Of a DNA stretch of 64,000 nucleotides, positions 1 to 64,000 are shown one piece after another. The stretch is from an uncultured Clostridia bacterium (GTDB lineage Bacteria; Bacillota; Clostridia; UMGS1883). The translations under genes were made by a program, and so were the position numbers. Position 1 is the stretch's first letter. Every line of letters begins with the position of its first letter. Under the pieces are notes generated by a model that did no database searches, had not been told where the DNA came from, and worked only from the letters and a program-made list of their open reading frames with translations. The stretch spans positions 109,502-173,501 of the forward strand of contig CAKSFM010000001.1 in the NCBI GenBank assembly GCA_934454525.1. The letters are read 5' to 3'.

Positions 1-1
1 G

Positions 2-220
2 ATACTGCGCGGCTATGCGGAAGCGGCAGGCATTAAATCTGAAATAAACGCGCAAACACTGCGGCATTCATTTGCAATGCATCTGCTGCAGAACGGCGCC
101 GATATCAGTGCCGTTTCGGAAATGCTGGGGCATAAGGACGTTGCAACAACGCGCCGCTACAACCAGGTTTTGAAAGAAAATATAAAGAAAATATACAAAA
201 AAGCTCATCCGAGAGCTTAG
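2..220 (+). CDS. tyrosine site-specific recombinase, XerC/XerD/integrase family (C-terminal fragment; 5' end lies outside window)
   Basis: Frame-2 ORF enters from the window edge and stops at TAG 218-220. Catalytic-domain motifs are visible: LRHSFAMHLL (H-x-x-R) and GHKDVATTRRY (nucleophile Tyr). Confidence 0.8.
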   Translation: MLRGYAEAAGIKSEINAQTLRHSFAMHLLQNGADISAVSEMLGHKDVATTRRYNQVLKENIKKIYKKAHPRA

Positions 221-286
221 GCATAAATCTGAAAGACTGAAAAAGTCTGAAAATCAGGATTTTTCAAGGCGTAAGGGCTTGTCATA

Positions 287-352
287 CTGACGTATATCAA
301 GCCGGCAACACAGAAAAAGACGATTTTCAGGCTTTTTGAGCGGGCTCGGATA
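287..352. repeat. Module 'B' of a modular intergenic repeat family (copy 1); the same about 66 bp recur at 15293-15358
   Basis: 'ctgacgtatatcaagNcNgNcaacacagaaaaagacgattttcaggctttttgagcgggYtcggata' matches at both sites with about 4 mismatches. It contains the 'atactgacgtata' core. Confidence 0.8.
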
Positions 353-373
353 TTAACCGGCAGCATAATAGAC

Positions 374-684
374 GGCGGACAAAGTCAATTGGCTTTAGCC
401 ACAGCCAGATAAGGAAGTATTGCCCTGCTAAACATCTTTTTTGCGAATTTCAGCGTTAAAAAAGGCTCGAAATCCGACAGGATTACTCGCTTTTTTGCCT
501 TGAACTTCATCAAAAAATATTGTTTACAGGGTGCAGGGCAGTTTTGAAGGTCGGAATTTAAGATTTAGACAAGTAAACAGGCAGTCGTAATACTGACGTA
601 TACGGCTGCCTGTTTACGAAGTATAAACTTAAAGAACGGCTTTCAAAACCAATACTTCCTTATCGGGTTGTGGCTTTGTCCGCC
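374..684. repeat. Imperfect inverted repeats (374-422 and 650-684) bracketing a 227-bp segment; the segment holds a 12-bp-stem hairpin (573-617) and a promoter-like TAGACA-16-TAATAC (566-593)
   Basis: rc(650-684) gives 'ggcggacaaag' plus 'ccacaacccgataaggaagtattg'. The left arm is 'ggcggacaaag[14-nt insert]ccacagccagataaggaagtattg'. The internal hairpin is 'gtaaacaggcag'/'ctgcctgtttac' with the loop 'tcgtaatactgacgtatacgg'. Confidence 0.6.
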
Positions 685-695
685 GCCTCCTTTTT

Positions 696-881
696 TCAGC
701 TTTGCCGCTCTTCACCCTCCCTGAGATTTTCAAGTGCAACGCGCGCTGCCTCCACAACAAACGCCGTGAAGGTGCAGCCGGTACCGGAAATTGCCGCCTC
801 AATCTGCTCTATGACATCATTCGGAAACCGGATGCATTTATTTGTTGTCTGCGGAACCGTCGGTATTTTAAACTTTTTCAC
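696..881 (-). CDS. Small hypothetical protein, ribbon-helix-helix-like; the start is uncertain (GTG at 881 after a GAGGTG RBS, or TTG at 902)
   Basis: The six-frame ORF 696-902 reads '...KKFKIPTVPQTTNKCIRFPNDVIEQIEAAISGTGCTFTAFVVEAARVALENLREGEERQS'. It looks like a real small DNA-binding protein and is flanked by an AT-rich promoter region. Confidence 0.35.
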   Translation of the reverse strand: MKKFKIPTVPQTTNKCIRFPNDVIEQIEAAISGTGCTFTAFVVEAARVALENLREGEERQS

Positions 882-1017
882 ATTCAGCACCTCAATACAC
901 AATATATATTATTGTATATTGAAAATTCTATATTGTATGCATAACATTTGTATTGCATTTTATTTTTTTATGTTGTATAATAATTACATAAAATTTTTCT
1001 AAAAATACGAACAAATG

Positions 1018-1046
1018 TTTGCATTTTCGGAAAAAGTATGTTATAA
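1018..1046 (+). promoter_or_regulatory. Sigma-A-like promoter: TTGCAT-17-TATAAT with an extended TG
   Basis: 'ttgcat' at 1018-1023 and 'tgttataat' ending at 1046. An RBS 'aaaagga' and ATG 1072 follow. Confidence 0.5.
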
Positions 1047-1071
1047 TCTTATTAAACTGATAAAAGGATTG

Positions 1072-1590
1072 ATGAAATTGTTCTGTTGCTTTACCGGACA
1101 CAGACCTCAGCAATTACCCTGGAATACAAATGAAAAAGACCCCTCATGCATAAAGCTTAAGCAAATAATATCCGATTTGATTGATGACGCGGCAGACAGC
1201 GGAATAAGCAGCTTTTACTGCGGAATGGCGCTTGGGTTTGACACATATTGCGCTGAAGAGGTAATCAGAAAAAAGGACAGCGGTATTCCGCTGAAACTTT
1301 ATGCCGCTATCCCATGCAGCGAGCAATGCTCCGGCTGGAGCGCTGCTGACCGCGCACGATATGACGCTATTCTGGAAAGATGCGACGGACGAACGCTGAT
1401 AAGTCCGCATTACACTTCCACCTGCATGCTTGCGCGGAACAGATATATGGTAGATAACTCCTCGATGATTATCTCAGCGTGGAACGGGAGCTTCCGCGGC
1501 GGCACGGGTTACACCCTGCGCTACGGCAAGCATATGAACCGCGACATGCGCATTATTCATCTGCCCGACTTAAGCGTTACCGTGATATAA
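1072..1590 (+). CDS. SLOG-superfamily protein, DUF1273 / YpsA-YoqJ-like
   Basis: Starts 'MKLFCCFTGHRPQQLPW...'. 'ISDLIDDAADSGISSFYCGMALGFDTYCAEEV' and 'LKLYAAIPCSEQCSGW' resemble the YpsA family. The ORF-track start at 1015 is upstream of the promoter, so the start is set at ATG 1072. Confidence 0.55.
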   Translation: MKLFCCFTGHRPQQLPWNTNEKDPSCIKLKQIISDLIDDAADSGISSFYCGMALGFDTYCAEEVIRKKDSGIPLKLYAAIPCSEQCSGWSAADRARYDAILERCDGRTLISPHYTSTCMLARNRYMVDNSSMIISAWNGSFRGGTGYTLRYGKHMNRDMRIIHLPDLSVTVI

Positions 1591-1645
1591 AAGGCGGCAT
1601 GATGCAAGACCCTGCATCATGCCGCTGTTATGCCTATATAATCTG

Positions 1646-2737
1646 TTATTTAATAAAGCTTTCGGCAATGCTGTGCATTTCATCCAGCTTGGATTCCATG
1701 TCGGCAACAAGCTTGAGCTGCGTTCTCGCCCTGTCAAGATTGTGATTTTCTCTGTGAATCTTAAAATAGACATCGCCGTTGAGATAATCTGCAAGAAAGC
1801 GGATTCCACATTCATATGTCATTATAAGCACAGATTCCGGAAGAAGCTCGACTTCCCTTTTCGTAAGGCACTCGCCGACTTCACCAAGGAAGCCTTCCGC
1901 AAAGCTTTTGTACTTTTCAAGGTCGAAATAAATCTTTGACAAATCGGTTTCATCCTCAGCTCCGCTTGAAGCGCCGAACCGCAATGCGTCACCGAAATCG
2001 TACAAAACCGAGCCGGGCATAACCGTGTCAAGGTCAATAACGCAGATTCCCTTGAGCGTGTCCTTATCAAACAGAACATTGTTCAGCTTGGTGTCATTAT
2101 GAGTAACCCTTGACGGAACGCTGCCGTCCGCCATCGCGTCTGTAATAAGGGAAGCGTACTTCGAGTATTTTTTTGCTGCGGCAAGTTCTTCCGAAACGCG
2201 CGCGGTGCGGTTTTCGTAATTTTTTCTGATTGCAGCTTCAAGCTGTTCAATGCGCTTCGGCGTATTATGAAAATCCACAATCGTTTCATGCAGCAGGCTT
2301 GCGTCAAATCCGTCAAGCATACGCTGGAATTTTCCGAACGATTTTCCGGCTTCAAAAAGCAGCGCCGGGTCTTCGGCAGTATCAAATGATTTTGAGTTTG
2401 ATACGAATTTATACATTCTGAAATAATTGTTGCTGTCAGCCATGTAGCAGTTTTTCCCGAGTTTTGTCTTTATAACATTCATCGTTTCGCGCTCCGGATC
2501 TCCGCCGTTCTTCACAATTTCACTTCTGAGATACTCCGTCACATTTACAATGTTTTCCATGACGCTGTTCGGATCTTTGAACACATTCGTGTTAATTCTC
2601 TGCAAAATATATCCGGGATTTCCCTCGCGCAGATATGTATCATTGATATGACCGTTTCCGTAGGGAACTATCCCCGCCTTGACTGAAAAGTTTTCAACAA
2701 CCTTTTCAAGATTGACTGCCATACTATCTCTCTCCAC
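1646..2737 (-). CDS. Phosphotransferase-family kinase (APH / N-acetylhexosamine-kinase-like fold)
   Basis: 'GNGHINDTY' nucleotide-binding motif, catalytic 'HNDTKLNN' and 'VIDLDTV' (D-x-D) motifs. 363 aa. Confidence 0.7.
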   Translation of the reverse strand: MERDSMAVNLEKVVENFSVKAGIVPYGNGHINDTYLREGNPGYILQRINTNVFKDPNSVMENIVNVTEYLRSEIVKNGGDPERETMNVIKTKLGKNCYMADSNNYFRMYKFVSNSKSFDTAEDPALLFEAGKSFGKFQRMLDGFDASLLHETIVDFHNTPKRIEQLEAAIRKNYENRTARVSEELAAAKKYSKYASLITDAMADGSVPSRVTHNDTKLNNVLFDKDTLKGICVIDLDTVMPGSVLYDFGDALRFGASSGAEDETDLSKIYFDLEKYKSFAEGFLGEVGECLTKREVELLPESVLIMTYECGIRFLADYLNGDVYFKIHRENHNLDRARTQLKLVADMESKLDEMHSIAESFIK

Positions 2738-2880
2738 TCTTTTTATTTATTAATAATAGACCTGAATTCTTCATAGCTGTTCAGCATGCTTCTTAGTTTA
2801 GCATACTCAAAATGCAATTTATATACCAAAAAGGATATAAAATATTCGATTTTGGATAAAAAACATTTTATTTCCATAAC

Positions 2881-3105
2881 CTAAATATAAATTATAACAA
2901 AAATACTGCTGCCGGTCAATCGGCATAATTCACAAATAACAAAGGCAAAATTTGCTGCCATTGTCACCGCTCCCCTTGGGAATAGGGCACGATATATACC
3001 GGACATATCATAATTATGGCACAAAAGCGCATATGTCAGAGTAAAAAGGTGACTATATGCATTGCCTTTTGTATTTCCAAAATTCCCCGATTTTCCCGCA
3101 CCCAT
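2881..3105 (-). pseudogene. Remnant of a toxin-module start: the first 16 codons 'MGAGKSGNFGNTKGNA' are fused to non-coding sequence
   Basis: The N-terminal 16 aa and upstream 5' UTR hairpin are identical to the toxin genes at 4311 and 7244. Downstream of the junction at about 3057 the reading frame is the antisense of a spoIIID-upstream-like sequence. Confidence 0.7.
2976..3060. repeat. Diverged duplicate of the spoIIID upstream region/RBS (compare 7955-8053)
   Basis: 'ttgggaata...aaaagcgcatatgtYagagtRaaaagg...ctatatgc' is shared. The core 3023-3060 matches 8016-8053 at high identity. A microhomology junction 'atgc' is visible at 3057-3060. Confidence 0.7.
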
Positions 3106-3111
3106 TAAGCA

Positions 3112-3146
3112 GTCACCTGCTTCCCGGAATAAAGGAAGCAGGTGAT
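3112..3146 (-). promoter_or_regulatory. 5' UTR hairpin (13-bp perfect stem) whose 3' arm contains the SD-like AGGUGA, 7 nt before the toxin-module AUG (remnant copy)
   Basis: 'gtcacctgcttcc cggaataaa ggaagcaggtga'. The same stem sequence occurs at 4318-4352 with a different loop. Confidence 0.6.
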
Positions 3147-3151
3147 TTGTC

Positions 3152-3694
3152 CTATAATATTCTGCTTGTTCTAGTTACATTCACTTTGTTGGCACCATCG
3201 TCCGACCAGGAATCAACAACCTGTGATATAGGAAATATAGAATTGTAATTATCATGTTCAGATATAGTTATATCTTCGGAAAACCATATGTCTCTTGAAA
3301 ACATTATAATTTTAGTTTCCATCCTTATGATGATCGCCTGATCAAATGCAATTTCAAATTCACCATCATTTATACAAATTGCATCATTTATAATTTCTAC
3401 ATCGTTAATAGTTTCGCCTACATCAAATGTCTCAAATGGTTCTTCGCAATACGGCTTAAAAGTACTATTGCCATCTACCAGTTTACACTTAAAGCCAGCC
3501 ACCTCTTCTTCTGTATCAAAAAAAGGGGTTGTTCTTTGAAGATTGGTAATCTCTACTGATAATTTATCTGTATTGATTCTCAAGTTCCCATATACATTGC
3601 CGAAAATCTTTCCACACTCATATGAAATAAATTTAGATCCTTTTATGTTTTTTAGCATTTTTTCCATATTATTATTTAAAGTTACATATATCAT
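3152..3694 (-). CDS. Hypothetical acidic protein; putative immunity protein for the toxin at 3709-4311
   Basis: The start is 14 nt after the toxin stop, with RBS AAAGGAGTG. 180 aa, acidic, no recognised enzymatic motifs. Confidence 0.45.
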   Translation of the reverse strand: MIYVTLNNNMEKMLKNIKGSKFISYECGKIFGNVYGNLRINTDKLSVEITNLQRTTPFFDTEEEVAGFKCKLVDGNSTFKPYCEEPFETFDVGETINDVEIINDAICINDGEFEIAFDQAIIIRMETKIIMFSRDIWFSEDITISEHDNYNSIFPISQVVDSWSDDGANKVNVTRTSRIL

Positions 3695-3708
3695 TCAATC
3701 GCACTCCT

Positions 3709-4311
3709 TTATTTTATAAAATGGATTTTTTGCGGTTTAATTTTACCAGGTGTTTTAACAGTTATTTCTACCGCCGGACTATTTGGAGTCTTTGTGATTA
3801 CCCTATAAACAATATTCGATTCATCGGAAAATATTGTTTGCACTCCTTTGCCATTTGGTAAAATCCTTTCGATTCCACCTTTGCTGAGTTTTTTGTAAAA
3901 ATCGGCAGAAGATTTTATAGGGTCATTACTTTTAAATACTCTAGTATTTTTTCCCTTTGTTCCAAAATAACCATTTTCCCCAAGATTATATTTCTTAGCA
4001 ACACTTTTAGCATTATCCACCACACTTGAAATCTTTGAAGTTTTCTTAGTTGTCTTAGCGGCATCTACCGCTTTATCTGCCATTTTAGCAAGTTTTGCCG
4101 TGTCTGCAACTTCTCCGGCAAAGGGGATTATTCCCACAGCGTCAAGTCCTGCCGATAGCAAATCGCCCCGCAGCAAATCAACAGGTATTGACGCAAAATC
4201 AGTAAATGTGTCAAGTCCGGGAATTAGCGATGCCGCCGTTAAAAGGTTGCTTAATGCATCTAATGCATTGCCTTTTGTATTCCCAAAATTCCCCGATTTT
4301 CCCGCACCCAT
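3709..4311 (-). CDS. Polymorphic-toxin-like protein: shared N-terminal module (possible pre-toxin domain) plus a unique C-terminal domain of unknown function
   Basis: The N-terminal 85 aa 'MGAGKSGNFGNTKGNALDALSNLLTAASLIPGLDTFTDFASIPVDLLRGDLLSAGLDAVGIIPFAGEVADTAKLAKMADKA' are identical to the genes at 6669-7244 and 5119-5679. The C-terminus '...YRVITKTPNSPAVEITVKTPGKIKPQKIHFIK' is divergent. Confidence 0.6.
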   Translation of the reverse strand: MGAGKSGNFGNTKGNALDALSNLLTAASLIPGLDTFTDFASIPVDLLRGDLLSAGLDAVGIIPFAGEVADTAKLAKMADKAVDAAKTTKKTSKISSVVDNAKSVAKKYNLGENGYFGTKGKNTRVFKSNDPIKSSADFYKKLSKGGIERILPNGKGVQTIFSDESNIVYRVITKTPNSPAVEITVKTPGKIKPQKIHFIK

Positions 4312-4317
4312 TAAGCA

Positions 4318-4352
4318 GTCACCTGCTTCCTGAAATAGAGGAAGCAGGTGAC
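4318..4352 (-). promoter_or_regulatory. 5' UTR hairpin (13-bp perfect stem, 9-nt loop) sequestering the SD (AGGUGA) of the toxin gene at 4311
   Basis: The minus-strand mRNA reads 'GUCACCUGCUUCC-UCUAUUUCA-GGAAGCAGGUGAC-UGCUUA-AUG'. No U-tract follows, so this is not a terminator. Confidence 0.6.
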
Positions 4353-4424
4353 AAAAAATCAGCGCTTGTTATAATTATTCTAAAAATCAGCATAACACGA
4401 TTTAATATATAAAATATCTTCGTA

Positions 4425-5099
4425 TTAAATCCTAATAGTTTTATTAAACACTCCTTCAAATTTATCATCAAGCACAATATCTTTGTGGTAATGACCAAAA
4501 AACCATTTTTTAAAAATAAGTTTATTTTTTATACTCTCAAAAAAATCTGTCAGCTTGTTTTTTTCATATGTTGGAGCAATAGCATTTTGAACAGATGTCG
4601 GCGCACAATGGGTTATCACATAATCGACCTCAAAATTATTCTTTTTAAGGTTCTTTTCCGCATTACTATATTCTTGTTCATTTGGCATTTCAGCACACCA
4701 CCAGTTTTTCCTTTCTATTCTGTACTCTTTATCGTGGGAATCGGCTCCGCCAAAGACGAAGACTTTTTTCCCGTCAATCGTATATGTCTCTCCACGTATT
4801 AAATGGTAAATTCCATCATCAACTTTGTGTGCAGTTCCTCCGCAAAGTTCTACTATCGGAAGAGAATAAAGCATATCAAAATTTTCATGATTACCGTCAA
4901 TAAACAGTGTTGTAAAGTTTTTGTTTTTAAGCCACTTTATCCAATATTTTTCCTCATTGCTGCCGTCCCAAACACCACCAAAATCGCCGCATATAATCAC
5001 ATAATCATTTTTAGTCATTTCTTTTTGCTGCGGAAAATGCTTTGCAGAAAGTTTTTGAATATCAACCGGAATATGTGTATCACCTGTAATATATATCAT
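4425..5099 (-). CDS. Calcineurin-like metallophosphoesterase (MPP superfamily), sitting in the immunity-gene position after the ParB-like toxin module
   Basis: Motifs 'GDTHIP', 'ICGDFGG', 'DGNHEN', 'HCAP' and 'GHYH'. RBS AGGAAGGATGG. The start is 19 nt after the stop of 5119-5679. Confidence 0.7.
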   Translation of the reverse strand: MIYITGDTHIPVDIQKLSAKHFPQQKEMTKNDYVIICGDFGGVWDGSNEEKYWIKWLKNKNFTTLFIDGNHENFDMLYSLPIVELCGGTAHKVDDGIYHLIRGETYTIDGKKVFVFGGADSHDKEYRIERKNWWCAEMPNEQEYSNAEKNLKKNNFEVDYVITHCAPTSVQNAIAPTYEKNKLTDFFESIKNKLIFKKWFFGHYHKDIVLDDKFEGVFNKTIRI

Positions 5100-5118
5100 T
5101 GATAACCATCCTTCCTAT

Positions 5119-5679
5119 TTAATCAAACCAAAGCAAGTCATTAATTGTTTTATATCCTTTATAAGGTAACGAGACCCTTTGAGTTGGAATTTTATCCAAT
5201 CCAAGTTGTTTTGCTGCCCTCAATCTATGATGTCCGTCAACAACATACTTTGTACCTTTATACTCAACATACTTAATAGGTTCAATAATACCATTTTTTA
5301 TGCTTTCCACTAAATTTTTATATTGTTTTTTGCTCAATGTTAGCTTATGAGTTTGTGTTAACTTTGTCGGCGAAATTCTTTTTATACCTTTAGTAAAATC
5401 CGTAGCTTTGTCAGCAGCCTTAGCGGCATCTGCCGCTTTATCTGCCATTTTAGCAAGTTTTGCCGTGTCTGCAACTTCTCCGGCAAAGGGGATTATTCCC
5501 ACAGCGTCAAGTCCTGCCGATAGCAAATCGCCCCGCAGCAAATCAACAGGTATTGACGCAAAATCAGTAAATGTGTCAAGTCCGGGAATTAGCGATGCCG
5601 CCGTTAAAAGGTTGCTTAATGCATCTAATGCATTGCCTTTTGTATTCCCAATCTTGATGAATATTCTAATTGCTCGATT
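5119..5679 (-). CDS. Orphan polymorphic-toxin module lacking the first 15 codons; C-terminal ParB/Srx-like (DGHHR) nuclease-type domain
   Basis: The shared N-module runs from '...GNTKGNALDAL' onward. Nucleotide identity with the other copies ends at 5650. The C-terminus is 'IKYVEYKGTKYVVDGHHRLRAAKQLGLDKIPTQRV'. No ATG sits at the module start, so the true start is unclear (TTG or in-frame). Confidence 0.55.
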   Translation of the reverse strand, partial: NRAIRIFIKIGNTKGNALDALSNLLTAASLIPGLDTFTDFASIPVDLLRGDLLSAGLDAVGIIPFAGEVADTAKLAKMADKAADAAKAADKATDFTKGIKRISPTKLTQTHKLTLSKKQYKNLVESIKNGIIEPIKYVEYKGTKYVVDGHHRLRAAKQLGLDKIPTQRVSLPYKGYKTINDLLWFD

Positions 5680-5713
5680 CTAATTGACGGAATCGAGCAA
5701 TGCATTGTTAATA

Positions 5714-6028
5714 TTAACTTATTTGTATTTTTCCCGCAAATATTTCTTTAGGAAAGTTTAAGTAATTCACCATAAAATAATCATCTTCAGTTATACTTAT
5801 AGGCGGCTCACCAGATATGCTAATCCCCTTGAAAATAAAAGACCAAAACTCCTCATATCCTTCCTCGTCCATATCACAATCAGACTCATCCTCAATATAA
5901 GAATCAAATATTGCCCGAGCCTCGCTTCCATCTTCCCATTTTAATATTAGTTCTTGGTCTTCATAGTTATCAATGTTATTAATAAATGTTCCTATAATTT
6001 TTTCTTCCCTGTCATTCCAAAAATACAT
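5714..6028 (-). CDS. Small acidic protein, putative orphan immunity protein
   Basis: 'MYFWNDREEKIIGTF...DESDCDMDEEGYEEFWSF'. RBS GGAGGAAG. It immediately follows the stop of the toxin C-terminal fragment at 6031-6159. Confidence 0.45.
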   Translation of the reverse strand: MYFWNDREEKIIGTFINNIDNYEDQELILKWEDGSEARAIFDSYIEDESDCDMDEEGYEEFWSFIFKGISISGEPPISITEDDYFMVNYLNFPKEIFAGKIQIS

Positions 6029-6030
6029 TT

Positions 6031-6159
6031 TTACTTCCTCCAATTAATTGGTTTTTCTGGCACAAGATGTGTTCCAGATTTGGAATAATGTATTATCCCA
6101 ACCGTGGTATCATATGATTTTCCCGTCTTTGGGTCAACATATTTTCCTATTATTTTTTT
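6031..6159 (-). pseudogene. C-terminal fragment of a degraded toxin gene (no start codon). Its stop overlaps the RBS of the downstream acidic gene
   Basis: Open frame 'KKIIGKYVDPKTGKSYDTTVGIIHYSKSGTHLVPEKPINWRK*' with no ATG/GTG/TTG start. It is bounded upstream by TAA at 6160-6162. Confidence 0.4.
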
Positions 6160-6200
6160 TTAATTAACAGTTTCTCTGTTTGTGCCAATCTTTCGACCTT

Positions 6201-6267
6201 ATTGAAAATCAATCGATGGTGAAAGCCGCTGCAAAGAACTTTGCTCTTTCCAAATCGAGTGTACATA
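6201..6267 (+). repeat. 67-bp duplicate of an internal spoIIID segment (matches 8102-8168, codons 17-38), 2 mismatches
   Basis: 'attgaaaatcaatcgaYggtgaRagccgctgcaaagaactttgctctttccaaatcgagtgtacata' matches. Confidence 0.85.
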
Positions 6268-6310
6268 CAATTGTAACAAGACAGCAACCTTTTATATAGA
6301 AGTGGCTTCA

Positions 6311-6652
6311 CTAACAAGTTTGCACAGATACAGATGAAGCTTTAATTTCAATTTCAATATATTTCCCGGATAAATCATTAAACACCGTCAGTACTATCTC
6401 ATTTTCATTGTTTGATACCACTTTTGAAATTTCATCACTGTTTATCCGATATGTACTATAATGAAGATTCGTACATTCACTAAATTTTATAACTATATTA
6501 CCAGTTTCCGGCATTTCATCCGTATAACCATCTTGCTGCCAATAGCAAAAATCAACATATAACTTAACAGTTGCCGTTTTTTTATTATAATCAATTTCTT
6601 CCAAAAGACTATCATGCAAGTTGTAATTCTGAATAAATTCTTTTATTGTCAT
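6311..6652 (-). CDS. Hypothetical protein; putative immunity protein for the toxin at 6669-7244
   Basis: Starts 'MTIKEFIQNYNLHD...' at 6652 with RBS GGAGGG, 16 nt after the toxin stop. The ORF-track start at 6718 would overlap the toxin. Confidence 0.45.
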   Translation of the reverse strand: MTIKEFIQNYNLHDSLLEEIDYNKKTATVKLYVDFCYWQQDGYTDEMPETGNIVIKFSECTNLHYSTYRINSDEISKVVSNNENEIVLTVFNDLSGKYIEIEIKASSVSVQTC

Positions 6653-6668
6653 AAAATTATCCCTCCAA

Positions 6669-7244
6669 TTATGGTATGATATGTGACTTTTTAGAGTTTT
6701 TCGGCACTGGGTTTCCAAATTTATCTAAATAGTAATCATGTTTGCCTGTTGAGTTTGGATTTAAAATATGATAATGATCCTTTCCTCCATATCCTCCCAT
6801 GCTTCTTTTCCCTTTGTGAAACCTTATTGTATAACCGTTCTTTTTGAACATCCTTGATGTTGTATTCTTCTTCATTGCTGCCGGAGTTATTTCTTCCCAA
6901 CCGTTTTCCACTAGTTTCGATGGAGTTTTGTGTAATTTCAGTATTTTAACCCCCGATTTAGTAGCATCCGTAGCTTTGTCAGCAGCCTTAGCGGCATCTG
7001 CCGCTTTATCTGCCATTTTAGCAAGTTTTGCCGTGTCTGCAACTTCTCCGGCAAAGGGGATTATTCCCACAGCGTCAAGTCCTGCCGATAGCAAATCGCC
7101 CCGCAGCAAATCAACAGGTATTGACGCAAAATCAGTAAATGTGTCAAGTCCGGGAATTAGCGATGCCGCCGTTAAAAGGTTGCTTAATGCATCTAATGCA
7201 TTGCCTTTTGTATTCCCAAAATTCCCCGATTTTCCCGCACCCAT
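6669..7244 (-). CDS. Polymorphic-toxin-like protein: shared N-module plus a C-terminal HNH-like (H-Y-H...N...H) candidate nuclease domain
   Basis: The N-terminal 100 aa are identical to the other copies. The C-terminus is 'GGKDHYHILNPNSTGKHDYYLDKFGNPV'. The ATG overlaps the stop of the upstream ORF (TAATG), giving translational coupling. No UTR hairpin is present here. Confidence 0.55.
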   Translation of the reverse strand: MGAGKSGNFGNTKGNALDALSNLLTAASLIPGLDTFTDFASIPVDLLRGDLLSAGLDAVGIIPFAGEVADTAKLAKMADKAADAAKAADKATDATKSGVKILKLHKTPSKLVENGWEEITPAAMKKNTTSRMFKKNGYTIRFHKGKRSMGGYGGKDHYHILNPNSTGKHDYYLDKFGNPVPKNSKKSHIIP

Positions 7245-7807
7245 TAAGCAGTCACCTGCTTCCTGGACTTTGAAATTTCACTTTCAAAATGCACAATATT
7301 GATGCCCATATCCTTATATGGCTTAAAAATACTTTCCGGTGCACCGCCATAAACTACTATAGTTTCAGGCGATAGCCTTTGCACCATACGGGCGAGACCT
7401 ATTTCAAAAAAGATTTTATCCTCTTTGTGTTTAATACATCCGTGTGTCCCTACCGCGACAGTTTTATTTTCTTCTACCGCGTCAAAACAGAATGAGAACG
7501 TCCTCTCATCCCCAAATCTCACATTGGGGATAATTTCAACTCCGTTATTTTGAAGCCAGACCGATAAAGCTCTGCCTCTATATGTATTCCACATTTGCAT
7601 GCAAAGCGGCATATTGCGATACAGGCTGAAATCCGGCGAAATTATGCCCTTGAACTTTTTGAGTTTCGCAAGGTACTGTTTGGGATTATGCCATAGGCAT
7701 AACCTCATCTTTTTCAAACTGAAAAATATATGTAAACGTTGCATAGTTTTTTTCATTTCCCACATAAGTGTATAAATGTGGCAAAATATTGTCTTTTTCA
7801 GCGTCAA
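7244..7807 (-). CDS. Hypothetical protein translationally coupled to the first toxin gene; the true start is probably internal (about MPLCMQMW/MQMW)
   Basis: The C-terminal 110 aa 'NGVEIIPNVRFGDERTFSFCFDAVEENKTVAVGTHGC...IVVYGGAPESIFKPYKDMGINIVHFE' look protein-like. The N-terminal 70 aa look like a non-coding translation. Confidence 0.35.
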   Translation of the reverse strand: MTLKKTIFCHIYTLMWEMKKTMQRLHIFFSLKKMRLCLWHNPKQYLAKLKKFKGIISPDFSLYRNMPLCMQMWNTYRGRALSVWLQNNGVEIIPNVRFGDERTFSFCFDAVEENKTVAVGTHGCIKHKEDKIFFEIGLARMVQRLSPETIVVYGGAPESIFKPYKDMGINIVHFESEISKSRKQVTA

Positions 7808-8053
7808 GCAAGTGGGCCGTTATATCAACAACGGCAGTACACAGGCTTGATTTACCCGAGCCGTTTTTACCGATTTTGGAAATGAGTAATAAAACAAGGT
7901 TCTTTAAAGATTTTCAGGAATTTTACCTGTAAGGGTTTTAGCGCTTCGGCTGTTTTGGGAATAATAGCGCCCGATAACTTTTGCAATAATGCCGCCCTTT
8001 ATCATATTCGGGCATAAAAGCGCATATGTTAGAGTGAAAAGGGGGCTATATGC

Positions 8054-8323
8054 GTGAAAGACTATATCGAACAGCGCGCCTTAATGCTGGCAGATTACAT
8101 AATTGAAAATCAATCGACGGTGAGAGCCGCTGCAAAGAACTTTGCTCTTTCCAAATCGAGTGTACATAAAGATGTTACGGACAGACTGCTTAAAATTGAC
8201 CCGACACTTGCGCGAACCGTTAAAGCCGTGCTTGACAAAAACAAGGCGGAGCGGCACATCCGCGGCGGAATGGCAACAAAACGCAAGTACGAGGAAAAGA
8301 AGCGCCGATACGCTAATATCTGA
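8054..8323 (+). CDS. spoIIID: Stage III sporulation protein D (SpoIIID), mother-cell transcription factor
   Basis: '(M)KDYIEQRALMLADYIIENQSTVRAAAKNFALSKSSVHKDVTDRL...IRGGMATKRKYE' closely matches B. subtilis SpoIIID. GTG start with RBS AAAGGGGG. Confidence 0.9.
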   Translation: MKDYIEQRALMLADYIIENQSTVRAAAKNFALSKSSVHKDVTDRLLKIDPTLARTVKAVLDKNKAERHIRGGMATKRKYEEKKRRYANI

Positions 8324-8981
8324 GAATTGCAATCGCCGCGGCGCACATCAAAAGAGTGAACACAGCCGCGCCGTACAGTGCAAGCTTCGGTTTTCCTCCA
8401 TCGCCGCTCGGGCGCATTTCAGCCATGCCGGTTTTCCGCAGAATCTTCACAAACGGCTTGTAAAGCATGACAGCAAGCGAAGAATTTATCGTGCATTTAA
8501 TCAGATTGAACGGCAGAAAAACCGGAAGCAGCATTTTCACAATATCGCCGCGCGGAATTTCCATGTAAAGAGGCGTGAGCGCATAGTTCCACACAAGCAT
8601 GGTGGCGGCAGATGCCGCCGTTCCGAGTGCGAGTCCGGCAATTGCCGATGGCAGGCGCCTGTTTCTTCCGTATACTGCCGATGCAACACACGCAAACGCA
8701 CAGCTTGAAATTACATTCATAACAAAACCTATTAATCCCGTTTCGCTGATTGTGAGCATTTCCGCAAGTGAGACAACTGCCGAGATTAAAAACGCGGTCA
8801 TAGGACCGTACAAAAATCCTCCTATGACAATAATAATATCCTTCGGGTCATACTTTAAAAAGGATATTATACTTATCGGAACAGCCTTTCCGATGATCAC
8901 TGCCGCATATGCAAGCGCGCAGAGCAGCGCCGTGCATGTTATTTTCTTTGTTTTGTTCATAGCCGCAAACATTCCTTTCAT
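8313..8981 (-). CDS. ribU: ECF-transporter substrate-specific (S) component, riboflavin type (RibU), inferred from the upstream FMN riboswitch
   Basis: Protein with about 5-6 TM helices and the small hydrophobic S-component architecture. It lies directly downstream of the RFN element and overlaps the 3' end of spoIIID convergently by 11 bp. The start could instead be ATG 8972 or 8960. Confidence 0.7.
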   Translation of the reverse strand: MKGMFAAMNKTKKITCTALLCALAYAAVIIGKAVPISIISFLKYDPKDIIIVIGGFLYGPMTAFLISAVVSLAEMLTISETGLIGFVMNVISSCAFACVASAVYGRNRRLPSAIAGLALGTAASAATMLVWNYALTPLYMEIPRGDIVKMLLPVFLPFNLIKCTINSSLAVMLYKPFVKILRKTGMAEMRPSGDGGKPKLALYGAAVFTLLMCAAAIAILRY

Positions 8982-9148
8982 ATAAAAAATGCGCCCCTTA
9001 TAAATCGGGGCGCATTTTTATTGCATTTTAAAATCTCCTGTCATCCGGACTTTAACCGTCGGCTGCGGAGTTTCACCGCATCGGCCTCAAATGAGGTTAG
9101 TGGGCTTTGACCACCGGTAGGGAATTTCACCCTGCCCCGAAGATATAT
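8982..9148 (-). ncRNA. FMN riboswitch (RFN element) with an intrinsic terminator (8982-9019) as expression platform
   Basis: The minus strand reads 'aucuucggggcagggugaaauucccuaccgguggu...gaggccgaugcggugaaacuccgcagccgacgguuaaaguccggaugacaggagau'. This matches the B. subtilis ribD leader consensus. A hairpin 'aaaaaaugcgcccc/ggggcgcauuuuuu' plus U-tract sits just before the ribU start. Confidence 0.85.
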
Positions 9149-9152
9149 TTAT

Positions 9153-10403
9153 TTACTGATTCTGTTTTTCATCCGCCTGAGCTGCGTCCTGCGCGGTATC
9201 CTGCGTTTGCTGCGCCGAATCCTCCGCAGGAGCTGTGCTCTGCTGTGCGTCTGCATTTTTCTGAGCCGCATCAGCTGCTTTCTTTCTTGCCTTGCTCCAC
9301 TCGTCAAGGTATTTATCAATCGTTTCGTTTTCAAACTTAACGGGTTTCATTTTCTTAAGCTTCTTATCGATAAGACCCATCACTTTTTCCTGAAGCTTTT
9401 GCTTTTTATAGTCCTTGAATTCATCAATTGAGTCATCAATAGCATATCTCTTAATGATGTGATAGCCGTAATCTGTTTTAACCGGTTCTTTAGTGTAGCT
9501 TCCGATTTCAAGATTTTTTGAAGCTTCCTCAAATTCGGGAACCATCTCGCCCGTTCCGAACACATAGAACTTACCCTTTGAGATTCCGGGGTCTTCGTTA
9601 TATTTTTCTATAAGGTCATCAAAGTCCGCGCCCTCGTCAAGCTTGGCAATAACTTTCTTGGCAATTTTCTTTGCTTCTTCATCGGTTTTGGCAGGCTTTG
9701 TTTCGTTTCCGCTGCTGTCTTTCTGCGCCTGTGTTCCGATAAGAATGTGCTGAACTCTCCACTTGTCGGCATAATCCTTAAGGAAATCCTTTTTAAGCTT
9801 GCTCTTGTCAATCGATGCCTTGCCGTCCGTTTTCGTAAGTTCCTTGTAAAGGCGGTCATAAATCTCGCAGATTACAAGATAACGGTCGAACGCCTTATCG
9901 GTTGTTCTCGCTTCCTCAAGATATGCCTTGTATCCGTCAGTTCCATTGTAATTCTGTTCAATAAGATTATTCTTGTTTTTCGTAACGGCATTCTCAACAG
10001 CCGTGGAATCCGCTTTTATTCCGTTATCCTCCGCAAGAGCAACAGCGGCAACCATCTGCTTTATCTGCGCTTCGGTGTTTTCTTTCATATAATCTCCCAT
10101 GGTCTTGCCGTCCTCAATCTCCATGGCTTCCCAGTCATCTCCGTAATACGAAGAGTACTGCGACATATTGTCATACACAAGCTTATATATAAAATTATAA
10201 TCTGCCTGTGTGATCTTGGTTTTGCCTATTGTGGCAACAACGCTGTTATTAAGCGTTTTATCCCCGTCCGTTGCAATAACCTTATCTTTAAACGATTTGC
10301 CCCCGCCCGTTCCGGCTGACATTTTATCTCCGCTGCCGCAGCCGCTGAGAAGCATAACAGCCGAAAGTGCGGATGCGCACAGAGCCGTAAATTTCTTACC
10401 CAT
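9153..10403 (-). CDS. prsA: Foldase lipoprotein PrsA (parvulin-type peptidyl-prolyl isomerase)
   Basis: Lipobox 'LLSGC', the PPIase core 'RVQHILIG...GYHIIKR', and a low-complexity acidic/Q-rich tail. Start ATG 10403 with RBS AGAAAGGA; the track start at 10433 is TTG. Confidence 0.8.
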   Translation of the reverse strand: MGKKFTALCASALSAVMLLSGCGSGDKMSAGTGGGKSFKDKVIATDGDKTLNNSVVATIGKTKITQADYNFIYKLVYDNMSQYSSYYGDDWEAMEIEDGKTMGDYMKENTEAQIKQMVAAVALAEDNGIKADSTAVENAVTKNKNNLIEQNYNGTDGYKAYLEEARTTDKAFDRYLVICEIYDRLYKELTKTDGKASIDKSKLKKDFLKDYADKWRVQHILIGTQAQKDSSGNETKPAKTDEEAKKIAKKVIAKLDEGADFDDLIEKYNEDPGISKGKFYVFGTGEMVPEFEEASKNLEIGSYTKEPVKTDYGYHIIKRYAIDDSIDEFKDYKKQKLQEKVMGLIDKKLKKMKPVKFENETIDKYLDEWSKARKKAADAAQKNADAQQSTAPAEDSAQQTQDTAQDAAQADEKQNQ

Positions 10404-10500
10404 TATTCCCAATCCTTTCTCATGTGATTTCAAAAATCTAATATATTATATAACATCGGATTCGGATTTGCAAGTACTTTACACTTTATTTACAATTTTT

Positions 10501-10926
10501 TTAACCGACATAATTATCGATAATTTTTCTTTCCTGCATATTGATTTTCAAACCCTCGCCCGTGGCAACCTCCCGAAACGCGGTTTTTACATCGGATGTG
10601 ATTTTATTGCTTTCATTAATCAGAAACCAAACGCTGCGCAATTCATTCCAGTACTTCGGGTGATTGATTACACCGTGTTTTTGTATATGGTTCATCAGCA
10701 GGATGACATTTCCGTCCGACATATCAGTTTTAACATTATTATAAAGCTCTGCCCTTTTTCTCAGGAAAAACAGGTAGATATATATAAGATAGGCAGCGAC
10801 CGCGCCGAAAACGCCTGTCGGCAAAGCAAGAACAACTGCCAGTATCGGAAGCTTGTCCACCTTGATTCTGCTGTAAACCGGAATCAGAACTATAATGGAA
10901 ATCGGGATAAGATAAGCATAGTTCAT
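10501..10926 (-). CDS. Hypothetical small membrane protein (2 TM)
   Basis: Start ATG 10926 with RBS AAAGGGG. It lies downstream of a consensus promoter at 10957-10986. Confidence 0.5.
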   Translation of the reverse strand: MNYAYLIPISIIVLIPVYSRIKVDKLPILAVVLALPTGVFGAVAAYLIYIYLFFLRKRAELYNNVKTDMSDGNVILLMNHIQKHGVINHPKYWNELRSVWFLINESNKITSDVKTAFREVATGEGLKINMQERKIIDNYVG

Positions 10927-10956
10927 ATTAAACGCCCCTTTAAAATATTCTGCATA

Positions 10957-10986
10957 ATTATACCATAAACAGGCACAATCAGTCAA
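10957..10986 (-). promoter_or_regulatory. Sigma-A promoter TTGACT-18-TATAAT (minus strand) inside a 39-bp repeat
   Basis: rc(10981-10986) is TTGACT and rc(10957-10962) is TATAAT. Confidence 0.55.
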
Positions 10987-11015
10987 TATATTTTACTGAG
11001 AAATTTTACATGCCG
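10977..11015. repeat. 39-bp direct repeat (copy 1 of 2; copy 2 at 12398-12436), 2 mismatches. It carries the -35 box of the minus-strand promoter
   Basis: Both copies read 'aatcagtcaatatattttRctgWgaaattttacatgccg'. Confidence 0.8.
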
Positions 11016-11094
11016 TGCAGGTTTACACTTCCAAAGACGAATATGCTGACGCTAAACCGCGGCAGAATGCCGAGCGGAGCTGCCCCACGTATCA

Positions 11095-12120
11095 CTAAAT
11101 AATCAAACAATCTTCAATCATTACATTTTCACCGTCAAATATTAAAAGCTGCTTGCCGCTTTTGCCTGAGCACTTTCCTATAACTTTAATACTCGCGCCC
11201 TCCTTTAGCGCGGCAACGGCATCAGTTTGCGAAGTGTTAAAATTCAGCTGCACGGATTTAAAATATTCGCCGCTTTTTAAAAGTACACATAGGTTACTGT
11301 CGTGATTTGTTTTACCGAAACTGTTTATAATTCCTGAAACAATTACGGTCTTGCCGGTGTAATTCTTATCCGCATTTACGATATTTGATTCATATTCTGC
11401 CATAAGCTGATTCGCATTAAAAGAAGGATATTGTTTATATTGCTCGCTTATGTAATTATCCATATTGCGCGCCGCCGCAGTATCAGGATACTGTGTTTTA
11501 ATACTGTTGCATATATCAAGCGCGTTTCTGTAATCACCGTCTGAAAACTTTTTCGCAGCCTTTTCTAACTCTTGCTGCGACTTTTCTTCATCGGTCATTT
11601 CAGTATTTTGAGCATTTTTCACCGAGGTGGTTTTGCTGTCCGAGAATTCAACCAAATTATTCAAAAGAAAACCGAAAAGAATAACAACGGCACAGACACA
11701 ATAACCGATAATGCGCATGTTACTCTTTCTTTGTTTTTGTACCCCGAAAGGTATTTTATTCGTGCTGCCTATTGCTTTTATATCTGCTGTATAAGCATTA
11801 TTTGCGGCAAAGCTGCCATATGTCGGAATATGCGGCGCATTATCAGCATAGTCAACCGCAAAATTACCGTTCAAAACAAACCTTGTTTTCAATTTCACGA
11901 TTTCCGCATCGTCATTGACCACTGCCACAAAAGAAACATTCATTTTTTTACCGAACATACTTTTTTGTTTAAAAGACAGCATATGGCTTCCTGTTCCGAC
12001 CGCAGCTTCCACGGTTCCGCCGCAGCTTAATGTTCCGATGTATGTATTCATTATATAGACATCGAATTTACATGCACATCCGCAAATCTGCGGTTTCCAC
12101 TTAATAATAATTTTTGCCAT
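11095..12120 (-). CDS. Hypothetical protein with one central TM helix (341 aa)
   Basis: Long ORF with RBS GGGGTGA. A terminator-like hairpin lies in its leader at 12141-12173. No recognised motifs. Confidence 0.5.
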   Translation of the reverse strand: MAKIIIKWKPQICGCACKFDVYIMNTYIGTLSCGGTVEAAVGTGSHMLSFKQKSMFGKKMNVSFVAVVNDDAEIVKLKTRFVLNGNFAVDYADNAPHIPTYGSFAANNAYTADIKAIGSTNKIPFGVQKQRKSNMRIIGYCVCAVVILFGFLLNNLVEFSDSKTTSVKNAQNTEMTDEEKSQQELEKAAKKFSDGDYRNALDICNSIKTQYPDTAAARNMDNYISEQYKQYPSFNANQLMAEYESNIVNADKNYTGKTVIVSGIINSFGKTNHDSNLCVLLKSGEYFKSVQLNFNTSQTDAVAALKEGASIKVIGKCSGKSGKQLLIFDGENVMIEDCLII

Positions 12121-12397
12121 AGTATTTTCACCCCATCATAAAATAAAAAATGCGCCTACCGAAGCAGACGCATAAAAAACGCAAACTCCGATAGTCGCCA
12201 AACTAATTGATTATGACAAGAACGAATCCGTATCACTCAAATTGAAATCTGCGTTTTTTGCATAATTCATGACAGAGTGACACAAAAACTAAACTTATCC
12301 TTTATATCAAAAGAAAAGTTCCCGTCAAAATATTCAATTAGTTTGGCACAATTATGATACCATATTCTTCTGCAATTTGCAACACATTTTTATAGGC

Positions 12398-12436
12398 AAT
12401 CAGTCAATATATTTTGCTGTGAAATTTTACATGCCG
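12398..12436. repeat. 39-bp direct repeat (copy 2)
   Basis: See 10977-11015. Confidence 0.8.
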
Positions 12437-12497
12437 CAAAACCGTATTTTTAAGACGCTCCGAGGAAAAATAGAATTATGCTTAAGGAGCGGGAAAA

Positions 12498-12881
12498 ATG
12501 AAAAAACATATTTATTATTTTATAAATCTTTTTTTAACCGGTGCGGCAGGCTACTGTCTGCTTGAAATTCTGTGGCGCGGATACACGCACTGGGCAATGG
12601 CGCCGATAGGCGGTTTGTGCCTTATGATAATCGGAACGGTGAACACTCTTAACATTAAACCGGCATTAAAAGCACTGATTTGCTCGGGGGCGATTACCGC
12701 GGTTGAATATCTGTCGGGTACAATTTTGAATATTGTTCTTAAATGGAATGTCTGGGATTATTCCGACAGATTTTTAAATGTTTCCGGGCAGATATGTCCG
12801 CTGTACAGTGTGCTGTGGTTTTTCCTCAGCCTTGCGGTCATCACTGTTATGAACAGATTCCGCCGCACAGCATTTTTTTAA
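12498..12881 (+). CDS. Hypothetical small membrane protein (about 4 TM)
   Basis: RBS 'aaggagcggg'. The protein is hydrophobic throughout. Confidence 0.5.
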   Translation: MKKHIYYFINLFLTGAAGYCLLEILWRGYTHWAMAPIGGLCLMIIGTVNTLNIKPALKALICSGAITAVEYLSGTILNIVLKWNVWDYSDRFLNVSGQICPLYSVLWFFLSLAVITVMNRFRRTAFF

Positions 12882-12952
12882 ATTATATATTGCAATAATG
12901 CCGCGCGTCTGTTATAATTACATTACGACAAAACAATTCGGGAGTGAAGCAA

Positions 12953-13378
12953 ATGATGCCCGGCAAAAAAATCCTCGGACTTGATTACGGCGAAGCGCGC
13001 ATAGGAGTTGCGGTGAGCGATATTTTCGGAATGGTTGCAACACCCATGGAAACAATCTGTGAGAAAAACCGCGACCTGCAGCTCAAAAAAACAGCCGAAG
13101 TCATCGCCGGTAACAATATAGGGAAAATCGTTGTCGGTTATCCGAAAAGGATGGACGGCACCATCGGTCACCGTGCGGAGTACACAAAGGCATTTGCCGA
13201 GGAGCTTTCCGAGAAAACGGGCGTTGAGTACGTTTTGTGGGATGAGAGGCTTTCCAGCACCGAAGCTCACAGGATTCTTGAGGAGGGCGGCGTGAGCGGA
13301 AAGAAGCGCAAAACAAAGGTTGATAAGATTGCCGCCGTTATTATCCTGCAGGGTTATCTTGACAGCTGTACTCACTGA
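12953..13378 (+). CDS. ruvX: Putative Holliday-junction resolvase / pre-16S rRNA nuclease RuvX (YqgF)
   Basis: 'KILGLDYGEARIGVAVSD' N-terminal motif, 140 aa. DUF1292 follows downstream, as is typical in Firmicutes. Confidence 0.85.
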   Translation: MMPGKKILGLDYGEARIGVAVSDIFGMVATPMETICEKNRDLQLKKTAEVIAGNNIGKIVVGYPKRMDGTIGHRAEYTKAFAEELSEKTGVEYVLWDERLSSTEAHRILEEGGVSGKKRKTKVDKIAAVIILQGYLDSCTH

Positions 13379-13400
13379 AGATTTGAAACGGAGGATTATA

Positions 13401-13661
13401 ATGAACGAAAACGAAAAGGATTTTGATGCCGTTGAGGAGGAATATGAATTTCTCGACACGGTGGAATATGAAAATGAAACATATTTTCTGATGACTCCGG
13501 CAACCGATTCGGACGAGATTGACGGCGAGGTATATGTTATGAAGCTTGTTGAAATCGACGGAGAGGAAATGCTTGAGGGCGTTGACGACGGTGAAATTTT
13601 TGACGCGGTTTACAACATTTTCAAAGAAAAAAATAAGGACGAATTTGAATTTATGGATTGA
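13401..13661 (+). CDS. DUF1292 family protein
   Basis: 'MNENEKDFDAVEEEYEFLDTVEYENETYFLMTP...DEFEFMD'. Acidic protein with RBS GGAGG. Confidence 0.7.
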   Translation: MNENEKDFDAVEEEYEFLDTVEYENETYFLMTPATDSDEIDGEVYVMKLVEIDGEEMLEGVDDGEIFDAVYNIFKEKNKDEFEFMD

Positions 13662-13744
13662 TTTTTTCGGTTCGCTGTGTTAATATGGCATTGTTACCCT
13701 GCGGTGTGCGCAGTTACGGATTTATTTTAACCAACACTTCTACT

Positions 13745-13845
13745 ACGGGAGATCATATAGAGCTGTGGCGTGTAAGCCCTTACCTACGGGTCAGAGGGAA
13801 ACCCAGGAGCAGCTCCGAGATCACCCACCTGCTCACGCAGGTTTA
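13745..13845 (+). ncRNA. Candidate small structured RNA, SRP-RNA (4.5S-like) domain-IV-like motif. Boundaries are approximate
   Basis: 'ccuuaccuacgggucagagggaaacccaggagcagcuccgag' resembles the SRP RNA helix-8 consensus 'uuaccaggucagguccggaaggaagcagcc' (GUCAG...GNRA loop...AGGAGCAGC). The region is intergenic, the ORF at 13658-13846 is implausible, and I could not draw a convincing fold by hand. Confidence 0.3.
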
Positions 13846-13907
13846 GAATATTCCGAAATAAACGGCACTGCGGGGTTTTTATTTTATAATTTAAGGAAGG
13901 ATTTCAA

Positions 13908-14870
13908 ATGAAAAAAGGAATTAGAGCTTTTATACTTGCGGCGGCGCTTTCAGTTTCGCTTCCGATTTCTTCACTTGCAGCGTTTAAGGATATGCCCTCG
14001 GGCGCGGACGGTGCCTGCCTTCAGCGCGCCGTTGACAACAATTTGCTTACCGGCTTTGAGGATGAAACAATCCGCCCGGCAGACGCGATTACACGCGCCC
14101 AGATGGCGGCAATCACAGTGCGCGCTTTCGGAGCAACAAGGGCAGCCGACATTGCAAATTACACGGACGTTTCTTCTTCCGACTGGTTTTATGATTCCAT
14201 GGCAAAGGCAGTTGCAATGGAGGCGTTCCAGGGCAGCGGCAACAAGCTGAACCCCACGGACAATATATCACGCCAGGAAGCCATGATTGTGCTCTCAAGA
14301 GTTTTTGCCCTGCCGGAGTCTGACGGTGCGCTTGATAAATATACCGACGCATCTCTTGTTGCGGACTGGGCAAAGGACGGCGTTTCCAAAATTGCTGGCG
14401 GCGGGTATCTTCCGGAAAACGACTCGGCGCTTCGCCCGACAGATAAGATGACGCGCCTTGAATTTGCGCAGATTATGGATAAGCTGGTAAGTATGTACAT
14501 AACGGAAAGCGGCGAATATACGGCGGATAAGCTTTCGGACGGAAACATTCTTGTTAAAGCGTCCGATGTGTCATTTAAAGGCATGGAGGAAAGCACCTCC
14601 GTTATTATCGGCGATGGTGTGGACGGAAAAACAAGCTTTACCGACTGCAAGCCAAGCCGCGTTATTATCCGCGGCGGTACGTGCATTATAAACTCCGGCA
14701 CGTACAAAGCGGTAAATGCAATCGGTTACGGAACAAAGCTCGTGCTGATGAAACATCCTTCGGAGCTTATTATCCCCGGCAGCACAGCTGTTTTTGACGC
14801 TGAGAGAGGTAAGGGAGAGATAATTTTAACGCTTCCGAGCCTTGAAGTACCTGACAAAAAGAGCAATTGA
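13908..14870 (+). CDS. S-layer-homology (SLH) domain cell-surface protein with signal peptide
   Basis: Signal peptide 'MKKGIRAFILAAALSVSLPISSLAA', followed by three SLH-like repeats ('FKDMP...', 'YTDVSSSDWF...', 'YTDASLVADWAKDGV...'). Confidence 0.75.
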   Translation: MKKGIRAFILAAALSVSLPISSLAAFKDMPSGADGACLQRAVDNNLLTGFEDETIRPADAITRAQMAAITVRAFGATRAADIANYTDVSSSDWFYDSMAKAVAMEAFQGSGNKLNPTDNISRQEAMIVLSRVFALPESDGALDKYTDASLVADWAKDGVSKIAGGGYLPENDSALRPTDKMTRLEFAQIMDKLVSMYITESGEYTADKLSDGNILVKASDVSFKGMEESTSVIIGDGVDGKTSFTDCKPSRVIIRGGTCIINSGTYKAVNAIGYGTKLVLMKHPSELIIPGSTAVFDAERGKGEIILTLPSLEVPDKKSN

Positions 14871-14889
14871 TAAAATTTTCAGTTTTTTC

Positions 14890-14918
14890 TTGACAAAGAA
14901 TATTTTCTCTGTTATAAT
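14890..14918 (+). promoter_or_regulatory. Consensus sigma-A promoter TTGACA-17-TATAAT
   Basis: 'ttgaca' at 14890-14895 and 'tataat' at 14913-14918. Confidence 0.7.
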
Positions 14919-14924
14919 ACAACT

Positions 14925-15213
14925 AATTTAATAACCAAACGCAATGAAGGGAAGGAGTAAATACCCTGAACCGGTTATAGAGAGAGGCGGACGGTGGAAG
15001 CGCCTTATCGGAAGGTATTGAAGTAGTCCCGGAGCGGCTGACCGAACAGTGCACGGTGCGCTAAGTAGACTCAGACGGAGAAGTTTCCGCCGTATAAAGG
15101 GATTTCGGCATCGATTTATTTCCGTGCTGTATGAGGTGCAAGGATAGTTCCCTTGCATGAAGTTAGGTGGTAACACGAGTCATTCGTCCTAATACGGACG
15201 GATGACTTTTTTT
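14925..15213 (+). promoter_or_regulatory. T-box-like riboswitch leader (Stem I with AGAGAGA bulge and a distal loop containing GGUGGAA, T-box sequence, antiterminator/terminator)
   Basis: The T-box-like sequence 'aaguuaggugguaacacgag' at 15160-15179 sits upstream of the terminator. The antiterminator can form as 'uagg'-[UGGUAAC bulge]-'acga...ucgu'-'ccua'. The competing terminator is 15179-15213. The specifier codon could not be assigned by hand. Confidence 0.5.
15179..15213 (+). terminator. Intrinsic terminator of the leader (11-bp stem, U7)
   Basis: 'gtcattcgtcc taatac ggacggatgac ttttttt'. Confidence 0.8.
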
Positions 15214-15227
15214 GTTAGGCATAGCAG

Positions 15228-15378
15228 ACCCGAACACATGCGCCCAATGCTTGTTAAATTTCCGCTCAGCCGTTCTTTCGGGATTTGCAAGGCTGACGTA
15301 TATCAAGACCGACAACACAGAAAAAGACGATTTTCAGGCTTTTTGAGCGGGTTCGGATACTGACATATCTGCCTACGG
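15228..15378. repeat. Modular repeat, modules A (15228-15292), B (15293-15351) and C (15352-15378)
   Basis: A matches 17214-17275 (57 bp identical). B matches 287-344. C ('ttcggatactgacatatctgcctacgg') matches 17176-17201 and partly 589-612. Confidence 0.8.
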
Positions 15379-15465
15379 AAAACCGTCCGCAATAAGACCG
15401 CTTATTACCCGACTCTTTGTACACTCCGCGGAACACGCCTTATTTTATATTTTTCGGGAGGATTT

Positions 15466-17121
15466 ATGATGGAACTGTTAAACAACTATTTACCGAGGAT
15501 TGATTTTGACGATTACGATGATTTTAAGCAAAATTTCTCAATAAACGTACCTGAGCAATTTGACTTTGCGCGCGATATTGTTGACGGCTGGGCAAAGCTT
15601 GAACCCGGCAAGCGCGCCTTGCTTTATACAAATGACAGCGGCTGTACGCGCGAATTCACCTTTAGGGAGATATCGGAGCTTTCCAAGCGCGCAGCATCGT
15701 ATTTTATCAGTTTAGGCATAAAAAAGGGTGACAGAGTGTTCACGCTTCTGCGCAGGAGATGGGAATATTGGATTTGCGCGGTTGCGCTGCACCGCATTGG
15801 AGCTGTTGTTGTTCCCGGTTCGGTTCAGCTCACCGAGAAGGACATTCTCTACAGAATTAACGCGGCGCAGGCGAAGCTTCTTCTCGCTGTTAATGACAGC
15901 TTTGTTACGGAACAGATTAAGGATTTATTGCAGAAATGCGATTCTCTCCGCCATATTCTGATTGCCGGTGATTCCGCAGCGGATGGTTTTAAATATTTCA
16001 ACAGCGAATTTATAAAGCATGAACCGTACAGCGAACGCCCCGAGGCAGCCAACAGTGACGAAATGGTAATCTACTTCACCTCCGGCACATCAGGCATGCC
16101 TAAAATGGCAATTCATAACCGCACATATCCGCTCGGGCACATTGTGACGGCGAAATATATGCAATGCGTTCAGAACAACGGACTGCATATCACTCAGGCA
16201 GACAGCGGCTGGGCAAAGTTCGGCTGGGGCAACATATACGGACAGTGGATTTGCGGCAGCGCGGTTCTGGCATATGACCCGCTGCGGTTCAATGCTGCAC
16301 ACTTTCTCGAAACAACGGAAAAATACAAACCGACCTCAATGTGTATTCCTCCGACAATGTACCGCTTTCTTCTTCGTGACGGACTTGAGAAAAAACATAT
16401 TGCATCGGTTAAATGGTTTTCAACGGCAGGCGAGCCGCTTTCAGGCGAGGTAAACAGCCGTTTTCACGAAATCACGGGGCATTATATTCACGAGGGTTTC
16501 GGACAAAGCGAGGGTACCCCGATAACCTGCGGATTTCCCTGGATTGAGGTGCGTCCGTCATCAATGGGCAAACCCTCTCCCCTGTACCGCACGGCGATTA
16601 TCCGTCCGGACGGTTCTCCCTGCGGCTGTGGCGAGGAGGGCGAGGTTGTTATATTCACGGACGGCGGACAGCTCGGACTTCTTGACTGCTACTTTGCGGA
16701 CGGAGAAAAAATATACCCGGTTAAGGATGGAATATATCACACCGGCGACACTGCGTACTGTGACAAAGACGGATATTACTGGTATGTCGGCAGAACGGAC
16801 GATGTGATAAAATCCTCAGGCTATCGGATAGGACCGTTTGAAATTGAAAGCGTACTCAATTCGCACCCTGCCATCCGCGAAAGTGCGATTATCGGTCGGC
16901 CGGATGATATGCGCGGTCAGATCGTATGCGCAGTTGTTGCGCTCTCAAGCGGTTATGAACCGTCAGACGAGCTTACGCGTGAACTTAAGGACTATGTAAA
17001 GCACAAAACCGCACCTTACAAATATCCCCGTATTATAAAGTATATTGACGCACTGCCGAAAACAACCTCGGGGAAAATAATCCGAAATGAGGTAAAAAAG
17101 ATATACAGTGCAGTAATTTAA
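15466..17121 (+). CDS. AMP-forming acyl-CoA synthetase, medium-chain (ACSM)-like
   Basis: AMP-binding motif 'YFTSGTSGMPKM', 'GRTDDVIKSSGYRIGPFEIE', and an N-terminus 'FDFARDIVDGWAKLEPGKRALLY...GDRV' typical of the ACSM family. RBS GGGAGG. Confidence 0.8.
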   Translation: MMELLNNYLPRIDFDDYDDFKQNFSINVPEQFDFARDIVDGWAKLEPGKRALLYTNDSGCTREFTFREISELSKRAASYFISLGIKKGDRVFTLLRRRWEYWICAVALHRIGAVVVPGSVQLTEKDILYRINAAQAKLLLAVNDSFVTEQIKDLLQKCDSLRHILIAGDSAADGFKYFNSEFIKHEPYSERPEAANSDEMVIYFTSGTSGMPKMAIHNRTYPLGHIVTAKYMQCVQNNGLHITQADSGWAKFGWGNIYGQWICGSAVLAYDPLRFNAAHFLETTEKYKPTSMCIPPTMYRFLLRDGLEKKHIASVKWFSTAGEPLSGEVNSRFHEITGHYIHEGFGQSEGTPITCGFPWIEVRPSSMGKPSPLYRTAIIRPDGSPCGCGEEGEVVIFTDGGQLGLLDCYFADGEKIYPVKDGIYHTGDTAYCDKDGYYWYVGRTDDVIKSSGYRIGPFEIESVLNSHPAIRESAIIGRPDDMRGQIVCAVVALSSGYEPSDELTRELKDYVKHKTAPYKYPRIIKYIDALPKTTSGKIIRNEVKKIYSAVI

Positions 17122-17175
17122 GATATTTTGTTCATTTTTGCGCTGTAATGTCGGAAAAGGCTTCAAAAAAACGAG

Positions 17176-17275
17176 TTCGGATACAGACATACCTGCCTAG
17201 GCATAAGCGACCCGAACGCCATGCGCCCAATGCTTGTTAAATTTCCGCTCAGCCGTTCTTTCGGGATTTGCAAGG
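17176..17275. repeat. Modular repeat, modules C' (17176-17201) and A' (17214-17275). This is the same family as 15228-15378 but in a different module order
   Basis: 'gttcggatacagacatacctgcctagg' followed by 'gaacgccatgcgcccaatgcttgttaaatttccgctcagccgttctttcgggatttgcaagg'. Confidence 0.8.
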
Positions 17276-17472
17276 CGGCAGCCTTGCTTCATCCTGCAAG
17301 AACACCTGAACAAAAATTTTCCGGTGCATTGAGTCTGCGAGTTCAAAAAGAGCAAATTTTTTGCAAAAAAAGGCAAAAGCGCAGTTAATAGTTTGTCTAT
17401 TAACGAGCATTTTAACGCATTATTGCGACAAATTTGCCTTTTATGACGCTGTGGGTTCAGGTCGCTTATGCC
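17200..17472. repeat. 18-bp inverted repeats ('ggcataagcgacccgaac' at 17200-17217, its reverse complement at 17455-17472, 1 mismatch) bracketing about 237 bp. MITE-like
   Basis: rc(17455-17472) is 'ggcataagcgacctgaac'. Confidence 0.7.
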
Positions 17473-17493
17473 TATTTTTTTATTTCATTATTC

Positions 17494-17522
17494 TTGACTA
17501 TCCCTAAAATTTCATATATAAT
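17494..17522 (+). promoter_or_regulatory. Sigma-A promoter TTGACT-17-TATAAT for nifJ
   Basis: Boxes at 17494-17499 and 17517-17522. RBS AAAGGAGG before ATG 17572. Confidence 0.65.
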
Positions 17523-17571
17523 AACAGATATACATATATAATACGCTTGACGTATTAAAAGGAGGAAAAAC

Positions 17572-20500
17572 ATGGCAAGAAGAAAAAAAACTATGGATGG
17601 CAACACCGCCGCCGCATTTGTGTCATATGCGTTTACGGATGTTGCTGCAATTTACCCGATAACGCCTTCGTCAACAATGGCTGAGGTGACGGATCAGTGG
17701 GCAGCTCAGGGCAAAAAAAATATTTTCGGAAGAACCGTTAAAATTGCCGAGATGCAGTCCGAGGGCGGCGCTGCCGGCGCTGTTCACGGTTCACTCACGG
17801 CAGGCGCTCTTACGACAACCTATACGGCTTCGCAGGGACTTTTGCTTATGATTCCGAATATGTACAAAATTGCCGGTGAGCTTTTGCCGTCGGTTATCAA
17901 TGTTTCGGCACGCGCACTTGCATCGCACGCACTTTCGATTTTCGGCGACCATCAGGACGTTTACGCCTGTCGGCAGACGGGGTATGCAATGCTTTGCTCC
18001 GTCAATCCGCAGGAAGCAATGGATCTCGGCGCGGTTGCACATCTGACGACAATTAAATCGCGTGTTCCTTTCCTGCATTTCTTCGATGGTTTCAGAACAT
18101 CGCATGAATATCAAAAGGTAGAATGTTGGGATAACGAGCAGCTTGCCGATATGCTTGATTTTGATGCGGTTGACGCTTTCAGGCGCCGCAGCCTTAACCC
18201 CGAGCATCCGGCGCAGCGCGGAACGGCGCAGAATCCCGATGTTTTCTTCCAGGCAAAGGAAGCAAATAACAAATATTATGACGCCGTACCCGAAATATGC
18301 CTTGATTATATGAACAAGGTAAACGAAAAAATCGGAACGGATTACAAGCTGTTCAACTACTATGGCGCAGCTGACGCGGAGCACGTTATCATTGCAATGG
18401 GCAGCGTTTGCGACACTATTGAGGAAACGGTTGATTATCTTAATAAAAACGGCGCAAAAGTCGGCGTGATAAAGGTAAGACTGTATCGTCCGTTCAGCGC
18501 AAAGCACCTTATTGAAGCTATTCCCGATTCCGTTAAGAAAATCAGTGTGCTTGACAGAACCAAAGAATGCGGCGCTGTCGGCGAACCTCTTTATCTTGAT
18601 GTTTGCGCAGCTCTCCGCGGAAGCAAATTTGCAAACGTTGATATTTTCGGCGGACGTTACGGTCTTGGTTCAAAGGATACTACACCGGCGCAGATAATCG
18701 CCGTTTACAAAAACAAAGACAAGGAGCACTTCACCATCGGCATTAACGATGATGTTACGCACCTTTCGCTCGAAATCACGGAAAATCCCGACACAACCTC
18801 TGACAAAATTACCAGCTGCAAATTCTGGGGACTCGGTGCGGACGGAACTGTCGGCGCAAATAAAAACTCCGTTAAGATTATCGGCGACCACACCGATATG
18901 AACGTTCAGGCTTACTTTGATTACGATTCCAAGAAATCGGGCGGTCTGACGGTTTCGCACCTGCGCTTCGGCAATGCGAAAATCACAAGCACATACCTTA
19001 TCAACAAGGCTGACTTTGTTGCATGCCACAAGGCTTCATATATCAGAAAGTACGACATGGTAAGCGATGTTAAACCCGGCGGTGTGTTCCTTTTGAATTG
19101 CCCGTGGACAACCCCCGAGGAATTTGACACTCATATTCCCGGACAGGTTAAACGCTATATTGCTGAAAATAACATTCAGTTCTATGTAATTGACGGTGTT
19201 CAGATCGGCAAGGAAATCGGCCTCGGCAGCAGAATCAACACGGTTCTTCAGTCAGCGTTCTTCAAGCTTGCAAACATCATTCCGGCTGAGGACGCAATCA
19301 AATATATGAAAGACGCCGCAACGGCTTCCTACAGCAAAAAAGGCGAGGCCATCGTTAAGATGAATCACGATGCTATCGATATGGGCGCTCAGCGCGTTGT
19401 CAAGGTCAATGTTCCCGCCGAATGGAAGAATGCCAAGGACGAGGATCTCTCTGTTCGTGTTGACGGCAAGGGCAGACTTATTGAATATGTCAACAACATT
19501 CTTCATCCCATCAACGCATTTGAGGGAATGAAGCTCCCTGTTTCCGCATTTGAACCGTACGTTGACGGCGAAGTTCCGCTCGGAAGCGCAGCTTTCGAAA
19601 AGCGCGGCATTGCAATCGATGTTCCGGCATGGAACGGGGAAAACTGCATTCAGTGCAACTTCTGTTCATTCGTATGTCCGCACGGCTGTATCCGCCCCGT
19701 TGTTCTCACGGAAGATGAGGCGAAAAATGCTCCCGAGGGCACGAATTATGTGAATATGACGGCTATGAACGGTCTTTATTTTGCGATGGCTGTTTCCGTG
19801 CTCGACTGTACGGGCTGCGGCTCCTGCGTGAACGTTTGCCCGGGCAAAAAGGGTGTAAAAGCGCTTGAGATGAAGCCGCTCGAAACTCAGGAATCACGCC
19901 AGGCAGTGTTTGATTATGCCGTAACGATTCCGTCAAAACCGGAGGTTTCCGAGAAGTTCAAAGAAACAACCGTTAAGGGCAGCCAGTTCAAGCAGCCGCT
20001 GCTTGAATTTTCCGGTGCATGTGCAGGCTGCGGCGAAACACCGTATGCAAAGCTTGTAACGCAGCTTTACGGCGACAGAATGTATATTGCAAATGCAACA
20101 GGCTGTTCGTCCATTTGGGGCGGAAGCTCCCCCTCAACGCCTTACACAACGAACGCCGCAGGCGAAGGTCCGGCATGGGCAAACTCGCTGTTTGAGGATA
20201 ATGCAGAGTACGGCTATGGAATGCTTCTTGCACAGGAAACGCTCCGCAGCGACCTTATTTCCAAGGTTGAAGCAGTTAAGGAAACAGCCGATGATAAAGC
20301 AAAGAGCGTTATTGATAAATTCCTTGACACAAAGGACAGCTCCTCCGACAACAAGGTTGCGGCTGCCGAGCTTATCAAGCTTCTTTCCGACATGAACACT
20401 CCCGAAGCTGCCGCAATCCTCAAGGACAAGGAATATCTCTCCAAGAAATCCGTTTGGGTGTTCGGCGGCGACGGCTGGGCATACGATATCGGATTCGGCG

Positions 20501-21093
20501 GACTTGACCATGTTCTTGCAAGCGGCGAGGATGTGAACGTGCTTGTATTCGATACCGAGGTTTATTCCAACACGGGCGGTCAGTCCTCCAAATCGACTCC
20601 CACAGGTGCAATTGCAAAATTTGCCGCTGCCGGCAAGGAGGTTAAGAAAAAGGATCTTGCCGCAATTGCAATGAGCTACGGTTATGTATATGTTGCTCAG
20701 GTTGCGCAGGGCGCCGACTACAATCAGTGTATGAAAGCGTTTGTTGAAGCCGGTTCTTATCATGGTCCGTCACTCATCATTGCATATGCTCCGTGTATCA
20801 ACCATGGTATTAAGGGCGGCATGAGCATTGCTCAGACGGAGGAAAAGAGAGCCGTTCAGGCAGGTTACTGGCATCTGTTCCGCTATGATCCCAGGCTTGT
20901 TGCTGACGGCAAAAACGGATTCATTCTTGATTCCAAAGAGCCGACCGAGAGCTATGAAGAATTTATAATGAACGAAGTTCGTTATAATTCGCTTGCGCGC
21001 AGCAACCCCGAAAGAGCGAAAGAGCTGTTTGCAAAGGCTTCGGAAAATGCAAAGAAAAAATATGCTCATCTTGTTGAGCTTGCAAACAAATAA
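17572..21093 (+). CDS. nifJ: Pyruvate:ferredoxin (flavodoxin) oxidoreductase, single-polypeptide PFOR
   Basis: 1173 aa. An N-terminal PFOR domain, two 4Fe-4S ferredoxin motifs (CIQCNFCSFVCP, CTGCGSCVNVCP), and a TPP-binding region 'GGDGWAYDIGFGG'. Confidence 0.95.
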   Translation: MARRKKTMDGNTAAAFVSYAFTDVAAIYPITPSSTMAEVTDQWAAQGKKNIFGRTVKIAEMQSEGGAAGAVHGSLTAGALTTTYTASQGLLLMIPNMYKIAGELLPSVINVSARALASHALSIFGDHQDVYACRQTGYAMLCSVNPQEAMDLGAVAHLTTIKSRVPFLHFFDGFRTSHEYQKVECWDNEQLADMLDFDAVDAFRRRSLNPEHPAQRGTAQNPDVFFQAKEANNKYYDAVPEICLDYMNKVNEKIGTDYKLFNYYGAADAEHVIIAMGSVCDTIEETVDYLNKNGAKVGVIKVRLYRPFSAKHLIEAIPDSVKKISVLDRTKECGAVGEPLYLDVCAALRGSKFANVDIFGGRYGLGSKDTTPAQIIAVYKNKDKEHFTIGINDDVTHLSLEITENPDTTSDKITSCKFWGLGADGTVGANKNSVKIIGDHTDMNVQAYFDYDSKKSGGLTVSHLRFGNAKITSTYLINKADFVACHKASYIRKYDMVSDVKPGGVFLLNCPWTTPEEFDTHIPGQVKRYIAENNIQFYVIDGVQIGKEIGLGSRINTVLQSAFFKLANIIPAEDAIKYMKDAATASYSKKGEAIVKMNHDAIDMGAQRVVKVNVPAEWKNAKDEDLSVRVDGKGRLIEYVNNILHPINAFEGMKLPVSAFEPYVDGEVPLGSAAFEKRGIAIDVPAWNGENCIQCNFCSFVCPHGCIRPVVLTEDEAKNAPEGTNYVNMTAMNGLYFAMAVSVLDCTGCGSCVNVCPGKKGVKALEMKPLETQESRQAVFDYAVTIPSKPEVSEKFKETTVKGSQFKQPLLEFSGACAGCGETPYAKLVTQLYGDRMYIANATGCSSIWGGSSPSTPYTTNAAGEGPAWANSLFEDNAEYGYGMLLAQETLRSDLISKVEAVKETADDKAKSVIDKFLDTKDSSSDNKVAAAELIKLLSDMNTPEAAAILKDKEYLSKKSVWVFGGDGWAYDIGFGGLDHVLASGEDVNVLVFDTEVYSNTGGQSSKSTPTGAIAKFAAAGKEVKKKDLAAIAMSYGYVYVAQVAQGADYNQCMKAFVEAGSYHGPSLIIAYAPCINHGIKGGMSIAQTEEKRAVQAGYWHLFRYDPRLVADGKNGFILDSKEPTESYEEFIMNEVRYNSLARSNPERAKELFAKASENAKKKYAHLVELANK

Positions 21094-21100
21094 CAAAAAA

Positions 21101-21316
21101 GGGGATGTTAAAAAACTCCGGAACGCAAGAAAAGAAGAAAAAGCAGATATTACAGGCAGCATAGCTATTGTAATTAGCTTTTATTAAAGGTAGAAAAATC
21201 AAAAATTTGATTTTTCAAAGAATCACTTCTTTTCTTGCTATCAACAAACTTCGCCGCTCGGCGTACCTATGTACGCCGTCGGGTAACCCAAAGCTAACGC
21301 TTTGGCTCAGTTTGTT
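21101..21316 (+). repeat. About 200-bp intergenic element (copy 1). It begins 7 nt after the nifJ stop. An inverted copy lies at 54812-55015
   Basis: Conserved blocks 'ggggatgttaaaaaRctccggaacgcaagaaaagRagaaaaagca' and 'tagaaaaatcaaaaatttgatttttcaaagaatc...ttttcttgctatcaacaaacttcgccgctcggcgtacctatgtacgccg'. Confidence 0.85.
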
Positions 21317-21356
21317 AATTCCAAAGCTTTTTTCCTATCCCCTTGTAAAAGCAGGA

Positions 21357-21399
21357 GCTGTTTAAAAAGTCAATTGGCTTTTTAAACAGCCCCTTTTTA
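21357..21399 (+). terminator. Intrinsic terminator (13-bp stem) downstream of nifJ and the repeat
   Basis: 'gctgtttaaaaag tcaattgg ctttttaaacagc ccctttttat'. Confidence 0.75.
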
Positions 21400-21481
21400 T
21401 CATAATATGCTGACGAGTATTGACAAAATCTGACCTTTATGGTAAAGTTAAAACATAAAGCTGTAAAGGCAGGCTTGCTTA

Positions 21482-23008
21482 ATGATTGTCAAGGTATTCA
21501 CCGGCGCCGTTTCCGGACTGGACGGTAATATTGTGATTGTTGAGGCGGACTTTTCAAACGGTCTGCCTTCTTTTGATGTTGTGGGATTGCCCGATGCAAC
21601 CGTTAAGGAAGCAAAGGAGCGTGTGCGCGCGGCGCTGCGCAACAGCTCGTTTGAATTTCCGGCAAAGCGCGCCGTTATCAACCTTGCGCCTGCCGATTTG
21701 CGAAAAGAGGGAACGCAGTTCGATTTGCCGATTGCCGTTTCTGTTCTTGCAGGTACCGGTCAGCTTAAAGCCGATTTGAACGAATACATTCTCATCGGAG
21801 AGCTTGGGCTTTCCGGCGAGCTGCGCCCTGCCCGCGGTGTTTTGTCGATAGCCGCGTGTGCAAGGGAGCACGGATTCAGAAAGATAATTGTTCCGTGCCA
21901 AAATGCTGATGAAGCGGCGCTTGCCGGAAATATTGAGGTGTACGGCGCGCGCTGCCTTGCAGATGTTTACTGTCATCTCACCGGCGAAAAAACGCTTGAG
22001 CGCGTAGTATGCGACATTGAGGGGATTTTCCGCCGCGAGGCTGAATATGACGTTGACTTCTCCGATATGCGCGGTCAGCAGCTGCTGCGCCGCGGTATTG
22101 AGGTCGGGGTCAGCGGCGGTCACAACCTGCTTATGATCGGCAGTCCCGGAAGCGGAAAATCAATGGCTGCGCGCAGGATTCCGACAATTCTTCCCGAGAT
22201 GACTCTGGACGAAGCAATTGAGGTTACTAAAATTTACTCAGTTGCCGGCGAGCTTGAAGAAAACAGGCAGCTGATTGCGCAGCGCCCGTTCAGAGCGCCG
22301 CATCATACTGCCAGCGCCGCAAGCATAGTCGGCGGCGGCGCAAAAGCACGACCGGGGGAAATTTCGCTTGCGCATAACGGAGTTCTTTTTCTTGATGAAT
22401 TCCCGGAGTATCGCAAGGACGTTATCGAATCGATGCGCCAGCCGCTTGAGGATAAAAAGATAACCGTGACGCGGTCAGCATGTTCATACACATACCCGTG
22501 CAACACAATGCTTGTTGCGGCGCTGAACCCCTGCCGCTGCGGCTACTACGGCGACGGCAGCGGCAGATGCCGCTGCTCGGAAAGCGATGTGCATAAATAT
22601 CTCGGGAAAATCAGCGGACCGATGCTTGACAGAATAGATATACAGCTTGAAGCCGCACCGGTGAAATACGGTGATTTGAAAGCGGCGCGCGGAGAAAGCT
22701 CCGCGGTTATTAAGGAGCGCGTTGAAGCTGCAAGGCGGATTCAGGCGCTGCGGTATAAAAATGAGAGTATTACAACGAATGCGCAGCTCGGCGGCGCACT
22801 CGTTGAAAAATACTGCCCTGTCGGCGAAGAGGAAAGCGAAATGCTTAAAAGAGCCTTTAATGACCTTGGACTGACGGCAAGAGCATATACGCGTATTCTT
22901 AAGGTTGCGCGCACAATTGCCGATATGGATGCACGCAGGGAGATAAACACAATGGATATTGCCGAGGCGATAGGCTATCGCAGCCTTGACAGAAAATATT
23001 TCAGATAA
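21482..23008 (+). CDS. comM: YifB/ComM-family Mg-chelatase-like AAA+ ATPase
   Basis: Walker A 'GSPGSGKSM', Lon-like N-domain, 508 aa. Confidence 0.85.
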   Translation: MIVKVFTGAVSGLDGNIVIVEADFSNGLPSFDVVGLPDATVKEAKERVRAALRNSSFEFPAKRAVINLAPADLRKEGTQFDLPIAVSVLAGTGQLKADLNEYILIGELGLSGELRPARGVLSIAACAREHGFRKIIVPCQNADEAALAGNIEVYGARCLADVYCHLTGEKTLERVVCDIEGIFRREAEYDVDFSDMRGQQLLRRGIEVGVSGGHNLLMIGSPGSGKSMAARRIPTILPEMTLDEAIEVTKIYSVAGELEENRQLIAQRPFRAPHHTASAASIVGGGAKARPGEISLAHNGVLFLDEFPEYRKDVIESMRQPLEDKKITVTRSACSYTYPCNTMLVAALNPCRCGYYGDGSGRCRCSESDVHKYLGKISGPMLDRIDIQLEAAPVKYGDLKAARGESSAVIKERVEAARRIQALRYKNESITTNAQLGGALVEKYCPVGEEESEMLKRAFNDLGLTARAYTRILKVARTIADMDARREINTMDIAEAIGYRSLDRKYFR

Positions 23009-23132
23009 TAGGGAGGAAAATGGATTGAAGAAAAATTCAAGAATCGGATTAGCGCTGATTACGGTGCTGATTCTGGCAGCGGCAATGCCTTGCGGCGTTT
23101 TTGCTGCTGACAAAGCAAAGGAAACGATTAAA

Positions 23133-24629
23133 ATGGCAGGCACGTTCTGGGCGCTTGTGCCGCCGATTATTGCCATTGCGCTTGCGCTCATCACAAAAGA
23201 GGTTTACAGCTCTCTTTTCGTAGGCATTGTTGTCGGCGGACTTTTTTCCGCAAACTTTTCGCCCGTAAAAGCGCTTGACAACATGGTAAATGAAGGATTG
23301 ATTGCAGCCGTTTCCGGAACTGCCGGAATATTTATATTCCTTGTTATTCTCGGCGTTATTGTTGCGCTTGTAAACAAAGCCGGCGGCAGCGCAGCATTCG
23401 GCGAATGGGCAAAGAAGAATATAAAATCACGCAGCGGCGCAATGCTTGCAACGTTTGCACTCGGCGTACTTATATTTATTGACGACTATTTTAACTGTCT
23501 GACGGTCGGGTCGGTTATGCGCCCCGTAACGGATGGTCATAAAATCTCACGTGCGAAGCTTGCGTATCTTATCGATGCAACAGCGGCGCCGGTCTGCATG
23601 ATAGCGCCGATTTCATCATGGGCGGCTGCCGTTTCGGGATATATCGAGGGCAGTGACGGACTTGCACTTTTCATACGCACAATTCCTTACAACTTTTATT
23701 CACTTTTCACATTTGTATTTATCATTGCAATTTCTCTCATGCAGTTTGACTACGGTCCGATGAGGCTTCATGAATACAATGCTGCCGAAAAAGGCGATTT
23801 ATATACCTGCGGCGACCGCGCTGAGGCGCAGAAAACAGAGCCGTGCGCAAGGGGCAGGGTTATTGACCTTGTTCTTCCGGTTGTGCTCCTCATTATTATG
23901 TGCGTACTCGCGCTTATATATGCCGGCGGATTCTTCTCCGGCGAAAGCTTTGTAAATGCATTTGCCGGCACCGATGCAACGGTCGGTCTTCCTATGGGCG
24001 GTCTTGTTGCGCTTGTACTTATAATCATTTATATGGCGCTGCGCGGCATTGTTTCATTCAAAGAATCAATGGAATGTATTCCTCAGGGATTTATCGCCAT
24101 GGTTCCGGCAATTCTTATTCTCACGTTTGCAACATCACTTAAAAACATGACCGGTCTTCTTGAAGCCGATACATTTGTTGCAGGACTTATGGAAGGCTCT
24201 GCAAAGGGACTGGCAAACTTCCTCCCGGCAATCATTTTCCTTGTCGGCTGCGGACTTTCGTTTGCAACCGGAACATCTTGGGGAACATTCGGCATACTCA
24301 TTCCGATTGTTGTCGGCATATTCCCGCGCGAAAGCGAGCTTTTGATAATAGCAATGTCGGCTTGCCTTGCAGGCGCTGTTTGCGGCGATCACTGCTCCCC
24401 CATTTCCGACACAACAATTATGTCCTCAGCAGGAGGCGAATGTAACCATATAAACCACGTTTCAACGCAGCTTCCGTATGCTATTACGGTTGCAGCCATT
24501 TCATTCGTGATGTACATTGTTGCGGGCATGGTTCAAAACGTTTGGCTGCCGCTCATTCTCGGCACGGCAGCAACGCTGGGATTTCTGTTTATTATGCGCT
24601 CAGCGACTCGCAGCAAGCCTATAGAATAA
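23133..24629 (+). CDS. nhaC: Na+/H+ antiporter, NhaC family
   Basis: Polytopic membrane protein. The start is preferred at ATG 23133 (RBS AAGGAAA). An in-frame TTG at 23025 after GGAGGA would add a signal-peptide-like 36-aa extension. Confidence 0.7.
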   Translation: MAGTFWALVPPIIAIALALITKEVYSSLFVGIVVGGLFSANFSPVKALDNMVNEGLIAAVSGTAGIFIFLVILGVIVALVNKAGGSAAFGEWAKKNIKSRSGAMLATFALGVLIFIDDYFNCLTVGSVMRPVTDGHKISRAKLAYLIDATAAPVCMIAPISSWAAAVSGYIEGSDGLALFIRTIPYNFYSLFTFVFIIAISLMQFDYGPMRLHEYNAAEKGDLYTCGDRAEAQKTEPCARGRVIDLVLPVVLLIIMCVLALIYAGGFFSGESFVNAFAGTDATVGLPMGGLVALVLIIIYMALRGIVSFKESMECIPQGFIAMVPAILILTFATSLKNMTGLLEADTFVAGLMEGSAKGLANFLPAIIFLVGCGLSFATGTSWGTFGILIPIVVGIFPRESELLIIAMSACLAGAVCGDHCSPISDTTIMSSAGGECNHINHVSTQLPYAITVAAISFVMYIVAGMVQNVWLPLILGTAATLGFLFIMRSATRSKPIE

Positions 24630-24632
24630 CCT

Positions 24633-24659
24633 AAAAAAACTGCCGGCGGCAGTTTTTTT
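24633..24659. terminator. Bidirectional intrinsic terminator
   Basis: 'aaaaaaactgccggcggcagttttttt'. Confidence 0.8.
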
Positions 24660-24741
24660 AGTTATATTATATTCCGCATAGCAAAAAAGACGCTTCACAG
24701 GGTGAAACGCCTTCCTCCGTTCATTTCAATGAAAGCTCAGA

Positions 24742-24930
24742 TCAGATAGCTCTGACAACTTTGCCGCTTCTCAGGCAACGTGAGCAAACATGGATTGTCT
24801 TAGGAGTGCCGTTAACAACAGCCTTAACTGTTTTAACATTGGGCTTCCAGGCACGGTTGCTTCTTCTGTGAGAATGGCTTACCTTAATTCCGAAAGTAAC
24901 GCCCTTTCCGCATACATCACACTTAGCCAT
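24742..24930 (-). CDS. rpmB: 50S ribosomal protein L28
   Basis: 'MAKCDVCGKGVTFGIKVSHSHRRSNRAWKPNVK...HVCSRCLRSGKV'. Confidence 0.95.
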   Translation of the reverse strand: MAKCDVCGKGVTFGIKVSHSHRRSNRAWKPNVKTVKAVVNGTPKTIHVCSRCLRSGKVVRAI

Positions 24931-25052
24931 ATATTTTACCTCCTTAGGATTACATTACATAATAACGTGCAAGAGATATTTTAACAGATAACACGGTAAA
25001 ATGCAAGCTTTTTTTTAATTTTTTTAAAAAAAATCGAATAAATTGCCTATTT

Positions 25053-25544
25053 TTAATATCCAAGCATATTCCCCAGGCTGTCATCGTCATCTATCCAATC
25101 ACGCTGAACATCAATCACGGTATATTTATCCTTGGAGTTTCTGATAATAACCTTATCAATACCGGAGTTAATCACAAGCCTTTTGCACATTGAGCAGCTT
25201 GTGGCATTTTCAACGTACTCACCTGTTTCCATATCCCGTCCTGCAAGATAAAGCGTTGCGCCGATCATATCGCGCCGCGATGCACTGATTATAGCGTTTG
25301 CTTCGCTGTGAACGCTGCGGCAAAGTTCATAACGCTCTCCGCGCGGAATATTAAGCTGCTGACGGCGGCAAAAGCCGAGATCAATGCAGTTCTTCCTGTT
25401 TCGCGGCGCACCTGTATAGCCTGTTGATATAATCTCATCATTTTTTACAATAATTGAGCCGTAGTTCCTCCGCAGACATGTTCCGCGCTCCAAAACGGTC
25501 GATGCAATGTCAAGATAATAATTATGTTTGTCGCGTCTGTCCAT
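25053..25544 (-). CDS. dCMP deaminase (cytidine/deoxycytidylate deaminase family, ComEB-like)
   Basis: Zinc motifs 'HSEANAI' and 'CSMCKR'. Confidence 0.8.
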   Translation of the reverse strand: MDRRDKHNYYLDIASTVLERGTCLRRNYGSIIVKNDEIISTGYTGAPRNRKNCIDLGFCRRQQLNIPRGERYELCRSVHSEANAIISASRRDMIGATLYLAGRDMETGEYVENATSCSMCKRLVINSGIDKVIIRNSKDKYTVIDVQRDWIDDDDSLGNMLGY

Positions 25545-25637
25545 AATAAAAGCTCCTTTCCGTGCTGCAGTTACTATAGATTTTATCCTAAAACAGCCGT
25601 TTTGTCAATAAAAATCGGCATTTTATGCGTTAATATT

Positions 25638-26288
25638 CTATTTTCCGGTCACCTTCGTTAAATAAGTGTTCGGTACTGAGCCGACAATCAGTGTTTGCGC
25701 AATCGGCATCCCCGAATTGATATGCAGCGTACTGCTTGCCATCGGAATGAGCACCTCCATATCCACCGTGACAGTCAGATTCACAGTATGAATCGTTTGA
25801 TTTATTCCGGCTTCTTCAAAGGTATGCGAAATATCCGCATTTGTAACGGAAATCGGAACAAAGCGCACCGAAATGCTCGGCCCTATCCCGGCAAGGAGAT
25901 CCAGTCCGAAAACACTGCTCAGGGGGATTTTTCGTTTAACGCGCGAAATTTTGTCAAGCTCATCTCCGATTGAGATGCCAAGGTCGTTTGTGAAACGGTT
26001 AATCAGCGTACTGTTCGATGAAACGGAGGTCACCTTGCCGTCCTTATCCCTTGAAATCAGAACGATTTTATCATAACTGAAAAATTCCTCCAGCATGACT
26101 TTTTTCACCTCATCGTCAACAACCTGCGAAACAACGTTTTTTGCATATGCCTGCGACACGCGGATAATCGCCGGGCGCAGAGATACCGAAAAAACATATA
26201 AAAAAGCCGTTATCATCGCTGTTATTGCCGAAAGAATCATAATAGCGCCGAGTTTATTCCGGCGTGATTTTCTTTTCATAAACATCAC
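25638..26288 (-). CDS. yunB: Sporulation protein YunB-like
   Basis: N-terminal TM helix followed by a conserved YunB-like domain; size and composition fit. This is a motif-recall call only. Confidence 0.5.
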   Translation of the reverse strand: MMFMKRKSRRNKLGAIMILSAITAMITAFLYVFSVSLRPAIIRVSQAYAKNVVSQVVDDEVKKVMLEEFFSYDKIVLISRDKDGKVTSVSSNSTLINRFTNDLGISIGDELDKISRVKRKIPLSSVFGLDLLAGIGPSISVRFVPISVTNADISHTFEEAGINQTIHTVNLTVTVDMEVLIPMASSTLHINSGMPIAQTLIVGSVPNTYLTKVTGK

Positions 26289-26385
26289 CTGTCATTATAA
26301 TTTATGCGGTGCCTGAATTTTTAGTGCTGTTACTATTGAATTGATTGAATTAATGTGCTATACTTACAGTTAGGCAGGTGATAAA

Positions 26386-27324
26386 ATGGAAAAACAGCAG
26401 CATATGACAAGCATCGGCGGCAGCGCCGTTATGGAGGGCGTTATGATGCGCGGACCGAAAGAAATTGCAACCGCAGTCCGCAAGCCCGACGGAGAAATAG
26501 AAATCGATAAAAGAGCTGTCAGCTCGCTTGTTACAAAGTATCATGTGAATAAAATCCCGGTTATCCGCGGAGTGTTCGCATTTTTTGACTCGATGATTTG
26601 CAGCATCCGCTCACTTATGTGGAGTGCGGAGTTTTTTGACACTGAGGATGACAGCAGCAAGGAATCGAAGTTTGACAAGTGGCTTGATGACAAGTTCGGA
26701 GACAAGGTTAAGGACATTGTGATTTACTTTTCGGTTTTTGTTTCACTTATTTTTTCAATCGGACTTTTCTTCCTCCTTCCGAACCTTGTTGTCGGATTCG
26801 CGGGAAAATACATCCACGGAAATGCGGTAAAATCACTTCTTGAGGGCGTTATAAGAATTGCAATTTTCCTCGGATATATTTTGCTCGTTTCGCAGATGGA
26901 GGACATAAAAAGAGTGTTCCAGTATCACGGAGCGGAGCATAAGACAATTTTCTGCTATGAAGCGGGACTTCCGCTGACGGTTGAAAATGCGCGCACAATG
27001 CCAAGGCTTCATCCGCGCTGCGGAACAAGCTTTCTTGTGTTCGTTATGGTAATAAGCATTGTTTTATTTTCATTTATTTCGTGGGATAATATGCTTACGC
27101 GCCTCGGGTTGAGGCTTCTGCTTCTTCCCGTTGTTGCCGGACTGAGTTATGAGATTATCCGCTGGGCGGGCAGAAGTCAGAATATTATTGTGCGCATTAT
27201 AAGCAAGCCGGGGATGTGGATTCAGAAAATCACCACGCGTGAGCCTGACGACAGCCAGCTTGAGGTTGCAATCGCATCAATGGAGGCAGTTATTACGGGG
27301 AATAAAGAGGATGACAAATGGTAA
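26386..27324 (+). CDS. DUF1385 (YqhQ-like) membrane-associated protein, co-transcribed with prmC
   Basis: 'IGGSAVMEGVMMRGP...YHGAEHKTIFCYEAG'. It overlaps the prmC start (ATGGTAA). Confidence 0.75.
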   Translation: MEKQQHMTSIGGSAVMEGVMMRGPKEIATAVRKPDGEIEIDKRAVSSLVTKYHVNKIPVIRGVFAFFDSMICSIRSLMWSAEFFDTEDDSSKESKFDKWLDDKFGDKVKDIVIYFSVFVSLIFSIGLFFLLPNLVVGFAGKYIHGNAVKSLLEGVIRIAIFLGYILLVSQMEDIKRVFQYHGAEHKTIFCYEAGLPLTVENARTMPRLHPRCGTSFLVFVMVISIVLFSFISWDNMLTRLGLRLLLLPVVAGLSYEIIRWAGRSQNIIVRIISKPGMWIQKITTREPDDSQLEVAIASMEAVITGNKEDDKW

Positions 27325-28160
27325 ACGAAATTCTCCGCAGCGCCGCGGCACAGCTGACGGATTCGGACGAGCCGCTGCTTGACGCGCGTGTGCTTCTGGC
27401 GCATGCCGCCGGTATGCGCGATTCCGCACTTCTGTTCCGTGATTTAACCGAGAGCGAAAAAAAAACGTTTGACGGCTATATTGCACTCCGGAAAAAGGGA
27501 ATACCCGTTGCCTATATATTAAAGGAAAAGGAATTTATGGGTCTTTCGTTTTATGTGGATGAAAGCACACTTATTCCCCGGCCGGACACAGAGTGTCTTG
27601 TTGAAAAAGTGCTTGAGCTGAACATAAATAAGCCGCGTATTCTTGATATATGCACGGGGAGCGGCTGCATCGGGATCAGTCTTGCATATATGGCTGAGGA
27701 TTCCGAAGCGCTTTTGACAGACATTTCTGACGGTGCGCTTAAAGCCGCCGAGATTAACATTGAGCGGCATAATCTTAAAAGCCGCGTTTCGGCACAAAAA
27801 CTGGACGTGCTGACGGAGGAATTTCCGGCAGGCTTTAATATCATTGCGTCAAATCCGCCATATATCCCCACAGATATTGCAAGCTCTCTCGACGTGAGCA
27901 AAAGCGAGCCGTTTCTTGCTCTTGACGGCGGCGCGGACGGACTTAAGTTCTATCGTGAAATAATAAAAAAAAGCGCTGCCGTGCTCCCTGCGGACGGGGT
28001 GCTTGCGCTTGAAATCGGGTTTGACCAGGGAAAAAGCGTGAAAGCGCTTGCACTCGAATATTTCCCTTATGCCGATGTTTTTTGTGATTATGCGGCAAAT
28101 GACCGCGTTGTGATATGCCGGCGCTGCGATATCGGCATAAAAAAGGGCGAAAATGTTTGA
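27318..28160 (+). CDS. prmC: Release-factor glutamine N5-methyltransferase PrmC (HemK)
   Basis: 'NPPYIP' motif and SAM-binding 'LDICTGSGCIG'. Confidence 0.9.
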   Translation: MVNEILRSAAAQLTDSDEPLLDARVLLAHAAGMRDSALLFRDLTESEKKTFDGYIALRKKGIPVAYILKEKEFMGLSFYVDESTLIPRPDTECLVEKVLELNINKPRILDICTGSGCIGISLAYMAEDSEALLTDISDGALKAAEINIERHNLKSRVSAQKLDVLTEEFPAGFNIIASNPPYIPTDIASSLDVSKSEPFLALDGGADGLKFYREIIKKSAAVLPADGVLALEIGFDQGKSVKALALEYFPYADVFCDYAANDRVVICRRCDIGIKKGENV

Positions 28161-28167
28161 AAAAAGT

Positions 28168-28196
28168 ATTGCATTTTCAAAAATGTTATGCTATAA
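28168..28196 (+). promoter_or_regulatory. Sigma-A promoter TTGCAT-17-TATAAT for rpmE
   Basis: Boxes at 28168-28173 and 28191-28196. Confidence 0.6.
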
Positions 28197-28259
28197 TGGG
28201 TAGTGCTTGATTGATGTTAATTATTTTTTATTTATTTTTCTCAGAAAGAGGTGAATTCC

Positions 28260-28463
28260 ATGAGAGAAGGTATACATCCGAATTACAAGCAGACCGTTAT
28301 CAAATGTGCCTGCGGAAACGTGATTGAAACCGGTTCTACGAAAGAGAATATCAACGTAGAAATTTGTTCAAAATGTCATCCTTTCTTTACAGGTAAGCAG
28401 AAGCTTGTTGATACAGGCGGACGTGTTGAAAAGTTCAGAAAGAAGTTCAATATGGACAAGTAA
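28260..28463 (+). CDS. rpmE: 50S ribosomal protein L31
   Basis: '[27 protein letters not shown]...[13 protein letters not shown]'. RBS AAAGAGGTG. Confidence 0.95.
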
Positions 28464-28472
28464 TTCAGAGAG

Positions 28473-28499
28473 GAGCAGCAATAAGCGCTGCTCTTTTTG
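28473..28499 (+). terminator. Intrinsic terminator after rpmE
   Basis: 'gagcagcaataagcgctgctc ttttt'. Confidence 0.8.
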
Positions 28500-28504
28500 T
28501 ATAA

Positions 28505-29686
<1,182 letters not shown>

Positions 29687-29720
29687 TTATCATTTTTATT
29701 AATTTTGGTTATCTTTAACG

Positions 29721-29749
29721 TTGACAATCGTCACTGCGCAACTTATAAT
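29721..29749 (+). promoter_or_regulatory. Consensus sigma-A promoter TTGACA-17-TATAAT
   Basis: Boxes at 29721-29726 and 29744-29749. Confidence 0.65.
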
Positions 29750-29791
29750 AAAATCATCGGATTTAATAAACACCTGAAAGGAGCTGTTTGT

Positions 29792-30028
29792 ATGATACAA
29801 CGTAAATTGGACGAGCTTGGAAGAGTTCTTATTCCGGAGGAAATGACGCGCCGGCTTGGCATATCTCCGAAAACCATGCTCAATATTCACCTTGACGGCG
29901 AAAAAATTGTAATTGAAAAGGCCGGAGACAGCTGCCTTTTCTGCGGAGATTCGGAAAATGTTATTGACGGATTCCATGTGTGCCGCAGCTGTGCACAAAA
30001 GGTTGCGGACGTTTTAAAGCTCGTTTAA
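29792..30028 (+). CDS. AbrB/SpoVT-family transition-state-regulator-like DNA-binding protein with a Cys-rich C-terminus
   Basis: 'MIQRKLDELGRVLIPEEMTRRLGISPKTMLNIHLDGEKIVIEK' is a swapped-hairpin AbrB-N domain. The C-terminus carries 'CLFCG...CRSC'. Confidence 0.7.
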   Translation: MIQRKLDELGRVLIPEEMTRRLGISPKTMLNIHLDGEKIVIEKAGDSCLFCGDSENVIDGFHVCRSCAQKVADVLKLV

Positions 30029-30042
30029 TTGCCGGCAAACAA

Positions 30043-30729
30043 CTACATAGCATAGACCGTCAGTGAAGCGTTCTTGTCGCACACGGCAAGAAAAACCTCG
30101 CCGGGGGTTTTATACCCCTGTGCTTTAAGCATACTGAGAAGCCAGTCTGAGCTGCGCCCCACCGCGCGCAGCGCCGGCATATTTATCACGCCGTCGGTCA
30201 CAACGGGAACGGCAATTGATTGCTGCTGCGGACTGAGATTCATGTCCTGCGGAGTGAGCGGACGGTTTTTCTCAACAGGCATGAAGCTTACTGCACCGTT
30301 TGATTCCATAATTGCAGTGTCGATTTCATTTATATTATAATATCCGGCAAGGCGCGCGCACATAAGGAACTCGTTCAAATCAAAGCGCGATTTTTTGAAC
30401 GAGTTGCGGATAATCTGTCCGTTGCGCATCAGTATCACAGGTGTTCCGGTGAGGAAACGGCGCATCTTCAGACTTTTTTGCGCTGCAAGAGAGATCAGCA
30501 CCGCCATGACGGCATAAACCGCCATTGCCACAATTCCGCGCAGCATGCTTCTGTCAAGATTAGTTGCCATTTCCGCCGCAATTGAGCCGATTGTTATGCC
30601 GATTATATAATCGAAAAGGCTCATCTGGGAAATCTGTTTTTCGCCCATAATTTTCGTGAGAAAGAAAAGTACAACTGCGGAAGAAACGGAATAACCGATA
30701 ACTTTAATAATCATAAAAAATCCCTCCAC
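30043..30729 (-). CDS. DUF421 (YetF-like) membrane protein
   Basis: Two N-terminal TM helices plus a conserved C-domain. Confidence 0.6.
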   Translation of the reverse strand: MEGFFMIIKVIGYSVSSAVVLFFLTKIMGEKQISQMSLFDYIIGITIGSIAAEMATNLDRSMLRGIVAMAVYAVMAVLISLAAQKSLKMRRFLTGTPVILMRNGQIIRNSFKKSRFDLNEFLMCARLAGYYNINEIDTAIMESNGAVSFMPVEKNRPLTPQDMNLSPQQQSIAVPVVTDGVINMPALRAVGRSSDWLLSMLKAQGYKTPGEVFLAVCDKNASLTVYAM

Positions 30730-30797
30730 AGCGGATTGTAACCGCTATGGAGGGATTTTAAACATATACTGCCGAAAAATCGCCTCATACTATATTT

Positions 30798-32183
30798 TTA
30801 TTCCGTGAGACTTTCCACAATTTTCGGGAAGTCCATGAAATGAGAAGCCTTGACCAGTATAACATCGTCCTGCAAGAGAACCGAGCTGCAGCTTTCAAGG
30901 AATTCTTCCTTTGTTTCAAAATAAAGGCAGTTTCCGCCGTTTTGCAGGCAACCCTCATACATATTTTCCGAAAGCGCACCGATTGCAACAAGCAGACCAA
31001 CGCCGCATTTTGCAGCATGCTCACCCACATGGCGGTGCAGCATCGGCGCTTCTTCACCAAGCTCACCCATATCTCCAAGAATACATACCGTGCGCTTGGC
31101 ATTACATTTGGTAAGCAAATCAATTCCCGATTCCATCGACTGCGGCGCTGCGTTGTAGCAGTCATCAATAACGGTATATTTTTCGGTACGGATAACATTC
31201 ACTCTTCCGCTGATGGTTTTTGCGGCTGCAACACCTTCAACAAGCTGTTCTTTCGGGATTCCCAGCCAGCTTCCGGCAGCCATGGCTGCCATTGCGGCAA
31301 ACAAAATATGACGCCCCGGAACGCTCACCCGGCATTCAAGCTGTTCGCCGAACAGATTCACGGTGAAATCCGTTCCGTTAAAGCCATGCTCGCAGAAAGA
31401 TTCTATGTTAACATCATTATTTTTACCGAAACCGTAAAAACACATATTATTGCGCTGCGCGGTGCGGAGCAGGTCATCATCACCATTTAAAATACAGCGC
31501 GCCGTCGGAGGCATATATTCAAATATTTCGCTTTTCGCCTCAAAAATATTCTCACGCGAACCGAAATTTTCGATATGCGATACACCGATGTTTGTCATTA
31601 TACACATCGTTGGTCTTGCGACAGATGACAAGAGCCGCATCTCGCCGTAATGATTCATGCCCATTTCTATAACGGCAATTTCTGCGTCGGCATGAATGGA
31701 CAAAATTGTGAGCGGCACACCGAGTCCGTTATTATAATTCCCCTCGGTTTTCACAACTCTGTATCTTTGAGAGAGAACGGAGGCAACTACCTCCTTGGTT
31801 GTTGTTTTTCCAACGCTGCCGGTAATCCCGACAATCGTTATATTAAGCATAGCACGATATGCGCGCGCAATATCCTGGAGCGCTTTTACAACATCACTGA
31901 CAACAATGCAGTTATAGCCGTCATACGCTCTTTCACAAACGCAGCAAAGTGCGCCTTTTTCGGCGGCGGACGGAATGTAATTGTAGCCGTCCGTGTTCTC
32001 GCCCCTGATTGCAAAGAAAGCGCTTCCGTGCACAGCCTTGCGGCTGTTGATAACTGCGGAGGTTATCTCCGTATCAAGCACGGCTTCATCGCCGATAAAG
32101 CTGCCCTCTGCCGCCGCAGTCATTGCGCGGACGGTCAGTCCTTTAAGTGTTTTGTATCCATTTTCCATTGCGTTCTCCTCCAT
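30798..32183 (-). CDS. murF: UDP-N-acetylmuramoyl-tripeptide--D-alanyl-D-alanine ligase
   Basis: 'ITGSVGKTTTKE' P-loop, Mur ligase architecture. Confidence 0.9.
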   Translation of the reverse strand: MEENAMENGYKTLKGLTVRAMTAAAEGSFIGDEAVLDTEITSAVINSRKAVHGSAFFAIRGENTDGYNYIPSAAEKGALCCVCERAYDGYNCIVVSDVVKALQDIARAYRAMLNITIVGITGSVGKTTTKEVVASVLSQRYRVVKTEGNYNNGLGVPLTILSIHADAEIAVIEMGMNHYGEMRLLSSVARPTMCIMTNIGVSHIENFGSRENIFEAKSEIFEYMPPTARCILNGDDDLLRTAQRNNMCFYGFGKNNDVNIESFCEHGFNGTDFTVNLFGEQLECRVSVPGRHILFAAMAAMAAGSWLGIPKEQLVEGVAAAKTISGRVNVIRTEKYTVIDDCYNAAPQSMESGIDLLTKCNAKRTVCILGDMGELGEEAPMLHRHVGEHAAKCGVGLLVAIGALSENMYEGCLQNGGNCLYFETKEEFLESCSSVLLQDDVILVKASHFMDFPKIVESLTE

Positions 32184-32206
32184 CTGAAGAAAATATCAAA
32201 GAACCG

Positions 32207-33241
32207 TTATCTTCTGAGCGAAATATTTATAATCTCCTCGCACAGCTCACCGTAGCTTATGCCGACAGCCGCCGCAGACTGGGGGATGAGGCTTGTCGGG
32301 GTCATGCCGGGCAGTGTGTTTGCTTCAAGGCAGTATGCGTCACCCTTTGAATCAAGAATAAAGTCCATTCTTGCATATCCGAAAAGGCCGAGCGCGTTAA
32401 ACGCTTTAAGCGCCGATTCGCCGAGCATCTTTTCTGTTTCAGCCGGAATCTCCGCCGGGCAGATTTCAACCGTCATTCCTGCCTGATACTTATTTTTGTA
32501 GTCATAAAAGCCTTCTTTCGGAATTATCTCAATGGACGGAAGCACACGGTCACCGAGCACCGTTACGGTAAGCTCACGGCCGCTCACATACTGCTCGACC
32601 AAAATTTCATCCTCATATGCAAAAGCTTCCGCAAGCGCCTTATGAAGCTCCGCCGCTCCGTGTACAATTGAAACGCCGATTGACGAACCGCCGCTGCAAG
32701 GCTTGATTACAAGCGGATATCCGCCGAGAGCGTCCGCATCAACCGTTTCTCCCCTTTTTATCATCTTTCCGGCAGGGGTTTTAACGCCTGCGGAAAGGAA
32801 AAGCTGCTTTGTGAGATTTTTGTGCATTGCGCAGGCGCTTGCAAGATAGCCGCAGCCCGTATATTTAATCCCGAGGAGGTCAAACGCCGCCTGAAGCCTG
32901 CCATTCTCTCCGTTTTCACCATGAAGCGCAAGAAAAGCAATATCCGCTTTTTTGCACAGCTCGATTATATTTTCGCCGAAAAACACATTCGGATCGCCCC
33001 CGCGGCTCTTTTTAACAGCCTCGATATCGGGAACTGTTTCGCTGATTTTCTCAACAGCAGCCGGGGTTACAGCCTTTTCAAATTCTTCCTCAATGCTTCC
33101 GCTGAGCTTATATCCCATAAAGACATCCGCCAAAATTGCATGATGCCCGCTTTCAATTAATGCGTTCTGCACCTTTGCGCCCGTTGTTAATGAAACGTTG
33201 CGCTCCGAGCTGATGCCGCCCGCCAAAACAACTATGTTCAT
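32207..33241 (-). CDS. ddl: D-alanine--D-alanine ligase
   Basis: ATP-grasp fold, 344 aa, adjacent to murF. Confidence 0.9.
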   Translation of the reverse strand: MNIVVLAGGISSERNVSLTTGAKVQNALIESGHHAILADVFMGYKLSGSIEEEFEKAVTPAAVEKISETVPDIEAVKKSRGGDPNVFFGENIIELCKKADIAFLALHGENGENGRLQAAFDLLGIKYTGCGYLASACAMHKNLTKQLFLSAGVKTPAGKMIKRGETVDADALGGYPLVIKPCSGGSSIGVSIVHGAAELHKALAEAFAYEDEILVEQYVSGRELTVTVLGDRVLPSIEIIPKEGFYDYKNKYQAGMTVEICPAEIPAETEKMLGESALKAFNALGLFGYARMDFILDSKGDAYCLEANTLPGMTPTSLIPQSAAAVGISYGELCEEIINISLRR

Positions 33242-33282
33242 GACAATCTCCGTTCTGCCGCAGCTGCTGCGGCTGATTTATA

Positions 33283-34500
33283 TTATTGCGGTTCTAAAAC
33301 AAAGACCGCTTTTTTTTCCGATTCAAATATTTTTCTTGCCGCCTGCATAACATCCTGTGCGGTTACGCTTTCAATGCGGCGGATTATTTCACTGTCGGTT
33401 CGTATGCTTCCGCGGAGAAGCTGCGCTTTTCCGTTTCCGATCATAACACTGTTTACGCTTTCCTGACTCATTATTATACTGCAGCGAAGCTGCGCACGCG
33501 TTTTTTCTAACTCGTATGACGAAACCTCAGTTGTGCAGAGTCTTTCCGCTTCCTCACTGATTACTTTTTCCGCCTCGGGGAGCGAATCCGGCTTCAGTCC
33601 GGCATATATACCGAGCATTCCGACAGTCGGGAATTTTGCAGTGTATGAATATATGCTGTAGCACAGTCCGCGGTTTTCGCGCACCGACTGAAACAATCTG
33701 CCCGACATACTGCCGCCGAAAATCTCGTTAAGGACCCCCTCTGCATAGATTTCGTCGCTTCCGTCAGTGAAAGCGGAATAGCCGATCGAAAGATGCGTTT
33801 GCTCAATCTCCTTTTTTCGCTGCCATCTCCCGCCGTGCATCTGAGCTTTCGGAACGGGAATTATTTCCGAACCGGCGGTTTTTCCGAAATATTTTCCGCA
33901 AAGCCTGACAAGTTCGCCTTCGTCAAAGCAGCCGGCAACTGAAATAACAGTGTTTGCAGGCGTGTAGTGACGGCGCATATATGAAAGCATTTGACTGCGC
34001 GTCAGTCCGGAAACAATTTCGGCGCTGCCGGCAACCTGATACCCGAGCGGACTGCCTTTCCACATATGTTCGCACAGCGAGTCAAGGGCAACATCCTCCG
34101 GTGAATCCTCATACATATTTATTTCTTCAATGATAACGCCGCGTTCAAGCTCAATATCATCGATCCTGAAAAGCGAATTGTAATACATATCGCTCAGCAA
34201 ATCAAGCGATATTTCAAGACTTTCGGGAAGCGCCTTTGTATAATAACAGGTACATTCCCTTGCGGTATATGCGTTCATCTGACCGCCCACAAAGTCCATT
34301 TCCTCCGCAAGACGCGCTGCGTTTCTTCTTTCCGTTCCTTTAAAAAGCATATGCTCGATAAAATGGCTTATTCCGTTTTCCTCCGCCGATTCGAACATAC
34401 TGCCGGCGCGAACCCATATCCCGACGCTGACCGTCCTGGCAAACGGCATTTGTTCATATACAAGACAAGTTCCGTTGTCAAGGTTAAACTTTTTATACAT
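33283..34500 (-). CDS. M16-family (insulinase-like) zinc peptidase
   Basis: Inverted zinc motif 'HFIEHMLFKGT'. Confidence 0.85.
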   Translation of the reverse strand: MYKKFNLDNGTCLVYEQMPFARTVSVGIWVRAGSMFESAEENGISHFIEHMLFKGTERRNAARLAEEMDFVGGQMNAYTARECTCYYTKALPESLEISLDLLSDMYYNSLFRIDDIELERGVIIEEINMYEDSPEDVALDSLCEHMWKGSPLGYQVAGSAEIVSGLTRSQMLSYMRRHYTPANTVISVAGCFDEGELVRLCGKYFGKTAGSEIIPVPKAQMHGGRWQRKKEIEQTHLSIGYSAFTDGSDEIYAEGVLNEIFGGSMSGRLFQSVRENRGLCYSIYSYTAKFPTVGMLGIYAGLKPDSLPEAEKVISEEAERLCTTEVSSYELEKTRAQLRCSIIMSQESVNSVMIGNGKAQLLRGSIRTDSEIIRRIESVTAQDVMQAARKIFESEKKAVFVLEPQ

Positions 34501-34579
34501 CTGATCTCCTTATAAGGTATAAGCTAAGCCGCACCGCAGTGAAGCTTAACTGCAATGCGGCTCTCTTTATGCCCGTATA

Positions 34580-36679
34580 TTATTCCTCTTCCGGGGTTTG
34601 CTTCGGAAGCGCATCCCTGCGCGAGAAGTTGTAGCGGCCCATGCGGTCAACCTCTATAAGCTTAACCTTAATCTGATCGCCGACATTTACAACATCCGTC
34701 ACTTTTTCAACGCGCTTGTTGTCGAGCTTGCTTATATGCACAAGTCCCTCCTTGCCGGGAAGATATTCAACAAATGCACCGAAATCCATAATTCTTGTTA
34801 CAGTTGCGTCAAAGACATCGCCGATTTCGATATCGCCGGCAATTCCGCGCACAATCTTAAGTGCGCGCTGCGCTGCTTCGGAATCGCTTGTTGCAAAGAA
34901 AACTGTTCCGTCATCCTCAATATCAATCTTAACACCCGTTTCCGCAACAATTCTCTGAATTGTTTTTCCGCCGCTGCCGATAACTTCGCGAATCTTGTCG
35001 GGGTCAATCGTTGTTGAAATAATCTTTGGAGCATACTTATTAAGCTCTGCGCGCGGCTCGGAAATGCACGGAAGCATGCACTCGTCAAGAATCTTAAAGC
35101 GCGCTTTCTTTGTTTTCTCAAGAGCCTCACGGATTATTTCAGGTGCTAATCCGTCAATCTTTATATCAACCTGAATTGCTGTGATACCTTTCTTTGTTCC
35201 GGCAACCTTAAAGTCCATATCGCCGAAGAAGTCCTCAAGACCCTGAATATCAACCATTGTTATATAACGGTCACCCTCTGTTACAAGACCGCACGAAATG
35301 CCGGCAACCGGCGCTTTAATCGGAACGCCTGCGTCCATAAGCGCAAGTGTGCTTCCGCAGATGCTGCCCTGCGAGGTTGAGCCGTTTGAGCTGAGAACCT
35401 CGGAAACCATGCGGATTGTATACGGAAAATCTTCCGTTGACGGAATTACGGGAACAAGCGCCTTTTCAGCAAGTGCGCCGTGACCGATTTCACGTCTGCC
35501 CGGGCCGCGGCTTGCCCTTGTTTCTCCAACAGAGTATGACGGGAAGTTATAGTGATGAATGTAACGCTTCGTTTCCTCCTCATCTATTCCGTCAAGCAGC
35601 TGTTCCTCGGAAACCGTGCCGAGTGTGCAGACTGTAAGAACCTGCGTCTGTCCTCTTGTGAAAAGACCGCTGCCGTGCGTTCTGGGAAGAATACCGACCT
35701 CTGCCGAAAGCGGGCGGATATCATCAAGCTGTCTTCCGTCAACACGCTTGCCGTCATCAAGAATCCAGCGGCGGACAACATATTTCTGGAGCTTGTAGAG
35801 CGCCTCATCAATAGCGGCTTCCATTTCGGGATATTTTTCCGCAAGCTCGCCGTAAACATATTCATAAACCGTTTTGAGATTTTCCTCACGGATATTTTTA
35901 TCATCAGTGTCAAGAGCTTCGCGCACTTTATCAATTGCAACAGCCTTAACATCTTCGTAAAGTTCCTCCGGAACAACCATGTGCTCATATTCAAATTTCG
36001 GCTTGCCGATTTCTTTCTGTATACCCTCGATAAACTCGCAAATCTTTGCAATTTCGCGGTGGGCAGCCATGATTCCCTCGAACATCAGGTCTTCGGGAAC
36101 TTCCTTTGCACCTGCTTCAATCATGTTAACCTTTGCCTTTGTTCCGGCAATTGTCAGGAACATTTCGCTCTTTTCGCGCTGTTCCTTTGTGGGGTTAACA
36201 ACAACCTTGCCGTCAACCAGACCGACAGTTGCACCGGCGATCGGACCTGCAAACGGGATGGACGAAATGCTGATAGCAATTGAAGCGCCGATCATCGCCG
36301 TGATAACCGGGTCGTTATCCTGCTCAACGCTCATAACGGTTGCAACAACCGCAACATCATTTCTTAAATCTTTCGGGAAAAGCGGACGAATCGGGCGGTC
36401 AATGCAGCGCGAAGCCAAAATTGCCTTTTCGCTCGGGCGGCCTTCTCTTTTCAAAAACGAGCCGGGAATTTTTCCGACTGAGTAGAGCTTTTCCTCATAA
36501 TCAACCGCGAGAGGGAAGAAATCAATTCCGTCACGCGGCTTTGCCGAAGCCGTTGCCGTTGCGTGAACAACTGTTTCACCATAGCGCACAAGGCAGCTGC
36601 CGCCGGCAAGCTGAGCCATCTTTCCCGTTTCAACAACGAGCGGACGGCCGCAAAATTCTGTTTCAAATACTTTAAACAT
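34580..36679 (-). CDS. pnp: Polyribonucleotide nucleotidyltransferase (PNPase)
   Basis: Two RNase PH domains, KH, and S1 ('GKIIDFGAFV'-like '[21 protein letters not shown]'). Confidence 0.95.
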
Positions 36680-36813
36680 ACCTAACCTCCGTAAAATTTA
36701 TTTTTTCAGAGGGGGAAGTTGTTTATATCACTTAAGAAAAAAGCCATTTACAGCCAAATAAGCGTCTTTCTTAAGTGCTAAAACGACATTCCCCTCCGCT
36801 TTGCAGATAAACA

Positions 36814-36848
36814 GCGAAAAACGGAGCGCAGGGAAGCCCTGCACTCCG
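36814..36848 (-). terminator. Intrinsic terminator after rpsO (within the pnp leader)
   Basis: Minus strand reads 'cggagugcagggcuucccugcgcuccg uuuuu'. Confidence 0.75.
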
Positions 36849-36855
36849 GCATCGA

Positions 36856-37119
36856 TTACTTTCTCAGACCAAGCTTCTCAACTATTGCACGATAGCGGTT
36901 GATATCGATTTTCATAAGATAGTTAAGCAAACCGCGGCGCTTACCAACCATTTTAAGAAGACCTCTTCTCGAATGGTGATCCTTCTTAAACACCTTAAGA
37001 TGCTCGTTGAGGTGATTGATTCTCTCTGTGAGAATTGCAATCTGAACCTCGGGAGAACCCGTGTCACCCTCATGCAGCTTGTACTGTTCGATAATACCCT
37101 GTTTCTTTTCCTTAAGCAT
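36856..37119 (-). CDS. rpsO: 30S ribosomal protein S15
   Basis: 87 aa '[42 protein letters not shown]...'. RBS AAGGAGGA; the track's longer ORF overruns the start. Confidence 0.95.
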
Positions 37120-37468
37120 TGAAAAATCCTCCTTAATGTTTATCGGTAAAACCTCCTCGCCGCCAAGCGCAGAGCCGGAGCAGCTGCTGTACATAGCAAC
37201 GGGATAATATACCATATGACATAATAACACAACGCGGACCGTTTGTCAACCGTTTATTTCAGAAAAAACGAACGTATTTTCCAAATTAATACTTTCCGCA
37301 AACAAACGGACTTTCGCCGGCGTATCGCAGTGAAGCGGCAATGCGCAGTACGAAGCCGTCATAATTGACAGAATGACAAACGCCGTAATACCATCCATTG
37401 CCGCTTCAAAAAGAAAAATGCACAATTTTTTTGTAACCGCCGCCGCGTTTTATAGCGAGATTCTGCGA

Positions 37469-37660
37469 TTATTCATCGATAATAACATCGAGCGCTTCCT
37501 CAAGCTCCGCAGCAGGCACAAGGATTTCATAGCAGTCTTCAACCGCTTTATCCGGAACGCGAATACTCCTCAGCATAACAATTATGTTTCTTTCTTCAAT
37601 CGCGTTTCTCAAAACCTCGGCTTTTTCCCTGCTCCTTGCCATATAGACAGATGTCCACAT
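37469..37660 (-). CDS. Small hypothetical protein, DUF2007-like
   Basis: 'MWTSVYMARSREKAEVLRNAIEERNIIVML...'. It is co-directional with dnaE. Confidence 0.4.
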   Translation of the reverse strand: MWTSVYMARSREKAEVLRNAIEERNIIVMLRSIRVPDKAVEDCYEILVPAAELEEALDVIIDE

Positions 37661-37702
37661 AACACCGTTTCCTTTCACAGTTTAATACCCGATTATAATA
37701 CA

Positions 37703-40700
37703 CTATTTTTTTTCAGATTGCAACTGTTTTTTTAACTGCGCACTGCTTTTTCCGCAAATTTTGTCAATTTCTCCAATTAACTCATCGCTTCCGTCACAAT
37801 TTCCGGCATTATTTACGCTTATATTTCCGTAATCACATGAAACAATAACCGGAATTTCACCCCGATGTGCTCCGATAACCGGGCGGATTTTGTCCAGAAG
37901 TGCAACTTTGTCACCCGGCAGACTGATTACAAGCGACTCGGAATCCGCGCTGAAAGGAGCTGCCGATTCAAGAATAATTTTAGGGTTTTCGTCATCGCGG
38001 ATATCCAGTCTTCCGTGCACTGCAACAATTTCACCCTCGGCAATAACCGCGTCAAGCTTGGCAAGCGTTTTCGGAAATACAATAACCTCAATGCTGCCGG
38101 TGAAATCCTCAAGCGACAAAAACGCCATGTTTGTGTTTGAGCGCGTCAGCTTTTCGCGGCGTGTTTCGATGATTCCGGCAACGGTTACCGATGCGCCGTC
38201 ACGCAGGGAGGGAGATTCCGTCTCCGATGCGCTTAAAAGCTCTGCAATTTTCGGATAACCCATCATTTCTATCTTTTCGCGGTAGGAGCTGAGCGGATGC
38301 CCCGAAAGATACATTCCCGCAGCTTCTTTTTCCATTGCCAAAAGCTCATTTTGCTCCATTTCGGGTATTGCTTCATCAAAATCGTTTTCGCTGTTTTCCT
38401 CCTCTGCGGCAAAGAAAGAAAACTGACCGGCAAGATTCGTTTTTCCTGCCCGCGATTCGGAATCGATAACTTCTTCGTACGCTGCAAGCAGCTGCGCGCG
38501 GTTATTGTGCAGCGAATCAAACGCTCCGCTTTTAATAAGGCACTCAACCGAGCGCTTGTTAAGCTCCGTTATCATGCGCTTAACAAAATCGCGCAGGCTT
38601 TTGAAATCACCGTTTTCGCTGCGTTCCGACACGCAGGCGCGCGTGAATCCATCGCCGACATTTTTAATTGTTGTCAGTCCGAAACGGATGTTTTTCCCCT
38701 CAACGGTGAAAAACGCATTGCTTTTATTTATATCCGGCGGAAGAATTTTTATACCCATCTGAATGCAGTTGTTTATATAAAGCGCAACCTTGTTGGAATC
38801 GTCCATAACGCTTGAAATCAGCGCCGCCATGAACTGCGCCGGGTACAGGCATTTTAAGTATGCCGTCTGATATGTTACAAACGAATACGCCGCCGCATGG
38901 CTCTTGTTAAATGCGTACTGAGCAAAGGCATCCATATCGTCAAATATACTTTCAGCCGTCTTTTCATCGATTCCGTTTCTGATGCAGCCGGGAACGATAA
39001 CGCTTCCGTCCGGCGCTTCCTCTCCGTAAATAAAGCTTTGGCGCGCGCGCTGCATTTCTTTTGCCTTTTTCTTGCTCATTGCGCGGCGCACTTCATCGGC
39101 ACGCCCCATTGAAAAGCCGGCAAGTGTGCGGACAATCTGCATTACCTGCTCCTGGTACACAATGCAGCCATAGGTCATTTCAAGAATATCCTTAAGGAGC
39201 GGATGCTTGTAAGTAATATTTTTCGGATTGCTTTTGTTCTTTATATATGCCGGGATAAAGTCCATCGGCCCGGGGCGGTAAAGCGCGATTCCGGCGGTTA
39301 TATCTTCTATGTTCTCCGGTTCAAGCCTTTTCATGAATGAGCGCATACCGCCGCTTTCAAGCTGAAACACACCGTCCGTGTCGCCGCGTGAAATCATTTT
39401 ATATACCTCGGGAACATTGTAATCGATGTTATGAATATCAATGTCAATCCCCATTGATTCTGCAATTTTTATCGTGTCATCAATAACCGTAAGATTCCGG
39501 AGTCCCAAAAAGTCCATTTTGAGAAGTCCAAGCTCCTCAACAGTGTCCTTTGTGTACTGCGTTGAAATTATATCATCGCTCCGCTGCACAGGCACAAAGC
39601 TTGAAACCTTGTCTCCCGCGATAACAACACCGGCGGCATGTGTGCCTATATTCCGCGGCAATCCCTCAACGGCGCGCGCCGTGTCGATAAGCTGCTTAAT
39701 TTCGCTTGATGATTCGTACGCGCTTTTCAGCTTCGGGTTCTGAAGCGCAAGGTCAAGCGTCATCCCAAGATCCATCGGCACCATTTTTGCCACGGCGTCA
39801 ACATCGCCGTAGGGCATTCCGAGAACTCTGCCGCAGTCGCGGATTGCGCCGCGCGCTTTCATTGTGCCGAAAGTTCCGATTTGGCTCACATTGTCGGCGC
39901 CGTATTTTCCGATAACATAGTTTATGACCTCGCCGCGGCGCTTGGGGCAGAAATCAACGTCAATATCAGGCATGCTTACGCGCTCCGGATTTAAAAACCG
40001 CTCAAAAATCAGGCTGTAACCGGTCGGTTCAATATCAGTTATTGCAAGGCAGTACGACACTATGCTTCCTGCCGCGCTTCCCCTTCCCGGACCGACCGGA
40101 ATACCGTTTTTCTTGGCATAATTGATAAAATCCCATACTATTAGGAAATAATCAACAAAACCCATGCTTTTTATAACGCCAAGCTCATATTCAAGCCTTT
40201 CGGAAAGCTCGCCGTCCGTCCGCCCGTAACGCGATTTCATTCCGCTTACGCACAGCTCATGCAGATACTCATAATGGTCGCGTCCGTCGGGAACGTCAAA
40301 CGACGGAAGATGCCTTTCTCCGAACTTAAATTCAAAGCTGCACTTTTCGGCAATCCTTTCCGTGTTATCAATCGCTTCGGGTACATTCGGAAAAAGCGAA
40401 CGCATCTCATCCTCGCTTTTAAGATAAAACTCGTCCGTTTCAAAGTGCATTCTGTTATCATCGTCAAGCGTTTTTCCCGTTTGAATACAAAGCAGCACGT
40501 CCTGATTCTTCGCGTCTTCGCGCATGAGATAGTGCGCGTCGTTCGTGGCAACAAGCGGAGTGTCCGTTTCGCGCGCAAGCTTAATGAGCAGCGGATTCAG
40601 CCTTTTCTGATCCTCAATTCCGTGATCCTGAAGCTCTATGTAAAACTCGTCAAAAAGCTCTTTATATTCATAAACCTTTGCTTTGGCGCGCTCAAAATCT

Positions 40701-41143
40701 CCGTTTAAAAGGGCGCGCGGAATCTCGCCGGCAAGGCACGCGGAAAGTGCAATCAAGCCGCCCTTGTATTCGTTCAGAATTTCCGAATCCACACGCGGCT
40801 TGTAATAAAATCCGTCAATAAAGCCTGCCGAAACAATTCTTATAAGATTTTTATATCCCTGCTCGTTTTTACAGAGCAGCACAAGGTGGTTTGTTTCATT
40901 TTCACCCCTGCCGCCGCTGCGGTCAAGCCTGTTTTTCGCAGTATAGACCTCGCAGCCGATTATCGGCTTTATTCCCTCGCTGCGGCAAGCCTTGAAGAAG
41001 TCAACCGCGCCGTACATAACGCCATGATCGGTCAGCGCAAGCGCCGTCTGCCCAAGCTCCTTTGCTCTTTTGGGAAGCTCCTTTATCCTGCACATTCCGT
41101 CAAGCAGGCTGTATTCACTGTGCACATGCAAATGAGTAAACAT
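37703..41143 (-). CDS. dnaE: DNA polymerase III alpha subunit (DnaE-type)
   Basis: PHP domain 'FTHLHVHSEYSLLDG', 1146 aa. Confidence 0.95.
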   Translation of the reverse strand: MFTHLHVHSEYSLLDGMCRIKELPKRAKELGQTALALTDHGVMYGAVDFFKACRSEGIKPIIGCEVYTAKNRLDRSGGRGENETNHLVLLCKNEQGYKNLIRIVSAGFIDGFYYKPRVDSEILNEYKGGLIALSACLAGEIPRALLNGDFERAKAKVYEYKELFDEFYIELQDHGIEDQKRLNPLLIKLARETDTPLVATNDAHYLMREDAKNQDVLLCIQTGKTLDDDNRMHFETDEFYLKSEDEMRSLFPNVPEAIDNTERIAEKCSFEFKFGERHLPSFDVPDGRDHYEYLHELCVSGMKSRYGRTDGELSERLEYELGVIKSMGFVDYFLIVWDFINYAKKNGIPVGPGRGSAAGSIVSYCLAITDIEPTGYSLIFERFLNPERVSMPDIDVDFCPKRRGEVINYVIGKYGADNVSQIGTFGTMKARGAIRDCGRVLGMPYGDVDAVAKMVPMDLGMTLDLALQNPKLKSAYESSSEIKQLIDTARAVEGLPRNIGTHAAGVVIAGDKVSSFVPVQRSDDIISTQYTKDTVEELGLLKMDFLGLRNLTVIDDTIKIAESMGIDIDIHNIDYNVPEVYKMISRGDTDGVFQLESGGMRSFMKRLEPENIEDITAGIALYRPGPMDFIPAYIKNKSNPKNITYKHPLLKDILEMTYGCIVYQEQVMQIVRTLAGFSMGRADEVRRAMSKKKAKEMQRARQSFIYGEEAPDGSVIVPGCIRNGIDEKTAESIFDDMDAFAQYAFNKSHAAAYSFVTYQTAYLKCLYPAQFMAALISSVMDDSNKVALYINNCIQMGIKILPPDINKSNAFFTVEGKNIRFGLTTIKNVGDGFTRACVSERSENGDFKSLRDFVKRMITELNKRSVECLIKSGAFDSLHNNRAQLLAAYEEVIDSESRAGKTNLAGQFSFFAAEEENSENDFDEAIPEMEQNELLAMEKEAAGMYLSGHPLSSYREKIEMMGYPKIAELLSASETESPSLRDGASVTVAGIIETRREKLTRSNTNMAFLSLEDFTGSIEVIVFPKTLAKLDAVIAEGEIVAVHGRLDIRDDENPKIILESAAPFSADSESLVISLPGDKVALLDKIRPVIGAHRGEIPVIVSCDYGNISVNNAGNCDGSDELIGEIDKICGKSSAQLKKQLQSEKK

Positions 41144-41147
41144 ACTT

Positions 41148-42035
41148 TTACAGTTCCTCCGCCAATTCTATAAGTTTTTTCATTCTTCTGCTGACCGCGC
41201 TTTTGCTTACGGGCGGCTGCATCATTTCCCCGATTTGGGCAAGACTTTTGTCAGGATTTTCGGCACGAAGCAGCGCCATTGTGCGCGTTTCCTCGGAAAG
41301 TGCGTCCCATCTGGGACTTGTGACCAATTTTTCAATCGCCTCACACTGGCTGACAGACGTTCGGATGGATTTGTCGATATTCGCCGCGCGGCAGTTTGCC
41401 TGGCGGTTCACATTGTTGCGCACGTTTTTTTCAATCTGCGTCATCATCAGCTCCATCATGGATTTATGCGCTCCGATGATGTTAAGAAAATCAACTGCCG
41501 ATTCAAAATCCCTTATATATGTCACAAAATAATTTTTTCTTTTGACCGTGTTTGCACGAACGGAAAAACCCTCCATCAGCTCGGCAGCAAGGAGCGCCAT
41601 CATTTCGTTGGCTGTGAAAAGCTCACACCGGTAATTTTTCACCGGCGAAGCTATCGTTCCGCCCGAAATAAACGCACCGCGCAGAAATGCGCGCGCACAT
41701 TCTCCCTCAGAGTACACATCCTCGTCAAGCTCAATATCGCCCTCATCGGAAAAATACAACCCCGATTTTTCCGTCAGTTTTTCCGATATGCTGACGGAAT
41801 AGCTTCTTTTCCCCGTTCCGATGTCGATTGCGGCGTCCTCTCCTATTGCTTTTTTTATCAGCACACGGATTCGGTTCGCTGTTTCCGCCCTGTCGGTCCG
41901 CACGGTCACGGTGCCGCGTTCGCAGCTTTCACCGAACAGCAGTATCGCGTCAAGCTCGGCAGCAGCCTCCGCAGCATTTTTTATATTCAGTTCGCACAGC
42001 TCGTCCTTAACGGCGGACGAAAACGATTTTTGCAT
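41148..42035 (-). CDS. whiA: DNA-binding protein WhiA (sporulation/cell-division regulator)
   Basis: LAGLIDADG-like N-domain plus C-terminal HTH; conserved rapZ-whiA context. Confidence 0.85.
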   Translation of the reverse strand: MQKSFSSAVKDELCELNIKNAAEAAAELDAILLFGESCERGTVTVRTDRAETANRIRVLIKKAIGEDAAIDIGTGKRSYSVSISEKLTEKSGLYFSDEGDIELDEDVYSEGECARAFLRGAFISGGTIASPVKNYRCELFTANEMMALLAAELMEGFSVRANTVKRKNYFVTYIRDFESAVDFLNIIGAHKSMMELMMTQIEKNVRNNVNRQANCRAANIDKSIRTSVSQCEAIEKLVTSPRWDALSEETRTMALLRAENPDKSLAQIGEMMQPPVSKSAVSRRMKKLIELAEEL

Positions 42036-42048
42036 AGTTATCTCCCGT

Positions 42049-42903
42049 TCAGCCCTTTATCATATCACGATGACGGATTATCGAATTAAAGCTCTTTGCA
42101 CTGAGCTTCTTATGGATTGCCTCGGCAATGGCAACGCTGCGGTGTCTGCCGCCTGTGCAGCCGATTGCAATCACCAGCTCGCTTTTGCCCTCCTCCATAT
42201 AATGAGGAATCAGCATTGTAAGCATGTCGTCAAGCTTGGTGAGAAACTCCCTGCTTTGGTCATACTTCATAACGAAATCGCGCACACATTCTTCGGTTCC
42301 GTTGTGCTCCTTAAGCGAATCGATATAAAACGGATTCGGCAGGAAGCGCACGTCGAAAACAAGATCTGCATCGCGCGGAATTCCGTACTTAAATCCAAAG
42401 GATTCAACCTGTATTCTGAAATAGTTTTCTTCTGTTTCTCCGTATATATCGAGAATAATCTGCTTAAGTTCGCGCGTTAAAAGGCGCGATGTGTCGATTA
42501 TATGCGTTGCCTGTCCGCGCAGATATGCAAGGCGTTCACGTTCGCGCATTATTCCGTCCTCAATAGTTCCGTTCAGCGAAAGCGGATGCTTTCTGCGCGT
42601 TTCTTTATAACGCTTCACCAAAATGCTTTCGCGCGCTTCGAGGAACAGGATTTCATACGGAAAATTCTGCTGGTCAAGTTCTTTAAGCGCACCGCCGATT
42701 TCGTCAAACATATCGCCGCCGCGGATATCGACTACAATTGCAACATTTTCAAATTTGTTTGTTTCCTTAAAGCACATTTTTGCAAACGGAACCAAAAAAA
42801 CAAGCGGCATATTATCAATGCAGTAATACCCCATATCCTCAAGCACATGCATAACCTGGGTTTTCCCGGCACCGCTCATGCCTGTTATCATCACAAAACG
42901 CAT
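42049..42903 (-). CDS. rapZ: RNase adapter protein RapZ (YvcJ)
   Basis: P-loop 'GMSGAGKT', 284 aa. Confidence 0.9.
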   Translation of the reverse strand: MRFVMITGMSGAGKTQVMHVLEDMGYYCIDNMPLVFLVPFAKMCFKETNKFENVAIVVDIRGGDMFDEIGGALKELDQQNFPYEILFLEARESILVKRYKETRRKHPLSLNGTIEDGIMRERERLAYLRGQATHIIDTSRLLTRELKQIILDIYGETEENYFRIQVESFGFKYGIPRDADLVFDVRFLPNPFYIDSLKEHNGTEECVRDFVMKYDQSREFLTKLDDMLTMLIPHYMEEGKSELVIAIGCTGGRHRSVAIAEAIHKKLSAKSFNSIIRHRDMIKG

Positions 42904-42924
42904 ATTAACAGCTCCTTCCGCGTT

Positions 42925-43827
42925 TTATTCATCATCCGACCAATACTTAACCTCCGGCTCAAGCTCAACGCCGTGCTTTTCAAGCACCGCGCAGCGCACG
43001 TAATTTATCAGTGCGAGAATATCCTCCGTTGTTGCACCGCCGCGGTTTATAATGAATCCGGCATGCTTTTTGCTGACCTGTGCGCCGCCGATGGAATACC
43101 CTTTAAGCCCTGTCTGCTCGATGAGCGTTCCTGCAAAATACCCCTCCGGGCGCTTAAAGGTGCTGCCCGCGCTCGGAAATTCAAGCGGCTGCTTTTCGCG
43201 CCGAAGCCTTGCAAGCTCCTGCATTTTTTCATTGATTTCCGCCTGTTCTCCGCGCCTGAGTTTCAGCACGGCACCTGTTATAATGCAGCCGGTGTCGCTC
43301 AAAGCGCTGCGGCGGTAGGAAAATTCCATTTCATCGTTTGAGGCAATATGCTCCTCCCCCGACGGGTCAATATAGCTGACGGCTTCGGTTATCTGTTTCA
43401 TTTCTCCGCCGTATGCCCCGGCGTTCATGATGAGTGCACCGCCGACAGTTCCCGGAATTCCCGATGCAAATTCCATGCCTGCAAGCGAATTCTGCATTGC
43501 CGCGCGTGCTGCCGATGAGAGCGTTGCCCCCGCGGAAACTCTGATGCAGTCCTCAAAAATGCCGATTTCCGAAGCTGTTTTCCCGATGTGAATTACCGGG
43601 CGGCGCAAACCCCTGTCCGAAACAAGAATATTGCTGCCGTTGCCCAAAACATAGTACGGGCAGCCGTTTTCATAAAGGCACTTTATAACGTTTTTAAGCT
43701 CCTCCGCATTTGACGGAGTAACGAATATATCGGCTTTTCCGCCCGTTCGGAATGTTGTCCTTTCCGCCATGCTGACGTTTTCTTCTATCCTGCTTTTATC
43801 AATAACTTCGCCGAGTATATTTCGCAT
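42925..43827 (-). CDS. murB: UDP-N-acetylenolpyruvoylglucosamine reductase
   Basis: FAD-binding PCMH domain, 300 aa. Confidence 0.9.
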   Translation of the reverse strand: MRNILGEVIDKSRIEENVSMAERTTFRTGGKADIFVTPSNAEELKNVIKCLYENGCPYYVLGNGSNILVSDRGLRRPVIHIGKTASEIGIFEDCIRVSAGATLSSAARAAMQNSLAGMEFASGIPGTVGGALIMNAGAYGGEMKQITEAVSYIDPSGEEHIASNDEMEFSYRRSALSDTGCIITGAVLKLRRGEQAEINEKMQELARLRREKQPLEFPSAGSTFKRPEGYFAGTLIEQTGLKGYSIGGAQVSKKHAGFIINRGGATTEDILALINYVRCAVLEKHGVELEPEVKYWSDDE

Positions 43828-43844
43828 AAGCTCATTCCCTTCAA

Positions 43845-44807
43845 TTAAAACATATCGCGGCCGCTGATATTCTGCCCCTGCATCTGGCGCGTGAGCCGTT
43901 CGGAAAGCTCCTCCGCCGCGTTGTAACCCATGTTCTGCTGACGGTGATTCATCGCCGCAATTTCAATTATAACGGCAAGATTTCTGCCCGGGCGCACCGG
44001 CACCGTGAGCGACGGAATATTTATCCCCAAAATATTCGTAACCTCCTTGTCAAGACCGAGGCGCTCGTAATTCTTGCCGTGCTGCCATGCCTCAAGGTTT
44101 ATAACAAGGTTAATATTCTCGGTGTTTTTAACGGCGCCCATACCGAATATCTTTTTAACATCGATAATTCCTATGCCGCGCAGCTCGATAAAATGACGGA
44201 TAATCTCGGGTGAGCTGCCGACGAGCGTTTTTGCCGACACACGCTTTATGTCAACCGCATCGTCCGCAACAAGGCGGTGACCGCGCTTTAACAGCTCAAC
44301 CGCCGTTTCGCTTTTGCCCACGCCGCTTTCGCCGAGCAGCAGCACTCCCTCGCCGTATACCTCAACCAAAACGCCGTGCCGCGTGATTGACGGGGCAAGA
44401 TAAACGTTAAGGCTTGCGATAAGCGCCGCCATAAACGCCGATGTGCTCTCCTCCGTCCGAAGCAGCGGCACATTATGGCGAACCGCAGCGCTCAAAAGCT
44501 CCGGAGTATATTCGAGATTCCTTGTTATAACAACGGCAGGTATGCCGGTTGCCATCAGCATGTCGTAGGCTTCATTCCTCTCGTCAGGCGTTTTTGAGAG
44601 CATATAGAACTGCTCAACCTTTCCGAGAATCTGGATTCTGTCACTGTCGAAGTAGTCAAAATACCGCTCACTGAGCTGTATTCCCGGGCGGTGAACATCG
44701 CTGCACCCGATTTCAACGGTGTCCATATTTTCGGGACTGTAAATGGTTTCAAGATGAAATTCGCCGATAATTTTTTCCAGTTTAACCTTTTCCCTGCGTC
44801 CTTCCAA
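43845..44807 (-). CDS. hprK: HPr kinase/phosphorylase
   Basis: P-loop 'GESGVGKSE', 320 aa. Confidence 0.9.
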   Translation of the reverse strand: MEGRREKVKLEKIIGEFHLETIYSPENMDTVEIGCSDVHRPGIQLSERYFDYFDSDRIQILGKVEQFYMLSKTPDERNEAYDMLMATGIPAVVITRNLEYTPELLSAAVRHNVPLLRTEESTSAFMAALIASLNVYLAPSITRHGVLVEVYGEGVLLLGESGVGKSETAVELLKRGHRLVADDAVDIKRVSAKTLVGSSPEIIRHFIELRGIGIIDVKKIFGMGAVKNTENINLVINLEAWQHGKNYERLGLDKEVTNILGINIPSLTVPVRPGRNLAVIIEIAAMNHRQQNMGYNAAEELSERLTRQMQGQNISGRDMF

Positions 44808-44825
44808 GTTAATCTCCTCCTGTTT

Positions 44826-45896
44826 TTATTCTTCCGTATTTTTCAGTTTTTCACTCTGATAATGCGTTATCAGAGCGTCAATTATTTCATCAAGCTCTCC
44901 GTCCATAATTGCGTCAATTTTATAAAGCGTCAGATTAATTCTGTGATCGCTCACGCGTCCCTGCGGAAAGTTATAGGTACGGATGCGTTCGCTCCTGTCG
45001 CCGCTGCCGACCTGGCTTTTCCTTTCGCGGCTGATTGCATCGCTCCGCTCCGCCTCCATATGCTCATAAAGGCGGCTTCGCAGCACTTTCAGCGCCTTAT
45101 CCTTATTTTTATGCTGACTTTTTTCATCCTGGCACGAAACGACAATCCCTGTCGGAATATGCGTCACACGAACGGCTGAGTCGGTTGTGTTTACGCACTG
45201 GCCGCCCGGCCCGCCTGCGCGGAACACATCGATTCTGAGGTCATTCGGGTTAATTTCAAGCTCAACCTCCTCAACCTCCGGCAAAACGGCAACGGTTGCC
45301 GCACTTGTGTGAATCCTGCCGCCCGATTCCGTTTCGGGCACACGCTGAACGCGGTGGACGCCGCTTTCATATTTCAGGCGGCTGTATGCCCCCTCTCCCT
45401 CCACGGTGAAAGTGATTTCCTTATATCCGCCAAGCTCGGTGGGGTTTGAGTTCATTATATCTATTTTCCAGTTATGCTTTTCGGCATACATACTGTACAT
45501 TCTGAAAAGCGAGCCTGCGAAAAGCGCCGCTTCATCGCCGCCCGTGCCGCCGCGGATTTCAACAATAACGTTTTTCTCATCGTTCGGATCCTTCGGCAGC
45601 AGCAAAATTTTTAGCTCCTCCTCGCATGCTGCCGTCTTTTCCTCATTTTCTTCAATCTCCGCGCGGAGCATCTCCTCAAAATCACGGTCAGGCTTTTCGG
45701 AAAGCATTTCCTTTGCTTCATCAATTGCGGACTGTGCCGCCTTATACTCCCTGAATTTCTCCACAATCGGCGTTATGTCCGAATGTTCTTTGCAGAGCTT
45801 TCTCCATTTTGCCTGATCGGCAATTATTTCGGGGTCGCTGATTTTCCTTGCAAGCTCCTCATATCTTTCCTCTATAAATTCCAGTTTGCTTATCAT
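44826..45896 (-). CDS. prfA: Peptide chain release factor 1
   Basis: 'GGQ' motif '[28 protein letters not shown]'. '[18 protein letters not shown]' is RF1-type, with P-E-T at the PxT position. Start 45896 with RBS GGAGGG. Confidence 0.9.
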
Positions 45897-45909
45897 CAGA
45901 ATCCCTCCG

Positions 45910-46773
45910 TCAATTTTCACGCTTAAGCAGATAATCTGCAAGGGCGGACAAAAATTCTCCGCTTCCGTCAAGCTTATCTGCCGCAGCCTTTGCGCGCTGC
46001 GTTTCCTCCGCAAGGCGTTTTTTTGCACCGCCTAAGGTATACAGCGTTACAAATGTATTTTTTCCGTTTTTTTCGTCACTGTTTATCGGTTTTCCGAATT
46101 TCTCCGCATTTCCCTCAACGTCTAAAATATCATCGCGGATCTGGAACGCAAGTCCGAGTGCCGATGAATAATCCGAGAGAATATCCTCATCCTTTCCGGC
46201 GCACAGAGCGCCGAGCGAAACGGCAGCGTTAATCAAAGCGCCTGTTTTCTTCCTGTGCAGCGTGAGGAGAGTTTCTCCGTCTATTGCTTTGCCCTCATTC
46301 TCCATGTCGATAACCTGACCGCCGATCATTCCGTCCGCGCCCGAGGCACAAAATATTATTTTGAGCGCTTCAACCGTTATTTCCGCACCGAAGCCGCCGC
46401 CAAGCACCGTTTCACACGCACGGTTCAAAAGTGCATCCCCGGCGAGCGTTGCCATTGCTTCGCCGAAAACCCTGTGATTCGTCGGCTTGCCGCGCCGCAG
46501 ATCGTCATTATCCATGCACGGAAGATCATCATGAATCAGTGAATATGTGTGAATCATTTCAAGCGCGCAGCCGAAGCAGAGCGCCGCATTTTTCTCTCCG
46601 CCGAAAGCGTCGCACACTGCGAGCGTCAGCACGGGGCGGATTCTTTTCCCTCCCTCGTAAAGGCTATAGCGCATTGCGTCATATATATGCCCTGTTTCGC
46701 CGTCCATAAGAGTGTGCATATTGTCATTTATTCTATTGCGGTAATATTCAAGCTGTTTTGTAAATTCCATCAC
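45910..46773 (-). CDS. ispA: Polyprenyl synthetase (farnesyl/geranylgeranyl diphosphate synthase)
   Basis: FARM '[17 protein letters not shown]' and SARM 'DDILD'. Confidence 0.9.
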
Positions 46774-46985
46774 ATATTCTCCGTATCGAAAGGAACTTCC
46801 TCTTTTTCCTCGCCGCCGACAAGCTGCGTGACCTTAAGCTGCGCGTCCGAAAGCAGTTTGCGGCAGGTGCGCGTCAGTGATATGCCCTTTTCGAAAAGCT
46901 CCATCGATTCGTCAAGCGTTGTTTCGCCGCTTTCAAGCTTTTTAACGGTTTCCTCAAGTTCCTTTAATGCTTCTTCAAATTTCAT
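46770..46985 (-). CDS. xseB: Exodeoxyribonuclease VII small subunit
   Basis: 'MKFEEALKELEETVKKLESGETTLDESMELFEKG'. Confidence 0.9.
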   Translation of the reverse strand: MKFEEALKELEETVKKLESGETTLDESMELFEKGISLTRTCRKLLSDAQLKVTQLVGGEEKEEVPFDTENM

Positions 46986-48193
46986 TTCGTTAATCTCCTT
47001 TCGGTAACGCTGCAGTCAAGCTCTCCGCCTGTCATTTTAACCGTTATCGCGTCACCCTTGTTTACCTCTGCCGCCGATGCAATGCTTTTTCCGTTTTTCG
47101 TGGCAACACTGTAGCCGCGCTCGAAAACGGCAATCGGACTGAGTGCCGAAAGCTTGCCGCACAGCGCTGCAAGGCGCTTTTCCGCAAGCTCTGTTTTATT
47201 TTTATAGGCGCGCACGGCAGCCGTCTGTGCGCGGTCAACGCACTGTTCCGCATCAAGCAGGCGCCGCGAAAAACGCTCTGCCGAAATTCTTTCGTTCAGC
47301 AGCGCAAAATGTTTTTGCTGCATTGCAAGCTTTTGCCTGAGAAGCGCGGAAAGCCTGCTTTCGGCGGACGAAAGCGTTGTATACAAATCCATCACGTCCG
47401 GCACTGCAAGCTCCGCTGCCGCAGACGGCGTCGGAGCGCGCAAATCCGCAACGAAATCGCTTATCGTGAAATCCGTTTCATGCCCGACAGCCGAAATAAC
47501 CGGAAGCTCCGATGCTGCCACGGCGCGCGCCGTGATTTCCTCGTTAAATGCCCACAAATCCTCAATGCTTCCTCCGCCGCGCCCGATGATAATAACATCA
47601 ACGCTTTTCGTACGGTTGAAGTGCTCAATTGCCGACACAACCGTTTTTGCCGCGCCCTCGCCCTGAACAAGGCACGGGTAAAGGATAACATGCACCATCG
47701 GGTAACGGCGGCGCAGAATATTAATCATGTCGCGCACGGCAGCGCCCGTCGGACTTGTTGCAATTCCTATTGCAGCCGGAAACTGCGGAAGCTTTTTCTT
47801 GCGCTGCTCATCAAACAGACCCTCTTCGCCGAGCTGTTTTTTCAGCGCTTCGAATTTTGCATACAAATCACCCTGCCCCTCGGCTTCCATTTCCTCTATA
47901 TATAGCTGATACTGACCGCCGGCTTCGTACACGCTTATTCTTCCGCGCGCAAGCACTTTCATTCCGTCCTCCGGGCGAAAGCGCAGTGACTGCGCAGCGC
48001 CGCGGAACATCACAGCGCGCAGCACCGCACCGCTGTCTTTAAGCGTCAGATAAATATGCCCCGATGAATGAAGCTTAAAGTTGCTGATTTCGCCCTTTAT
48101 CCACACATTCTGCAAAACGGGCGTCTGCTCCATTATCGCCTTTATGTAATTGTTAATCTGCGTTACGGTTGCAATTCTTCGGGTTTCATTCAT
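46982..48193 (-). CDS. xseA: Exodeoxyribonuclease VII large subunit
   Basis: OB-fold N-terminus plus catalytic domain, 403 aa. Confidence 0.9.
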   Translation of the reverse strand: MNETRRIATVTQINNYIKAIMEQTPVLQNVWIKGEISNFKLHSSGHIYLTLKDSGAVLRAVMFRGAAQSLRFRPEDGMKVLARGRISVYEAGGQYQLYIEEMEAEGQGDLYAKFEALKKQLGEEGLFDEQRKKKLPQFPAAIGIATSPTGAAVRDMINILRRRYPMVHVILYPCLVQGEGAAKTVVSAIEHFNRTKSVDVIIIGRGGGSIEDLWAFNEEITARAVAASELPVISAVGHETDFTISDFVADLRAPTPSAAAELAVPDVMDLYTTLSSAESRLSALLRQKLAMQQKHFALLNERISAERFSRRLLDAEQCVDRAQTAAVRAYKNKTELAEKRLAALCGKLSALSPIAVFERGYSVATKNGKSIASAAEVNKGDAITVKMTGGELDCSVTERRLTK

Positions 48194-48633
48194 TCGCTTT
48201 CACCCTTTTTCATACCGAGAACGGAGCCGAGCACTCCGTTCACAAACGGCGCGGATGATTCTGCCCCATATTTTTTCGCAAGGTTTACCGCCTCGTTCAC
48301 CGAAACCTTTTCGGGAATGTCATCCATATACTCTATTTCATACACAGCGAGCTGCAAAATTGACAAATCCACCTTTGAAAGGCGGTCAATGCTCCATTTT
48401 TTCAGCTTTGAAGCTATCTCGCCGTTAATATCATCAAGATGCTCCTCAACTCCGTACATAACGGACTGAAGATAACGCAGGTTTTCGCGCGTTACCTCTT
48501 TTTGCGCCCACATTTCATTATTTTCGTCAGCCGTTTCGCAAAGATATGCCATAACGGCTTCGGGGCGCACACCCGTAATTCTCATTTCAAATATCATCTT
48601 AAACGCGTCCTCGCGCGATTCCGTTCTGCTCAT
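48190..48633 (-). CDS. nusB: Transcription antitermination factor NusB
   Basis: 147 aa all-helical protein in the nusB-xseA context. Confidence 0.85.
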   Translation of the reverse strand: MSRTESREDAFKMIFEMRITGVRPEAVMAYLCETADENNEMWAQKEVTRENLRYLQSVMYGVEEHLDDINGEIASKLKKWSIDRLSKVDLSILQLAVYEIEYMDDIPEKVSVNEAVNLAKKYGAESSAPFVNGVLGSVLGMKKGESE

Positions 48634-48643
48634 CTTGTTCTCC

Positions 48644-49663
48644 TCACATAAATATTTTGCGGATATCCCCGACCGTTACAATCACTGCCAAAGCCATAAG
48701 CAGCACAAATCCGGCAATGTTGATATATGCCAGAATGTCGGGGCGCACCTTTTTTCCCGTTATAAACTCCCACAGAGCAAAGATAATGCTGCCGCCGTCA
48801 AGCGCAGGGAACGGAAGCAGATTGAACACACCCAGATTCACGGTTATCATTGCAAATAACATCAGCACGTTTATCGCCGTGTACGGATTATCCTTTTCTT
48901 TTGTAACCTCGCCGACAACGGAAACAATCTCAACGGGACCGGAAAGCGTGTCAATACCGGTTTTTCCCGTCACCAAATCTCCGACTGCGCTCACAACCGC
49001 CTTTGAAATATAAACCGTGTCGTAAAACGCATACCGCGGAGCGGTAAGCACCGTTGCCTTTTCGCGGCGGAACGATACTCCCAGCTTATAGCCGTACGGC
49101 GTTTCAATGGGTTTAAGCTTTATAACCTTTTTCTCACCGCCGCGTTTAAGAGTTACCTTTATGTCACTGCCGTCCGCATGACCCATAAAAAGCGACACAT
49201 CGTCAAACGTGTGTACACGCGTTCTGTCGAGCTTCAGCAGCTCATCCCCCGGCTTCAGCTGCGTCTGAACCGTTTCGTATCCCTCTGCAATATTTTCTAT
49301 AACCGTCGGAATAATACCGGTTTGAGAATTTATTATCATGAATATTATCCACCCCAGGATAATATTCATCGTTGCACCGGCAATCAGAATTGCAATTCTT
49401 TTCAGCGGGGGAAGATTCAGAAACGAGCGCGGATTGTCGCTCTCCTCCATATCATTTTCGCCCTCAAGCTGCACAAAGCCTCCGATCGGGAAAAGACGGA
49501 TTGAGTAACGCGTTTCACCCTTTCCGAAAGACGCAAGCCGCGGTCCCATTCCGATGGCAAATTCATGCACCTGAACGCCAAAGCATTTTGCAACCGTGAA
49601 ATGTCCGAGCTCGTGCAGAATAATCATTATTCCGAATCCGATAACAGTAATTAAAACAGCCAA
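48644..49663 (-). CDS. rseP: Site-2 protease, M50 family (RseP/RasP)
   Basis: 'HELGHF' HExxH in TM1 and a PDZ domain. Confidence 0.85.
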   Translation of the reverse strand: MAVLITVIGFGIMIILHELGHFTVAKCFGVQVHEFAIGMGPRLASFGKGETRYSIRLFPIGGFVQLEGENDMEESDNPRSFLNLPPLKRIAILIAGATMNIILGWIIFMIINSQTGIIPTVIENIAEGYETVQTQLKPGDELLKLDRTRVHTFDDVSLFMGHADGSDIKVTLKRGGEKKVIKLKPIETPYGYKLGVSFRREKATVLTAPRYAFYDTVYISKAVVSAVGDLVTGKTGIDTLSGPVEIVSVVGEVTKEKDNPYTAINVLMLFAMITVNLGVFNLLPFPALDGGSIIFALWEFITGKKVRPDILAYINIAGFVLLMALAVIVTVGDIRKIFM

Positions 49664-50803
49664 TCAATCACATTCTTTCACAATTTCTCGCGCCGCTCTG
49701 TCAGCGGCAAAAATATCCTCAATGCGCGGATTTTCAACGCTTCTGCATCTGCGCATTGCTTCTTCAATCAGCATTGTTATCTCGGTAAAGCGGCACTTCC
49801 CCTTTAAGAACATTGAAACCGCTTCCTCATTCGCTCCGTTGAACACTGCGCACATTGTTCCGCCCTCGGCAGCCGCTTTTTTTGCAAGGCGCACAGCCGG
49901 AAATGTTTCGTTATCGACATCATAAAACGTCAGTTTTCCGGCTTTCACAAGGTCAAGCCTTTCCGACACGGGCGCACTGCGCTGAGGATATGAAAGCGCA
50001 TAGCTTATCGGAAGCTTCATATCGGGCACTCCGAGCTGTGCGATAACGCTTCCGTCGCACATTTCAACCATTGAATGGACTATGCTCTCGCGGTGAATAA
50101 CGGGGTCAATGCAATCCGCTCCGACGCCGAAAAGGTGCATTGCTTCGATTATTTCAAGTCCTTTATTCACAAGCGTGGCGCTGTCAATTGTGATTTTTGC
50201 GCCCATAGTCCAGTTCGGATGCTTCAGCGCCTTTTCCGGGGTTACACTTTCAAGCTCTGCGCGCGTTTTTCCGAAAAACGGACCGCCCGAAGCCGTGATT
50301 ATAATTCTTTTCAGGAAACTGCGCTGATTCGATATCGACTGAAAAATCGCGCTGTGCTCGCTGTCAACGGGAATTATTTCAACGCCTTTTTCCCTTGCGC
50401 GCTTCATAACCGATTCCCCTGCGGTGACAAGCGTTTCTTTATTCGCGAGCGCAATTCTTTTTCCGGCGTCAATTGCACAGAGCGTCGGGCGAAGTCCCGC
50501 AATGCCGACAATCGCCGTCACAACTGTTTCGGCGGCGGTTTCAGCCGCACATTCGCATAAGCCGTCCGCCCCGGAAAGAACACGCACGGACGTATCGCGC
50601 ACACGCATTTTCAAATCCGCGGCGCTTTTTTCATCTGTCATGCAGGCAATGCGCGGTTTGTATTTCCTTATCTGTTTTTCCAAAAGACCCACATTGCTGT
50701 GCGCCGTTAAAGCGTCAACCGAGTATTCGCCGGTAATATCGCAAACATCAAGCGTTTGCGTTCCGATTGAACCCGTTGAGCCGAGTATCGCAATTTTTTT
50801 CAT
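49664..50803 (-). CDS. dxr: 1-deoxy-D-xylulose 5-phosphate reductoisomerase
   Basis: 'KKIAILGSTGSIGTQTLDV' NADPH-binding N-terminus. Confidence 0.95.
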   Translation of the reverse strand: MKKIAILGSTGSIGTQTLDVCDITGEYSVDALTAHSNVGLLEKQIRKYKPRIACMTDEKSAADLKMRVRDTSVRVLSGADGLCECAAETAAETVVTAIVGIAGLRPTLCAIDAGKRIALANKETLVTAGESVMKRAREKGVEIIPVDSEHSAIFQSISNQRSFLKRIIITASGGPFFGKTRAELESVTPEKALKHPNWTMGAKITIDSATLVNKGLEIIEAMHLFGVGADCIDPVIHRESIVHSMVEMCDGSVIAQLGVPDMKLPISYALSYPQRSAPVSERLDLVKAGKLTFYDVDNETFPAVRLAKKAAAEGGTMCAVFNGANEEAVSMFLKGKCRFTEITMLIEEAMRRCRSVENPRIEDIFAADRAAREIVKECD

Positions 50804-50806
50804 TTG

Positions 50807-51616
50807 TTACCTCGCTGTGAATATCGGGAAAAAGGATATGAAGTAATAAACGATCGGCGAAACGAAAATCAGGCTGTCAAATCTGTCCATAACACCGCCG
50901 TGACCGGGCATTATATGCCCGAAATCCTTAATCCCATGCTCCCTTTTGATAATAGAGGCGCACAAGTCGCCCGTCTGCGAAAAAATACCGCACAGAATTC
51001 CGAGAACGATTACTCCCGGCAGGTTAAGGTTTACAGCGGCAAAATGTTTAACGCAGAGTGCATACACAGCCATCACAAGCATTGTGCCGAGTGCGCCGCC
51101 GACTGCGCCCTCAACCGTTTTTTTCGGACTGATTGACGGCGCAAGCTTATGCTTTCCGAACAACATTCCGCAGAAATATGCGCAGGTGTCCGTTATCCAG
51201 CTTCCTATAAAAATCAGAAACAGATTCAAAAGACCGTAATCCGTGTGCCGGACGCCCGTTATATGGAAGAATGACAGCGACAGCATCATCGTTACCGAAA
51301 AAAACTCCGTAACGGACAGGAAATTATACCGCTTGTGGTCAAACAGCATCGTAAGCAGCAGAACCGCAATATACAAAAACACTGTGATTTCGAGCGGCAT
51401 ATCCGTAAGACTCATTCGGAACGGCATGAATACCGCAACCAAGATGCTTGCCGTCATCATAATTTTATGCGTTTGCAGTCCGAGTGCTGACATCACCTCA
51501 AAAACCGCCAGTGCCGTTATAACGGCAACCGCAATATCCAGAACAAGCGCATTGCTGAATATTACAAGCATAAGCAATATTATTCCAAAAAAAGCGCTGA
51601 TTAGTCTTTGCTTCAT
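50807..51616 (-). CDS. cdsA: Phosphatidate cytidylyltransferase
   Basis: Polytopic membrane protein with a C-terminal 'GHGGVMDRFDSL' signature. Confidence 0.9.
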   Translation of the reverse strand: MKQRLISAFFGIILLMLVIFSNALVLDIAVAVITALAVFEVMSALGLQTHKIMMTASILVAVFMPFRMSLTDMPLEITVFLYIAVLLLTMLFDHKRYNFLSVTEFFSVTMMLSLSFFHITGVRHTDYGLLNLFLIFIGSWITDTCAYFCGMLFGKHKLAPSISPKKTVEGAVGGALGTMLVMAVYALCVKHFAAVNLNLPGVIVLGILCGIFSQTGDLCASIIKREHGIKDFGHIMPGHGGVMDRFDSLIFVSPIVYYFISFFPIFTAR

Positions 51617-51687
51617 ATAAAAATGCTCACTTTCTTATGCGCGGTATCCGCGCATTTTTTCCAAACGGCTGCGTTCGCAGTCCGGTT

Positions 51688-52437
51688 TCACACTCCGCCG
51701 AAACGCCGGTTTCTCTTCTGATAATCATGAACTGCGCGCCGCAAGTCATTTTCCGAAAAATCCGGCCAGAGAACATTATCGAACCACAGCTCGCTGTAGG
51801 CGCTCTGCCACATAAGGAAGTTGCTGAGCCGATACTCTCCGCTCGGTCTGATGATAAGGTCAGGGTCATGCTGACCGCTCGTGTCAAGGTATTCTTCAAT
51901 CGTTTTTTCGTCAATGTCCTCTGCACTGAGCTTTCCCTCGGCGCAGAGCTTTGCAATTTTGCGCACGGCAAGGGTTATTTCCCTCCGTCCGCCGTAATTT
52001 AGCGCAACATTAAGCAAAAGACCACCGTTGTTTTCAGTGGCCTTTTCCATGTAGCGAAGTTTTCTTTGAAAATCTTCGGAAAACGCCGATTCATCGCCTA
52101 TAAAATGGATTTTAACATCACGGCCGGCAAGTCTTGTCAGACCGTTGTCAAGATAATCCTCCAAAAGAGACATCAGCATGTCGACTTCTTCTTTCGGGCG
52201 TCGCCAGTTTTCCGTGGAAAATGCGTAAATGGTAACAATTTTTATTCCCATGTTACCGGCGTACTCCACAATCTTTTCAAAGGTTTTCGCTCCCGCTGCA
52301 TGACCGGCAGTTCTGGGAAGACCGCGCCGTTTTGCCCAGCGGCCGTTCCCGTCCATTATAATGCCGATATGCACCGGTAAATTTTCAAGGTCCACTTCAG
52401 TGCGGTTTCTTTTGCCGAAAATTTCTTTCAGCTTCAT
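51688..52437 (-). CDS. uppS: Isoprenyl transferase (undecaprenyl diphosphate synthase)
   Basis: 'HIGIIMDGNGRWAKRRGLPR'. Confidence 0.95.
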   Translation of the reverse strand: MKLKEIFGKRNRTEVDLENLPVHIGIIMDGNGRWAKRRGLPRTAGHAAGAKTFEKIVEYAGNMGIKIVTIYAFSTENWRRPKEEVDMLMSLLEDYLDNGLTRLAGRDVKIHFIGDESAFSEDFQRKLRYMEKATENNGGLLLNVALNYGGRREITLAVRKIAKLCAEGKLSAEDIDEKTIEEYLDTSGQHDPDLIIRPSGEYRLSNFLMWQSAYSELWFDNVLWPDFSENDLRRAVHDYQKRNRRFGGV

Positions 52438-52447
52438 TTCACACCAC

Positions 52448-53002
52448 TCATATTTCCATTATTTCTTTGTTTTTCTTGTCCGCAAGCTTGTCAATTTCCT
52501 TAATCTGAGCATCGATTATGTCCTGAATTTCTTTTTCGATATTCTTAAGGTCATCCTCGGTTATTTCGCTCTTTTTCTTCATTGCCTTGTATTTTTCGAT
52601 TTCATCGCGCCTGATTCCGCGGATAACAACCTTGCAGTCCTCCGCTTTTTTTGCAACACTCTTTGTAAGCTCCTTACGTCTGTCCTCCGTCAGCTGAGGA
52701 AATGACAGGCGCAGCATTTTACCGTCATTCTGCGGATTGATGCCGATTTCCGACGCCTGAATTGCCTTCTCAATTGCTTTTACAAGGCTTGCATCCCACG
52801 GCTGAATTGTGATTGTGCGCGCGTCCGGCGTTGCGATTGCCGCAACCTGACTCACGGGCGTCTGCGTTCCGTAATAGTCAACGCTTACCTTATTAAGCAC
52901 TGAAGCGTTTGCCCTGCCGGCTCTGATTGTTCCGAGATCCTCCAGAAAGTAGTTAATCGCCTTGTCAATTTTTGCATTAAGCTCCGGATATTCGTTTTTC
53001 AT
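52448..53002 (-). CDS. frr: Ribosome recycling factor
   Basis: 184 aa, RRF family. Confidence 0.95.
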   Translation of the reverse strand: MKNEYPELNAKIDKAINYFLEDLGTIRAGRANASVLNKVSVDYYGTQTPVSQVAAIATPDARTITIQPWDASLVKAIEKAIQASEIGINPQNDGKMLRLSFPQLTEDRRKELTKSVAKKAEDCKVVIRGIRRDEIEKYKAMKKKSEITEDDLKNIEKEIQDIIDAQIKEIDKLADKKNKEIMEI

Positions 53003-53066
53003 GTTTTGATTCCTCCCGAATTATTATATTATATTGTAAAAGAAATTATCAAACCTGAATTCATCT

Positions 53067-53792
53067 TTATTCAGCATAAACAAGTGTTCCGATTTCCGCT
53101 CCCTCAAGCACACGCTTTATGTTGTCCGGTTCGGAAAGTCCGAACACGCGTATCGGCATCTTATTATCCATGCAAAGGGAGGTTGCCGTTGTGTCCATAA
53201 CGCCCAGCCCCTTGTTAAGCACATCGATATAAGTAATTTTGTCAAACTTCACTGCGTCGGGATTGAATGCCGGGTCGCTGTCATAAACGCCGTCAACCTT
53301 CTTCGCCAGTAAAATAGCCTCTGCGTCGATTTCCGCAGCACGAAGCGCAGCCGTTGTATCCGTTGAGAAGAACGGATTTCCCGTGCCGCAGCCGAATATT
53401 ACAACGCGCCCTTTTTCAAGATGACGGATTGCGCGCCCTCTGATATACGGCTCGGCAATCTGGCGCATTTCAATCGCCGTCTGAACGCGCGTTTCGATTC
53501 CCGCTCTTTCAAATGCGTCGCACAAAGCGAGCGAGTTTATAACCGTTGCAAGCATTCCCATATGGTCGGCACGTGTGCGCTCCATGTTTTCGCCCGTTCT
53601 TCCGCGCCAGAAGTTTCCTCCGCCGACAACAACCGCAATCTGCACACCGAGGGCAACGCACTCCTTAATTGTTTTCGCAATCGATTCAAGCGTCGGTTCG
53701 TCAAGACCGAAACCTTTTTCTCCGGCAAGCGCCTCTCCGCTCAGCTTTATAAGCACTCTTTTATATTTTGTCTGCATTTTCCAATACCTCAC
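53067..53792 (-). CDS. pyrH: UMP kinase
   Basis: '[11 protein letters not shown]' N-terminus, 241 aa. Confidence 0.95.
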
Positions 53793-53879
53793 TTTTTATC
53801 TTCTGAATACTATTTTAACATATTTATTTGCATTTTGTAAATATCTATAGTATAATAAGTTTAAATTATTTTTTTAGAG

Positions 53880-54803
53880 GTGAGTTTGATGAGTAATTTC
53901 CCTCGTTTATGGGAGAATCTGTTAAATTCCGAAACCGGATTGCCGGTCGTTGTCAAGTCCATTCAGCGAATTATGGACGATCATTATCATCCCGACTCCG
54001 TGAGTATGCACGAGGAGTTTGAGCTTGTCTATATTCAGGAGCTGGAACGCGGCGCATTTGAAATAGACGGCGAACTTGTTATGCTCAGACCGAATGACCT
54101 GCTGCTTATAAAACCGAGAACGCCGCATGTGCTTAAAATCGAAAGCAACCGCCCGTGCCGCTTTCTTGTTCTGAAATTCTCTTTTGCGCGCAGCCAGGAA
54201 AAAAATTATTCCGGAATAAGCCTCAATGATTTCCTTTCATTTATATCTGACAGCACCGACAGCTGCAGTTACTTCACAATTTCAAATATATACTGCACAA
54301 ACATCGCAGCGCTCATGCAGCAGATTATGCATGAGAACAAATCTCCCGATGCGGAAAGCGACTTTCTCCGCAGCCTGCTCACAATGGAGCTGTTTGTCTG
54401 GCTGAGCCGCAGCCTGCGTACGCAGTGGGAAACAAATCTTTCAACCAAAGGGCACAAGCTTCAGGAAATGCTTGAGGCGGCGCGTGTATATATTGATGAA
54501 AATTATAATACCGACATATCTCTTTCCGATATTGCCGGCTATGTTTACATATCCACAAGCCATTTTGCGCGTGCGTTTAAGAAATATTATGACATCAGTC
54601 CGATTCAGTATCTTTTAAGCGTACGCATTGAAAAAGCGCGGCAATATCTTGAGGAAACAAATCTCAAGGTCGGAGAAATTGCCTCCGCTGTCGGATTTTC
54701 GGCTCAGCAGCGCTTCAATGATATTTTCCGCAAGCAAACCGGAATGTCGCCGAGCGAATACCGCCAGCACTACAAGGAAAGTGTTTTGAACATGGAGCAG
54801 TAA
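53880..54803 (+). CDS. AraC-family transcriptional regulator (N-terminal cupin, C-terminal AraC HTH)
   Basis: C-terminal 'ISLSDIAGYVYISTSHFARAFKKYYDISPIQY...VGFSAQQRFNDIFRKQTGMSPSEYR'. Confidence 0.85.
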   Translation: MSLMSNFPRLWENLLNSETGLPVVVKSIQRIMDDHYHPDSVSMHEEFELVYIQELERGAFEIDGELVMLRPNDLLLIKPRTPHVLKIESNRPCRFLVLKFSFARSQEKNYSGISLNDFLSFISDSTDSCSYFTISNIYCTNIAALMQQIMHENKSPDAESDFLRSLLTMELFVWLSRSLRTQWETNLSTKGHKLQEMLEAARVYIDENYNTDISLSDIAGYVYISTSHFARAFKKYYDISPIQYLLSVRIEKARQYLEETNLKVGEIASAVGFSAQQRFNDIFRKQTGMSPSEYRQHYKESVLNMEQ

Positions 54804-54811
54804 CGCGTGGC

Positions 54812-55015
54812 TGCGAACAAACTTCGCCGCTCGGCGTACATAGGTACGCCGAGCGGCGAAGTTTGTTGATAGCAAGAAAAGGGGGATTCTTTGAAAAATC
54901 AAATTTTTGATTTTTCTACTTTAATGAATCCAAACTGCAAGAATTATATTTCATGTAAATATATGCTTTTTCTCCTTTTCTTGCGTTCCGGAGCTTTTTA
55001 ACATCCCCGTCGTTT
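54812..55015 (-). repeat. About 200-bp intergenic element (copy 2, inverted relative to copy 1). It begins at the first base after the upp stop and contains a perfect 24-bp-stem palindrome (54816-54867)
   Basis: rc(54812-55015) aligns with 21101-21316 in two blocks of about 50 and about 90 bp. The palindrome is 'aacaaacttcgccgctcggcgtac-atag-gtacgccgagcggcgaagtttgtt'. A second, AT-rich hairpin is 'gaaaaatcaa attt ttgatttttc'. Confidence 0.85.
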
Positions 55016-55645
55016 TTATTCTGTTCCGAAAAGCCTGTCACCGGCGTCACCGAGACCGGGAAGGATATAACCCTTTTCATTCAGTTTTTCGTCCATCACG
55101 CCAAGATAAACCTGCACATCGGGATGTGCCTCCAAAACTCTCTTAACGCCCTCCTGAACGCCGACAATGCTGAGCACCTTAATGTGCTTTGCGCCATGCT
55201 CTTTGAGCATTGTAACGGCAGCGGCAAGCGAGCCGCCCGTTGCAAGCATGGGATCAAGCACGAAAACAGTTCTTTCGCTTATATCAGCCGGGAGATTACA
55301 GTAATACTCCTCCGGCTCAAGCGTTTCGTGATTGCGGCACAGACCGATATGACCGATTTTGGAAGAAGGAAGTATTTTTAACATTCCGTCAACCATGCCG
55401 AGTCCGGCTCTGAGAATAGGAACGATAACCGGCTTATCTGTTGTAATCATCTGACATTTCGCAGTCATCAGCGGCGTAGGAACATCTACGGCATTTGTTT
55501 TCATATCTCTGGTAGCTTCATAACAAATCAGCATCGCTATTTCGCTGACAAGTTCGCGAAATGCCTTGCCGTCAGTATTCTGATGGCGCAGCAAGCCAAG
55601 CTTGTGTGAAATAAGCGGATGATTCATAATTGTGAGGTTTTCCAT
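55016..55645 (-). CDS. upp: Uracil phosphoribosyltransferase
   Basis: 'MNHPLISHKLGLLRHQNT' and a PRPP-binding motif, 209 aa. Confidence 0.95.
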   Translation of the reverse strand: MENLTIMNHPLISHKLGLLRHQNTDGKAFRELVSEIAMLICYEATRDMKTNAVDVPTPLMTAKCQMITTDKPVIVPILRAGLGMVDGMLKILPSSKIGHIGLCRNHETLEPEEYYCNLPADISERTVFVLDPMLATGGSLAAAVTMLKEHGAKHIKVLSIVGVQEGVKRVLEAHPDVQVYLGVMDEKLNEKGYILPGLGDAGDRLFGTE

Positions 55646-55744
55646 TATGTTTCTCCGTCCTTTTCATTTTATTCCGAGTATTTCAGCTCTGCGTTTTATT
55701 ATACAACAGATTTCTCCTGTTGTCTACATATTTATTTATATTTT

Positions 55745-56338
55745 TCAGCTGCGCCTGTTCACCGCATCAATAATCAAATCAACCGCGCCGTCTATTCCGA
55801 GCGCTCCGCTGTTTATGCACAGGTCATATGTAGCTGCCGCACCCCACGCTCCATCAGTATAATAAGAATAATATTTTGCGCGCTTTTTGTCGATTTTTCT
55901 GATATGCGCTTCAATTTCACTGTCGGATTTTCCGGGAAGAACGGATTTTTTCCTTTCAATTTTATCTTTCATCGGAGCATGGACGAACACGCTGAAAAGC
56001 GCAGCGTCATCATTGAGAACATAATTAGCGCACCTTCCGACAATCACACAGCTGCCCTTTGCCGCAAGCTCACGCAAAACATCCGCCTGCGCAATATAAA
56101 CGCGGTCGCTCATCGGCATTTGGTAAATGTCAAAAATGTTCGATGACGAAAATGCCGGAAACGAGTGTTTCTCGTCATATCTCTCAACAACGCTTTCCTC
56201 AAGATTCGTCTTTTCCGCCGCATGTACGATAAGCTCCTTGTCATAAAACGGGATACCGAGCTTTTCCGCAAGCTTCAGACCGATTTCACGGCCGCCGCTG
56301 CCGAATTCACGTCCTATAGTAATAATGACTTTTTTCAT
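55745..56338 (-). CDS. Cytidylate-kinase-like family protein (P-loop NTPase)
   Basis: 'MKKVIITIGREFGSGGREIGLKLAEKLGIPFYDKELI'. Confidence 0.7.
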   Translation of the reverse strand: MKKVIITIGREFGSGGREIGLKLAEKLGIPFYDKELIVHAAEKTNLEESVVERYDEKHSFPAFSSSNIFDIYQMPMSDRVYIAQADVLRELAAKGSCVIVGRCANYVLNDDAALFSVFVHAPMKDKIERKKSVLPGKSDSEIEAHIRKIDKKRAKYYSYYTDGAWGAAATYDLCINSGALGIDGAVDLIIDAVNRRS

Positions 56339-56426
56339 ATATATCACCTCTTACTTATAATATAGCACAAGCTGCTGAAATTTACAAGTTTTTTTTGATA
56401 TGAGGAGAAGAGAATTATATGTTTTG

Positions 56427-58910
56427 TCACTCTGTCTGTGCCGCAAACACGCGGTTTATTCCGAACGGCAGCAGCTCTTCTCCGCTTTCCGAAAACAGAT
56501 TGTGTGCGGAACAGCATATTTCGATTTCCGCCGTGCAGTCTGCGTCAAGTCCGAACAGCTCTGTTCTTGCAGGAGACGAAAAAAACGTTTTTTCACGCCG
56601 CCCGATTCTGATAACCGCCGCGTCAAAGCCGCCCTCAGCCGTAAGCAGGGTTCCGCGCGGAATTTCCGGCGGAAGTCTCAGCACATATGTGAGTTTGCCG
56701 AAGCAGTGCGGCATTGCAGATGAAACATCGCCCGCGTTCAGTTCGCTCCCGGCAATGCCTTTACCGTCCGTATCGAAATCTCCCTCAAGGTATATCGGCG
56801 AAAGACCAGCCGGACTGCCGGAGTCATACCGTGCACCATTCGGATATGCACTGTTTTTTTTGTATTCAAGCGCAAATGTGTTTTTTCCGTTTGAAAGCAT
56901 ACCGGCAATTTCAGCGCACCAAAGACCTCTTCCGGCATTTGTGAGCTTAACCTCCCTGCCGTTGAGCAGAACCGCGTCCATGCTTCCGCCGTATTCTATG
57001 TATGCCGCTATATCTCCGCAGGCGGAAAGGTCAGCTTCAAACGGATATTTCAGCCTAATATGTTCCCCGTTCGGAAGCGCATAAAATTTTTTCCGCAGAT
57101 TATCGATATTGTCGTTCCTGAGCGCTTTTTTCCCGAAGCAGGCATTAACCTCTTTCAGCGGCAGAATGTTTCGGCACACCTCTGCAAGCTCACACGGAAG
57201 TCCGGTACTTTCACGAGCCTTTTTCAGCAGTATACCGTCCGCGGCAAGCGGCGCTTCATCGGCATACATCGTTTTTCCGCAGATAAAAACAGTTATAGCT
57301 CCGGCATCGGCAAACAGCTTCACTTCTCCGCTTTCGGCAGCCGGAAGCAAATAAATCTCTCCGCCGGAAGCATCGGCAAGATGGATATCTCCGCCGTACT
57401 GCGCTTCAATCTTTCCTCCGTGCGGCGAGAACACAAATGTAAATATTCTTTCCCCGTCCGTTCGGCTCGAAACAAGTGTATCAGTTCCCGAAACGGAAAT
57501 GACTCCGCAATCCGGACTGTAATCCGCTTCGGGAATGAAAAAGTCCGGCAGATCACGCTGCGCAAAGCACGGCACTCCGGGCAGGAGCGCTGTTTTATAC
57601 ACATTGCCGCCAACAGAAAGTCCGTCCGCGGTGCAGCAGCCGGGATCAACCATATCCTCGTCTATAATATGAAAATCCGTGCCGCGGTGCAGCAGTTTTT
57701 TTGTTATCTTTTCAATTTCGGCATATGCTTCTTTATATTCGTTTTCCGAAAGACCCCGCAGATACTCTGTCGGGAACACCAGGCACACATCCGCCGTGCT
57801 GCGCGTTTCCGCTTTGATCCGCGCAAGTCTTGCAATATACTCCGACAGCGCATTTTCGCCCAGAAGGCTTAAATGAAAACGGCTGCTTTCATACTTTTCG
57901 CCGTCCGCAAACGAAAACGGAATTCCGTCATACCTGATCTCGTCCGCACCGAGCATAATGCAGAGTGCGGCTGCACTTTTCCGGTCGTTCGCAGCAGCAA
58001 GGCGCTGCGTTTTAATACTGACAGCCGTCCTGATTCCGAATATTTCTCCGCACGATGTCAGCCTTTTAACAGCCGTTAAATCGGGTGCGGAACAATCAAA
58101 CTCAATGCACGGCAGCTCACTCATCCGATAAACGGATTGGTTTTCAAGCAACCTGCCGCCGGGCAAAAGCGAAAAATGCAGTCCGCTCTTTCTGCATTCC
58201 TCAGCATTTTTTTCAATAAATCCGTTTTTTGCGGCGTCGGCTATTTCAGCCAGATATTTTCTGCGGCAGCTGCGCCCGTCCGTACCCTCGAGGAGCATAC
58301 AGGCGGCGTCTTTCCCTGTGGTTCTGCAAAAACTTTCGTATACCTCTCCGCTGTACGGAAGTTTTGCATCAATCCGCGGATTTGATACCATTCCGCTGAT
58401 TTCAATTCCCAAAAATCTGTGACATTCACCGCGCAGAGCGCTGTAGAAATGCTCCGTGAAGCAGTCGGCTGCCTCTCCCGAGCAGATATCCGCGCAATCG
58501 TTCATTTGTGCGGCAATAACAGTGTTTTTGCCGTTTTCGCATATAATATTGTCCGACTTGCGCACACTTCCCGACGGCACTTCTTCAAACCCGGCTGCTC
58601 TGTATTCGGGTACACTCGTTATTTCTCCGCCGCAAAATCCGCTTGACTCTCCGTTATCATCATAAAGCCACAATTCCGTGCCGTAATGCGCACTGCGGCG
58701 CGCCGCAGTGCGCACAAGCTCAAAATAATCGCGGCTCATATATTTGACCGAAAGCCGCATGGTCGGTCTGAGATATATCCGCCCGATTCCTTTTTCCGCA
58801 AATTCTTTAAGCCCCGCATCAATTTCTTCCGCCGTCGGTTCGCCGCAGAGATACCAAACCACAGACGGACGATATTCATTTTTTACGGTTTTAAAATCAT
58901 GCAAATCCAT
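56427..58910 (-). CDS. Large hypothetical cytoplasmic protein (827 aa), possibly glycoside-hydrolase-like
   Basis: Long ORF with protein-like composition. The N-terminus 'VVWYLCGEPTAEEIDAGLKEFAEKGIGRIYLRP' is suggestive of a TIM-barrel glycosidase-like fold. No confident family assignment. Confidence 0.5.
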   Translation of the reverse strand: MDLHDFKTVKNEYRPSVVWYLCGEPTAEEIDAGLKEFAEKGIGRIYLRPTMRLSVKYMSRDYFELVRTAARRSAHYGTELWLYDDNGESSGFCGGEITSVPEYRAAGFEEVPSGSVRKSDNIICENGKNTVIAAQMNDCADICSGEAADCFTEHFYSALRGECHRFLGIEISGMVSNPRIDAKLPYSGEVYESFCRTTGKDAACMLLEGTDGRSCRRKYLAEIADAAKNGFIEKNAEECRKSGLHFSLLPGGRLLENQSVYRMSELPCIEFDCSAPDLTAVKRLTSCGEIFGIRTAVSIKTQRLAAANDRKSAAALCIMLGADEIRYDGIPFSFADGEKYESSRFHLSLLGENALSEYIARLARIKAETRSTADVCLVFPTEYLRGLSENEYKEAYAEIEKITKKLLHRGTDFHIIDEDMVDPGCCTADGLSVGGNVYKTALLPGVPCFAQRDLPDFFIPEADYSPDCGVISVSGTDTLVSSRTDGERIFTFVFSPHGGKIEAQYGGDIHLADASGGEIYLLPAAESGEVKLFADAGAITVFICGKTMYADEAPLAADGILLKKARESTGLPCELAEVCRNILPLKEVNACFGKKALRNDNIDNLRKKFYALPNGEHIRLKYPFEADLSACGDIAAYIEYGGSMDAVLLNGREVKLTNAGRGLWCAEIAGMLSNGKNTFALEYKKNSAYPNGARYDSGSPAGLSPIYLEGDFDTDGKGIAGSELNAGDVSSAMPHCFGKLTYVLRLPPEIPRGTLLTAEGGFDAAVIRIGRREKTFFSSPARTELFGLDADCTAEIEICCSAHNLFSESGEELLPFGINRVFAAQTE

Positions 58911-59142
58911 ACCATCATTCCAATCATATATAAATGTACGCCTTGCACAGCGTTTGTTTTCATTATATAAGTATACAGAAAAAACGAAGAAACGTCAACA
59001 TAAATTCCGCTTTTCCGGCTGCAGCCATGCTTTTCACCGCCGTTTCATTGCTCCTGCAAATTTTTTTGATTCTTTTTCTAAAAAAAGCTTTACAAACCTG
59101 CAAAACTGTGCTATAATATTTCTTGTTCGAAAGAAACGATAT

Positions 59143-59220
<78 letters not shown>

Positions 59221-59224
59221 CGAA

Positions 59225-59270
59225 AAAACCGCTTAACTAAGCCATTTGTGCAAAGTTAAGCGGTTTTCTT
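59225..59270 (+). terminator. Intrinsic terminator after the tRNA
   Basis: 'aaaaccgcttaact...agttaagcggtttt cttt'. Confidence 0.65.
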
Positions 59271-59396
59271 TATGTTCGGAAAACAGGCGAATAATTCAAC
59301 TATAATTCAACTCTATTTTAGAATTATGCTTTTTTAAGAAATATTTCCTATAAGTATATCTCGTTGCAAAAAAGCCGTGTTTTTTCGGCAAAAGCG

Positions 59397-59425
59397 TTGA
59401 CAACACTTATAATAATTGATATAAT
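59397..59425 (+). promoter_or_regulatory. Consensus sigma-A promoter TTGACA-17-TATAAT for glnA
   Basis: Boxes at 59397-59402 and 59420-59425. Confidence 0.7.
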
Positions 59426-59439
59426 ATTGTGCGGACGAT

Positions 59440-59474
59440 GGCGTTCATCCTTGTGAGGCTGAACGCCCTTTTTG
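59440..59474 (+). terminator. Leader terminator/attenuator in the glnA 5' UTR, probable ANTAR target
   Basis: 'ggcgttca tccttgtgaggc tgaacgcc ctttttg' lies between the promoter and the RBS GGAGGAG. Confidence 0.65.
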
Positions 59475-59493
59475 AATGGAGGAGATATGTGCC

Positions 59494-60702
59494 ATGTATA
59501 CGAAAAGCGATGTTCTCGATTACGTTGAAATGGAGGATGTTAAGTTCATCCGCCTTGCATTTTGCGATGTGTTCGGAAAGCAGCGCAATATTTCCGTGCT
59601 CTCGGGCGAGCTTGAGCGCGCGTTTGACGCGGGTATTTCGATTGACGCATCGGCAATCAGGGGTTTTACCGATGAAAAACGTTCCGATCTGCTTCTGCAC
59701 CCCGACCCCTCCACTCTGACAGTTATTCCGTGGCGCCCGACGCATTGCAGAGTTGCGAGAATGTTCTGCGACATTACATATCCCGACGGAACTCCTTACG
59801 AAAAGGATTCGCGGCAGATACTCCGCTCCGCCGAAAAAGCCGCGGAAAAGCTCGGAATCAAATGCCTTTTCGGTTCGGAGTTTGAATTCTATCTTTTCAA
59901 AACCGATGAATACGGCAATGCCACCGATATTCCGTTTGACAATGCCGGATATATGGACATTGCGCCCGAGGACCGCGGCGAAAACGTCCGCCGCGAAATA
60001 TGCCTTAATCTTGAAAGCATGGGCATCCGCCCGGAATCTTCGCACCATGAAGAAGGTCCGGGGCAAAATGAGATTGACTTTCGCTTCGCCTCTCCTCTTG
60101 CCGCTGCCGACAACGCTGTAACTTTCCGGTCGGTTGTGGAAACGGCCGCGCTCAGAAACGGGGTCACGGCGTCCTTTATGCCGAAACCGATTAAAGATAA
60201 GCCCGGCAGCGGAATGCACATTAACATTTCCGTAAAGGGAACGGAGGAAAAAGCTGAGGAATTCTTCATGGCAGGCGTTATGAAGCATATCCGTGAGATA
60301 ACGGCTTTTCTCAATCCCTCGAAAAGCTCTTACGACAGGTTCGGCGAGCATAAAGCGCCGAAGTACGTTTCCTGGTCACGCGAAAACCGCTCGCAGCTCA
60401 TACGAATTCCGGCAGCCGACGGCGAATACAGGCGCTTTGAATTGCGCTCACCCGATCCGAGTGCGAATGTCTATCTGGCATATGCGCTGCTTATTCATTC
60501 CGGAATTGACGGAATAAAGAATAAGCTTACGCTTCCGAAGCCGTGCGACACGAATCTTTTCAGCGCGCCGAAAAGCGTGACTGATAAGCTTGAAATGCTG
60601 CCGTGTTCAATTGATGAAGCCGTTAAGCTTGCACTTGAAAGCAGCTTTGTAAGCAGCATAATTCCGAAATCAATAACCGAGTGCATTGCGGAAAACGAGT
60701 GA
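59494..60702 (+). CDS. glnA: Glutamine synthetase (type I-like, about 402 aa)
   Basis: GS beta-grasp plus catalytic domain ('...GSEFEFYLF...', 'NEIDFRF', 'SWSRENRSQLIRIP'). Confidence 0.85.
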   Translation: MYTKSDVLDYVEMEDVKFIRLAFCDVFGKQRNISVLSGELERAFDAGISIDASAIRGFTDEKRSDLLLHPDPSTLTVIPWRPTHCRVARMFCDITYPDGTPYEKDSRQILRSAEKAAEKLGIKCLFGSEFEFYLFKTDEYGNATDIPFDNAGYMDIAPEDRGENVRREICLNLESMGIRPESSHHEEGPGQNEIDFRFASPLAAADNAVTFRSVVETAALRNGVTASFMPKPIKDKPGSGMHINISVKGTEEKAEEFFMAGVMKHIREITAFLNPSKSSYDRFGEHKAPKYVSWSRENRSQLIRIPAADGEYRRFELRSPDPSANVYLAYALLIHSGIDGIKNKLTLPKPCDTNLFSAPKSVTDKLEMLPCSIDEAVKLALESSFVSSIIPKSITECIAENE

Positions 60703-60716
60703 GAGGGGTATTGCTT

Positions 60717-61304
60717 ATGATCAGCGAAAGGCATCCCGTAAGCATACTTGTTGTTTCCTCGGCGGCAAAAAGCCGTGATTTTTTCAGCGATACCTTTTCC
60801 GCGGCAAGCTCCGATGAAATATTTTTTGCTCAGAATGCCGGTGAAGCGCGGCGGTTTCTCAGCCGCGAGGCTGTGGACATTGTGCTTATCAACGCACCGC
60901 TGACCGATGACTCGGGGCCGCACCTTGCAATGGACATTGCGCAGGACGCGGAAACGGGCGTTATCCTGCTTGTGAAAAATGAGCTTTACGAACAGGCGGC
61001 GTATCAGGTGGAGGATTACGGAATTTACACCGTTTCAAAACCGACAAGCAGACAGATAATTATTCAGACGGCACGGCTTGTGGCTGCAACCCGTATGCGG
61101 CTGCGGAAATATGAGAAAAAAGCTGCGTCGCTCCAGGCAAAAATGGAGGAAATACGGATTGTAAATCATGCGAAATGGGTTCTTATAAGAAATCTCGGAC
61201 TGTCGGAGGACAGTGCGCATAAAACCATAGAAAAACAAGCGATGAATACCCGCTCCAGCAAGCGCGAGGTTGCGGAGCAGATTATAAAAACATATCAGAA
61301 TTAG
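60717..61304 (+). CDS. ANTAR-domain antitermination regulator (pseudo-receiver plus ANTAR), NasR/AmiR/clostridial GlnR-like
   Basis: C-terminal 'EEIRIVNHAKWVLIRNLGLSEDSAHKTIEKQAMNTRSSKREVAEQII' matches the ANTAR consensus. The N-terminal receiver-like domain lacks a clear phospho-acceptor context. Confidence 0.75.
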   Translation: MISERHPVSILVVSSAAKSRDFFSDTFSAASSDEIFFAQNAGEARRFLSREAVDIVLINAPLTDDSGPHLAMDIAQDAETGVILLVKNELYEQAAYQVEDYGIYTVSKPTSRQIIIQTARLVAATRMRLRKYEKKAASLQAKMEEIRIVNHAKWVLIRNLGLSEDSAHKTIEKQAMNTRSSKREVAEQIIKTYQN

Positions 61305-62927
<1,623 letters not shown>

Positions 62928-62946
62928 ATTTGAAAGGATGATATAA

Positions 62947-64000
62947 ATGTTAACTGCAATTGTCGGAATAAACTGGGGCGATGAAGGCAAGGGAAGAATG
63001 GTTGACCTTCTCAGCGAAAAGTATGACGTTGTTGCACGCTATCAGGGCGGCAATAATGCCGGACACACCGTTATAAACGAAAAGGGCAAGTTCGTGCTTA
63101 ATCTGCTTCCTTCGGGAATACTGCGCGGCGACACCGTGAATGTTATGGGTCCGGGAATGGTAATTGACCTTGAGCATCTTTTCGGCGAGGTTCAGCGCCT
63201 GCGCGAGGGCGGCATTGATATCACGCCCGACCACCTTAAAATCAGTGACCGCGCAACAATCTGCATGCCTTATCACAAGCTGCTTGACTGCCTTGAGGAG
63301 GATCGCCTGGGCGATGCAAAGTTCGGCTCGACAAGGCGCGGAATTTCTCCCGTGTATTCCGATAAATATATGAAAAAAGCGTTCAGAATGGGCGACCTTC
63401 TCCAGATGGACGAGGTTAAGGCAAAGCTCCCGTCCGTAGTAGAGTGGAAAAATCTGACCGTAAGCGGCGGCTATAAGCATGAACCGATTACGGCGGAAGC
63501 AATGTACGAATGGCTTGAAAAGTACGGACTTCCGTTCAAGGATTATATCTGCGACACAACGCAGTACCTTAAAAAGGCTGATGACGAGGGCAAATCAATA
63601 ATGTTCGAAGCACAGCTCGGCGCTCTGCGCGACATTGATTTCGGCATATATCCCTACACCTCGGCATCATCCACTATTGCCGCATATGCTCCCATCGGCA
63701 GCGGTATTCCGTTTAAAAAGCTCAGTAAAACCATCGGCATTATGAAGGCATATTCCACATGCGTCGGCGAAGGTCCTTTCACCTGCGAACTGTTCGGCGA
63801 TGAAGCAGACAGGCTCAGAGAAGCCGGCGGAGAGTTCGGCGCAGCAACCGGCAGACCGAGAAGAGTCGGCGGTTTTGATATTCCGGCGTCAAAGTACGGA
63901 GTGCTGATGCAGGGTGCTGACGAAATTGCGCTTACAAAGCTCGATGTGCTTTCGTATCTCGATAAAATCCCAGTTTGCGTAAAATATGATGTTGACGGCG
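62947..64000 (+). CDS. purA: Adenylosuccinate synthetase (3' end outside window)
   Basis: 'GDEGKGRMVD', 'GGNNAGHTV'. The ORF stays open to the window end. Confidence 0.9.
   Translation, partial: MLTAIVGINWGDEGKGRMVDLLSEKYDVVARYQGGNNAGHTVINEKGKFVLNLLPSGILRGDTVNVMGPGMVIDLEHLFGEVQRLREGGIDITPDHLKISDRATICMPYHKLLDCLEEDRLGDAKFGSTRRGISPVYSDKYMKKAFRMGDLLQMDEVKAKLPSVVEWKNLTVSGGYKHEPITAEAMYEWLEKYGLPFKDYICDTTQYLKKADDEGKSIMFEAQLGALRDIDFGIYPYTSASSTIAAYAPIGSGIPFKKLSKTIGIMKAYSTCVGEGPFTCELFGDEADRLREAGGEFGAATGRPRRVGGFDIPASKYGVLMQGADEIALTKLDVLSYLDKIPVCVKYDVDG

Follow-up and report, generated by a model that had tools for sequence, protein, structure and literature searches.

The start of the window (the whole 64,000-nucleotide stretch that was analysed, from an uncultured Clostridia bacterium) probably carries a polymorphic toxin/immunity cassette array on a gut Clostridia chromosome. 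We call this polymorphic toxin family DUF4417-coupled; no description of it was found in the literature searched. The original prediction of a polymorphic toxin/immunity locus that includes orphan cassettes was supported by Pfam, which matched a Tox-ParB domain and a fragment of Ntox50, and by faithful toxin/partner pairs. The features are as follows.

8054..8323, plus strand: intact spoIIID, 89-aa ORF (PF12116 SpoIIID in same-species contig L031)
7698..7904, minus strand: AAA_21 ATPase pseudogene fragment, aa 33-105, with Walker A (tblastn against the L006 ATPase, 74% identity)
7247..7696, minus strand: 3′ two-thirds of DUF4417, aa 80-229 of 229 (Pfam PF14386, E 2.1e-51)
7242..7266, minus strand: coupling junction GGAAGCAGGTGACTGCTTAATG, with the Shine-Dalgarno (SD) AGGTGA in a small AAGCAG-GUGA-CUGCUU hairpin and the DUF4417 TAA overlapping the toxin ATG
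6669..7244, minus strand: Tox1, 191 aa, pI 9.65; handle aa 1-15, pre-toxin module aa about 16-95, basic C-domain GGKDHYHILNPNSTGKHDYYLDKFGNP
6311..6652, minus strand: Imm1, 113 aa, pI 4.5; begins 16 nt past Tox1 and has a GGAGG of its own; cognate partner of the Tox1 C-domain
6196..6299, plus strand: second spoIIID copy, 5′ fragment plus foreign tail (..SSVHTIVTRQQPFI*), at the first-unit boundary (repeat D3, 90% identical to 8097-8178)
6031..6159, minus strand: startless tail of an Ntox50 (BECR-fold RNase) toxin, C-terminal 42 aa (Pfam PF15542, E 2.6e-9, profile positions 59-92 of 92)
5714..6028, minus strand: orphan Ntox50 immunity gene, 104 aa, pI 4.05, 2 nt after the Ntox50 fragment
5119..5651, minus strand: startless Tox-ParB orphan, module from codon 9 plus Tox-ParB domain (VVDGHHRL; Pfam ParB_N, E 1.6e-6)
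4425..5099, minus strand: metallophosphoesterase, 224 aa, pI 6.1, 19 nt after Tox-ParB (Pfam Metallophos, E 3.8e-12; phrog_1649, E 7e-35)
4318..4352, minus strand: 14-bp hairpin GTCACCTGCTTCCT / AGGAAGCAGGTGAC that buries the Tox3-copy SD (RNA fold -25.9 kcal/mol, z = -7.4)
3709..4311, minus strand: Tox3, 200 aa, pI 9.76; handle, pre-toxin module, basic C-domain
3152..3694, minus strand: Imm3, 180 aa, pI 4.45, 14 nt after Tox3; Tox3 partner
3113..3145, minus strand: second SD-sequestering hairpin TCACCTGCTTCC / GGAAGCAGGTGA (RNA fold -23.4 to -24.8 kcal/mol)
3061..3105, minus strand: module remnant, first 15 codons (handle only); the ORF continues to 2881 through unrelated sequence, with the junction at a GCAT microhomology
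3013..3060, plus strand: copy of the 48 nt directly 5′ of the spoIIID start codon, at the distal array boundary (repeat D4, 85% identical to 8006-8053)

The repeated module was delimited in several ways. A repeat finder returned a 294-nt family at 4039-4332, 5404-5697 and 6972-7265, and a 52-nt module probe gave exactly three matches in the window against 0 expected. The three minus-strand copies are 267-285 nt long and 99.6-100% identical, each placed on an unrelated C-terminus with its own partner gene. In pairwise alignments with the copy at 7244, identity ran from -22 to about +262 relative to the ATG for the copy at 4311 (one mismatch), from +25 to +291 for the ParB copy, and from -23 to +58 for the copy at 3105 (one mismatch, then an abrupt junction). 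The divergence 3′ of the module was abrupt in all copies, as had been described. Of the four near-identical copies originally proposed, three were confirmed, but the fourth (3105) is only the 15-codon remnant; this start-only remnant and the startless tail at 6031-6159 were both present as predicted. The toxin-like gene thought to start at about 5679 proved to have no start codon, its module beginning at 5651, after an in-frame stop (TAG).

In the window, the ORFs of Tox1, Tox3 and the four partners have all stayed intact. The ParB_N match of Tox-ParB scored 28.5 bits against a Pfam cut-off of 26.3, and the DGHHR motif of Tox-ParB (defined, like Ntox50 and Ntox37, in PMC3482391) is present in the window's copy, which upholds the earlier ParB/Srx-like call. 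The HNH-like call for Tox1 found no support in a structure model (poor), and its C-domain matched no family in Pfam, NCBIfam, PHROGs or PDB sequences; 51 homologues of this domain were found, mostly 111-115 aa handle-plus-domain proteins behind DUF4417. The Tox3 C-domain, which has homologues P0088, P0089 and P0092, matched no recognised family in Pfam and further family searches. Both structure models were of low confidence (pLDDT about 50).

The partner genes had been described as acidic and 14-19 nt downstream. Three spacings agreed (16, 19 and 14 nt), but the Ntox50 fragment is followed after 2 nt, and the pI is acidic in three of the four partners and 6.1 in that of Tox-ParB. The latter is a metallophosphoesterase with all catalytic motifs intact, which occupies the immunity position and also follows Tox-ParB in L004, L007, L009, L024 and L033 (62-100% identity). 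Imm1 homologues stand directly after a Tox1-type toxin in L026 (49%) and L028 (38%), Ntox50 immunity homologues follow Ntox50 in L007, L017 and L020 (45-82%), and in L008 the first-slot toxin is of the Tox3 type and precedes an 85%-identical Imm3 homologue. Toxin/partner pairs were kept together in 20 or more related loci, while pair order varied among genomes. Orphan immunity genes were also retained (ImmNtox50 in the window, Barstar in L017). We infer that the C-domains are toxic and that each variable basic domain (Tox1-type, Tox-ParB, Tox3-type or Ntox50 RNase tail) would be neutralised by the product of the gene directly downstream; three of these products would be acidic binders, and that for Tox-ParB is the intact metallophosphoesterase.

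The stretch upstream of the module copies, taken originally for a shared 5′ UTR, is the 3′ end of DUF4417, whose stop overlaps the toxin ATG as UAAUG. The DUF4417 remnant is 89% identical to the full-length L006 protein over aa 80-229 (tblastn). Its out-of-frame junction with the ATPase fragment creates a chimeric ORF (7244-7807) whose last codons are the 22-23 nt shared upstream of module copies. A DUF4417 gene lies directly 5′ of the toxin, with overlapping stop and start, in L003-L006, L008-L011, L014, L017, L022, L024, L026 and L028, and nearly the same junction is found at all first-slot copies of L003-L024; every related locus keeps this coupling. Three independent starting points, namely the module, DUF4417 itself and the Tox1 C-domain, led to these loci. 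In one phage contig, DUF4417, toxin and immunity genes plus orphans come directly after terminase, portal and a 332-aa gene. Some records annotate DUF4417 as "phage nuclease". About half of the related loci carry an upstream ATPase of AbiLi/PDC-M12A type; the full-length ATPase of L006, L011 and L026 matches PADLOC PDC-M12A (E about 1e-117) and AbiLi (1e-34), and AriA and PtuA were matched as well. Given that both the ATPase and DUF4417 are truncated in the window, the locus is partly decayed, and because DUF4417 lacks 79 of 229 residues, the window's expression slot may be dead. The original prediction had not included the coupled DUF4417, the Gly-rich handle, the ATPase remnant, the SD-burying hairpins or an enzyme as "immunity" gene.

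The constant part of the family is the handle, a 15-residue Gly-rich N-terminus, MG[AGS]GxxGx[FY]GxT[KR]G (also written MGxGxxGNFGNTxG), and among the abundant L011-type loci it is the sole toxin part in common. Its DNA changes across loci are synonymous, indicating purifying selection. The module, which no Pfam model covers, was found on other C-termini in related genomes, as had been anticipated: its 89 close homologues are small proteins, all of at most 169 aa, with at least six different C-termini. A profile search gave 644 hits, and in several architectures the module lies just N-terminal to a toxin domain: after an Rhs core (P0202), in RHS plus PT-HINT (P0203, P0215), in SH3 plus Ntox50 (P0140), in PG_binding (P0112) and in MuF plus Ntox50 proteins (P0117; L001). 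Judged by these sequence relationships, the shared module is a pre-toxin domain. The PT-TG identity considered in the original prediction was rejected, since PF14449 matched none of 18 module sequences and 20 longer relatives. Each toxin is a small cytoplasmically made protein consisting of the handle, an optional pre-toxin module of about 70-80 residues and a variable basic domain.

A hairpin of 12-15 bp that buries the Shine-Dalgarno was found at every non-first copy and at no first copy. Its energies range from -18 to -29 kcal/mol, versus -8 to -19 in the same window of first-slot copies. Across the hairpin alignment, 98% of cells are paired, and two hairpins stay paired only via G.U; covariation is statistically weak (one compensatory pair; 52 of 500 shuffles equally good). 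These results suggest that a single cassette, the one that comes right after DUF4417, occupies an expression slot, where the first toxin would be translated by ribosomes terminating on DUF4417, across the UAAUG overlap and with its SD in the small hairpin. The downstream cassettes would form a silent reserve, their start lost or their SD paired with an inverted copy of itself.

The identical module would let homologous recombination bring a reserve toxin and immunity pair into the slot, and cassette switching of this kind is suggested by two contigs, L033 and L036, which equal the window minus the segment between two module copies. Their crossovers lie inside the module. They look like recombinational switches in the same species; however, coverage is low (3.5x and 1.6x), both have lost 1 nt of the module, and they could be repeat-induced chimeras. 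The module behaves as a recombination substrate. The ongoing gene conversion proposed originally is plausible, but the only direct evidence is of deletion type and from these low-coverage contigs. Duplicate boundaries differ among loci (23 nt; 81 nt in L010; about 400 nt in L003 and L026). spoIIID adjoins the cassette locus in divergent orientation and also flanks the cassette in L011-L014, and the 6196-6299 junction sequence recurs to the right of the cassette in L006, L011-L015 and L021-L023.

A defence role, in which an AAA_21 (AbiLi/PARIS/Septu-like) ATPase and DUF4417 sense phage and free an intracellular toxin held by the "immunity" protein, cassette diversity arising from an arms race with phage inhibitors, is unlikely. 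A PDC-M12A-type ATPase stands upstream of DUF4417 in L006, L010, L011-L016, L022 and L026, its remnant is in the window, and L026 lies beside GmrSD/HNH and type I R-M genes, which fits a defence role. Elsewhere DUF4417 is a protein of phages, in many cases fused to ParB_N (bioRxiv 10.1101/2025.10.10.680097 and our searches). Moreover, neither the window nor most related loci showed a secretion signal, a trafficking domain or genes for secretion, and the large ORFs at 12-64 kb are all housekeeping genes. However, L003-L005, L008, L009, L024 and L028 have the core DUF4417-toxin-immunity unit but no such ATPase, and DUF4417, toxins and immunity proteins matched no PADLOC model. The pre-toxin module is shared with secreted toxins, and orphan immunity genes with silent reserve cassettes are a signature of inter-bacterial polymorphic toxins, the role that we infer for the array.

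The truncated genes, the 42-aa tail, the startless copy and the 15-codon stub could also point to a relic in decay or to simple addiction (toxin-antitoxin) modules, gained horizontally with spoIIID-flanking DNA and duplicated recently in tandem. The partial spoIIID copies and the GCAT junction fit illegitimate joins, and frameshifts occur in the switched contigs. This reading is quite improbable, given the intact Tox1, Tox3 and partner ORFs, the recurrence of the array in no fewer than four samples with identity of at least 99.7%, the selection on the handle and the abundance of intact versions (1021 close DUF4417 clusters; the L011 type in dozens of contigs of up to 494 kb). An integron-like system, with attC-like hairpins, an attI-like DUF4417 3′ end and cassettes moved by DUF4417 or a nearby recombinase, fits the topology (the first slot has a half-site, palindromes separate the later cassettes, and only the first slot is expressed), and a 27-nt direct repeat (GAAAGCAGGTGACTGCTTAATGGGTGC) stands on both sides of the single cassette in L011-type loci. 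It is nonetheless very doubtful: the array has no integrase next to it, the Xer-type gene with which the window opens lies about 2.7 kb away and adjoins spoIIM in L032 like housekeeping xerD, the varied duplicate boundaries fit homologous rather than site-specific recombination, G.U-only pairing argues for RNA-level over DNA-level structure, and the crossovers avoid the hairpin. Finally, the module repeats exceed short-read length, and the original prediction had itself raised a collapsed or mis-joined repeat. Such an artefact is scarcely credible, because four independent metagenome assemblies from other samples (L031, L032, L034, L035) reproduce the array order at 99.7-99.97% identity across all repeats; each module copy is also joined to a different conserved toxin/partner pair found in other species.

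The preferred reading, a polymorphic toxin/immunity cassette array, can be compared with known toxin systems. As predicted, the array toxins are small stand-alone proteins without LXG, Rhs, CdiA, PAAR or signal peptide. Their module stands before the toxin domain, just as it does in RHS, SH3, PG-binding and MuF toxins.

At the level of architecture, the array is probably a set of polymorphic toxin/immunity cassettes of a DUF4417-coupled family, in which one slot is translationally coupled, the reserve copies are locked or startless, and homologous recombination acts through an identical module. No description of such a family was found in the literature searched. The array and its surroundings contain the following features.

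77-220, plus strand: C-terminal end of an Xer-type tyrosine recombinase, on the array's distal side and interrupted by the window edge
1015-1590, plus strand: YpsA/DUF1273 SLOG-family gene, distal side
1646-2737, minus strand: APH-type kinase gene, distal side
3013-3060, plus strand: copy of the spoIIID leader
3061-3105, minus strand: 15-codon stub
3152-3694, minus strand: Imm3
3709-4311, minus strand: Tox3
4425-5099, minus strand: metallophosphoesterase
5119-5651, minus strand: Tox-ParB orphan
5714-6028, minus strand: ImmNtox50, an orphan immunity gene
6031-6159, minus strand: tail of an Ntox50 toxin
6196-6299, plus strand: spoIIID fragment with a foreign tail
6311-6652, minus strand: Imm1
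6669-7244, minus strand: Tox1, in the first slot (directly behind DUF4417)
7244-7807, minus strand: DUF4417/ATPase chimera
8313-8981: ECF-type transporter gene
9029-9148, minus strand: FMN riboswitch, upstream of the ECF-type transporter gene
13693-13880, plus strand: 6S RNA gene

The repeat structure of the array was examined in three ways. The repeat finder returned a 294-nt direct-repeat family (4039-4332, 5404-5697 and 6972-7265) and an 89-nt family that adds 3057-3145. A 52-nt module probe had exactly three matches in the window, with none expected in shuffles. In pairwise alignments, in which the copies are named by their starts, copies 7244 (Tox1) and 4311 (Tox3) were identical from -22 to about +262 relative to the ATG with one mismatch, copies 7244 and 3105 (the stub) from -23 to +58 with one mismatch, and copy 7244 and the ParB-domain copy from +25 to +291. 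In copy 3105 the identity ends at a GCAT microhomology, beyond which a copy of the spoIIID 5′ leader follows. Beyond the module, the copies share no related sequence. These results bear out the original prediction of a nearly identical segment that ends in abrupt divergence. Of the four starts that had been proposed, those at 7244, 4311 and 3105 stand, while the copy placed at about 5679 has no start codon, and an in-frame stop precedes its module, which starts at codon 9. The copies are also real: four independent same-species metagenome contigs (L031, L032, L034 and L035) contain the complete array, in unchanged order and with 99.7-99.97% identity, which excludes a collapsed repeat.

The module in the window is joined to four unrelated C-termini by pairwise alignment, and at least six C-terminal types, including Ntox50, Ntox37 and Tox-ParB, were present among its homologues. 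The fragment at 6031-6159 is the last third of an Ntox50 domain (PF15542, E 2.6e-9, 38.2 bits against a cut-off of 22.2, profile positions 59-92 of 92); the full-length domain is found in the homologous proteins P0094 and P0100 and in the related locus L017. The orphan at 5119-5651 matched ParB_N in Pfam (E 1.6e-6, 28.5 bits against a curated cut-off of 26.3), and its YVVDGHHRL carries the DGHHR signature given for Tox-ParB by Zhang et al. 2012 (PMC3482391), so that the ParB/Srx-like assignment is upheld. For the Tox1 and Tox3 C-domains, Pfam, NCBIfam, PHROGs, PADLOC and PDB sequences gave no match, and the HNH-like assignment of Tox1 found no confirmation in Pfam, NCBIfam, PHROGs or PDB sequences. 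The AF2 model of Tox1 (pLDDT 51.7) was too poor for a fold search. The only lead is a His-rich motif of Tox1, H..H...GxH(D/W)(Y/D)Y.D..GN, common to the phage-borne L017 toxin and, loosely, to Ntox37, with a BLASTP match that was not significant (E 0.27); the Tox1-type domain is mostly found in proteins of 111-115 aa made of handle and domain. The toxins have a pI of 9.6-9.8. Pfam, NCBIfam and PHROGs detected no trafficking domain in the window toxins, Pfam detected no MuF domain in the window proteins, and no secretion genes were found near the array. The C-domains would be toxic and neutralised by their partners.

Apart from these C-domains, the module itself was followed through the databases. 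Its 89 close homologues are all of 169 aa or less and come from Clostridia/Oscillospiraceae metagenomes. A module-only profile searched against 1.84 billion representatives gave 644 matches. The first residue of the profile always maps to residue 1 of a small protein, and profile positions 15-95 are also found inside long polymorphic toxins, directly N-terminal to the toxin domain. Among these are a SpvB/FG-GAP/RHS protein with the module after its Rhs-associated core (P0202), RHS proteins with PT-HINT (P0203 and P0215), a protein with SH3 repeats and Ntox50 (P0140), a PG_binding protein (P0112) and a MuF/SPP1-gp7 protein with Ntox50 (P0117). The MuF domain, present only in the relatives L001 and P0117, was recognised as Phage_Mu_F (E 3e-4 and 2.5e-3, in that order) and as phageSPP1_gp7 (E 1.8e-5). 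In L001 and L002, the MuF C-terminal end (CxxC...HPNCNC) is fused to the module and followed by an immunity gene and an orphan that retains the MuF end. A module lacking a Pfam or NCBIfam model links RHS, MuF, SH3 and PG-binding toxins.

Identity of the module with the pre-toxin domain PT-TG (PF14449) was rejected at the HMM level. The model matched neither the window toxins (E≤1) nor 18 module sequences (E≤10) nor 20 longer relatives (E≤1e-3 or ≤1), and the PT-TG call of the original prediction therefore failed even at permissive thresholds. The module has no covering Pfam or NCBIfam model and no PDB chain, and AF2 confidence was low. PT-TG is similar in several respects (PMC13483458): it sits between a trafficking region and the toxin, is combined with many secretion types, has conserved motifs rich in Gly/Asp/Arg, and is reported to give low-confidence or disordered structure predictions. 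However, homology between the two is not established, because the PT-TG model matches no module sequence, and the module is treated here as a pre-toxin domain without a model.

The ORF at 7244-7807 encodes DUF4417 (Pfam E 2e-51), and its stop overlaps the start of Tox1 (GCT TAATG GGT). The 22-23 nt upstream that are common to the orphans are the end of DUF4417; the shared segment earlier taken for a 5′ UTR is in fact coding sequence, the 3′ end of this upstream gene. Related loci were reached by three independent routes (module, DUF4417 and Tox1 C-domain). The same overlap with a directly upstream DUF4417 was present in L003-L006, L008-L011, L014, L017, L022, L024, L026 and L028, that is, in every related locus that extends far enough, with DUF4417 identity down to 40%. 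The toxin of L011-L016, the most abundant type with contigs of up to 494 kb, is only 92 aa long, with MGAGAGGNFGNTRGS followed at once by Ntox37 and no pre-toxin core. Because L011-type toxins and most proteins with the Tox1-type domain have the handle without the pre-toxin core, this 15-residue Gly-rich N-terminus, MG[AGS]GxxGx[FY]GxT[KR]G, is the constant feature of the family. The handle peptide is kept through synonymous DNA changes, indicating that it is selected as a peptide. A programmed -1 frameshift fusing DUF4417 to the toxin was considered and rejected: the junction has no slippery heptamer, and no fused protein was found among the 120 listed of 1021 DUF4417 homologues, which are all 220-229 aa long, or among the best 150 of the 644 module matches.

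DUF4417 is abundant in gut Clostridia and turns up in over 490 phage records. The system is common among Clostridia of the human gut: there are 1021 close DUF4417 clusters, and the contigs stem from many cohorts. No functional account of DUF4417 was found in the literature searched, and the loci place it in a concrete genetic context, as the obligate, translationally coupled partner of small polymorphic toxins. A more far-reaching idea, which we put forward with considerable doubt, is that DUF4417, toxin and immunity form a distinct conflict system: DUF4417 would recognise the handle as a carrier, activator or loader, its 3′ end would be a single, integron-like expression slot in which a cassette must land to be translated, by UAAUG termination-reinitiation, and a self-complementary copy of the slot would lock the reserve cassettes. 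If this were true, DUF4417 would gain a function, and there would be a route of polymorphic-toxin delivery or activation that needs no fused trafficking domain. A separate arrangement was seen in the Streptococcus phage phiBHN167 (L025, 4530-6351), where a ParB_N-DUF4417 fusion gene is overlapped by a 248-aa gene whose product combines the Gly-rich stretch GGGRGANFEKGKDG with a JAB-like HNHPx6Sx2D domain. The arrangement may distantly reflect the pairing of DUF4417 with a Gly-rich handle.

The sequences around the starts differ between slots. In all first-slot copies, the only structure around the SD is a small AAGCAG-GUGA-CUGCUU hairpin (24/24 listed sites, many from near-identical loci). All downstream copies (window 4311 and 3105, L006:11016, L007:412 and 1364, L011-13:10269, L020 and L024:2844) carry an inverted slot copy that forms a 12-15 bp stem over the SD AGGUGA, with folding energies of -18 to -29 kcal/mol (z -5 to -7). 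Across eight distinct aligned hairpins, 98% of the cells pair; one pair is compensatory (C-G in the window, U-A elsewhere) and four vary one-sidedly via G.U, which favours a hairpin at the RNA level because G.U pairs form in RNA. The structure is conserved, and the covariation is statistically not compelling (52/500 shuffles), since homology constrains the right arm. The hairpins were rejected as intrinsic terminators, as there is no U-tract and a terminator scan made no call. In L026 (4976-9442), a downstream cassette has a 150-aa DUF4417 fragment with an overlapping stop/start in place of the hairpin; this locus adjoins GmrSD/HNH and type I restriction genes and two transposases.

From these features, a way of working can be proposed. 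First-slot toxins would be translated by termination-reinitiation from DUF4417, and reserve copies with an ATG would be translationally locked. The immunity genes would use strong SDs of their own, and homologous recombination through the identical module would move cassettes. The hairpin rule, if it holds, explains how orphan toxins that contain a start stay harmless. Two same-species contigs, L033 and L036, match the window minus the DNA between two module copies: copy 1 is joined to the ParB copy in L033 (4960-5221) and to the Tox3 copy in L036 (509-786). They look like deletion-type switches that put ParB or Tox3 in the first slot, as the model predicts. On the other hand, coverage is low (3.5x and 1.6x) and each has a 1-nt deletion in the module, so they may be repeat-induced chimeras or inactivated alleles.

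The partner genes were then compared across loci. The small acidic ORFs predicted downstream of the toxins were recovered for three (pI 4.05-4.5), while the fourth is a 224-aa metallophosphoesterase of pI 6.1. The latter, at 4425-5099, is a calcineurin-like phosphoesterase (Pfam Metallophos, E 3.8e-12) with all metal-binding/catalytic motifs readable (GDTH, GDFGG, GNHE and GHYH). In the window and in L004, L007, L009 and L024, Tox-ParB is always followed by this enzyme, not by a small acidic binder. Five toxin types each retain the same partner over 2-6 loci while the slot order differs: Tox-ParB with the metallophosphoesterase (the window and five loci, 62-100% identity), Ntox50 with its partner (four loci), Ntox37 with an 86-aa Cys-rich protein (four loci), the Tox1 type with Imm1 (three loci) and the Tox3 type with Imm3 (two loci). 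Cassette order varies by genome, with ParB in the first slot in L004, L009 and L024 and a silent orphan in the window. Orphan cassettes with 5′ homology to the main gene are the window copies 5651, 4311 and 3105 and the Ntox50 tail, and likewise occur in L007, L017, L024 and L026. Orphan immunity genes are retained as ImmNtox50 in the window and as Barstar in L017. With variable C-termini, faithful partners and downstream orphans, the sequences agree with the polymorphic toxin/immunity architecture originally predicted.

The Tox-ParB/metallophosphoesterase pairing, of which no report was found in the literature searched, suggests that the enzyme is a putative enzymatic immunity to Tox-ParB and that Tox-ParB may act through phosphotransfer and not be a nuclease. 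This question was left open by Zhang et al. 2012 (PMC3482391), who named Imm20, Imm27 and SuFu as the immunities of Tox-ParB. A promoter-like site, TTGACC-17-TATGAT (10/12), lies at 6109-6137 on the minus strand, within the Ntox50 fragment and upstream of the orphan immunity gene, which it could keep expressed; promoter and terminator counts were near shuffle expectation, and promoter-like sites did not exceed it.

In intact loci (L006 and L011), the order is a divergent spoIIID, an AAA_21 ATPase, DUF4417, toxin and immunity. The window keeps only ATPase residues 33-105 and DUF4417 residues 80-229, fused out of frame in ORF 7244-7807. Because the ATPase and DUF4417 are reduced to fragments, the expression slot of the window may be dead. 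Partial spoIIID copies bound the cassette units, and the junction of the spoIIID fragment with its foreign tail at 6196-6299 recurs in L006, L011-L015 and L021-L023, which suggests that acquisition and expansion were anchored on the conserved spoIIID through illegitimate joins. Elsewhere, partial spoIIID copies were noted in L006 (7226-7477 and 11052-11276) and L011 (about 10300-10450). In L006, L015 and L016, an island of Fic and an SLFN-like helicase is joined to spoIIID, truncated at codon ~42, with the tail VHTVVTRQKLFI and a stop. The sequence of this junction is found again on the right-hand side of the cassette, both in many loci and in the window, and could reflect an element targeting spoIIID or repeated spoIIID-anchored horizontal transfer.

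At 12-64 kb, the window's other large ORFs are housekeeping genes, with no prophage-type gene among them. A phage origin of the window locus was rejected on this ground and because a protein-pattern search of IMG/VR did not find the module. Only one phage there, on two contigs (L017/L018), has the DUF4417 subfamily. In L017 (2823-9689), a terminase, a P22-like portal, a 332-aa protein and DUF4417 with an apparent frameshift are followed by cassettes: an 86-aa His-rich handle-toxin, an 85-aa gene, Barstar, and an orphan module-Ntox50 with its immunity gene. This gene order shows that a phage head module can carry the cassette system. No Rfam RNA was found within the array, and nearby only the FMN riboswitch and the 6S RNA. 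The Xer-type gene at the window start is probably housekeeping xerD, because the recombinase adjoins spoIIM in L032. A 40-nt direct repeat, 95% identical (10976-11015 and 12397-12436), flanks a 341-aa gene at 11095-12120.

As for the arena of the cassette array, inter-bacterial antagonism is favoured, with less certainty than the architecture, because secreted toxins have the same module, the toxins belong to the families known from polymorphic toxin systems, and orphan immunity genes are retained. The L017 cassette stands right after the terminase, portal and 332-aa gene, which resembles the placement of MuF toxins. No route of export was seen. The main rival is an abortive-infection module in which an AbiLi/PDC-M12A-type ATPase would be the driver. 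The gene found upstream of DUF4417 in about half of the loci gives full-length matches to PDC-M12A (a PADLOC candidate) and AbiLi; AbiL, PARIS AriAB, Septu PtuAB and the candidate PDC-M12 are defence systems of an AAA_21 ATPase with an effector. However, the ATPase is dispensable, being missing from many loci and a pseudogene in the window; component A of a PDC-M12/AbiL-type system is represented there by the ATPase fragment only. Even in intact loci PADLOC recognised the ATPase alone and no other locus gene, and we consider this explanation unlikely.

That the locus is a decaying relic or a plain TA module, with the ATPase and DUF4417 truncated on one side and Tox1, Tox3 and all four partner ORFs intact on the other, seems more improbable still. 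An integron-like site-specific system has a comparable layout, with the first-slot cassette expressed, later cassettes silent and palindromes between them. In the array, however, no IntI-type integrase is adjacent, the hairpins are short (12-15 bp) and lie upstream of the ATG of the next ORF, duplicate boundaries vary, and silencing would be translational, leaving this candidate, which we rejected, with very little probability. An assembly artefact, with the array recovered from independent contigs, has almost none.

Polymorphic toxins, orphan arrays and pre-toxin domains are already known. What appears to be new is the obligate DUF4417 partner with UAAUG coupling, the Gly-rich handle, the SD-sequestering hairpin on reserves, the pre-toxin module without a model, and the Tox-ParB/metallophosphoesterase pair. 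The array was compared with three known toxin systems. MuF toxins (Zhang et al. 2012, PMC3482391; Jamet et al. 2017, PMC5576092) are linked to it by the module and Ntox50 in the MuF-fused relatives P0117 and L001, the latter with 'CxxC...HPNCxC', module, immunity and orphan, by an immunity gene directly downstream, by occurrence in Firmicutes, and by the DUF4417 cassette after the portal gene in L017. However, neither the window nor any DUF4417-linked toxin has a MuF domain, the toxins are encoded separately as small proteins that begin with a Gly-rich handle of their own and are coupled to DUF4417, and DUF4417 loci are overwhelmingly chromosomal, with terminase/portal context in the L017 cassette only and not in the window. 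The S8-PTS (Li, Tan & Zhang 2022, PMC9424270) is likewise a Gram-positive system of three genes, for an accessory protein, a polymorphic toxin and its immunity, but its toxins combine a signal peptide with a BetaH domain and its accessory is a subtilase, whereas the array toxins lack a signal peptide and the accessory is DUF4417. Rhs/CDI orphan arrays also consist of a main gene, its immunity and displaced toxin-CT/immunity pairs that keep a conserved upstream coding stretch, an orphan can be swapped into the expressed gene by homologous recombination, and the module follows an Rhs core in P0202. In contrast, the 'main' toxin of the array has 86-200 aa, not ≥1,400 aa, its orphans retain an ATG and SD with a dedicated SD-sequestering hairpin, and its conserved anchor reaches into a separate upstream gene, DUF4417.

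Follow-up and report, generated by a model that had tools for sequence, protein, structure and literature searches.

How did pieces of spoIIID, a core developmental gene, come to lie within a neighboring array of toxin and putative immunity genes, and do they place that array under sporulation control? Both questions are raised by the 64,000-nucleotide stretch of DNA analyzed here (the window), whose relevant features are listed in Table 1. The spoIIID gene itself is intact, as stated in the initial annotation: its product gives a full-length Pfam match, in which residues 2-82 correspond to positions 1-81 of 82 (E = 1.2e-38), and the identical protein occurs in 191 blocks of the collection, among the matches listed. 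The upstream motifs TCATATT and CATATGTT are presumably sigma-E-like. Apart from two partial copies, designated A and B, BLAST revealed no further copies of spoIIID in the 64-kb window.

Table 1. Coordinates of the features discussed, in window positions
Feature	Positions	Strand	Content	Basis
Left conserved core	1646-2974	-	APH-family phosphotransferase (1646-2722/2737), promoter-like site (2891-2919), palindrome/terminator-like site (2944-2959)	
Copy A	2976-3060	+	Diverged; covers RBS, 5' leader and promoter of spoIIID (counterpart of 7954-8053)	Similarity search, shuffles
ATGC microhomology	3057-3060		End of copy A, equal to codons 15-16 of the toxin leader (antisense)	Repeat families
Cassette stub	3057-3145	-	Hairpin (3112-3145), RBS, ATG (3103-3105), first 16 toxin-leader codons (MGAGKSGNFGNTKGNA); cut off at the copy A joint	
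tox200 cassette	3152-4311	-	tox200 (3709-4311), putative immunity gene imm180 (3152-3694)	
Hairpin	4318-4352	-	14-bp stem; base-pairs with the tox200 cassette RBS (-36 kcal/mol)	
Conserved 5' toxin repeat	4039-4332, 5404-5651, 6972-7265	-	Three copies, 99% identical	
Orphan cassette	4425-5651	-	ParB_N-type toxin (5119-5651), Metallophos-family partner (4425-5099)	
Degraded cassette	5714-6200	-	Putative immunity gene imm104 (5714-6028), C-terminal ~56 codons of Ntox50 (6031-6200)	
Copy B	6201-6267	+	spoIIID codons 17-38	Repeat and BLAST comparison
Flank	6268-6306	+	Conserved; located after spoIIID codon 38 in the 48-aa truncated ORF found in sister-clade strains	
Slot-1 cassette	6311-7244	-	tox191 (6669-7244), putative immunity gene imm113 (6311-6652)	
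Degenerate module head	7244-7873	-	3' two-thirds of DUF4417 (7244-7698) fused to an internal AAA_21 ATPase fragment (7699-7873)	
spoIIID upstream region	7954-8053	+	Functional; TCATATT (8002-8008), 14-nt spacer, CATATGTT (8023-8030), RBS (8037-8045)	
spoIIID	8054-8323	+	Intact, 89 aa	Pfam SpoIIID (PF12116)

The spoIIID neighborhood was compared among about 60 related metagenome contigs, all of them short-read assemblies. Synteny with the sister clade is lost at 2958-2974 and regained at 7975-7977, the right edge of the island that contains the array. Between the same flanking genes, sibling contigs are nearly empty or carry the toxin array, type I R-M or MGMT-Fic-ArsC, and the modules that occupy the slot across strains comprise R-M, Fic, HipA, ParE, CBASS, OLD/Gabija-like, PDC-M12A and toxins; a truly empty site was not found among the contigs compared. 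Judging from these contigs, a strain-variable hotspot for accessory islands lies between the APH gene and spoIIID.

Copy A starts at the exact left edge of this island. Its core (3006-3060 versus 8000-8053) comprises 55 nt with 85% identity (E = 2e-10), and the gapped similarity (TTGGG..AATAG.GC.CGATA) reaches back to 2976, the equivalent of 7954, with a score that was matched by 29 of 5000 shuffles. The duplicate of the spoIIID upstream and RBS region described in the initial annotation was thus recovered to its full extent, as was the microhomology claimed between its end and the antisense of the toxin start. The last base of copy A is the base preceding the start codon (position -1). With 3060 as the last base of the copy A repeat and 3057 as the first of the cassette-leader repeat, the two overlap by the four nucleotides ATGC, and the junction is a genuine microhomology joint. 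Among the related contigs compared, copy A is confined to those of the window lineage. Its identity to the source is about 75-85%, versus 97% for copy B, which requires that the two copies differ either in age or in their homogenization.

Copy B corresponds to 8102-8168 of spoIIID in 65 of 67 nt (97% identity; BLAST E = 3e-26 against the 64-kb window), with T instead of C at 6217 and A instead of G at 6223, in agreement with the 67-bp repeat and the two mismatches reported earlier. It carries all four synonymous alleles specific to the window lineage together with two private non-synonymous changes, and no promoter is present. On the two sides, outward extension of the match reached scores that 43% and 95% of the shuffles also attained; neither side extends significantly, so both edges are sharp. 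The joint at 6200/6201 is blunt, with 0 nt of microhomology. It had been overlooked that the degraded Ntox50 toxin gene reaches as far as 6200 and that copy B runs on into the conserved 39-nt flank. The flank is about 90% identical between the clades, a value typical of core divergence, and it meets the 3' flank of imm113 at AAGTGGC, where up to 7 nt (6300-6306) are shared. The sequence of copy B and the flank was found in contigs of 10 different samples. Segment 6201-6306, copy B plus the next 39 nt, is to all appearances a relic of a conserved truncated-spoIIID structure.

This structure is found in the sister clade, where a 48-aa truncated SpoIIID ORF composed of the promoter, codons 1-38 and the flank occurs on at least 34 contigs. 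It is always located at the distal end of a second large island, the proximal end of which is the intact spoIIID, and often abuts the 3' end of the orthologous toxin array. In strain L131, the truncated and the intact copies lie on one contig and form a 208-nt direct repeat with 97% identity, the intact copy being downstream. The codon-38 junction recurs in a second clade, with each clade displaying its own spoIIID alleles. Truncated and intact copies have strain-specific alleles in common, as does copy B with the window lineage, a pattern to be expected from recombination of the repeat with the resident gene. The promoter of the truncated copy is unaltered in the sister strains, its RBS is kept, and the open 48-codon frame encodes most of the helix-turn-helix.

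The toxins of the array have a 5' coding segment in common and end in different C-terminal domains, namely Ntox50, a ParB_N-like domain and two without a Pfam match. Their N-terminal domain matched no Pfam family, PT-TG included, even at E <= 10; all 120 homologues among the matches listed are short and have this N-terminus in common. Toxin-partner pairs are kept across loci (ParB-Metallophos in L106/L125, tox191-imm113 in L121, Ntox50-imm104 in L125), and the partners are putative immunity proteins. At the module head, the DUF4417 and AAA_21 ATPase genes, the latter of the PADLOC PDC-M12A type, are full-length in L006, L121 and L125. The ParB_N-type orphan toxin of the window lacks the start and the first leader codons, and its cassette is 91.5% identical to the sister-clade array. 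Recombination can restore 5'-truncated orphans to the expressed position directly after DUF4417 (slot 1), which in other strains holds ParB as an intact 185-aa gene (L108/L016) or the tox200 cassette (L105). Slot 1 of the sibling strain L107, which is 99.5% identical and represented by a 2.5-kb contig with about 5x coverage, contains an intact Ntox50 gene encoding 205 aa; the homology of the window to this gene stops exactly at 6200/6201, where copy B begins, and the remnant in the window carries a nonsense change at 6160-6161. Recombination between the toxin 5' repeats, which are 99% identical, accounts for the differences among L105, L016/L108 and L136, with the reservation that the shorter arrays, those of L016 and L105, may have been collapsed in assembly. 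These repeats evidently are a substrate for cassette switching and deletion.

In the model we favor, the spoIIID fragments are probably scars left by homology-facilitated illegitimate recombination (HFIR), in which homologous exchange anchored on spoIIID is combined with illegitimate joining through microhomology, and the scar history of repeated cassette insertion or recombination at spoIIID, as first suggested, is supported by the comparison of the roughly 60 contigs. An HFIR/displacement model has already been proposed for orphan toxin-immunity arrays (PMC5361080). Islands between the APH gene and spoIIID would be exchanged among strains, with the conserved spoIIID side serving as the homologous anchor, and the far end of the incoming DNA would be joined illegitimately, bluntly or with microhomology, or else by homologous pairing with a partial spoIIID copy of earlier origin. 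An illegitimate joint inside the 5' region of the recipient spoIIID would strand a partial copy at the far end of the newly acquired island, the intact gene being supplied by the incoming DNA. Copy A would be such a stranded promoter and leader, joined from position -1 to codon 16 of the cassette leader via ATGC and now old and decaying. Copy B and its 39-nt flank would be the remnant of a second stranded copy (promoter, codons 1-38 and flank) that is widespread in the species group; the remnant may have arrived at the distal end of the tox191-imm113 cassette and been joined bluntly to the middle of the resident Ntox50 gene, the other crossover having taken place in the toxin 5' repeat or in DUF4417. 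As HFIR predicts, the proximal sides lie in homologous sequence (spoIIID/right core or toxin 5' repeat/DUF4417), and the distal joints connect unrelated sequences with 0-10 nt of microhomology (ATGC, at most 7 nt, or blunt). The structures, the junctions, their distribution over the strains and the lack of a recombinase are seen directly in these sequences, from which HFIR as the mechanism, the state of the donor and the succession of events are deduced; a donor of copy B, with a full truncated copy plus flank adjoining imm113, was not seen among the imm113 contexts found, all of which were the window's own.

Alternatively, the fragments could be attL/attR-type sites of an element that integrates into the 5' part of spoIIID and brings a replacement gene end, a possibility also raised in the initial annotation but an unlikely one. 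The idea is partly right, in that partial 5' spoIIID duplicates bracket islands in many related strains, the second island being enclosed by direct repeats of this region. A site-specific process could also generate the codon-38 junction with the same flank in two clades that have clade-specific alleles, and intervening elements, among them skin, SPbeta and gin, are known to target sporulation genes (PMC5595907, PMC4191935). Arguing against att sites, neither an integrase nor a serine recombinase is encoded by the window island, the 6.6 kb of the complete L131 island or the first 10 kb of eight other islands; the sole tyrosine recombinase nearby is a core XerD-like gene beside spoIIM that is present in every strain. 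Moreover, the flanking repeat consists of about 208 nt of ordinary homology that includes the promoter, not of a short core, the island content is highly mosaic, and the copy A joint is at another position than the codon-38 joint. No flanking repeats above chance were detected at the MGMT/Fic-type, R-M-type and near-empty islands of the same site. Finally, spoIIID is uninterrupted, with nothing split or reconstituted, and in L131 an intact copy follows the truncated one. Homology arms would therefore be the better fit.

It is quite improbable that the copies have been kept for a function, with sigma-E-type promoters driving antisense transcription in the mother cell or the synthesis of a truncated SpoIIID peptide and thereby coupling toxins and defense to sporulation. 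In favor of it are the unaltered promoter, the RBS and the open frame of the truncated copy and a recognizable -35/-10-like pair in copy A that points into the array. However, the conservation of the truncated copy is accounted for by homogenization with the intact gene, copy B is promoterless and has acquired its two non-synonymous changes, and the sigma-E-like motif of copy A, the retention of which had been put forward for checking, is degraded: TCATAATT at 3008-3015 and CATATGTC at 3030-3037 differ from the source by an insertion in the -35 element, a T-to-C exchange at the last -10 position and a 13-nt deletion. Firing of the stranded copies in the mother cell, for which the truncated copy is a better candidate than copy A, is highly doubtful. 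It would either give rise to a shortened SpoIIID able to modulate the regulator or send antisense transcripts into the array from its 3' end, and toxin or defense expression, or repeat recombination, would in turn depend on sporulation. An intrinsic tie between the array and sporulation control is not supported on other grounds either. The array is encoded on the opposite strand, divergent from spoIIID; sibling strains hold R-M, Fic or CBASS in the same hotspot; and the DUF4417-toxin-immunity module of other taxa adjoins unrelated loci (gyrA/parB, spoIIP, HprK-like or phage-like genes) without a spoIIID fragment.

There is only a very slight chance that copy B, and perhaps copy A, is filler templated by the nearby spoIIID during local deletion repair (template switching), without horizontal transfer. 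Copy B is nearly identical to the resident allele 1.9 kb away and has sharp edges at the deletion that removed the Ntox50 N-terminus, but it is contiguous with the 39-nt flank that follows codon 38 of the truncated sister-clade copy, so that the combination of codons up to 38 and flank predates the event and did not have the intact gene as its template; the divergence of copy A is too great for a recent templated copy. An assembly artefact of this repeat-rich region, in which contigs often break at the 280-nt toxin repeats, can practically be dismissed, because identical copy A and B junctions, which are unique sequence and not repeats, occur in independent assemblies of 10 samples made with several assemblers.

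The proposed exchange anchored on spoIIID resembles several known systems. In orphan toxin/immunity arrays formed by sequential displacement (Rhs, CDI and T6SS effector-immunity; Kirchberger et al. 2017, PMC5361080), as here, a conserved 5' toxin segment precedes variable 3' domains, immunity genes (putative ones here) lie downstream, displaced 5'-truncated orphans gather distally, the toxin in the expressed slot varies by strain, and a homologous anchor with an illegitimate distal joint has been proposed. The toxins studied here are, by contrast, small (about 190 aa) stand-alone proteins encoded after a DUF4417 gene, no secretion genes were found in the locus, and the anchor reaches into the neighboring core gene, which leaves pieces of spoIIID and not only of toxins as scars. 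Islands integrated at tRNA/tmRNA genes and gene-end-replacing prophages are likewise bracketed by direct repeats of part of an adjacent gene that remains intact; the present islands lack an integrase, their repeat is plain homology over about 200 nt at the 5' end (promoter and 38 codons) rather than a short 3'-end att core, and their contents are mosaic defense and toxin genes. Skin (sigK), SPbeta (spsM) and gin (gerE) also place foreign DNA at a mother-cell sporulation gene, with gene fragments at the borders (PMC4191935, PMC5595907), but in those cases a recombinase under developmental control restores a split gene, whereas spoIIID is whole and needs no rearrangement, and the islands beside it lack a recombinase. 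Defense-island hotspots between core genes similarly offer one chromosomal slot to different modules by strain; the slot described here differs in that a partial copy of the flanking gene, left stranded, divides it and provides a second homology arm.

The spoIIID scars are an ordinary though well-preserved record of genome evolution and not a new mechanism, and they leave the knowledge of sporulation and toxin regulation unchanged. Annotators of these genomes should expect a 48-aa "SpoIIID" pseudo-ORF. As pre-event (L107), post-event (window), deletion-derivative (L105, L016/L108) and sister-clade (L125, L131) sequences are available, single joints can be assigned to events, and the growth of toxin-immunity arrays and defense islands can be read from this locus with unusual clarity. 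It illustrates that island exchange can use a core developmental gene as a homology arm and thereby duplicate part of it.

The initial annotation had recognized two pieces of spoIIID duplicated inside the toxin array, and both were recovered as BLAST-type matches. Copy B (codons 17-38) shares 65 of its 67 nucleotides with spoIIID 8102-8168 (E = 3e-26 in a search of the window). In copy A, a diverged copy of the spoIIID promoter and leader, the best stretch, 3006-3060 against 8000-8053, is 85% identical (E = 2e-10); with gaps allowed the similarity extends to 2976/7954, with a score reached by 29 of 5000 shuffles. Both edges of copy B are sharp, as the likeness of its neighbors to spoIIID was at chance level in a shuffle test. 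An extension of copy B into adjoining sequence was not significant and was dropped, as were apparent similarities of 7874-7953 to the left core and of the left-core continuation of the sister clade to the spoIIID leader. Copy A has diverged far more than copy B, with a 13-nt deletion and differences that increase distally. Copy B carries all four synonymous alleles by which the window lineage and the sister clade differ, together with two private non-synonymous changes. The 64-kb window contains no further spoIIID copies, and the gene itself is intact, as had been claimed. The ATGC microhomology reported at 3057-3060 was also seen: copy A, which ends at 3060, overlaps there with the cassette-leader repeat, which starts at 3057.

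Features of the toxin array, read leftwards from spoIIID
Feature	Position	Strand	Remark
Internal AAA_21 ATPase fragment	7699-7873	-	Full-length relative is PADLOC PDC-M12A
DUF4417, 3' two-thirds	7244-7698	-	Fused to the AAA_21 fragment
tox191 (toxin) + imm113 (putative immunity gene)		-	Next after the DUF4417 remnant
Copy B + flank	6201-6267 + 6268-6306		Between imm113 and the Ntox50 remnant
Ntox50 toxin, last ~56 codons, + imm104 (putative immunity gene)	6031-6200 (Ntox50 part)	-	With a nonsense change
ParB_N-type toxin + Metallophos-family partner		-	Toxin without start
tox200 (toxin) + imm180 (putative immunity gene)		-	
16-codon leader stub	Left end of array	-	Fused to copy A (2976-3060)

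The toxins share a 5' segment of ~280 nt that is 99% identical. Every homologue that the protein database lists is a short protein (about 180-220 aa), so that no large parent toxin exists among them. Their common N-terminal domain has no Pfam match, and a PT-TG identity was rejected for want of Pfam support. PADLOC returned no matches for DUF4417 or the toxins, only for the full-length relative of the AAA fragment. In the Ntox50 remnant, TT at 6160-6161 (AA in the sibling strain L107) changes a Phe codon to a stop, which fits decay following truncation. In the window lineage a deletion has joined the internal AAA_21 piece to the 5'-truncated DUF4417, giving the fused stretch at 7244-7873; arrays of the sister clade and of more distant relatives keep the two genes whole (L006 1707-3725; L121 1007-2992). 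Highly stable hairpins precede the internal cassettes (4296-4365 and 3090-3158, minus strand; -36 and -27 kcal/mol; z = -6.7 and -5.0), their 3' arm being the cassette's own RBS (GGAAGCAGGTGA). In the cassette that directly follows DUF4417, the first one (7229-7298), the 5' arm is missing, a pattern that suggests that only the toxin in this first slot is translated.

Sigma-E promoters of Bacillus subtilis have the consensus kmATATT/CATACAmT. The functional spoIIID leader contains a predicted sigma-E-like site, TCATATT-N14-CATATGTT (8002-8030), which resembles this B. subtilis consensus. When copy A was inspected for a retained promoter of this type, its -35 element was found to have gained one base and its last -10 position to be a C; no promoter is present in copy B. 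Transcription of the array runs away from spoIIID, and nothing in the sequence supports the earlier suggestion that the toxins might be under sporulation control.

Two groups of contigs encode an identical SpoIIID protein: the window lineage (99.9% identical) and a sister clade (about 88%); the close relatives all stem from gut metagenome assemblies, including Hadza samples. Between APH, a phosphotransferase-family gene of the left core, and spoIIID with ECF on the right, strains contain the toxin array, MGMT-Fic-ArsC, a type I R-M system or almost nothing. Synteny with the window is lost at 2958-2974 and regained at 7975-7977, so that copy A falls precisely on the island's left edge. Neither copy A nor copy B occurs outside window-lineage contigs, and the copy B/flank sequence was found in 10 samples. 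A copy-A-specific pattern had no match in JGI metagenomes, nor had the flank pattern in viral contigs or a degenerate spoIIID-leader pattern in species-representative genomes. The best APH match in the species-representative collection, from which the window's species is absent, is 67% identical in amino acids, occurs in uncultured Ruminococcus/Oscillospiraceae MAGs and is not syntenic with spoIIID. A second variable spot lies at ~10500-12200, right of a peptidyl-prolyl isomerase gene, where genes for proteins of 141 aa and 341 aa (tRNA_anti-like), which the window lineage has, are absent or replaced in the sister strains L002, L003, L005 and L008. An element of ~250 bp with an inverted repeat (541-649) at 447-700 (also 287-352), between a XerD-like gene and the next ORF, looks like a MITE; a 95%-identical copy lies between APH and spoIIID of a sister strain (L008 9654-9910), and the element is absent from L105 and L018.

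The array itself varies. L105, a distinct strain (98.9% identity, no nearby MITE-like element), contains DUF4417-tox200-imm180-stub-copy A, L016/L108 have an intact ParB toxin in the first slot, and L136 shows a slot switch of the same kind in the sister clade. All of these strains differ from the window by recombination at the 99%-identical toxin repeats, and some may be collapsed assemblies.

A likely origin of copy B is indicated by the sibling strain L107, which is 99.5% identical to the window around spoIIID and in which DUF4417 is immediately followed by the complete gene of a 205-aa Ntox50 toxin. L107 and the window are homologous from imm104 to 6200, and the homology ends exactly where copy B starts, with no microhomology. 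Relative to L107, the middle of Ntox50 is replaced in the window by copy B, the flank, imm113 and the C-terminal part of tox191; the right-hand crossover would lie in the 5' repeat common to the toxins. At its right end the flank joins the imm113 3' flank at AAGTGGC, and each of the two parental sequence types matches this heptamer at 6 or 7 of its 7 bases. The simplest reading is a single homology-anchored insertion from a donor in which tox191-imm113 would have stood beside a truncated spoIIID copy. All other genomic contexts of imm113, sought as the donor state, are identical to the window.

Such a truncated copy exists in the sister clade, where the spoIIID promoter and codons 1-38 are followed by a counterpart of the flank (about 90% identical). 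It was first seen in JGI contig L123 and then, via its 48-aa protein (P0121/P0123/P0124), in at least 34 contigs. The ORF (L125-L137; e.g. L131 3385-3531) retains promoter, RBS and codons 1-38, followed by a 10-codon tail, TVV[T/I]RQKLFI, and automatic annotation will label it SpoIIID (PF12116). The truncated copy always lies at the distal boundary of another large island, with Fic, a SLFN-like helicase, R-M, CBASS and other genes. Many strains have this copy right beside the 3' end of an ortholog of the window's toxin array (ParB-Metallophos block 91.5% identical). L131 carries truncated and intact copies 6.6 kb apart on a single contig, as a 208-nt direct repeat of 97% identity. Strain-specific alleles are common to both copies, just as copy B has the alleles of its own lineage, so that the spoIIID part appears to be kept like the resident gene by recombination; the flank, unlike it, diverges like core DNA.

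It had alternatively been proposed that the repeats are att-like sites of an element that targets spoIIID. This is only loosely right: partial spoIIID copies do bracket islands in related strains, as homology arms rather than att sites, and both clades have a joint at codon 38. Site-specific att sites are nevertheless less likely, since no recombinase is present in the window island, in the complete 6.6-kb island of L131 or in the first 10 kb of eight further islands (the nearest, a core XerD-like gene adjoining spoIIM, is present in all strains), the repeat is long and homologous, joint positions differ, and the other island types lack flanking direct repeats beyond matches at chance level.

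Homology-anchored insertion may also account for copy A, in which the position just ahead of the spoIIID start codon is linked via ATGC to codon 16 of the cassette leader. Copy A occurs in every window-lineage strain seen, the single-cassette L105 included, and is best read as a remnant of an older, separate event of like kind that would have stranded the recipient's own promoter and leader. A reading of copies A and B as halves of a single split copy is not favored, given their unequal divergence (about 15-25% against 3%) and the presence of copy A without copy B in L105.

The DUF4417-toxin-immunity module also occurs in other taxa, near gyrA/parB, near spoIIP, near an HprK-like gene and, at another locus, amid phage-like genes; at the loci examined there no spoIIID fragment lies beside it. 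In uncultured Clostridia it recurs (L101, L106, L121, L122, window 3709-7244) as DUF4417, a toxin of ~190 aa with overlapping start and a partner, and is uncharacterized. The toxins have a conserved 95-aa N-terminus without Pfam match and Ntox50, ParB_N, Ntox37 or unknown C-termini; the ParB type is constantly partnered by a Metallophos-family protein.

The comparison of neighborhoods across strains, with its defined joints, bears out the proposed scar history of repeated toxin-cassette recombination at spoIIID. One side is a conserved anchor, the joints opposite are blunt or show microhomology, and truncated orphans are displaced distally. [quoted passage not shown] Peculiar to this locus, the anchor takes in the neighboring core gene spoIIID, and therefore pieces of its 5' end become stranded; these would then give island exchange a second arm of homology. 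The locus adds a new and well-documented case to a known kind of genome dynamics.

Follow-up and report, generated by a model that had tools for sequence, protein, structure and literature searches.

The window analysed here, that is, the whole 64-kb stretch of DNA, carries a truncated DUF4417 gene followed by an array of small cassettes for polymorphic toxins and immunity proteins, and all array genes discussed below lie on the minus strand (Table 1). Full-length DUF4417 (215–229 aa) is found upstream of the first toxin gene in about 40 other loci, and in the window the DUF4417 stop codon (7246..7244) overlaps the ATG of toxin 1 (7244) as TAATG. An N-terminal repeat of 294 nt is present in three copies in the window (87–100% identity), and these copies differ in their C-termini and in the ORFs downstream. 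Considering that 368 homologues share the toxin 1 N-terminus and carry Ntox50, Ntox37 or ParB_N C-termini, each followed by small ORFs, the assignment of these genes to toxin modules in an earlier sequence-only reading of the window is borne out. The N-terminal domain itself matched no Pfam, NCBIfam or PHROG family and gave no PT-TG match, and putative immunity gene 1 had no match in Pfam.

The debris of an older cassette comprises a copy of the spoIIID-side flank (6196–6277; repeat D3, 90% identical to 8097–8178), the 3' end of a toxin gene and a 104-aa putative immunity gene (5714–6028). Toxin 3, in which N-terminal homology begins at codon 8, has neither ATG, Shine–Dalgarno sequence (SD) nor hairpin. 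The metallophosphoesterase is probably an immunity or partner protein of the ParB_N toxin, as its gene lies directly after toxin genes, several of them of the ParB_N type, in five related loci (L078, L104, L013, L024 and L049). The toxin 4 gene has a 1-nt deletion at nt 60 in seven other contigs. Immunity protein 4 occurs in exactly the same form on 23 contigs and, judging by its SD, appears translatable independently of toxin 4.

Table 1. Features of the toxin–immunity array and its hairpins in the 64-kb window
Feature	Position	Strand	Description and basis
DUF4417 gene, 5'-truncated	7244..7807	-	Pfam DUF4417, E=2e-45, profile positions 60–182 of 183 only
Extended SD of the coupled first copy, GGAAGCAGGUGAC	7251..7263	-	Exact match; same sequence as the hairpin 3' arms; no 5' arm
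Small hairpin AAGCAG-GUGA-CUGCUU at the first-copy ribosome-binding site	7246..7261	-	-7.0 kcal/mol
Toxin 1 (191 aa), coupled slot	6669..7244	-	ORF; conserved N-terminal domain of ~95 aa and variable C-terminus
Putative immunity gene 1 (113 aa)	6311..6652	-	Own SD GGAGGG; called as a 113-aa gene in L004
Debris of older cassette	5714..6277	-	Sequence and gene calls in L004
Toxin 3, start-less orphan	5119..5697	-	Translation; ParB_N C-terminus, E=1.6e-6; repeat D1
Metallophosphoesterase (224 aa)	4425..5099	-	Metallophos, E=3.8e-12
Hairpin A	4318..4352	-	5' arm 4352..4340 (anti-SD mimic), 3' arm 4330..4318 (SD), loop 7–9 nt; covers the toxin 4 ribosome-binding site
Toxin 4 (200 aa), full-length orphan	3709..4311	-	ORF; ATG and SD behind hairpin A
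Putative immunity gene 4 (180 aa)	3152..3694	-	Own SD AGGAG
Hairpin B, terminal	3112..3146	-	-22.6 kcal/mol, z -7.2; begins 5 nt past the immunity gene 4 stop
Remnant	3013..3105	-	ATG and 45 nt of toxin N-terminus (3105..3061) joined to a copy of DUF4417-upstream sequence (3060..3013); repeats D2 and D4

Hairpin A, which reads GUCACCUGCUUCC-ucuauuuca-GGAAGCAGGUGAC from 4352 to 4318, had been proposed from the letters alone, and the folding energy (-24.7 kcal/mol, z = -7.6, with none of 200 dinucleotide shuffles as stable) establishes it as a genuine structure; with one additional U-A pair it forms a perfect 14-bp stem with a 7-nt loop. It is identical in nine other strain contigs examined. Likewise, none of 200 shuffles was as stable as hairpin B. 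The two stems are not identical, contrary to what had been claimed: the 5' arm of hairpin B is AUCACCUGCUUCC rather than GUCACC... (plus strand GGAAGCAGGTGAT at 3134–3146, one mismatch), with A in place of G at its outermost position, and its 13 pairs are made up of 12 Watson–Crick pairs and one U.G. The counterpart in the sister strain L006 has the G and is perfect. That the loops differ is correct, at three of nine positions. As a separate observation, L006 has an odd 5' end with the tRNA-like sequence GGTTCGAGTC. When up to 2 mismatches are allowed, the window contains 6 occurrences of the 13-mer where 0.77 would be expected, a count that no shuffle out of 100 attained, and perfect inverted repeats of at least 13 nt with a short spacer number about six in the whole 64 kb. 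Neither hairpin matched an Rfam covariance model, whether the cutoff was the gathering threshold or an E-value of up to 5.

In both hairpins the 3' arm covers the SD of the downstream ORF: AGGUGA lies 7 nt 5' of the AUG at 4311 and at 3105, and no second SD-like sequence was found between hairpin and AUG at either site. Opening the ribosome-binding site is predicted to cost 20.8 kcal/mol at 4311 and 17.6 at 3105, compared with 11.4 at the coupled start at 7244, and AGGUGA has a probability of being unpaired of no more than 0.014 at 4311 and 0.042 at 3105. The duplex of the SD with the 16S tail, presumably GGAUCACCUCCUUUCUA, which we take from other Firmicutes as a general sequence and not from this genome, has about -14.5 kcal/mol, so that with this assumed tail both hairpin A (-24.7) and hairpin B (-22.6) are the more stable; the 5' arm matches the SD arm along all 13 positions, and pairing with the 16S tail leaves one central mismatch. 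The claim that the only SD is buried is thus upheld. Its suggested release by temperature is implausible, since the full stem is predicted to persist at 80 °C (-7.5 kcal/mol) and has -22.6 kcal/mol at 42 °C, which removes an RNA thermometer melting at about 30–42 °C from consideration; nothing points to release by an sRNA or a helicase.

The first copy (ATG 7244) has the overlapping stop and lacks the hairpin, as had been described. The presence of the 3' arm there had not been mentioned: GGAAGCAGGTGAC recurs at 7263..7251, as coding sequence for the C-terminal residues of the upstream DUF4417 ORF. The 3' arm is an extended SD, and only the 5' arm, the anti-SD mimic, is extra in the hairpin copies.

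The separation of hairpins from coupled starts holds well beyond the window. Among unique junctions from about 100 related loci, none of 41 DUF4417-coupled toxin starts, from dozens of species, has the hairpin, as against 11 of about 14 uncoupled starts (11 of 17 as flagged; three of the six flagged hairpin-less uncoupled starts, L048, L042-1 and L038, are really DUF4417-adjacent variants), and the search of other genomes thus extends what the sequence-only reading had said of a single coupled copy. One of the remaining exceptions, L007-2, has kept the 5' arm and lost the loop, the 3' arm and the SD through deletion between CTGCTT repeats, and only L040 and L061 are uncoupled starts without any trace of a hairpin. 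Hairpins are present in more than 20 genomes of gut Clostridia. Scans with the hairpin pattern returned only six loci from metagenomes and none from viral contigs.

The stem is conserved with compensatory changes while the loops vary. Across 25 distinct hairpins 91.7% of cells are paired, as opposed to 36–54% with the partner slid, changes on both sides are found at pairs 7–42 (GC/AU), 14–35 (GC/AU/UA) and 18–31 (UA/CG), and none of 500 shuffles reaches the observed covariation score; RNAalifold found the same helix independently. The 5' arm tracks its own partner and not the first copy of the same genome (L054, L032 and L007t). Non-Watson–Crick arm cells on the sense strand are G.U in 15 cases and A.C in four (about 11 versus 2 independent events by our count), an excess that is suggestive, and only suggestive, of an RNA-level rather than a DNA-level constraint and for which a directional change from A to G in the SD arm could also be responsible. 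Moreover, the mini-hairpin of the first copy has 94% of cells paired among 25 distinct junctions, and three of its pairs change on both sides (matched by 2 of 500 shuffles); the first-copy SD thus also lies inside a covarying structure, which points to selection on RNA structure at the ribosome-binding site.

Covariation in a palindrome adjacent to repeats nevertheless needs careful reading, given that flip-flop and templated correction are evident in the same element. Two loop inversions (L054 relative to hairpin A, L083 relative to L036a) show that DNA-level events are at work in it, and compensatory changes and perfect arms can arise without selection through quasipalindrome template switching, an established mutational mechanism (PMC7202029). 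Conceivably, then, the palindrome has no selected function and is a by-product of a single fold-back or template switch at the duplicated DUF4417 end that spread with the cassettes and corrects itself, an explanation that we consider decidedly unlikely. Its commonest form is GTCACCTGC joined to the last 34 nt of DUF4417 and the ATG (TTTCAAAGTCCAGAAAGCAGGTGACTGCTTAATG), a natural TTTC...GAAA microhomology lies at the fold point in L036a, L046 and L073, loops turn stepwise into stem (AAAGTCCA to CGAATCCG to CGGATCCG, the last a perfect 34-bp palindrome in L022), and the slippage loss in L007-2 and the minute inversions of hairpin loops that are well known in plastid DNA (PMC12371153) would be in keeping with such an origin. 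It accounts less well for the persistence of stems of at least 11 bp in 23 of the 25 junctions, in many species-level genomes and behind at least four unrelated upstream flanks; nor would a strand-symmetric DNA process be expected to produce the G.U bias, and the covarying structure around the SD of coupled copies points to selection on RNA.

We suggest, with about an even chance of being right, that the hairpin serves as a translational lock on spare toxins, which is released by homologous recombination. The 3' arm is the toxin's own SD, which each duplicated cassette inherits from the 13 nt of DUF4417 just ahead of its stop codon, and the 5' arm is an inverted copy of that sequence, a cis anti-SD. 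In the first slot the SD would be held in the weak 6-bp hairpin only, which a ribosome finishing DUF4417 would open, because the 3' strand of this mini-hairpin consists of the last DUF4417 codons and the first U of the UAA, and translational coupling would then yield the toxin. Downstream slots lack an ORF that stops at the toxin start, and there the hairpin of 13–14 bp (-23 to -25 kcal/mol) would bury the SD, so that the full-length spare toxin would remain untranslated while its immunity gene, with an SD of its own, could still be expressed. Recombination between the 294-nt repeats would delete the intervening cassettes and join a spare toxin to the coupled, hairpin-free junction, with the result that a different toxin is expressed. 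Transcription through the array, the block to translation and blocking as the selected function are steps that we infer. Since DUF4417 is truncated in the window, coupling may be impaired in this particular array.

The coupled slot is occupied by T1, T3 or T4, depending on the strain variant of the array. In particular, the T4 gene lies directly behind DUF4417, without a hairpin, in L006/L092, L093 and L096, and T3 is the first, coupled toxin in L104, L091, L099 and L103, with full length (185 aa) in L104; homologous recombination within the 294-nt N-terminal repeats appears sufficient to explain these switches. The orphan toxins, in other words, occupy the expressed position in other strains, and like known silent cassettes they have a repeated toxin N-terminus, a variable C-terminus and a small downstream immunity ORF. 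They do not as a rule lack initiation signals: toxin 4 has an ATG and an SD, and only toxin 3 is start-less.

Several considerations argue against the lock. Toxin ORFs behind hairpins show no clear excess of decay over coupled ones (intact 6 and disrupted 4, versus 32 and 11), and a spare toxin that is accompanied by its cognate immunity gene has no obvious need for silencing. The 1-nt deletion of orphan T4 is also present in one coupled T3, to which it was probably spread by gene conversion.

Furthermore, about half of the 25 hairpins precede just 0–45 nt of toxin N-terminus (a stub) or no start codon at all, and yet remain paired (WINB, which is hairpin B, L006, L013, L022, L075, L077, L045, L046, L007t, L026, L032, L033 and L036b); the ATG has been lost in four of them, and some are the most stable of all (-28.9). 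Toxin silencing cannot maintain these hairpins, and the idea of an off-switch for the toxin copies therefore stands only in part, favoured by the buried SD and by the coupled/uncoupled split and opposed by the stubs. Given also that loops flip as DNA and that some hairpins pass a terminator scan, silencing is not the sole constraint on the element. At array ends the stem-loop probably persists as a 3' stem-loop, a weak terminator or stabilizer, and may additionally be kept by self-templated correction of the palindrome.

It is unlikely, if still credible, that this role accounts for the stem-loop everywhere, in which case it would belong to the upstream cassette as a weak intrinsic terminator or 3' stabilizer and occlusion of the next SD would be a side effect. 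In most loci 5–16 nt separate the hairpin from the stop codon of the gene before it, and its stem is rich in GC and has the size expected of a terminator. The hairpins at array ends, half of the total, are strongly conserved, and in L013 and L033 a simple terminator scan picks up variants that carry the tail TGTTTAAT; relatives with UGUUUAAU pass it. In the window itself, stem and loop are those of an intrinsic terminator but the U-tract is not, the tail UGCUUAAU having four U in 8, and the scan reports neither hairpin; the A and T runs of canonical terminators flank at least one strong palindrome elsewhere in the genome (24631–24661). The T run precedes the stem rather than trailing it at the hairpin A junction (WINA), L013 and L022, and putative orphan immunity genes lie directly 3' of the 'terminal' hairpin in L026, L033 and L036, where they would be cut off by termination. 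In the case of integron attC stem-loops, a terminator function was put to the test and discarded, a translational effect being preferred (PMC8876359).

The sequence-only reading had also raised the possibility that the inverted repeats are recombination sites marking cassette boundaries. A DNA site of this kind, for site-specific or hairpin-recognizing recombination (lox/dif-like or attC-like), strikes us as very unlikely. The palindrome does lie exactly at cassette boundaries, the array end included, its 13-bp inverted arms with a short spacer resemble recombinase core sites, its loops do invert, and in L004 a gene for a tyrosine recombinase is found about 3.5 kb past the array; that gene, however, sits among spoIIM and housekeeping genes and is absent from the other loci. 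For a tyrosine-recombinase core (lox, FRT, dif) the arms of 11–13 bp would fit, but the spacer of about 3 to 18 nt, which can be zero (0–4 nt in L022, L013 and L075, 17–18 nt in L070 and L024b), is incompatible with a fixed crossover region of 6–8 bp. The core sites of attC are RYYYAAC and GTTRRRY. The arms found here, GTCACCTGCTTYC and GRAAGCAGGTGAC, are unlike these, the element has 31–37 bp and not 57–141, and no integrase is conserved beside the arrays. The absence of the pattern from the viral contigs scanned and the fact that recombination in the 294-nt repeats already explains the switches also weigh against a dedicated site. What remains of this suggestion is the loop inversions in L054 and L083, which do occur at the level of DNA.

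DUF4417, the only conserved neighbour, is modelled as an alpha/beta fold with nothing recombinase-like about it. For its AlphaFold model (pLDDT 83.7) the best Foldseek match in the PDB is not significant (E = 2.8e-3, TM 0.38) and is a weak, partial one of the beta/alpha-barrel type. A role as recombinase or nuclease was likewise set aside: a PDB sequence search gave only marginal matches, with E-values from about 0.007 upwards, and the 'nuclease' label in PHROG belongs to a longer profile of 388 positions, of which DUF4417 matches positions 164–361. It is formally conceivable, and in our view exceedingly improbable, that the palindrome combines an RNA lock with the DNA boundary element of an integrase-free cassette capture, an attC-like folded site behind a DUF4417 expression site, in which one sequence would be recombination site, ribosome-binding site and lock at once.

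Returning to the translational lock as the preferred reading, the spares of known libraries (CDI, Rhs and MafB) are silent because they are fragments. The spares here are complete genes with a very strong ribosome-binding site, and on and off differ visibly in one respect alone: the SD is either freed by the ribosome that completes the upstream gene or held shut by an anti-SD arm of 13 bp. If the lock is true, a simple rule would allow the toxin that a strain uses to be told from those to which it is merely resistant by reading the sequence, in widespread uncultured Clostridia of the human and ruminant gut. It would also be a compact natural design, in which a single expression slot is served by locked cassettes that homologous recombination unlocks.

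The arrangement resembles the orphan cdiA-CT/cdiI and Rhs-CT arrays (Poole et al., 2011; PMC3150448) in that downstream modules share a conserved region with the expressed gene, that this region offers a recombination route into the expressed position, and that orphan immunity genes are translatable whereas orphan toxins are not, which here would follow from the proposed lock. Orphan cdiA-CT modules are silent for lack of initiation signals, having no start codon, SD or delivery domain (PMC3150448), whereas toxin 4 and its counterparts are complete, ATG and strong SD included, and would be silenced by a hairpin dedicated to masking the SD. Additionally, the proteins here are small (about 190 aa), clostridial and DUF4417-coupled, and CDI or Rhs machinery is absent.

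Integron attC stem-loops lower the translation of downstream integron cassettes (Jacquier 2009, as reviewed in PMC8876359), an effect relieved by termination–reinitiation or coupling, and the same is proposed for the hairpin described here, which, by prediction, is likewise a cassette-boundary palindrome that folds in a polycistronic mRNA. An attC is foremost an IntI recombination site of 57–141 bp, imperfect, with extrahelical bases and conserved core sites. The present hairpin is, in contrast, nearly perfect and built from the SD and its complement.

Sequestration by a cis anti-SD, or coupling through its unfolding, is also familiar from the type I toxin mRNAs hok, tisB and aapA1, from MS2 coat–lysis/replicase, and from atpHA and rpmI-rplT. 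As in those systems, the SD of a toxin or downstream cistron is masked by complementary sequence upstream of it, and the structure must be opened for translation, classically by a ribosome that translates or terminates upstream. Neither an antisense RNA nor a processing step is evident here, and on and off would be set by genomic position (coupled versus downstream slot) and not by alternative folds of one RNA.

Finally, perfect arms, both loop orientations and loss of the hairpin by slippage between short direct repeats are shared with quasipalindrome template switching and minute inversions (PMC7202029; PMC12371153). In contrast to those mutations, to which no function is assigned, the palindrome in these arrays coincides with a ribosome-binding site and its distribution is tied to coupling.

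Both stem-loops of the array fold strongly over the Shine–Dalgarno (SD) sequence of the toxin start behind them. As RNA, hairpin A, which precedes toxin 4, is GUCACCUGCUUCC-ucuauuuca-GGAAGCAGGUGAC, and an extra U–A pair gives it a perfect 14-bp stem with a 7-nt loop. The folding calculation that the sequence-only reading had proposed as a check gave −24.7 kcal/mol (z = −7.6), a stability equalled in none of 200 dinucleotide shuffles, and −22.6 kcal/mol (z = −7.2) for hairpin B, the second copy at the array end. The perfect 13-bp hairpin described there holds for hairpin A; hairpin B has 12 Watson–Crick pairs plus U.G, and the two stems are not identical as was claimed, for the 5′ arm of hairpin B starts with A instead of G. 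Since a sister strain (L006; L numbers denote related loci or strain contigs) has G at this position and a perfect stem, the A is a recent change. The remaining observations were correct: AGGUGA lies 7 nt upstream of the AUG at both copies, with no second SD-like sequence between stem and start, and the start of the first gene (ATG 7244) shares bases with the upstream ORF's stop (TAATG), the 5′ arm and hence the hairpin being absent there. The 3′ arm GGAAGCAGGTGAC recurs at 7263..7251 as the final codons of that ORF, and so belongs to the duplicated unit, the 5′ arm being the sole addition. The sequence of hairpin A is identical across all array-bearing contigs examined, and an Rfam search with the hairpin gave no family match.

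Features of the toxin array and other elements located in the window
Feature	Position	Strand	Remark
DUF4417, 5′-truncated	7807..7244	-	Pfam profile positions 60–182 of 183
Toxin 1	7244..6669	-	191 aa
Putative immunity 1	6652..6311	-	
Older-cassette debris	~6277..5714	-	includes 104-aa putative immunity gene (6028..5714)
Toxin 3, start-less	5697..5119	-	ParB_N C-terminus
Metallophosphoesterase	5099..4425	-	224 aa, calcineurin-like
Hairpin A	4352..4318	-	
Toxin 4	4311..3709	-	200 aa
Putative immunity 4	3694..3152	-	
Hairpin B	3146..3112	-	
Toxin N-terminus stub	3105..3061	-	45 nt
APH-family kinase gene	2737..1646	-	after array
FMN riboswitch	9029-9148	-	
6S RNA	13693-13880	+	
T-box leader	14935-15194	+	
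tRNA	59143-59217	+	

The locus, which lies on a bacterial chromosome, is a polymorphic toxin array; its three toxin genes have in common a 294-nt N-terminal repeat (87–100% identity). A database search with toxin 1 found 368 homologues of about 190 aa from uncultured Clostridia, with a common N-terminus and interchangeable C-termini including Ntox50, Ntox37 and ParB_N; the N-terminal domain matched no family in Pfam, NCBIfam or PHROG. The riboswitch, 6S RNA, T-box and tRNA point to an ordinary chromosomal context.

We compared 65 species-level loci from reference genomes, six metagenome loci and strain variants. Nearly all have a full-length DUF4417 gene followed by the first toxin gene, across a nearly invariant junction (...TTTTCAAAGTCCAGAAAGCAGGTGACTGCTTAATGGG). 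The proposed search for the same stem upstream of homologous genes located it, counting unique junctions, at none of 41 DUF4417-coupled starts and at 11 of the 17 that had been flagged uncoupled. Of the other six, three are actually DUF4417-adjacent variants; one (L007-2) has kept the 5′ arm, the loop, 3′ arm and SD being deleted between CTGCTT direct repeats, and two (L040, L061) have no hairpin trace. Additional hairpins stand at array ends, followed by only 0–45 nt of toxin N-terminus, and the distinct hairpins number 25 in total (−17 to −29 kcal/mol). The DUF4417–toxin–immunity operon lies in unrelated neighbourhoods between species (L001, L078, L079, L083 and others; gyrA/parB region, his operon, spoIIP, folD/metG), which indicates that the whole module moves.

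As an extended SD, the 3′ arm is complementary to the Firmicutes 16S 3′ tail (GGAUCACCUCCUUUCUA) except at one central position. This makes the 5′ arm an anti-SD mimic, which pairs in addition with the central SD base that the ribosome leaves unpaired. With this general Firmicutes tail the SD duplex comes to −14.5 kcal/mol with the variant of the window and to −16.1 kcal/mol with the common one, and the computed cost of opening the ribosome-binding site is 20.8 kcal/mol at 4311, 17.6 at 3105 and 11.4 at 7244. Among the hairpins the central SD-arm base (pair 14–35 of the alignment) is C, U or A, never G; with a G there the SD would be perfect and the 5′ arm would have the very sequence of the 16S 3′ end. 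The coupled copy has a small 6-bp hairpin (AAGCAG-GUGA-CUGCUU, 7246–7261, minus strand; −7.0 kcal/mol, GUGA loop), the 3′ strand of which consists of the final DUF4417 codons and the U that opens the UAA stop. Over 25 distinct first-copy junctions, pairing in this helix amounts to 94%, three pairs change on both sides, and only 2 of 500 shuffles attain as much covariation. Considering that it lies within a small covarying hairpin, the toxin's ribosome-binding site seems to be designed for translational coupling; the long hairpin would seem to be an irreversible version of the same principle. The final ~25 nt of DUF4417 are nearly invariant across species at the nucleotide level, whereas there is variation at the synonymous sites immediately before them.

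When the 25 long hairpins are aligned, standard pairs fill 91.7% of cells, a value that falls to 36–54% when the partner is slid by 1–3 columns. Two-sided changes occur at three stem pairs (outer GC/AU; central GC/AU/UA; and UA/CG, the position distinguishing GGAAG from GAAAG), the covariation score was reached by none of 500 shuffles, and RNAalifold independently predicts the identical helix. The 5′ arm tracks its own 3′ partner and not the SD at the first copy in its genome (L054, L032, L007t). Non-Watson–Crick cells on the sense strand are G.U in 15 cases and A.C in 4 (a small number of events, not independent of one another), an excess that leans towards RNA structure in the mRNA. The pairing and the double changes speak for the proposed selection on the stem, but DNA-level processes at palindromes can yield ‘compensatory’ changes without it. 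The loop of L054 is the exact reverse complement of that of hairpin A, the loop of L083 that of the common loop AAAGTCCA, and the commonest form joins a 9-nt inverted copy (GTCACCTGC) to DUF4417's final 34 nt and the ATG, with a natural TTTC...GAAA microhomology at the fold point. Such features are characteristic of DNA palindromes that arise by fold-back and undergo templated correction and minute inversion (PMC7202029, PMC12371153), and part of the hairpin's perfection is probably due to such dynamics.

No toxin gene lies behind about half of the 25 hairpins. L026, L032, L033 and L036b have lost the ATG too (TTAATC), and putative orphan immunity genes come next; their stems are intact, and L032 and L033 show compensatory differences within near-identical flanks. 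The most stable hairpins are terminal ones beside a convergent spoIIID gene (L013, L022, L075), which have evolved towards perfect 34-bp palindromes. At array ends the hairpin probably has a second role as a 3′ stem-loop. Were it an intrinsic terminator, transcription would end there, and hairpins with the tail UGUUUAAU do pass a simple terminator scan; the window tail UGCUUAAU, however, fails it, neither hairpin of the window having the canonical form, and integron attC stem-loops, as described in PMC8876359, reduce translation of the downstream cassette rather than end transcription. The inverted repeats had alternatively been read as recombination sites, which is unlikely: the spacer ranges from ~0 to 18 nt, no conserved recombinase lies near the loci, and the confident DUF4417 model (pLDDT 83.7) is an alpha/beta fold with nothing recombinase-like, a structural match search returning nothing significant. 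Melting by temperature, also suggested, is implausible at a predicted stability far too high for an RNA thermometer.

Anti-SD hairpins and coupling by unfolding are known phenomena. By established principles of initiation, a spare toxin whose SD is clamped by ~21 kcal/mol, and which has no ORF terminating close upstream, would be obstructed in translation, and the attC stem-loops (PMC8876359) are a close precedent. Considering this together with the terminator scan and the improbability of a recombination site, we favour, with evenly divided confidence, a model in which the hairpin would keep spare toxins untranslated until recombination into the coupled slot. This is directly testable by reporters. 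Silent toxin cassettes have been described (PMC3150448); the literature searched contained no account in which spare toxin genes, complete and with an SD, are locked by an anti-SD arm that comes from the expression site itself, the coupled slot being their sole open position.

Strains differ in what fills this slot. Toxin 4 and immunity 4 lie directly behind DUF4417, without hairpin, in L006/L092, L093 and L096; toxin 3 occupies the slot, full-length and intact, in L104, and with the remaining array downstream in L091, L099 and L103; the window's own arrangement recurs in L004, L087 and L090. Homologous recombination between the N-terminal repeats would be expected to yield such states. In seven contigs (L088, L089, L090, L091, L094, L103, L105) orphan toxin 4 is disabled by a 1-nt deletion at nt 60 of the N-terminus, which in L091 and L099 disables coupled toxin 3 as well and therefore is not readable as decay specific to locked copies. 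Compared more widely for integrity, toxin ORFs behind hairpins (6 intact, 4 disrupted) and coupled ones (32 and 11) likewise show no clear difference. The presence of the deletion in different repeat copies and strains points to gene conversion, and also to strains that keep immunity genes yet lack one or more toxins. Some strains have apparently lost all toxins. Upstream of the truncated DUF4417, toxin-4-first strains have a sequence unlike the window, with a tRNA-like GGTTCGAGTC motif (L006 1–70); contigs L006, L093 and L096 all break at that edge, where a further repeat or insertion is therefore suspected.

The array contains, internally and at its end, duplicated pieces of the spoIIID-side flank (6196–6277 versus 8097–8178, 90%; 3013–3060 versus 8006–8053, 85%), and a P-loop ATPase fragment (~7830–7900) lies between spoIIID and the truncated DUF4417, pointing to repeated cassette import together with foreign flanks. 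In the window, L078 and L104, a ParB_N-type toxin gene is directly followed by the metallophosphoesterase gene; in L013, L024 and L049 the latter stands behind toxin genes of similar size. This is the place expected of an immunity gene; the phosphoesterase gene also occurs as an orphan behind a 121-aa ORF (DUF7674 in L079). Immunity conferred by an enzyme would be unusual; it suggests a toxin whose product is destroyed by the phosphoesterase. An antisense promoter-like site at 4348–4375 (plus strand; GTGACA, 16 nt, TGnTATAAT; 11 of 12 positions match), its −35 box formed by the outer end of the hairpin arm, is directed back into the preceding gene; it lies also at L013 8333–8306 and, as a comparable site in another flank type, at L033 8203–8175, and may be a coincidence in AT-rich sequence. 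No palindrome of the window is longer than the perfect 24-bp inverted repeat at 54816–54867, whose arms (AACAAACTTCGCCGCTCGGCGTAC / GTACGCCGAGCGGCGAAGTTTGTT) are separated by a 4-nt spacer.
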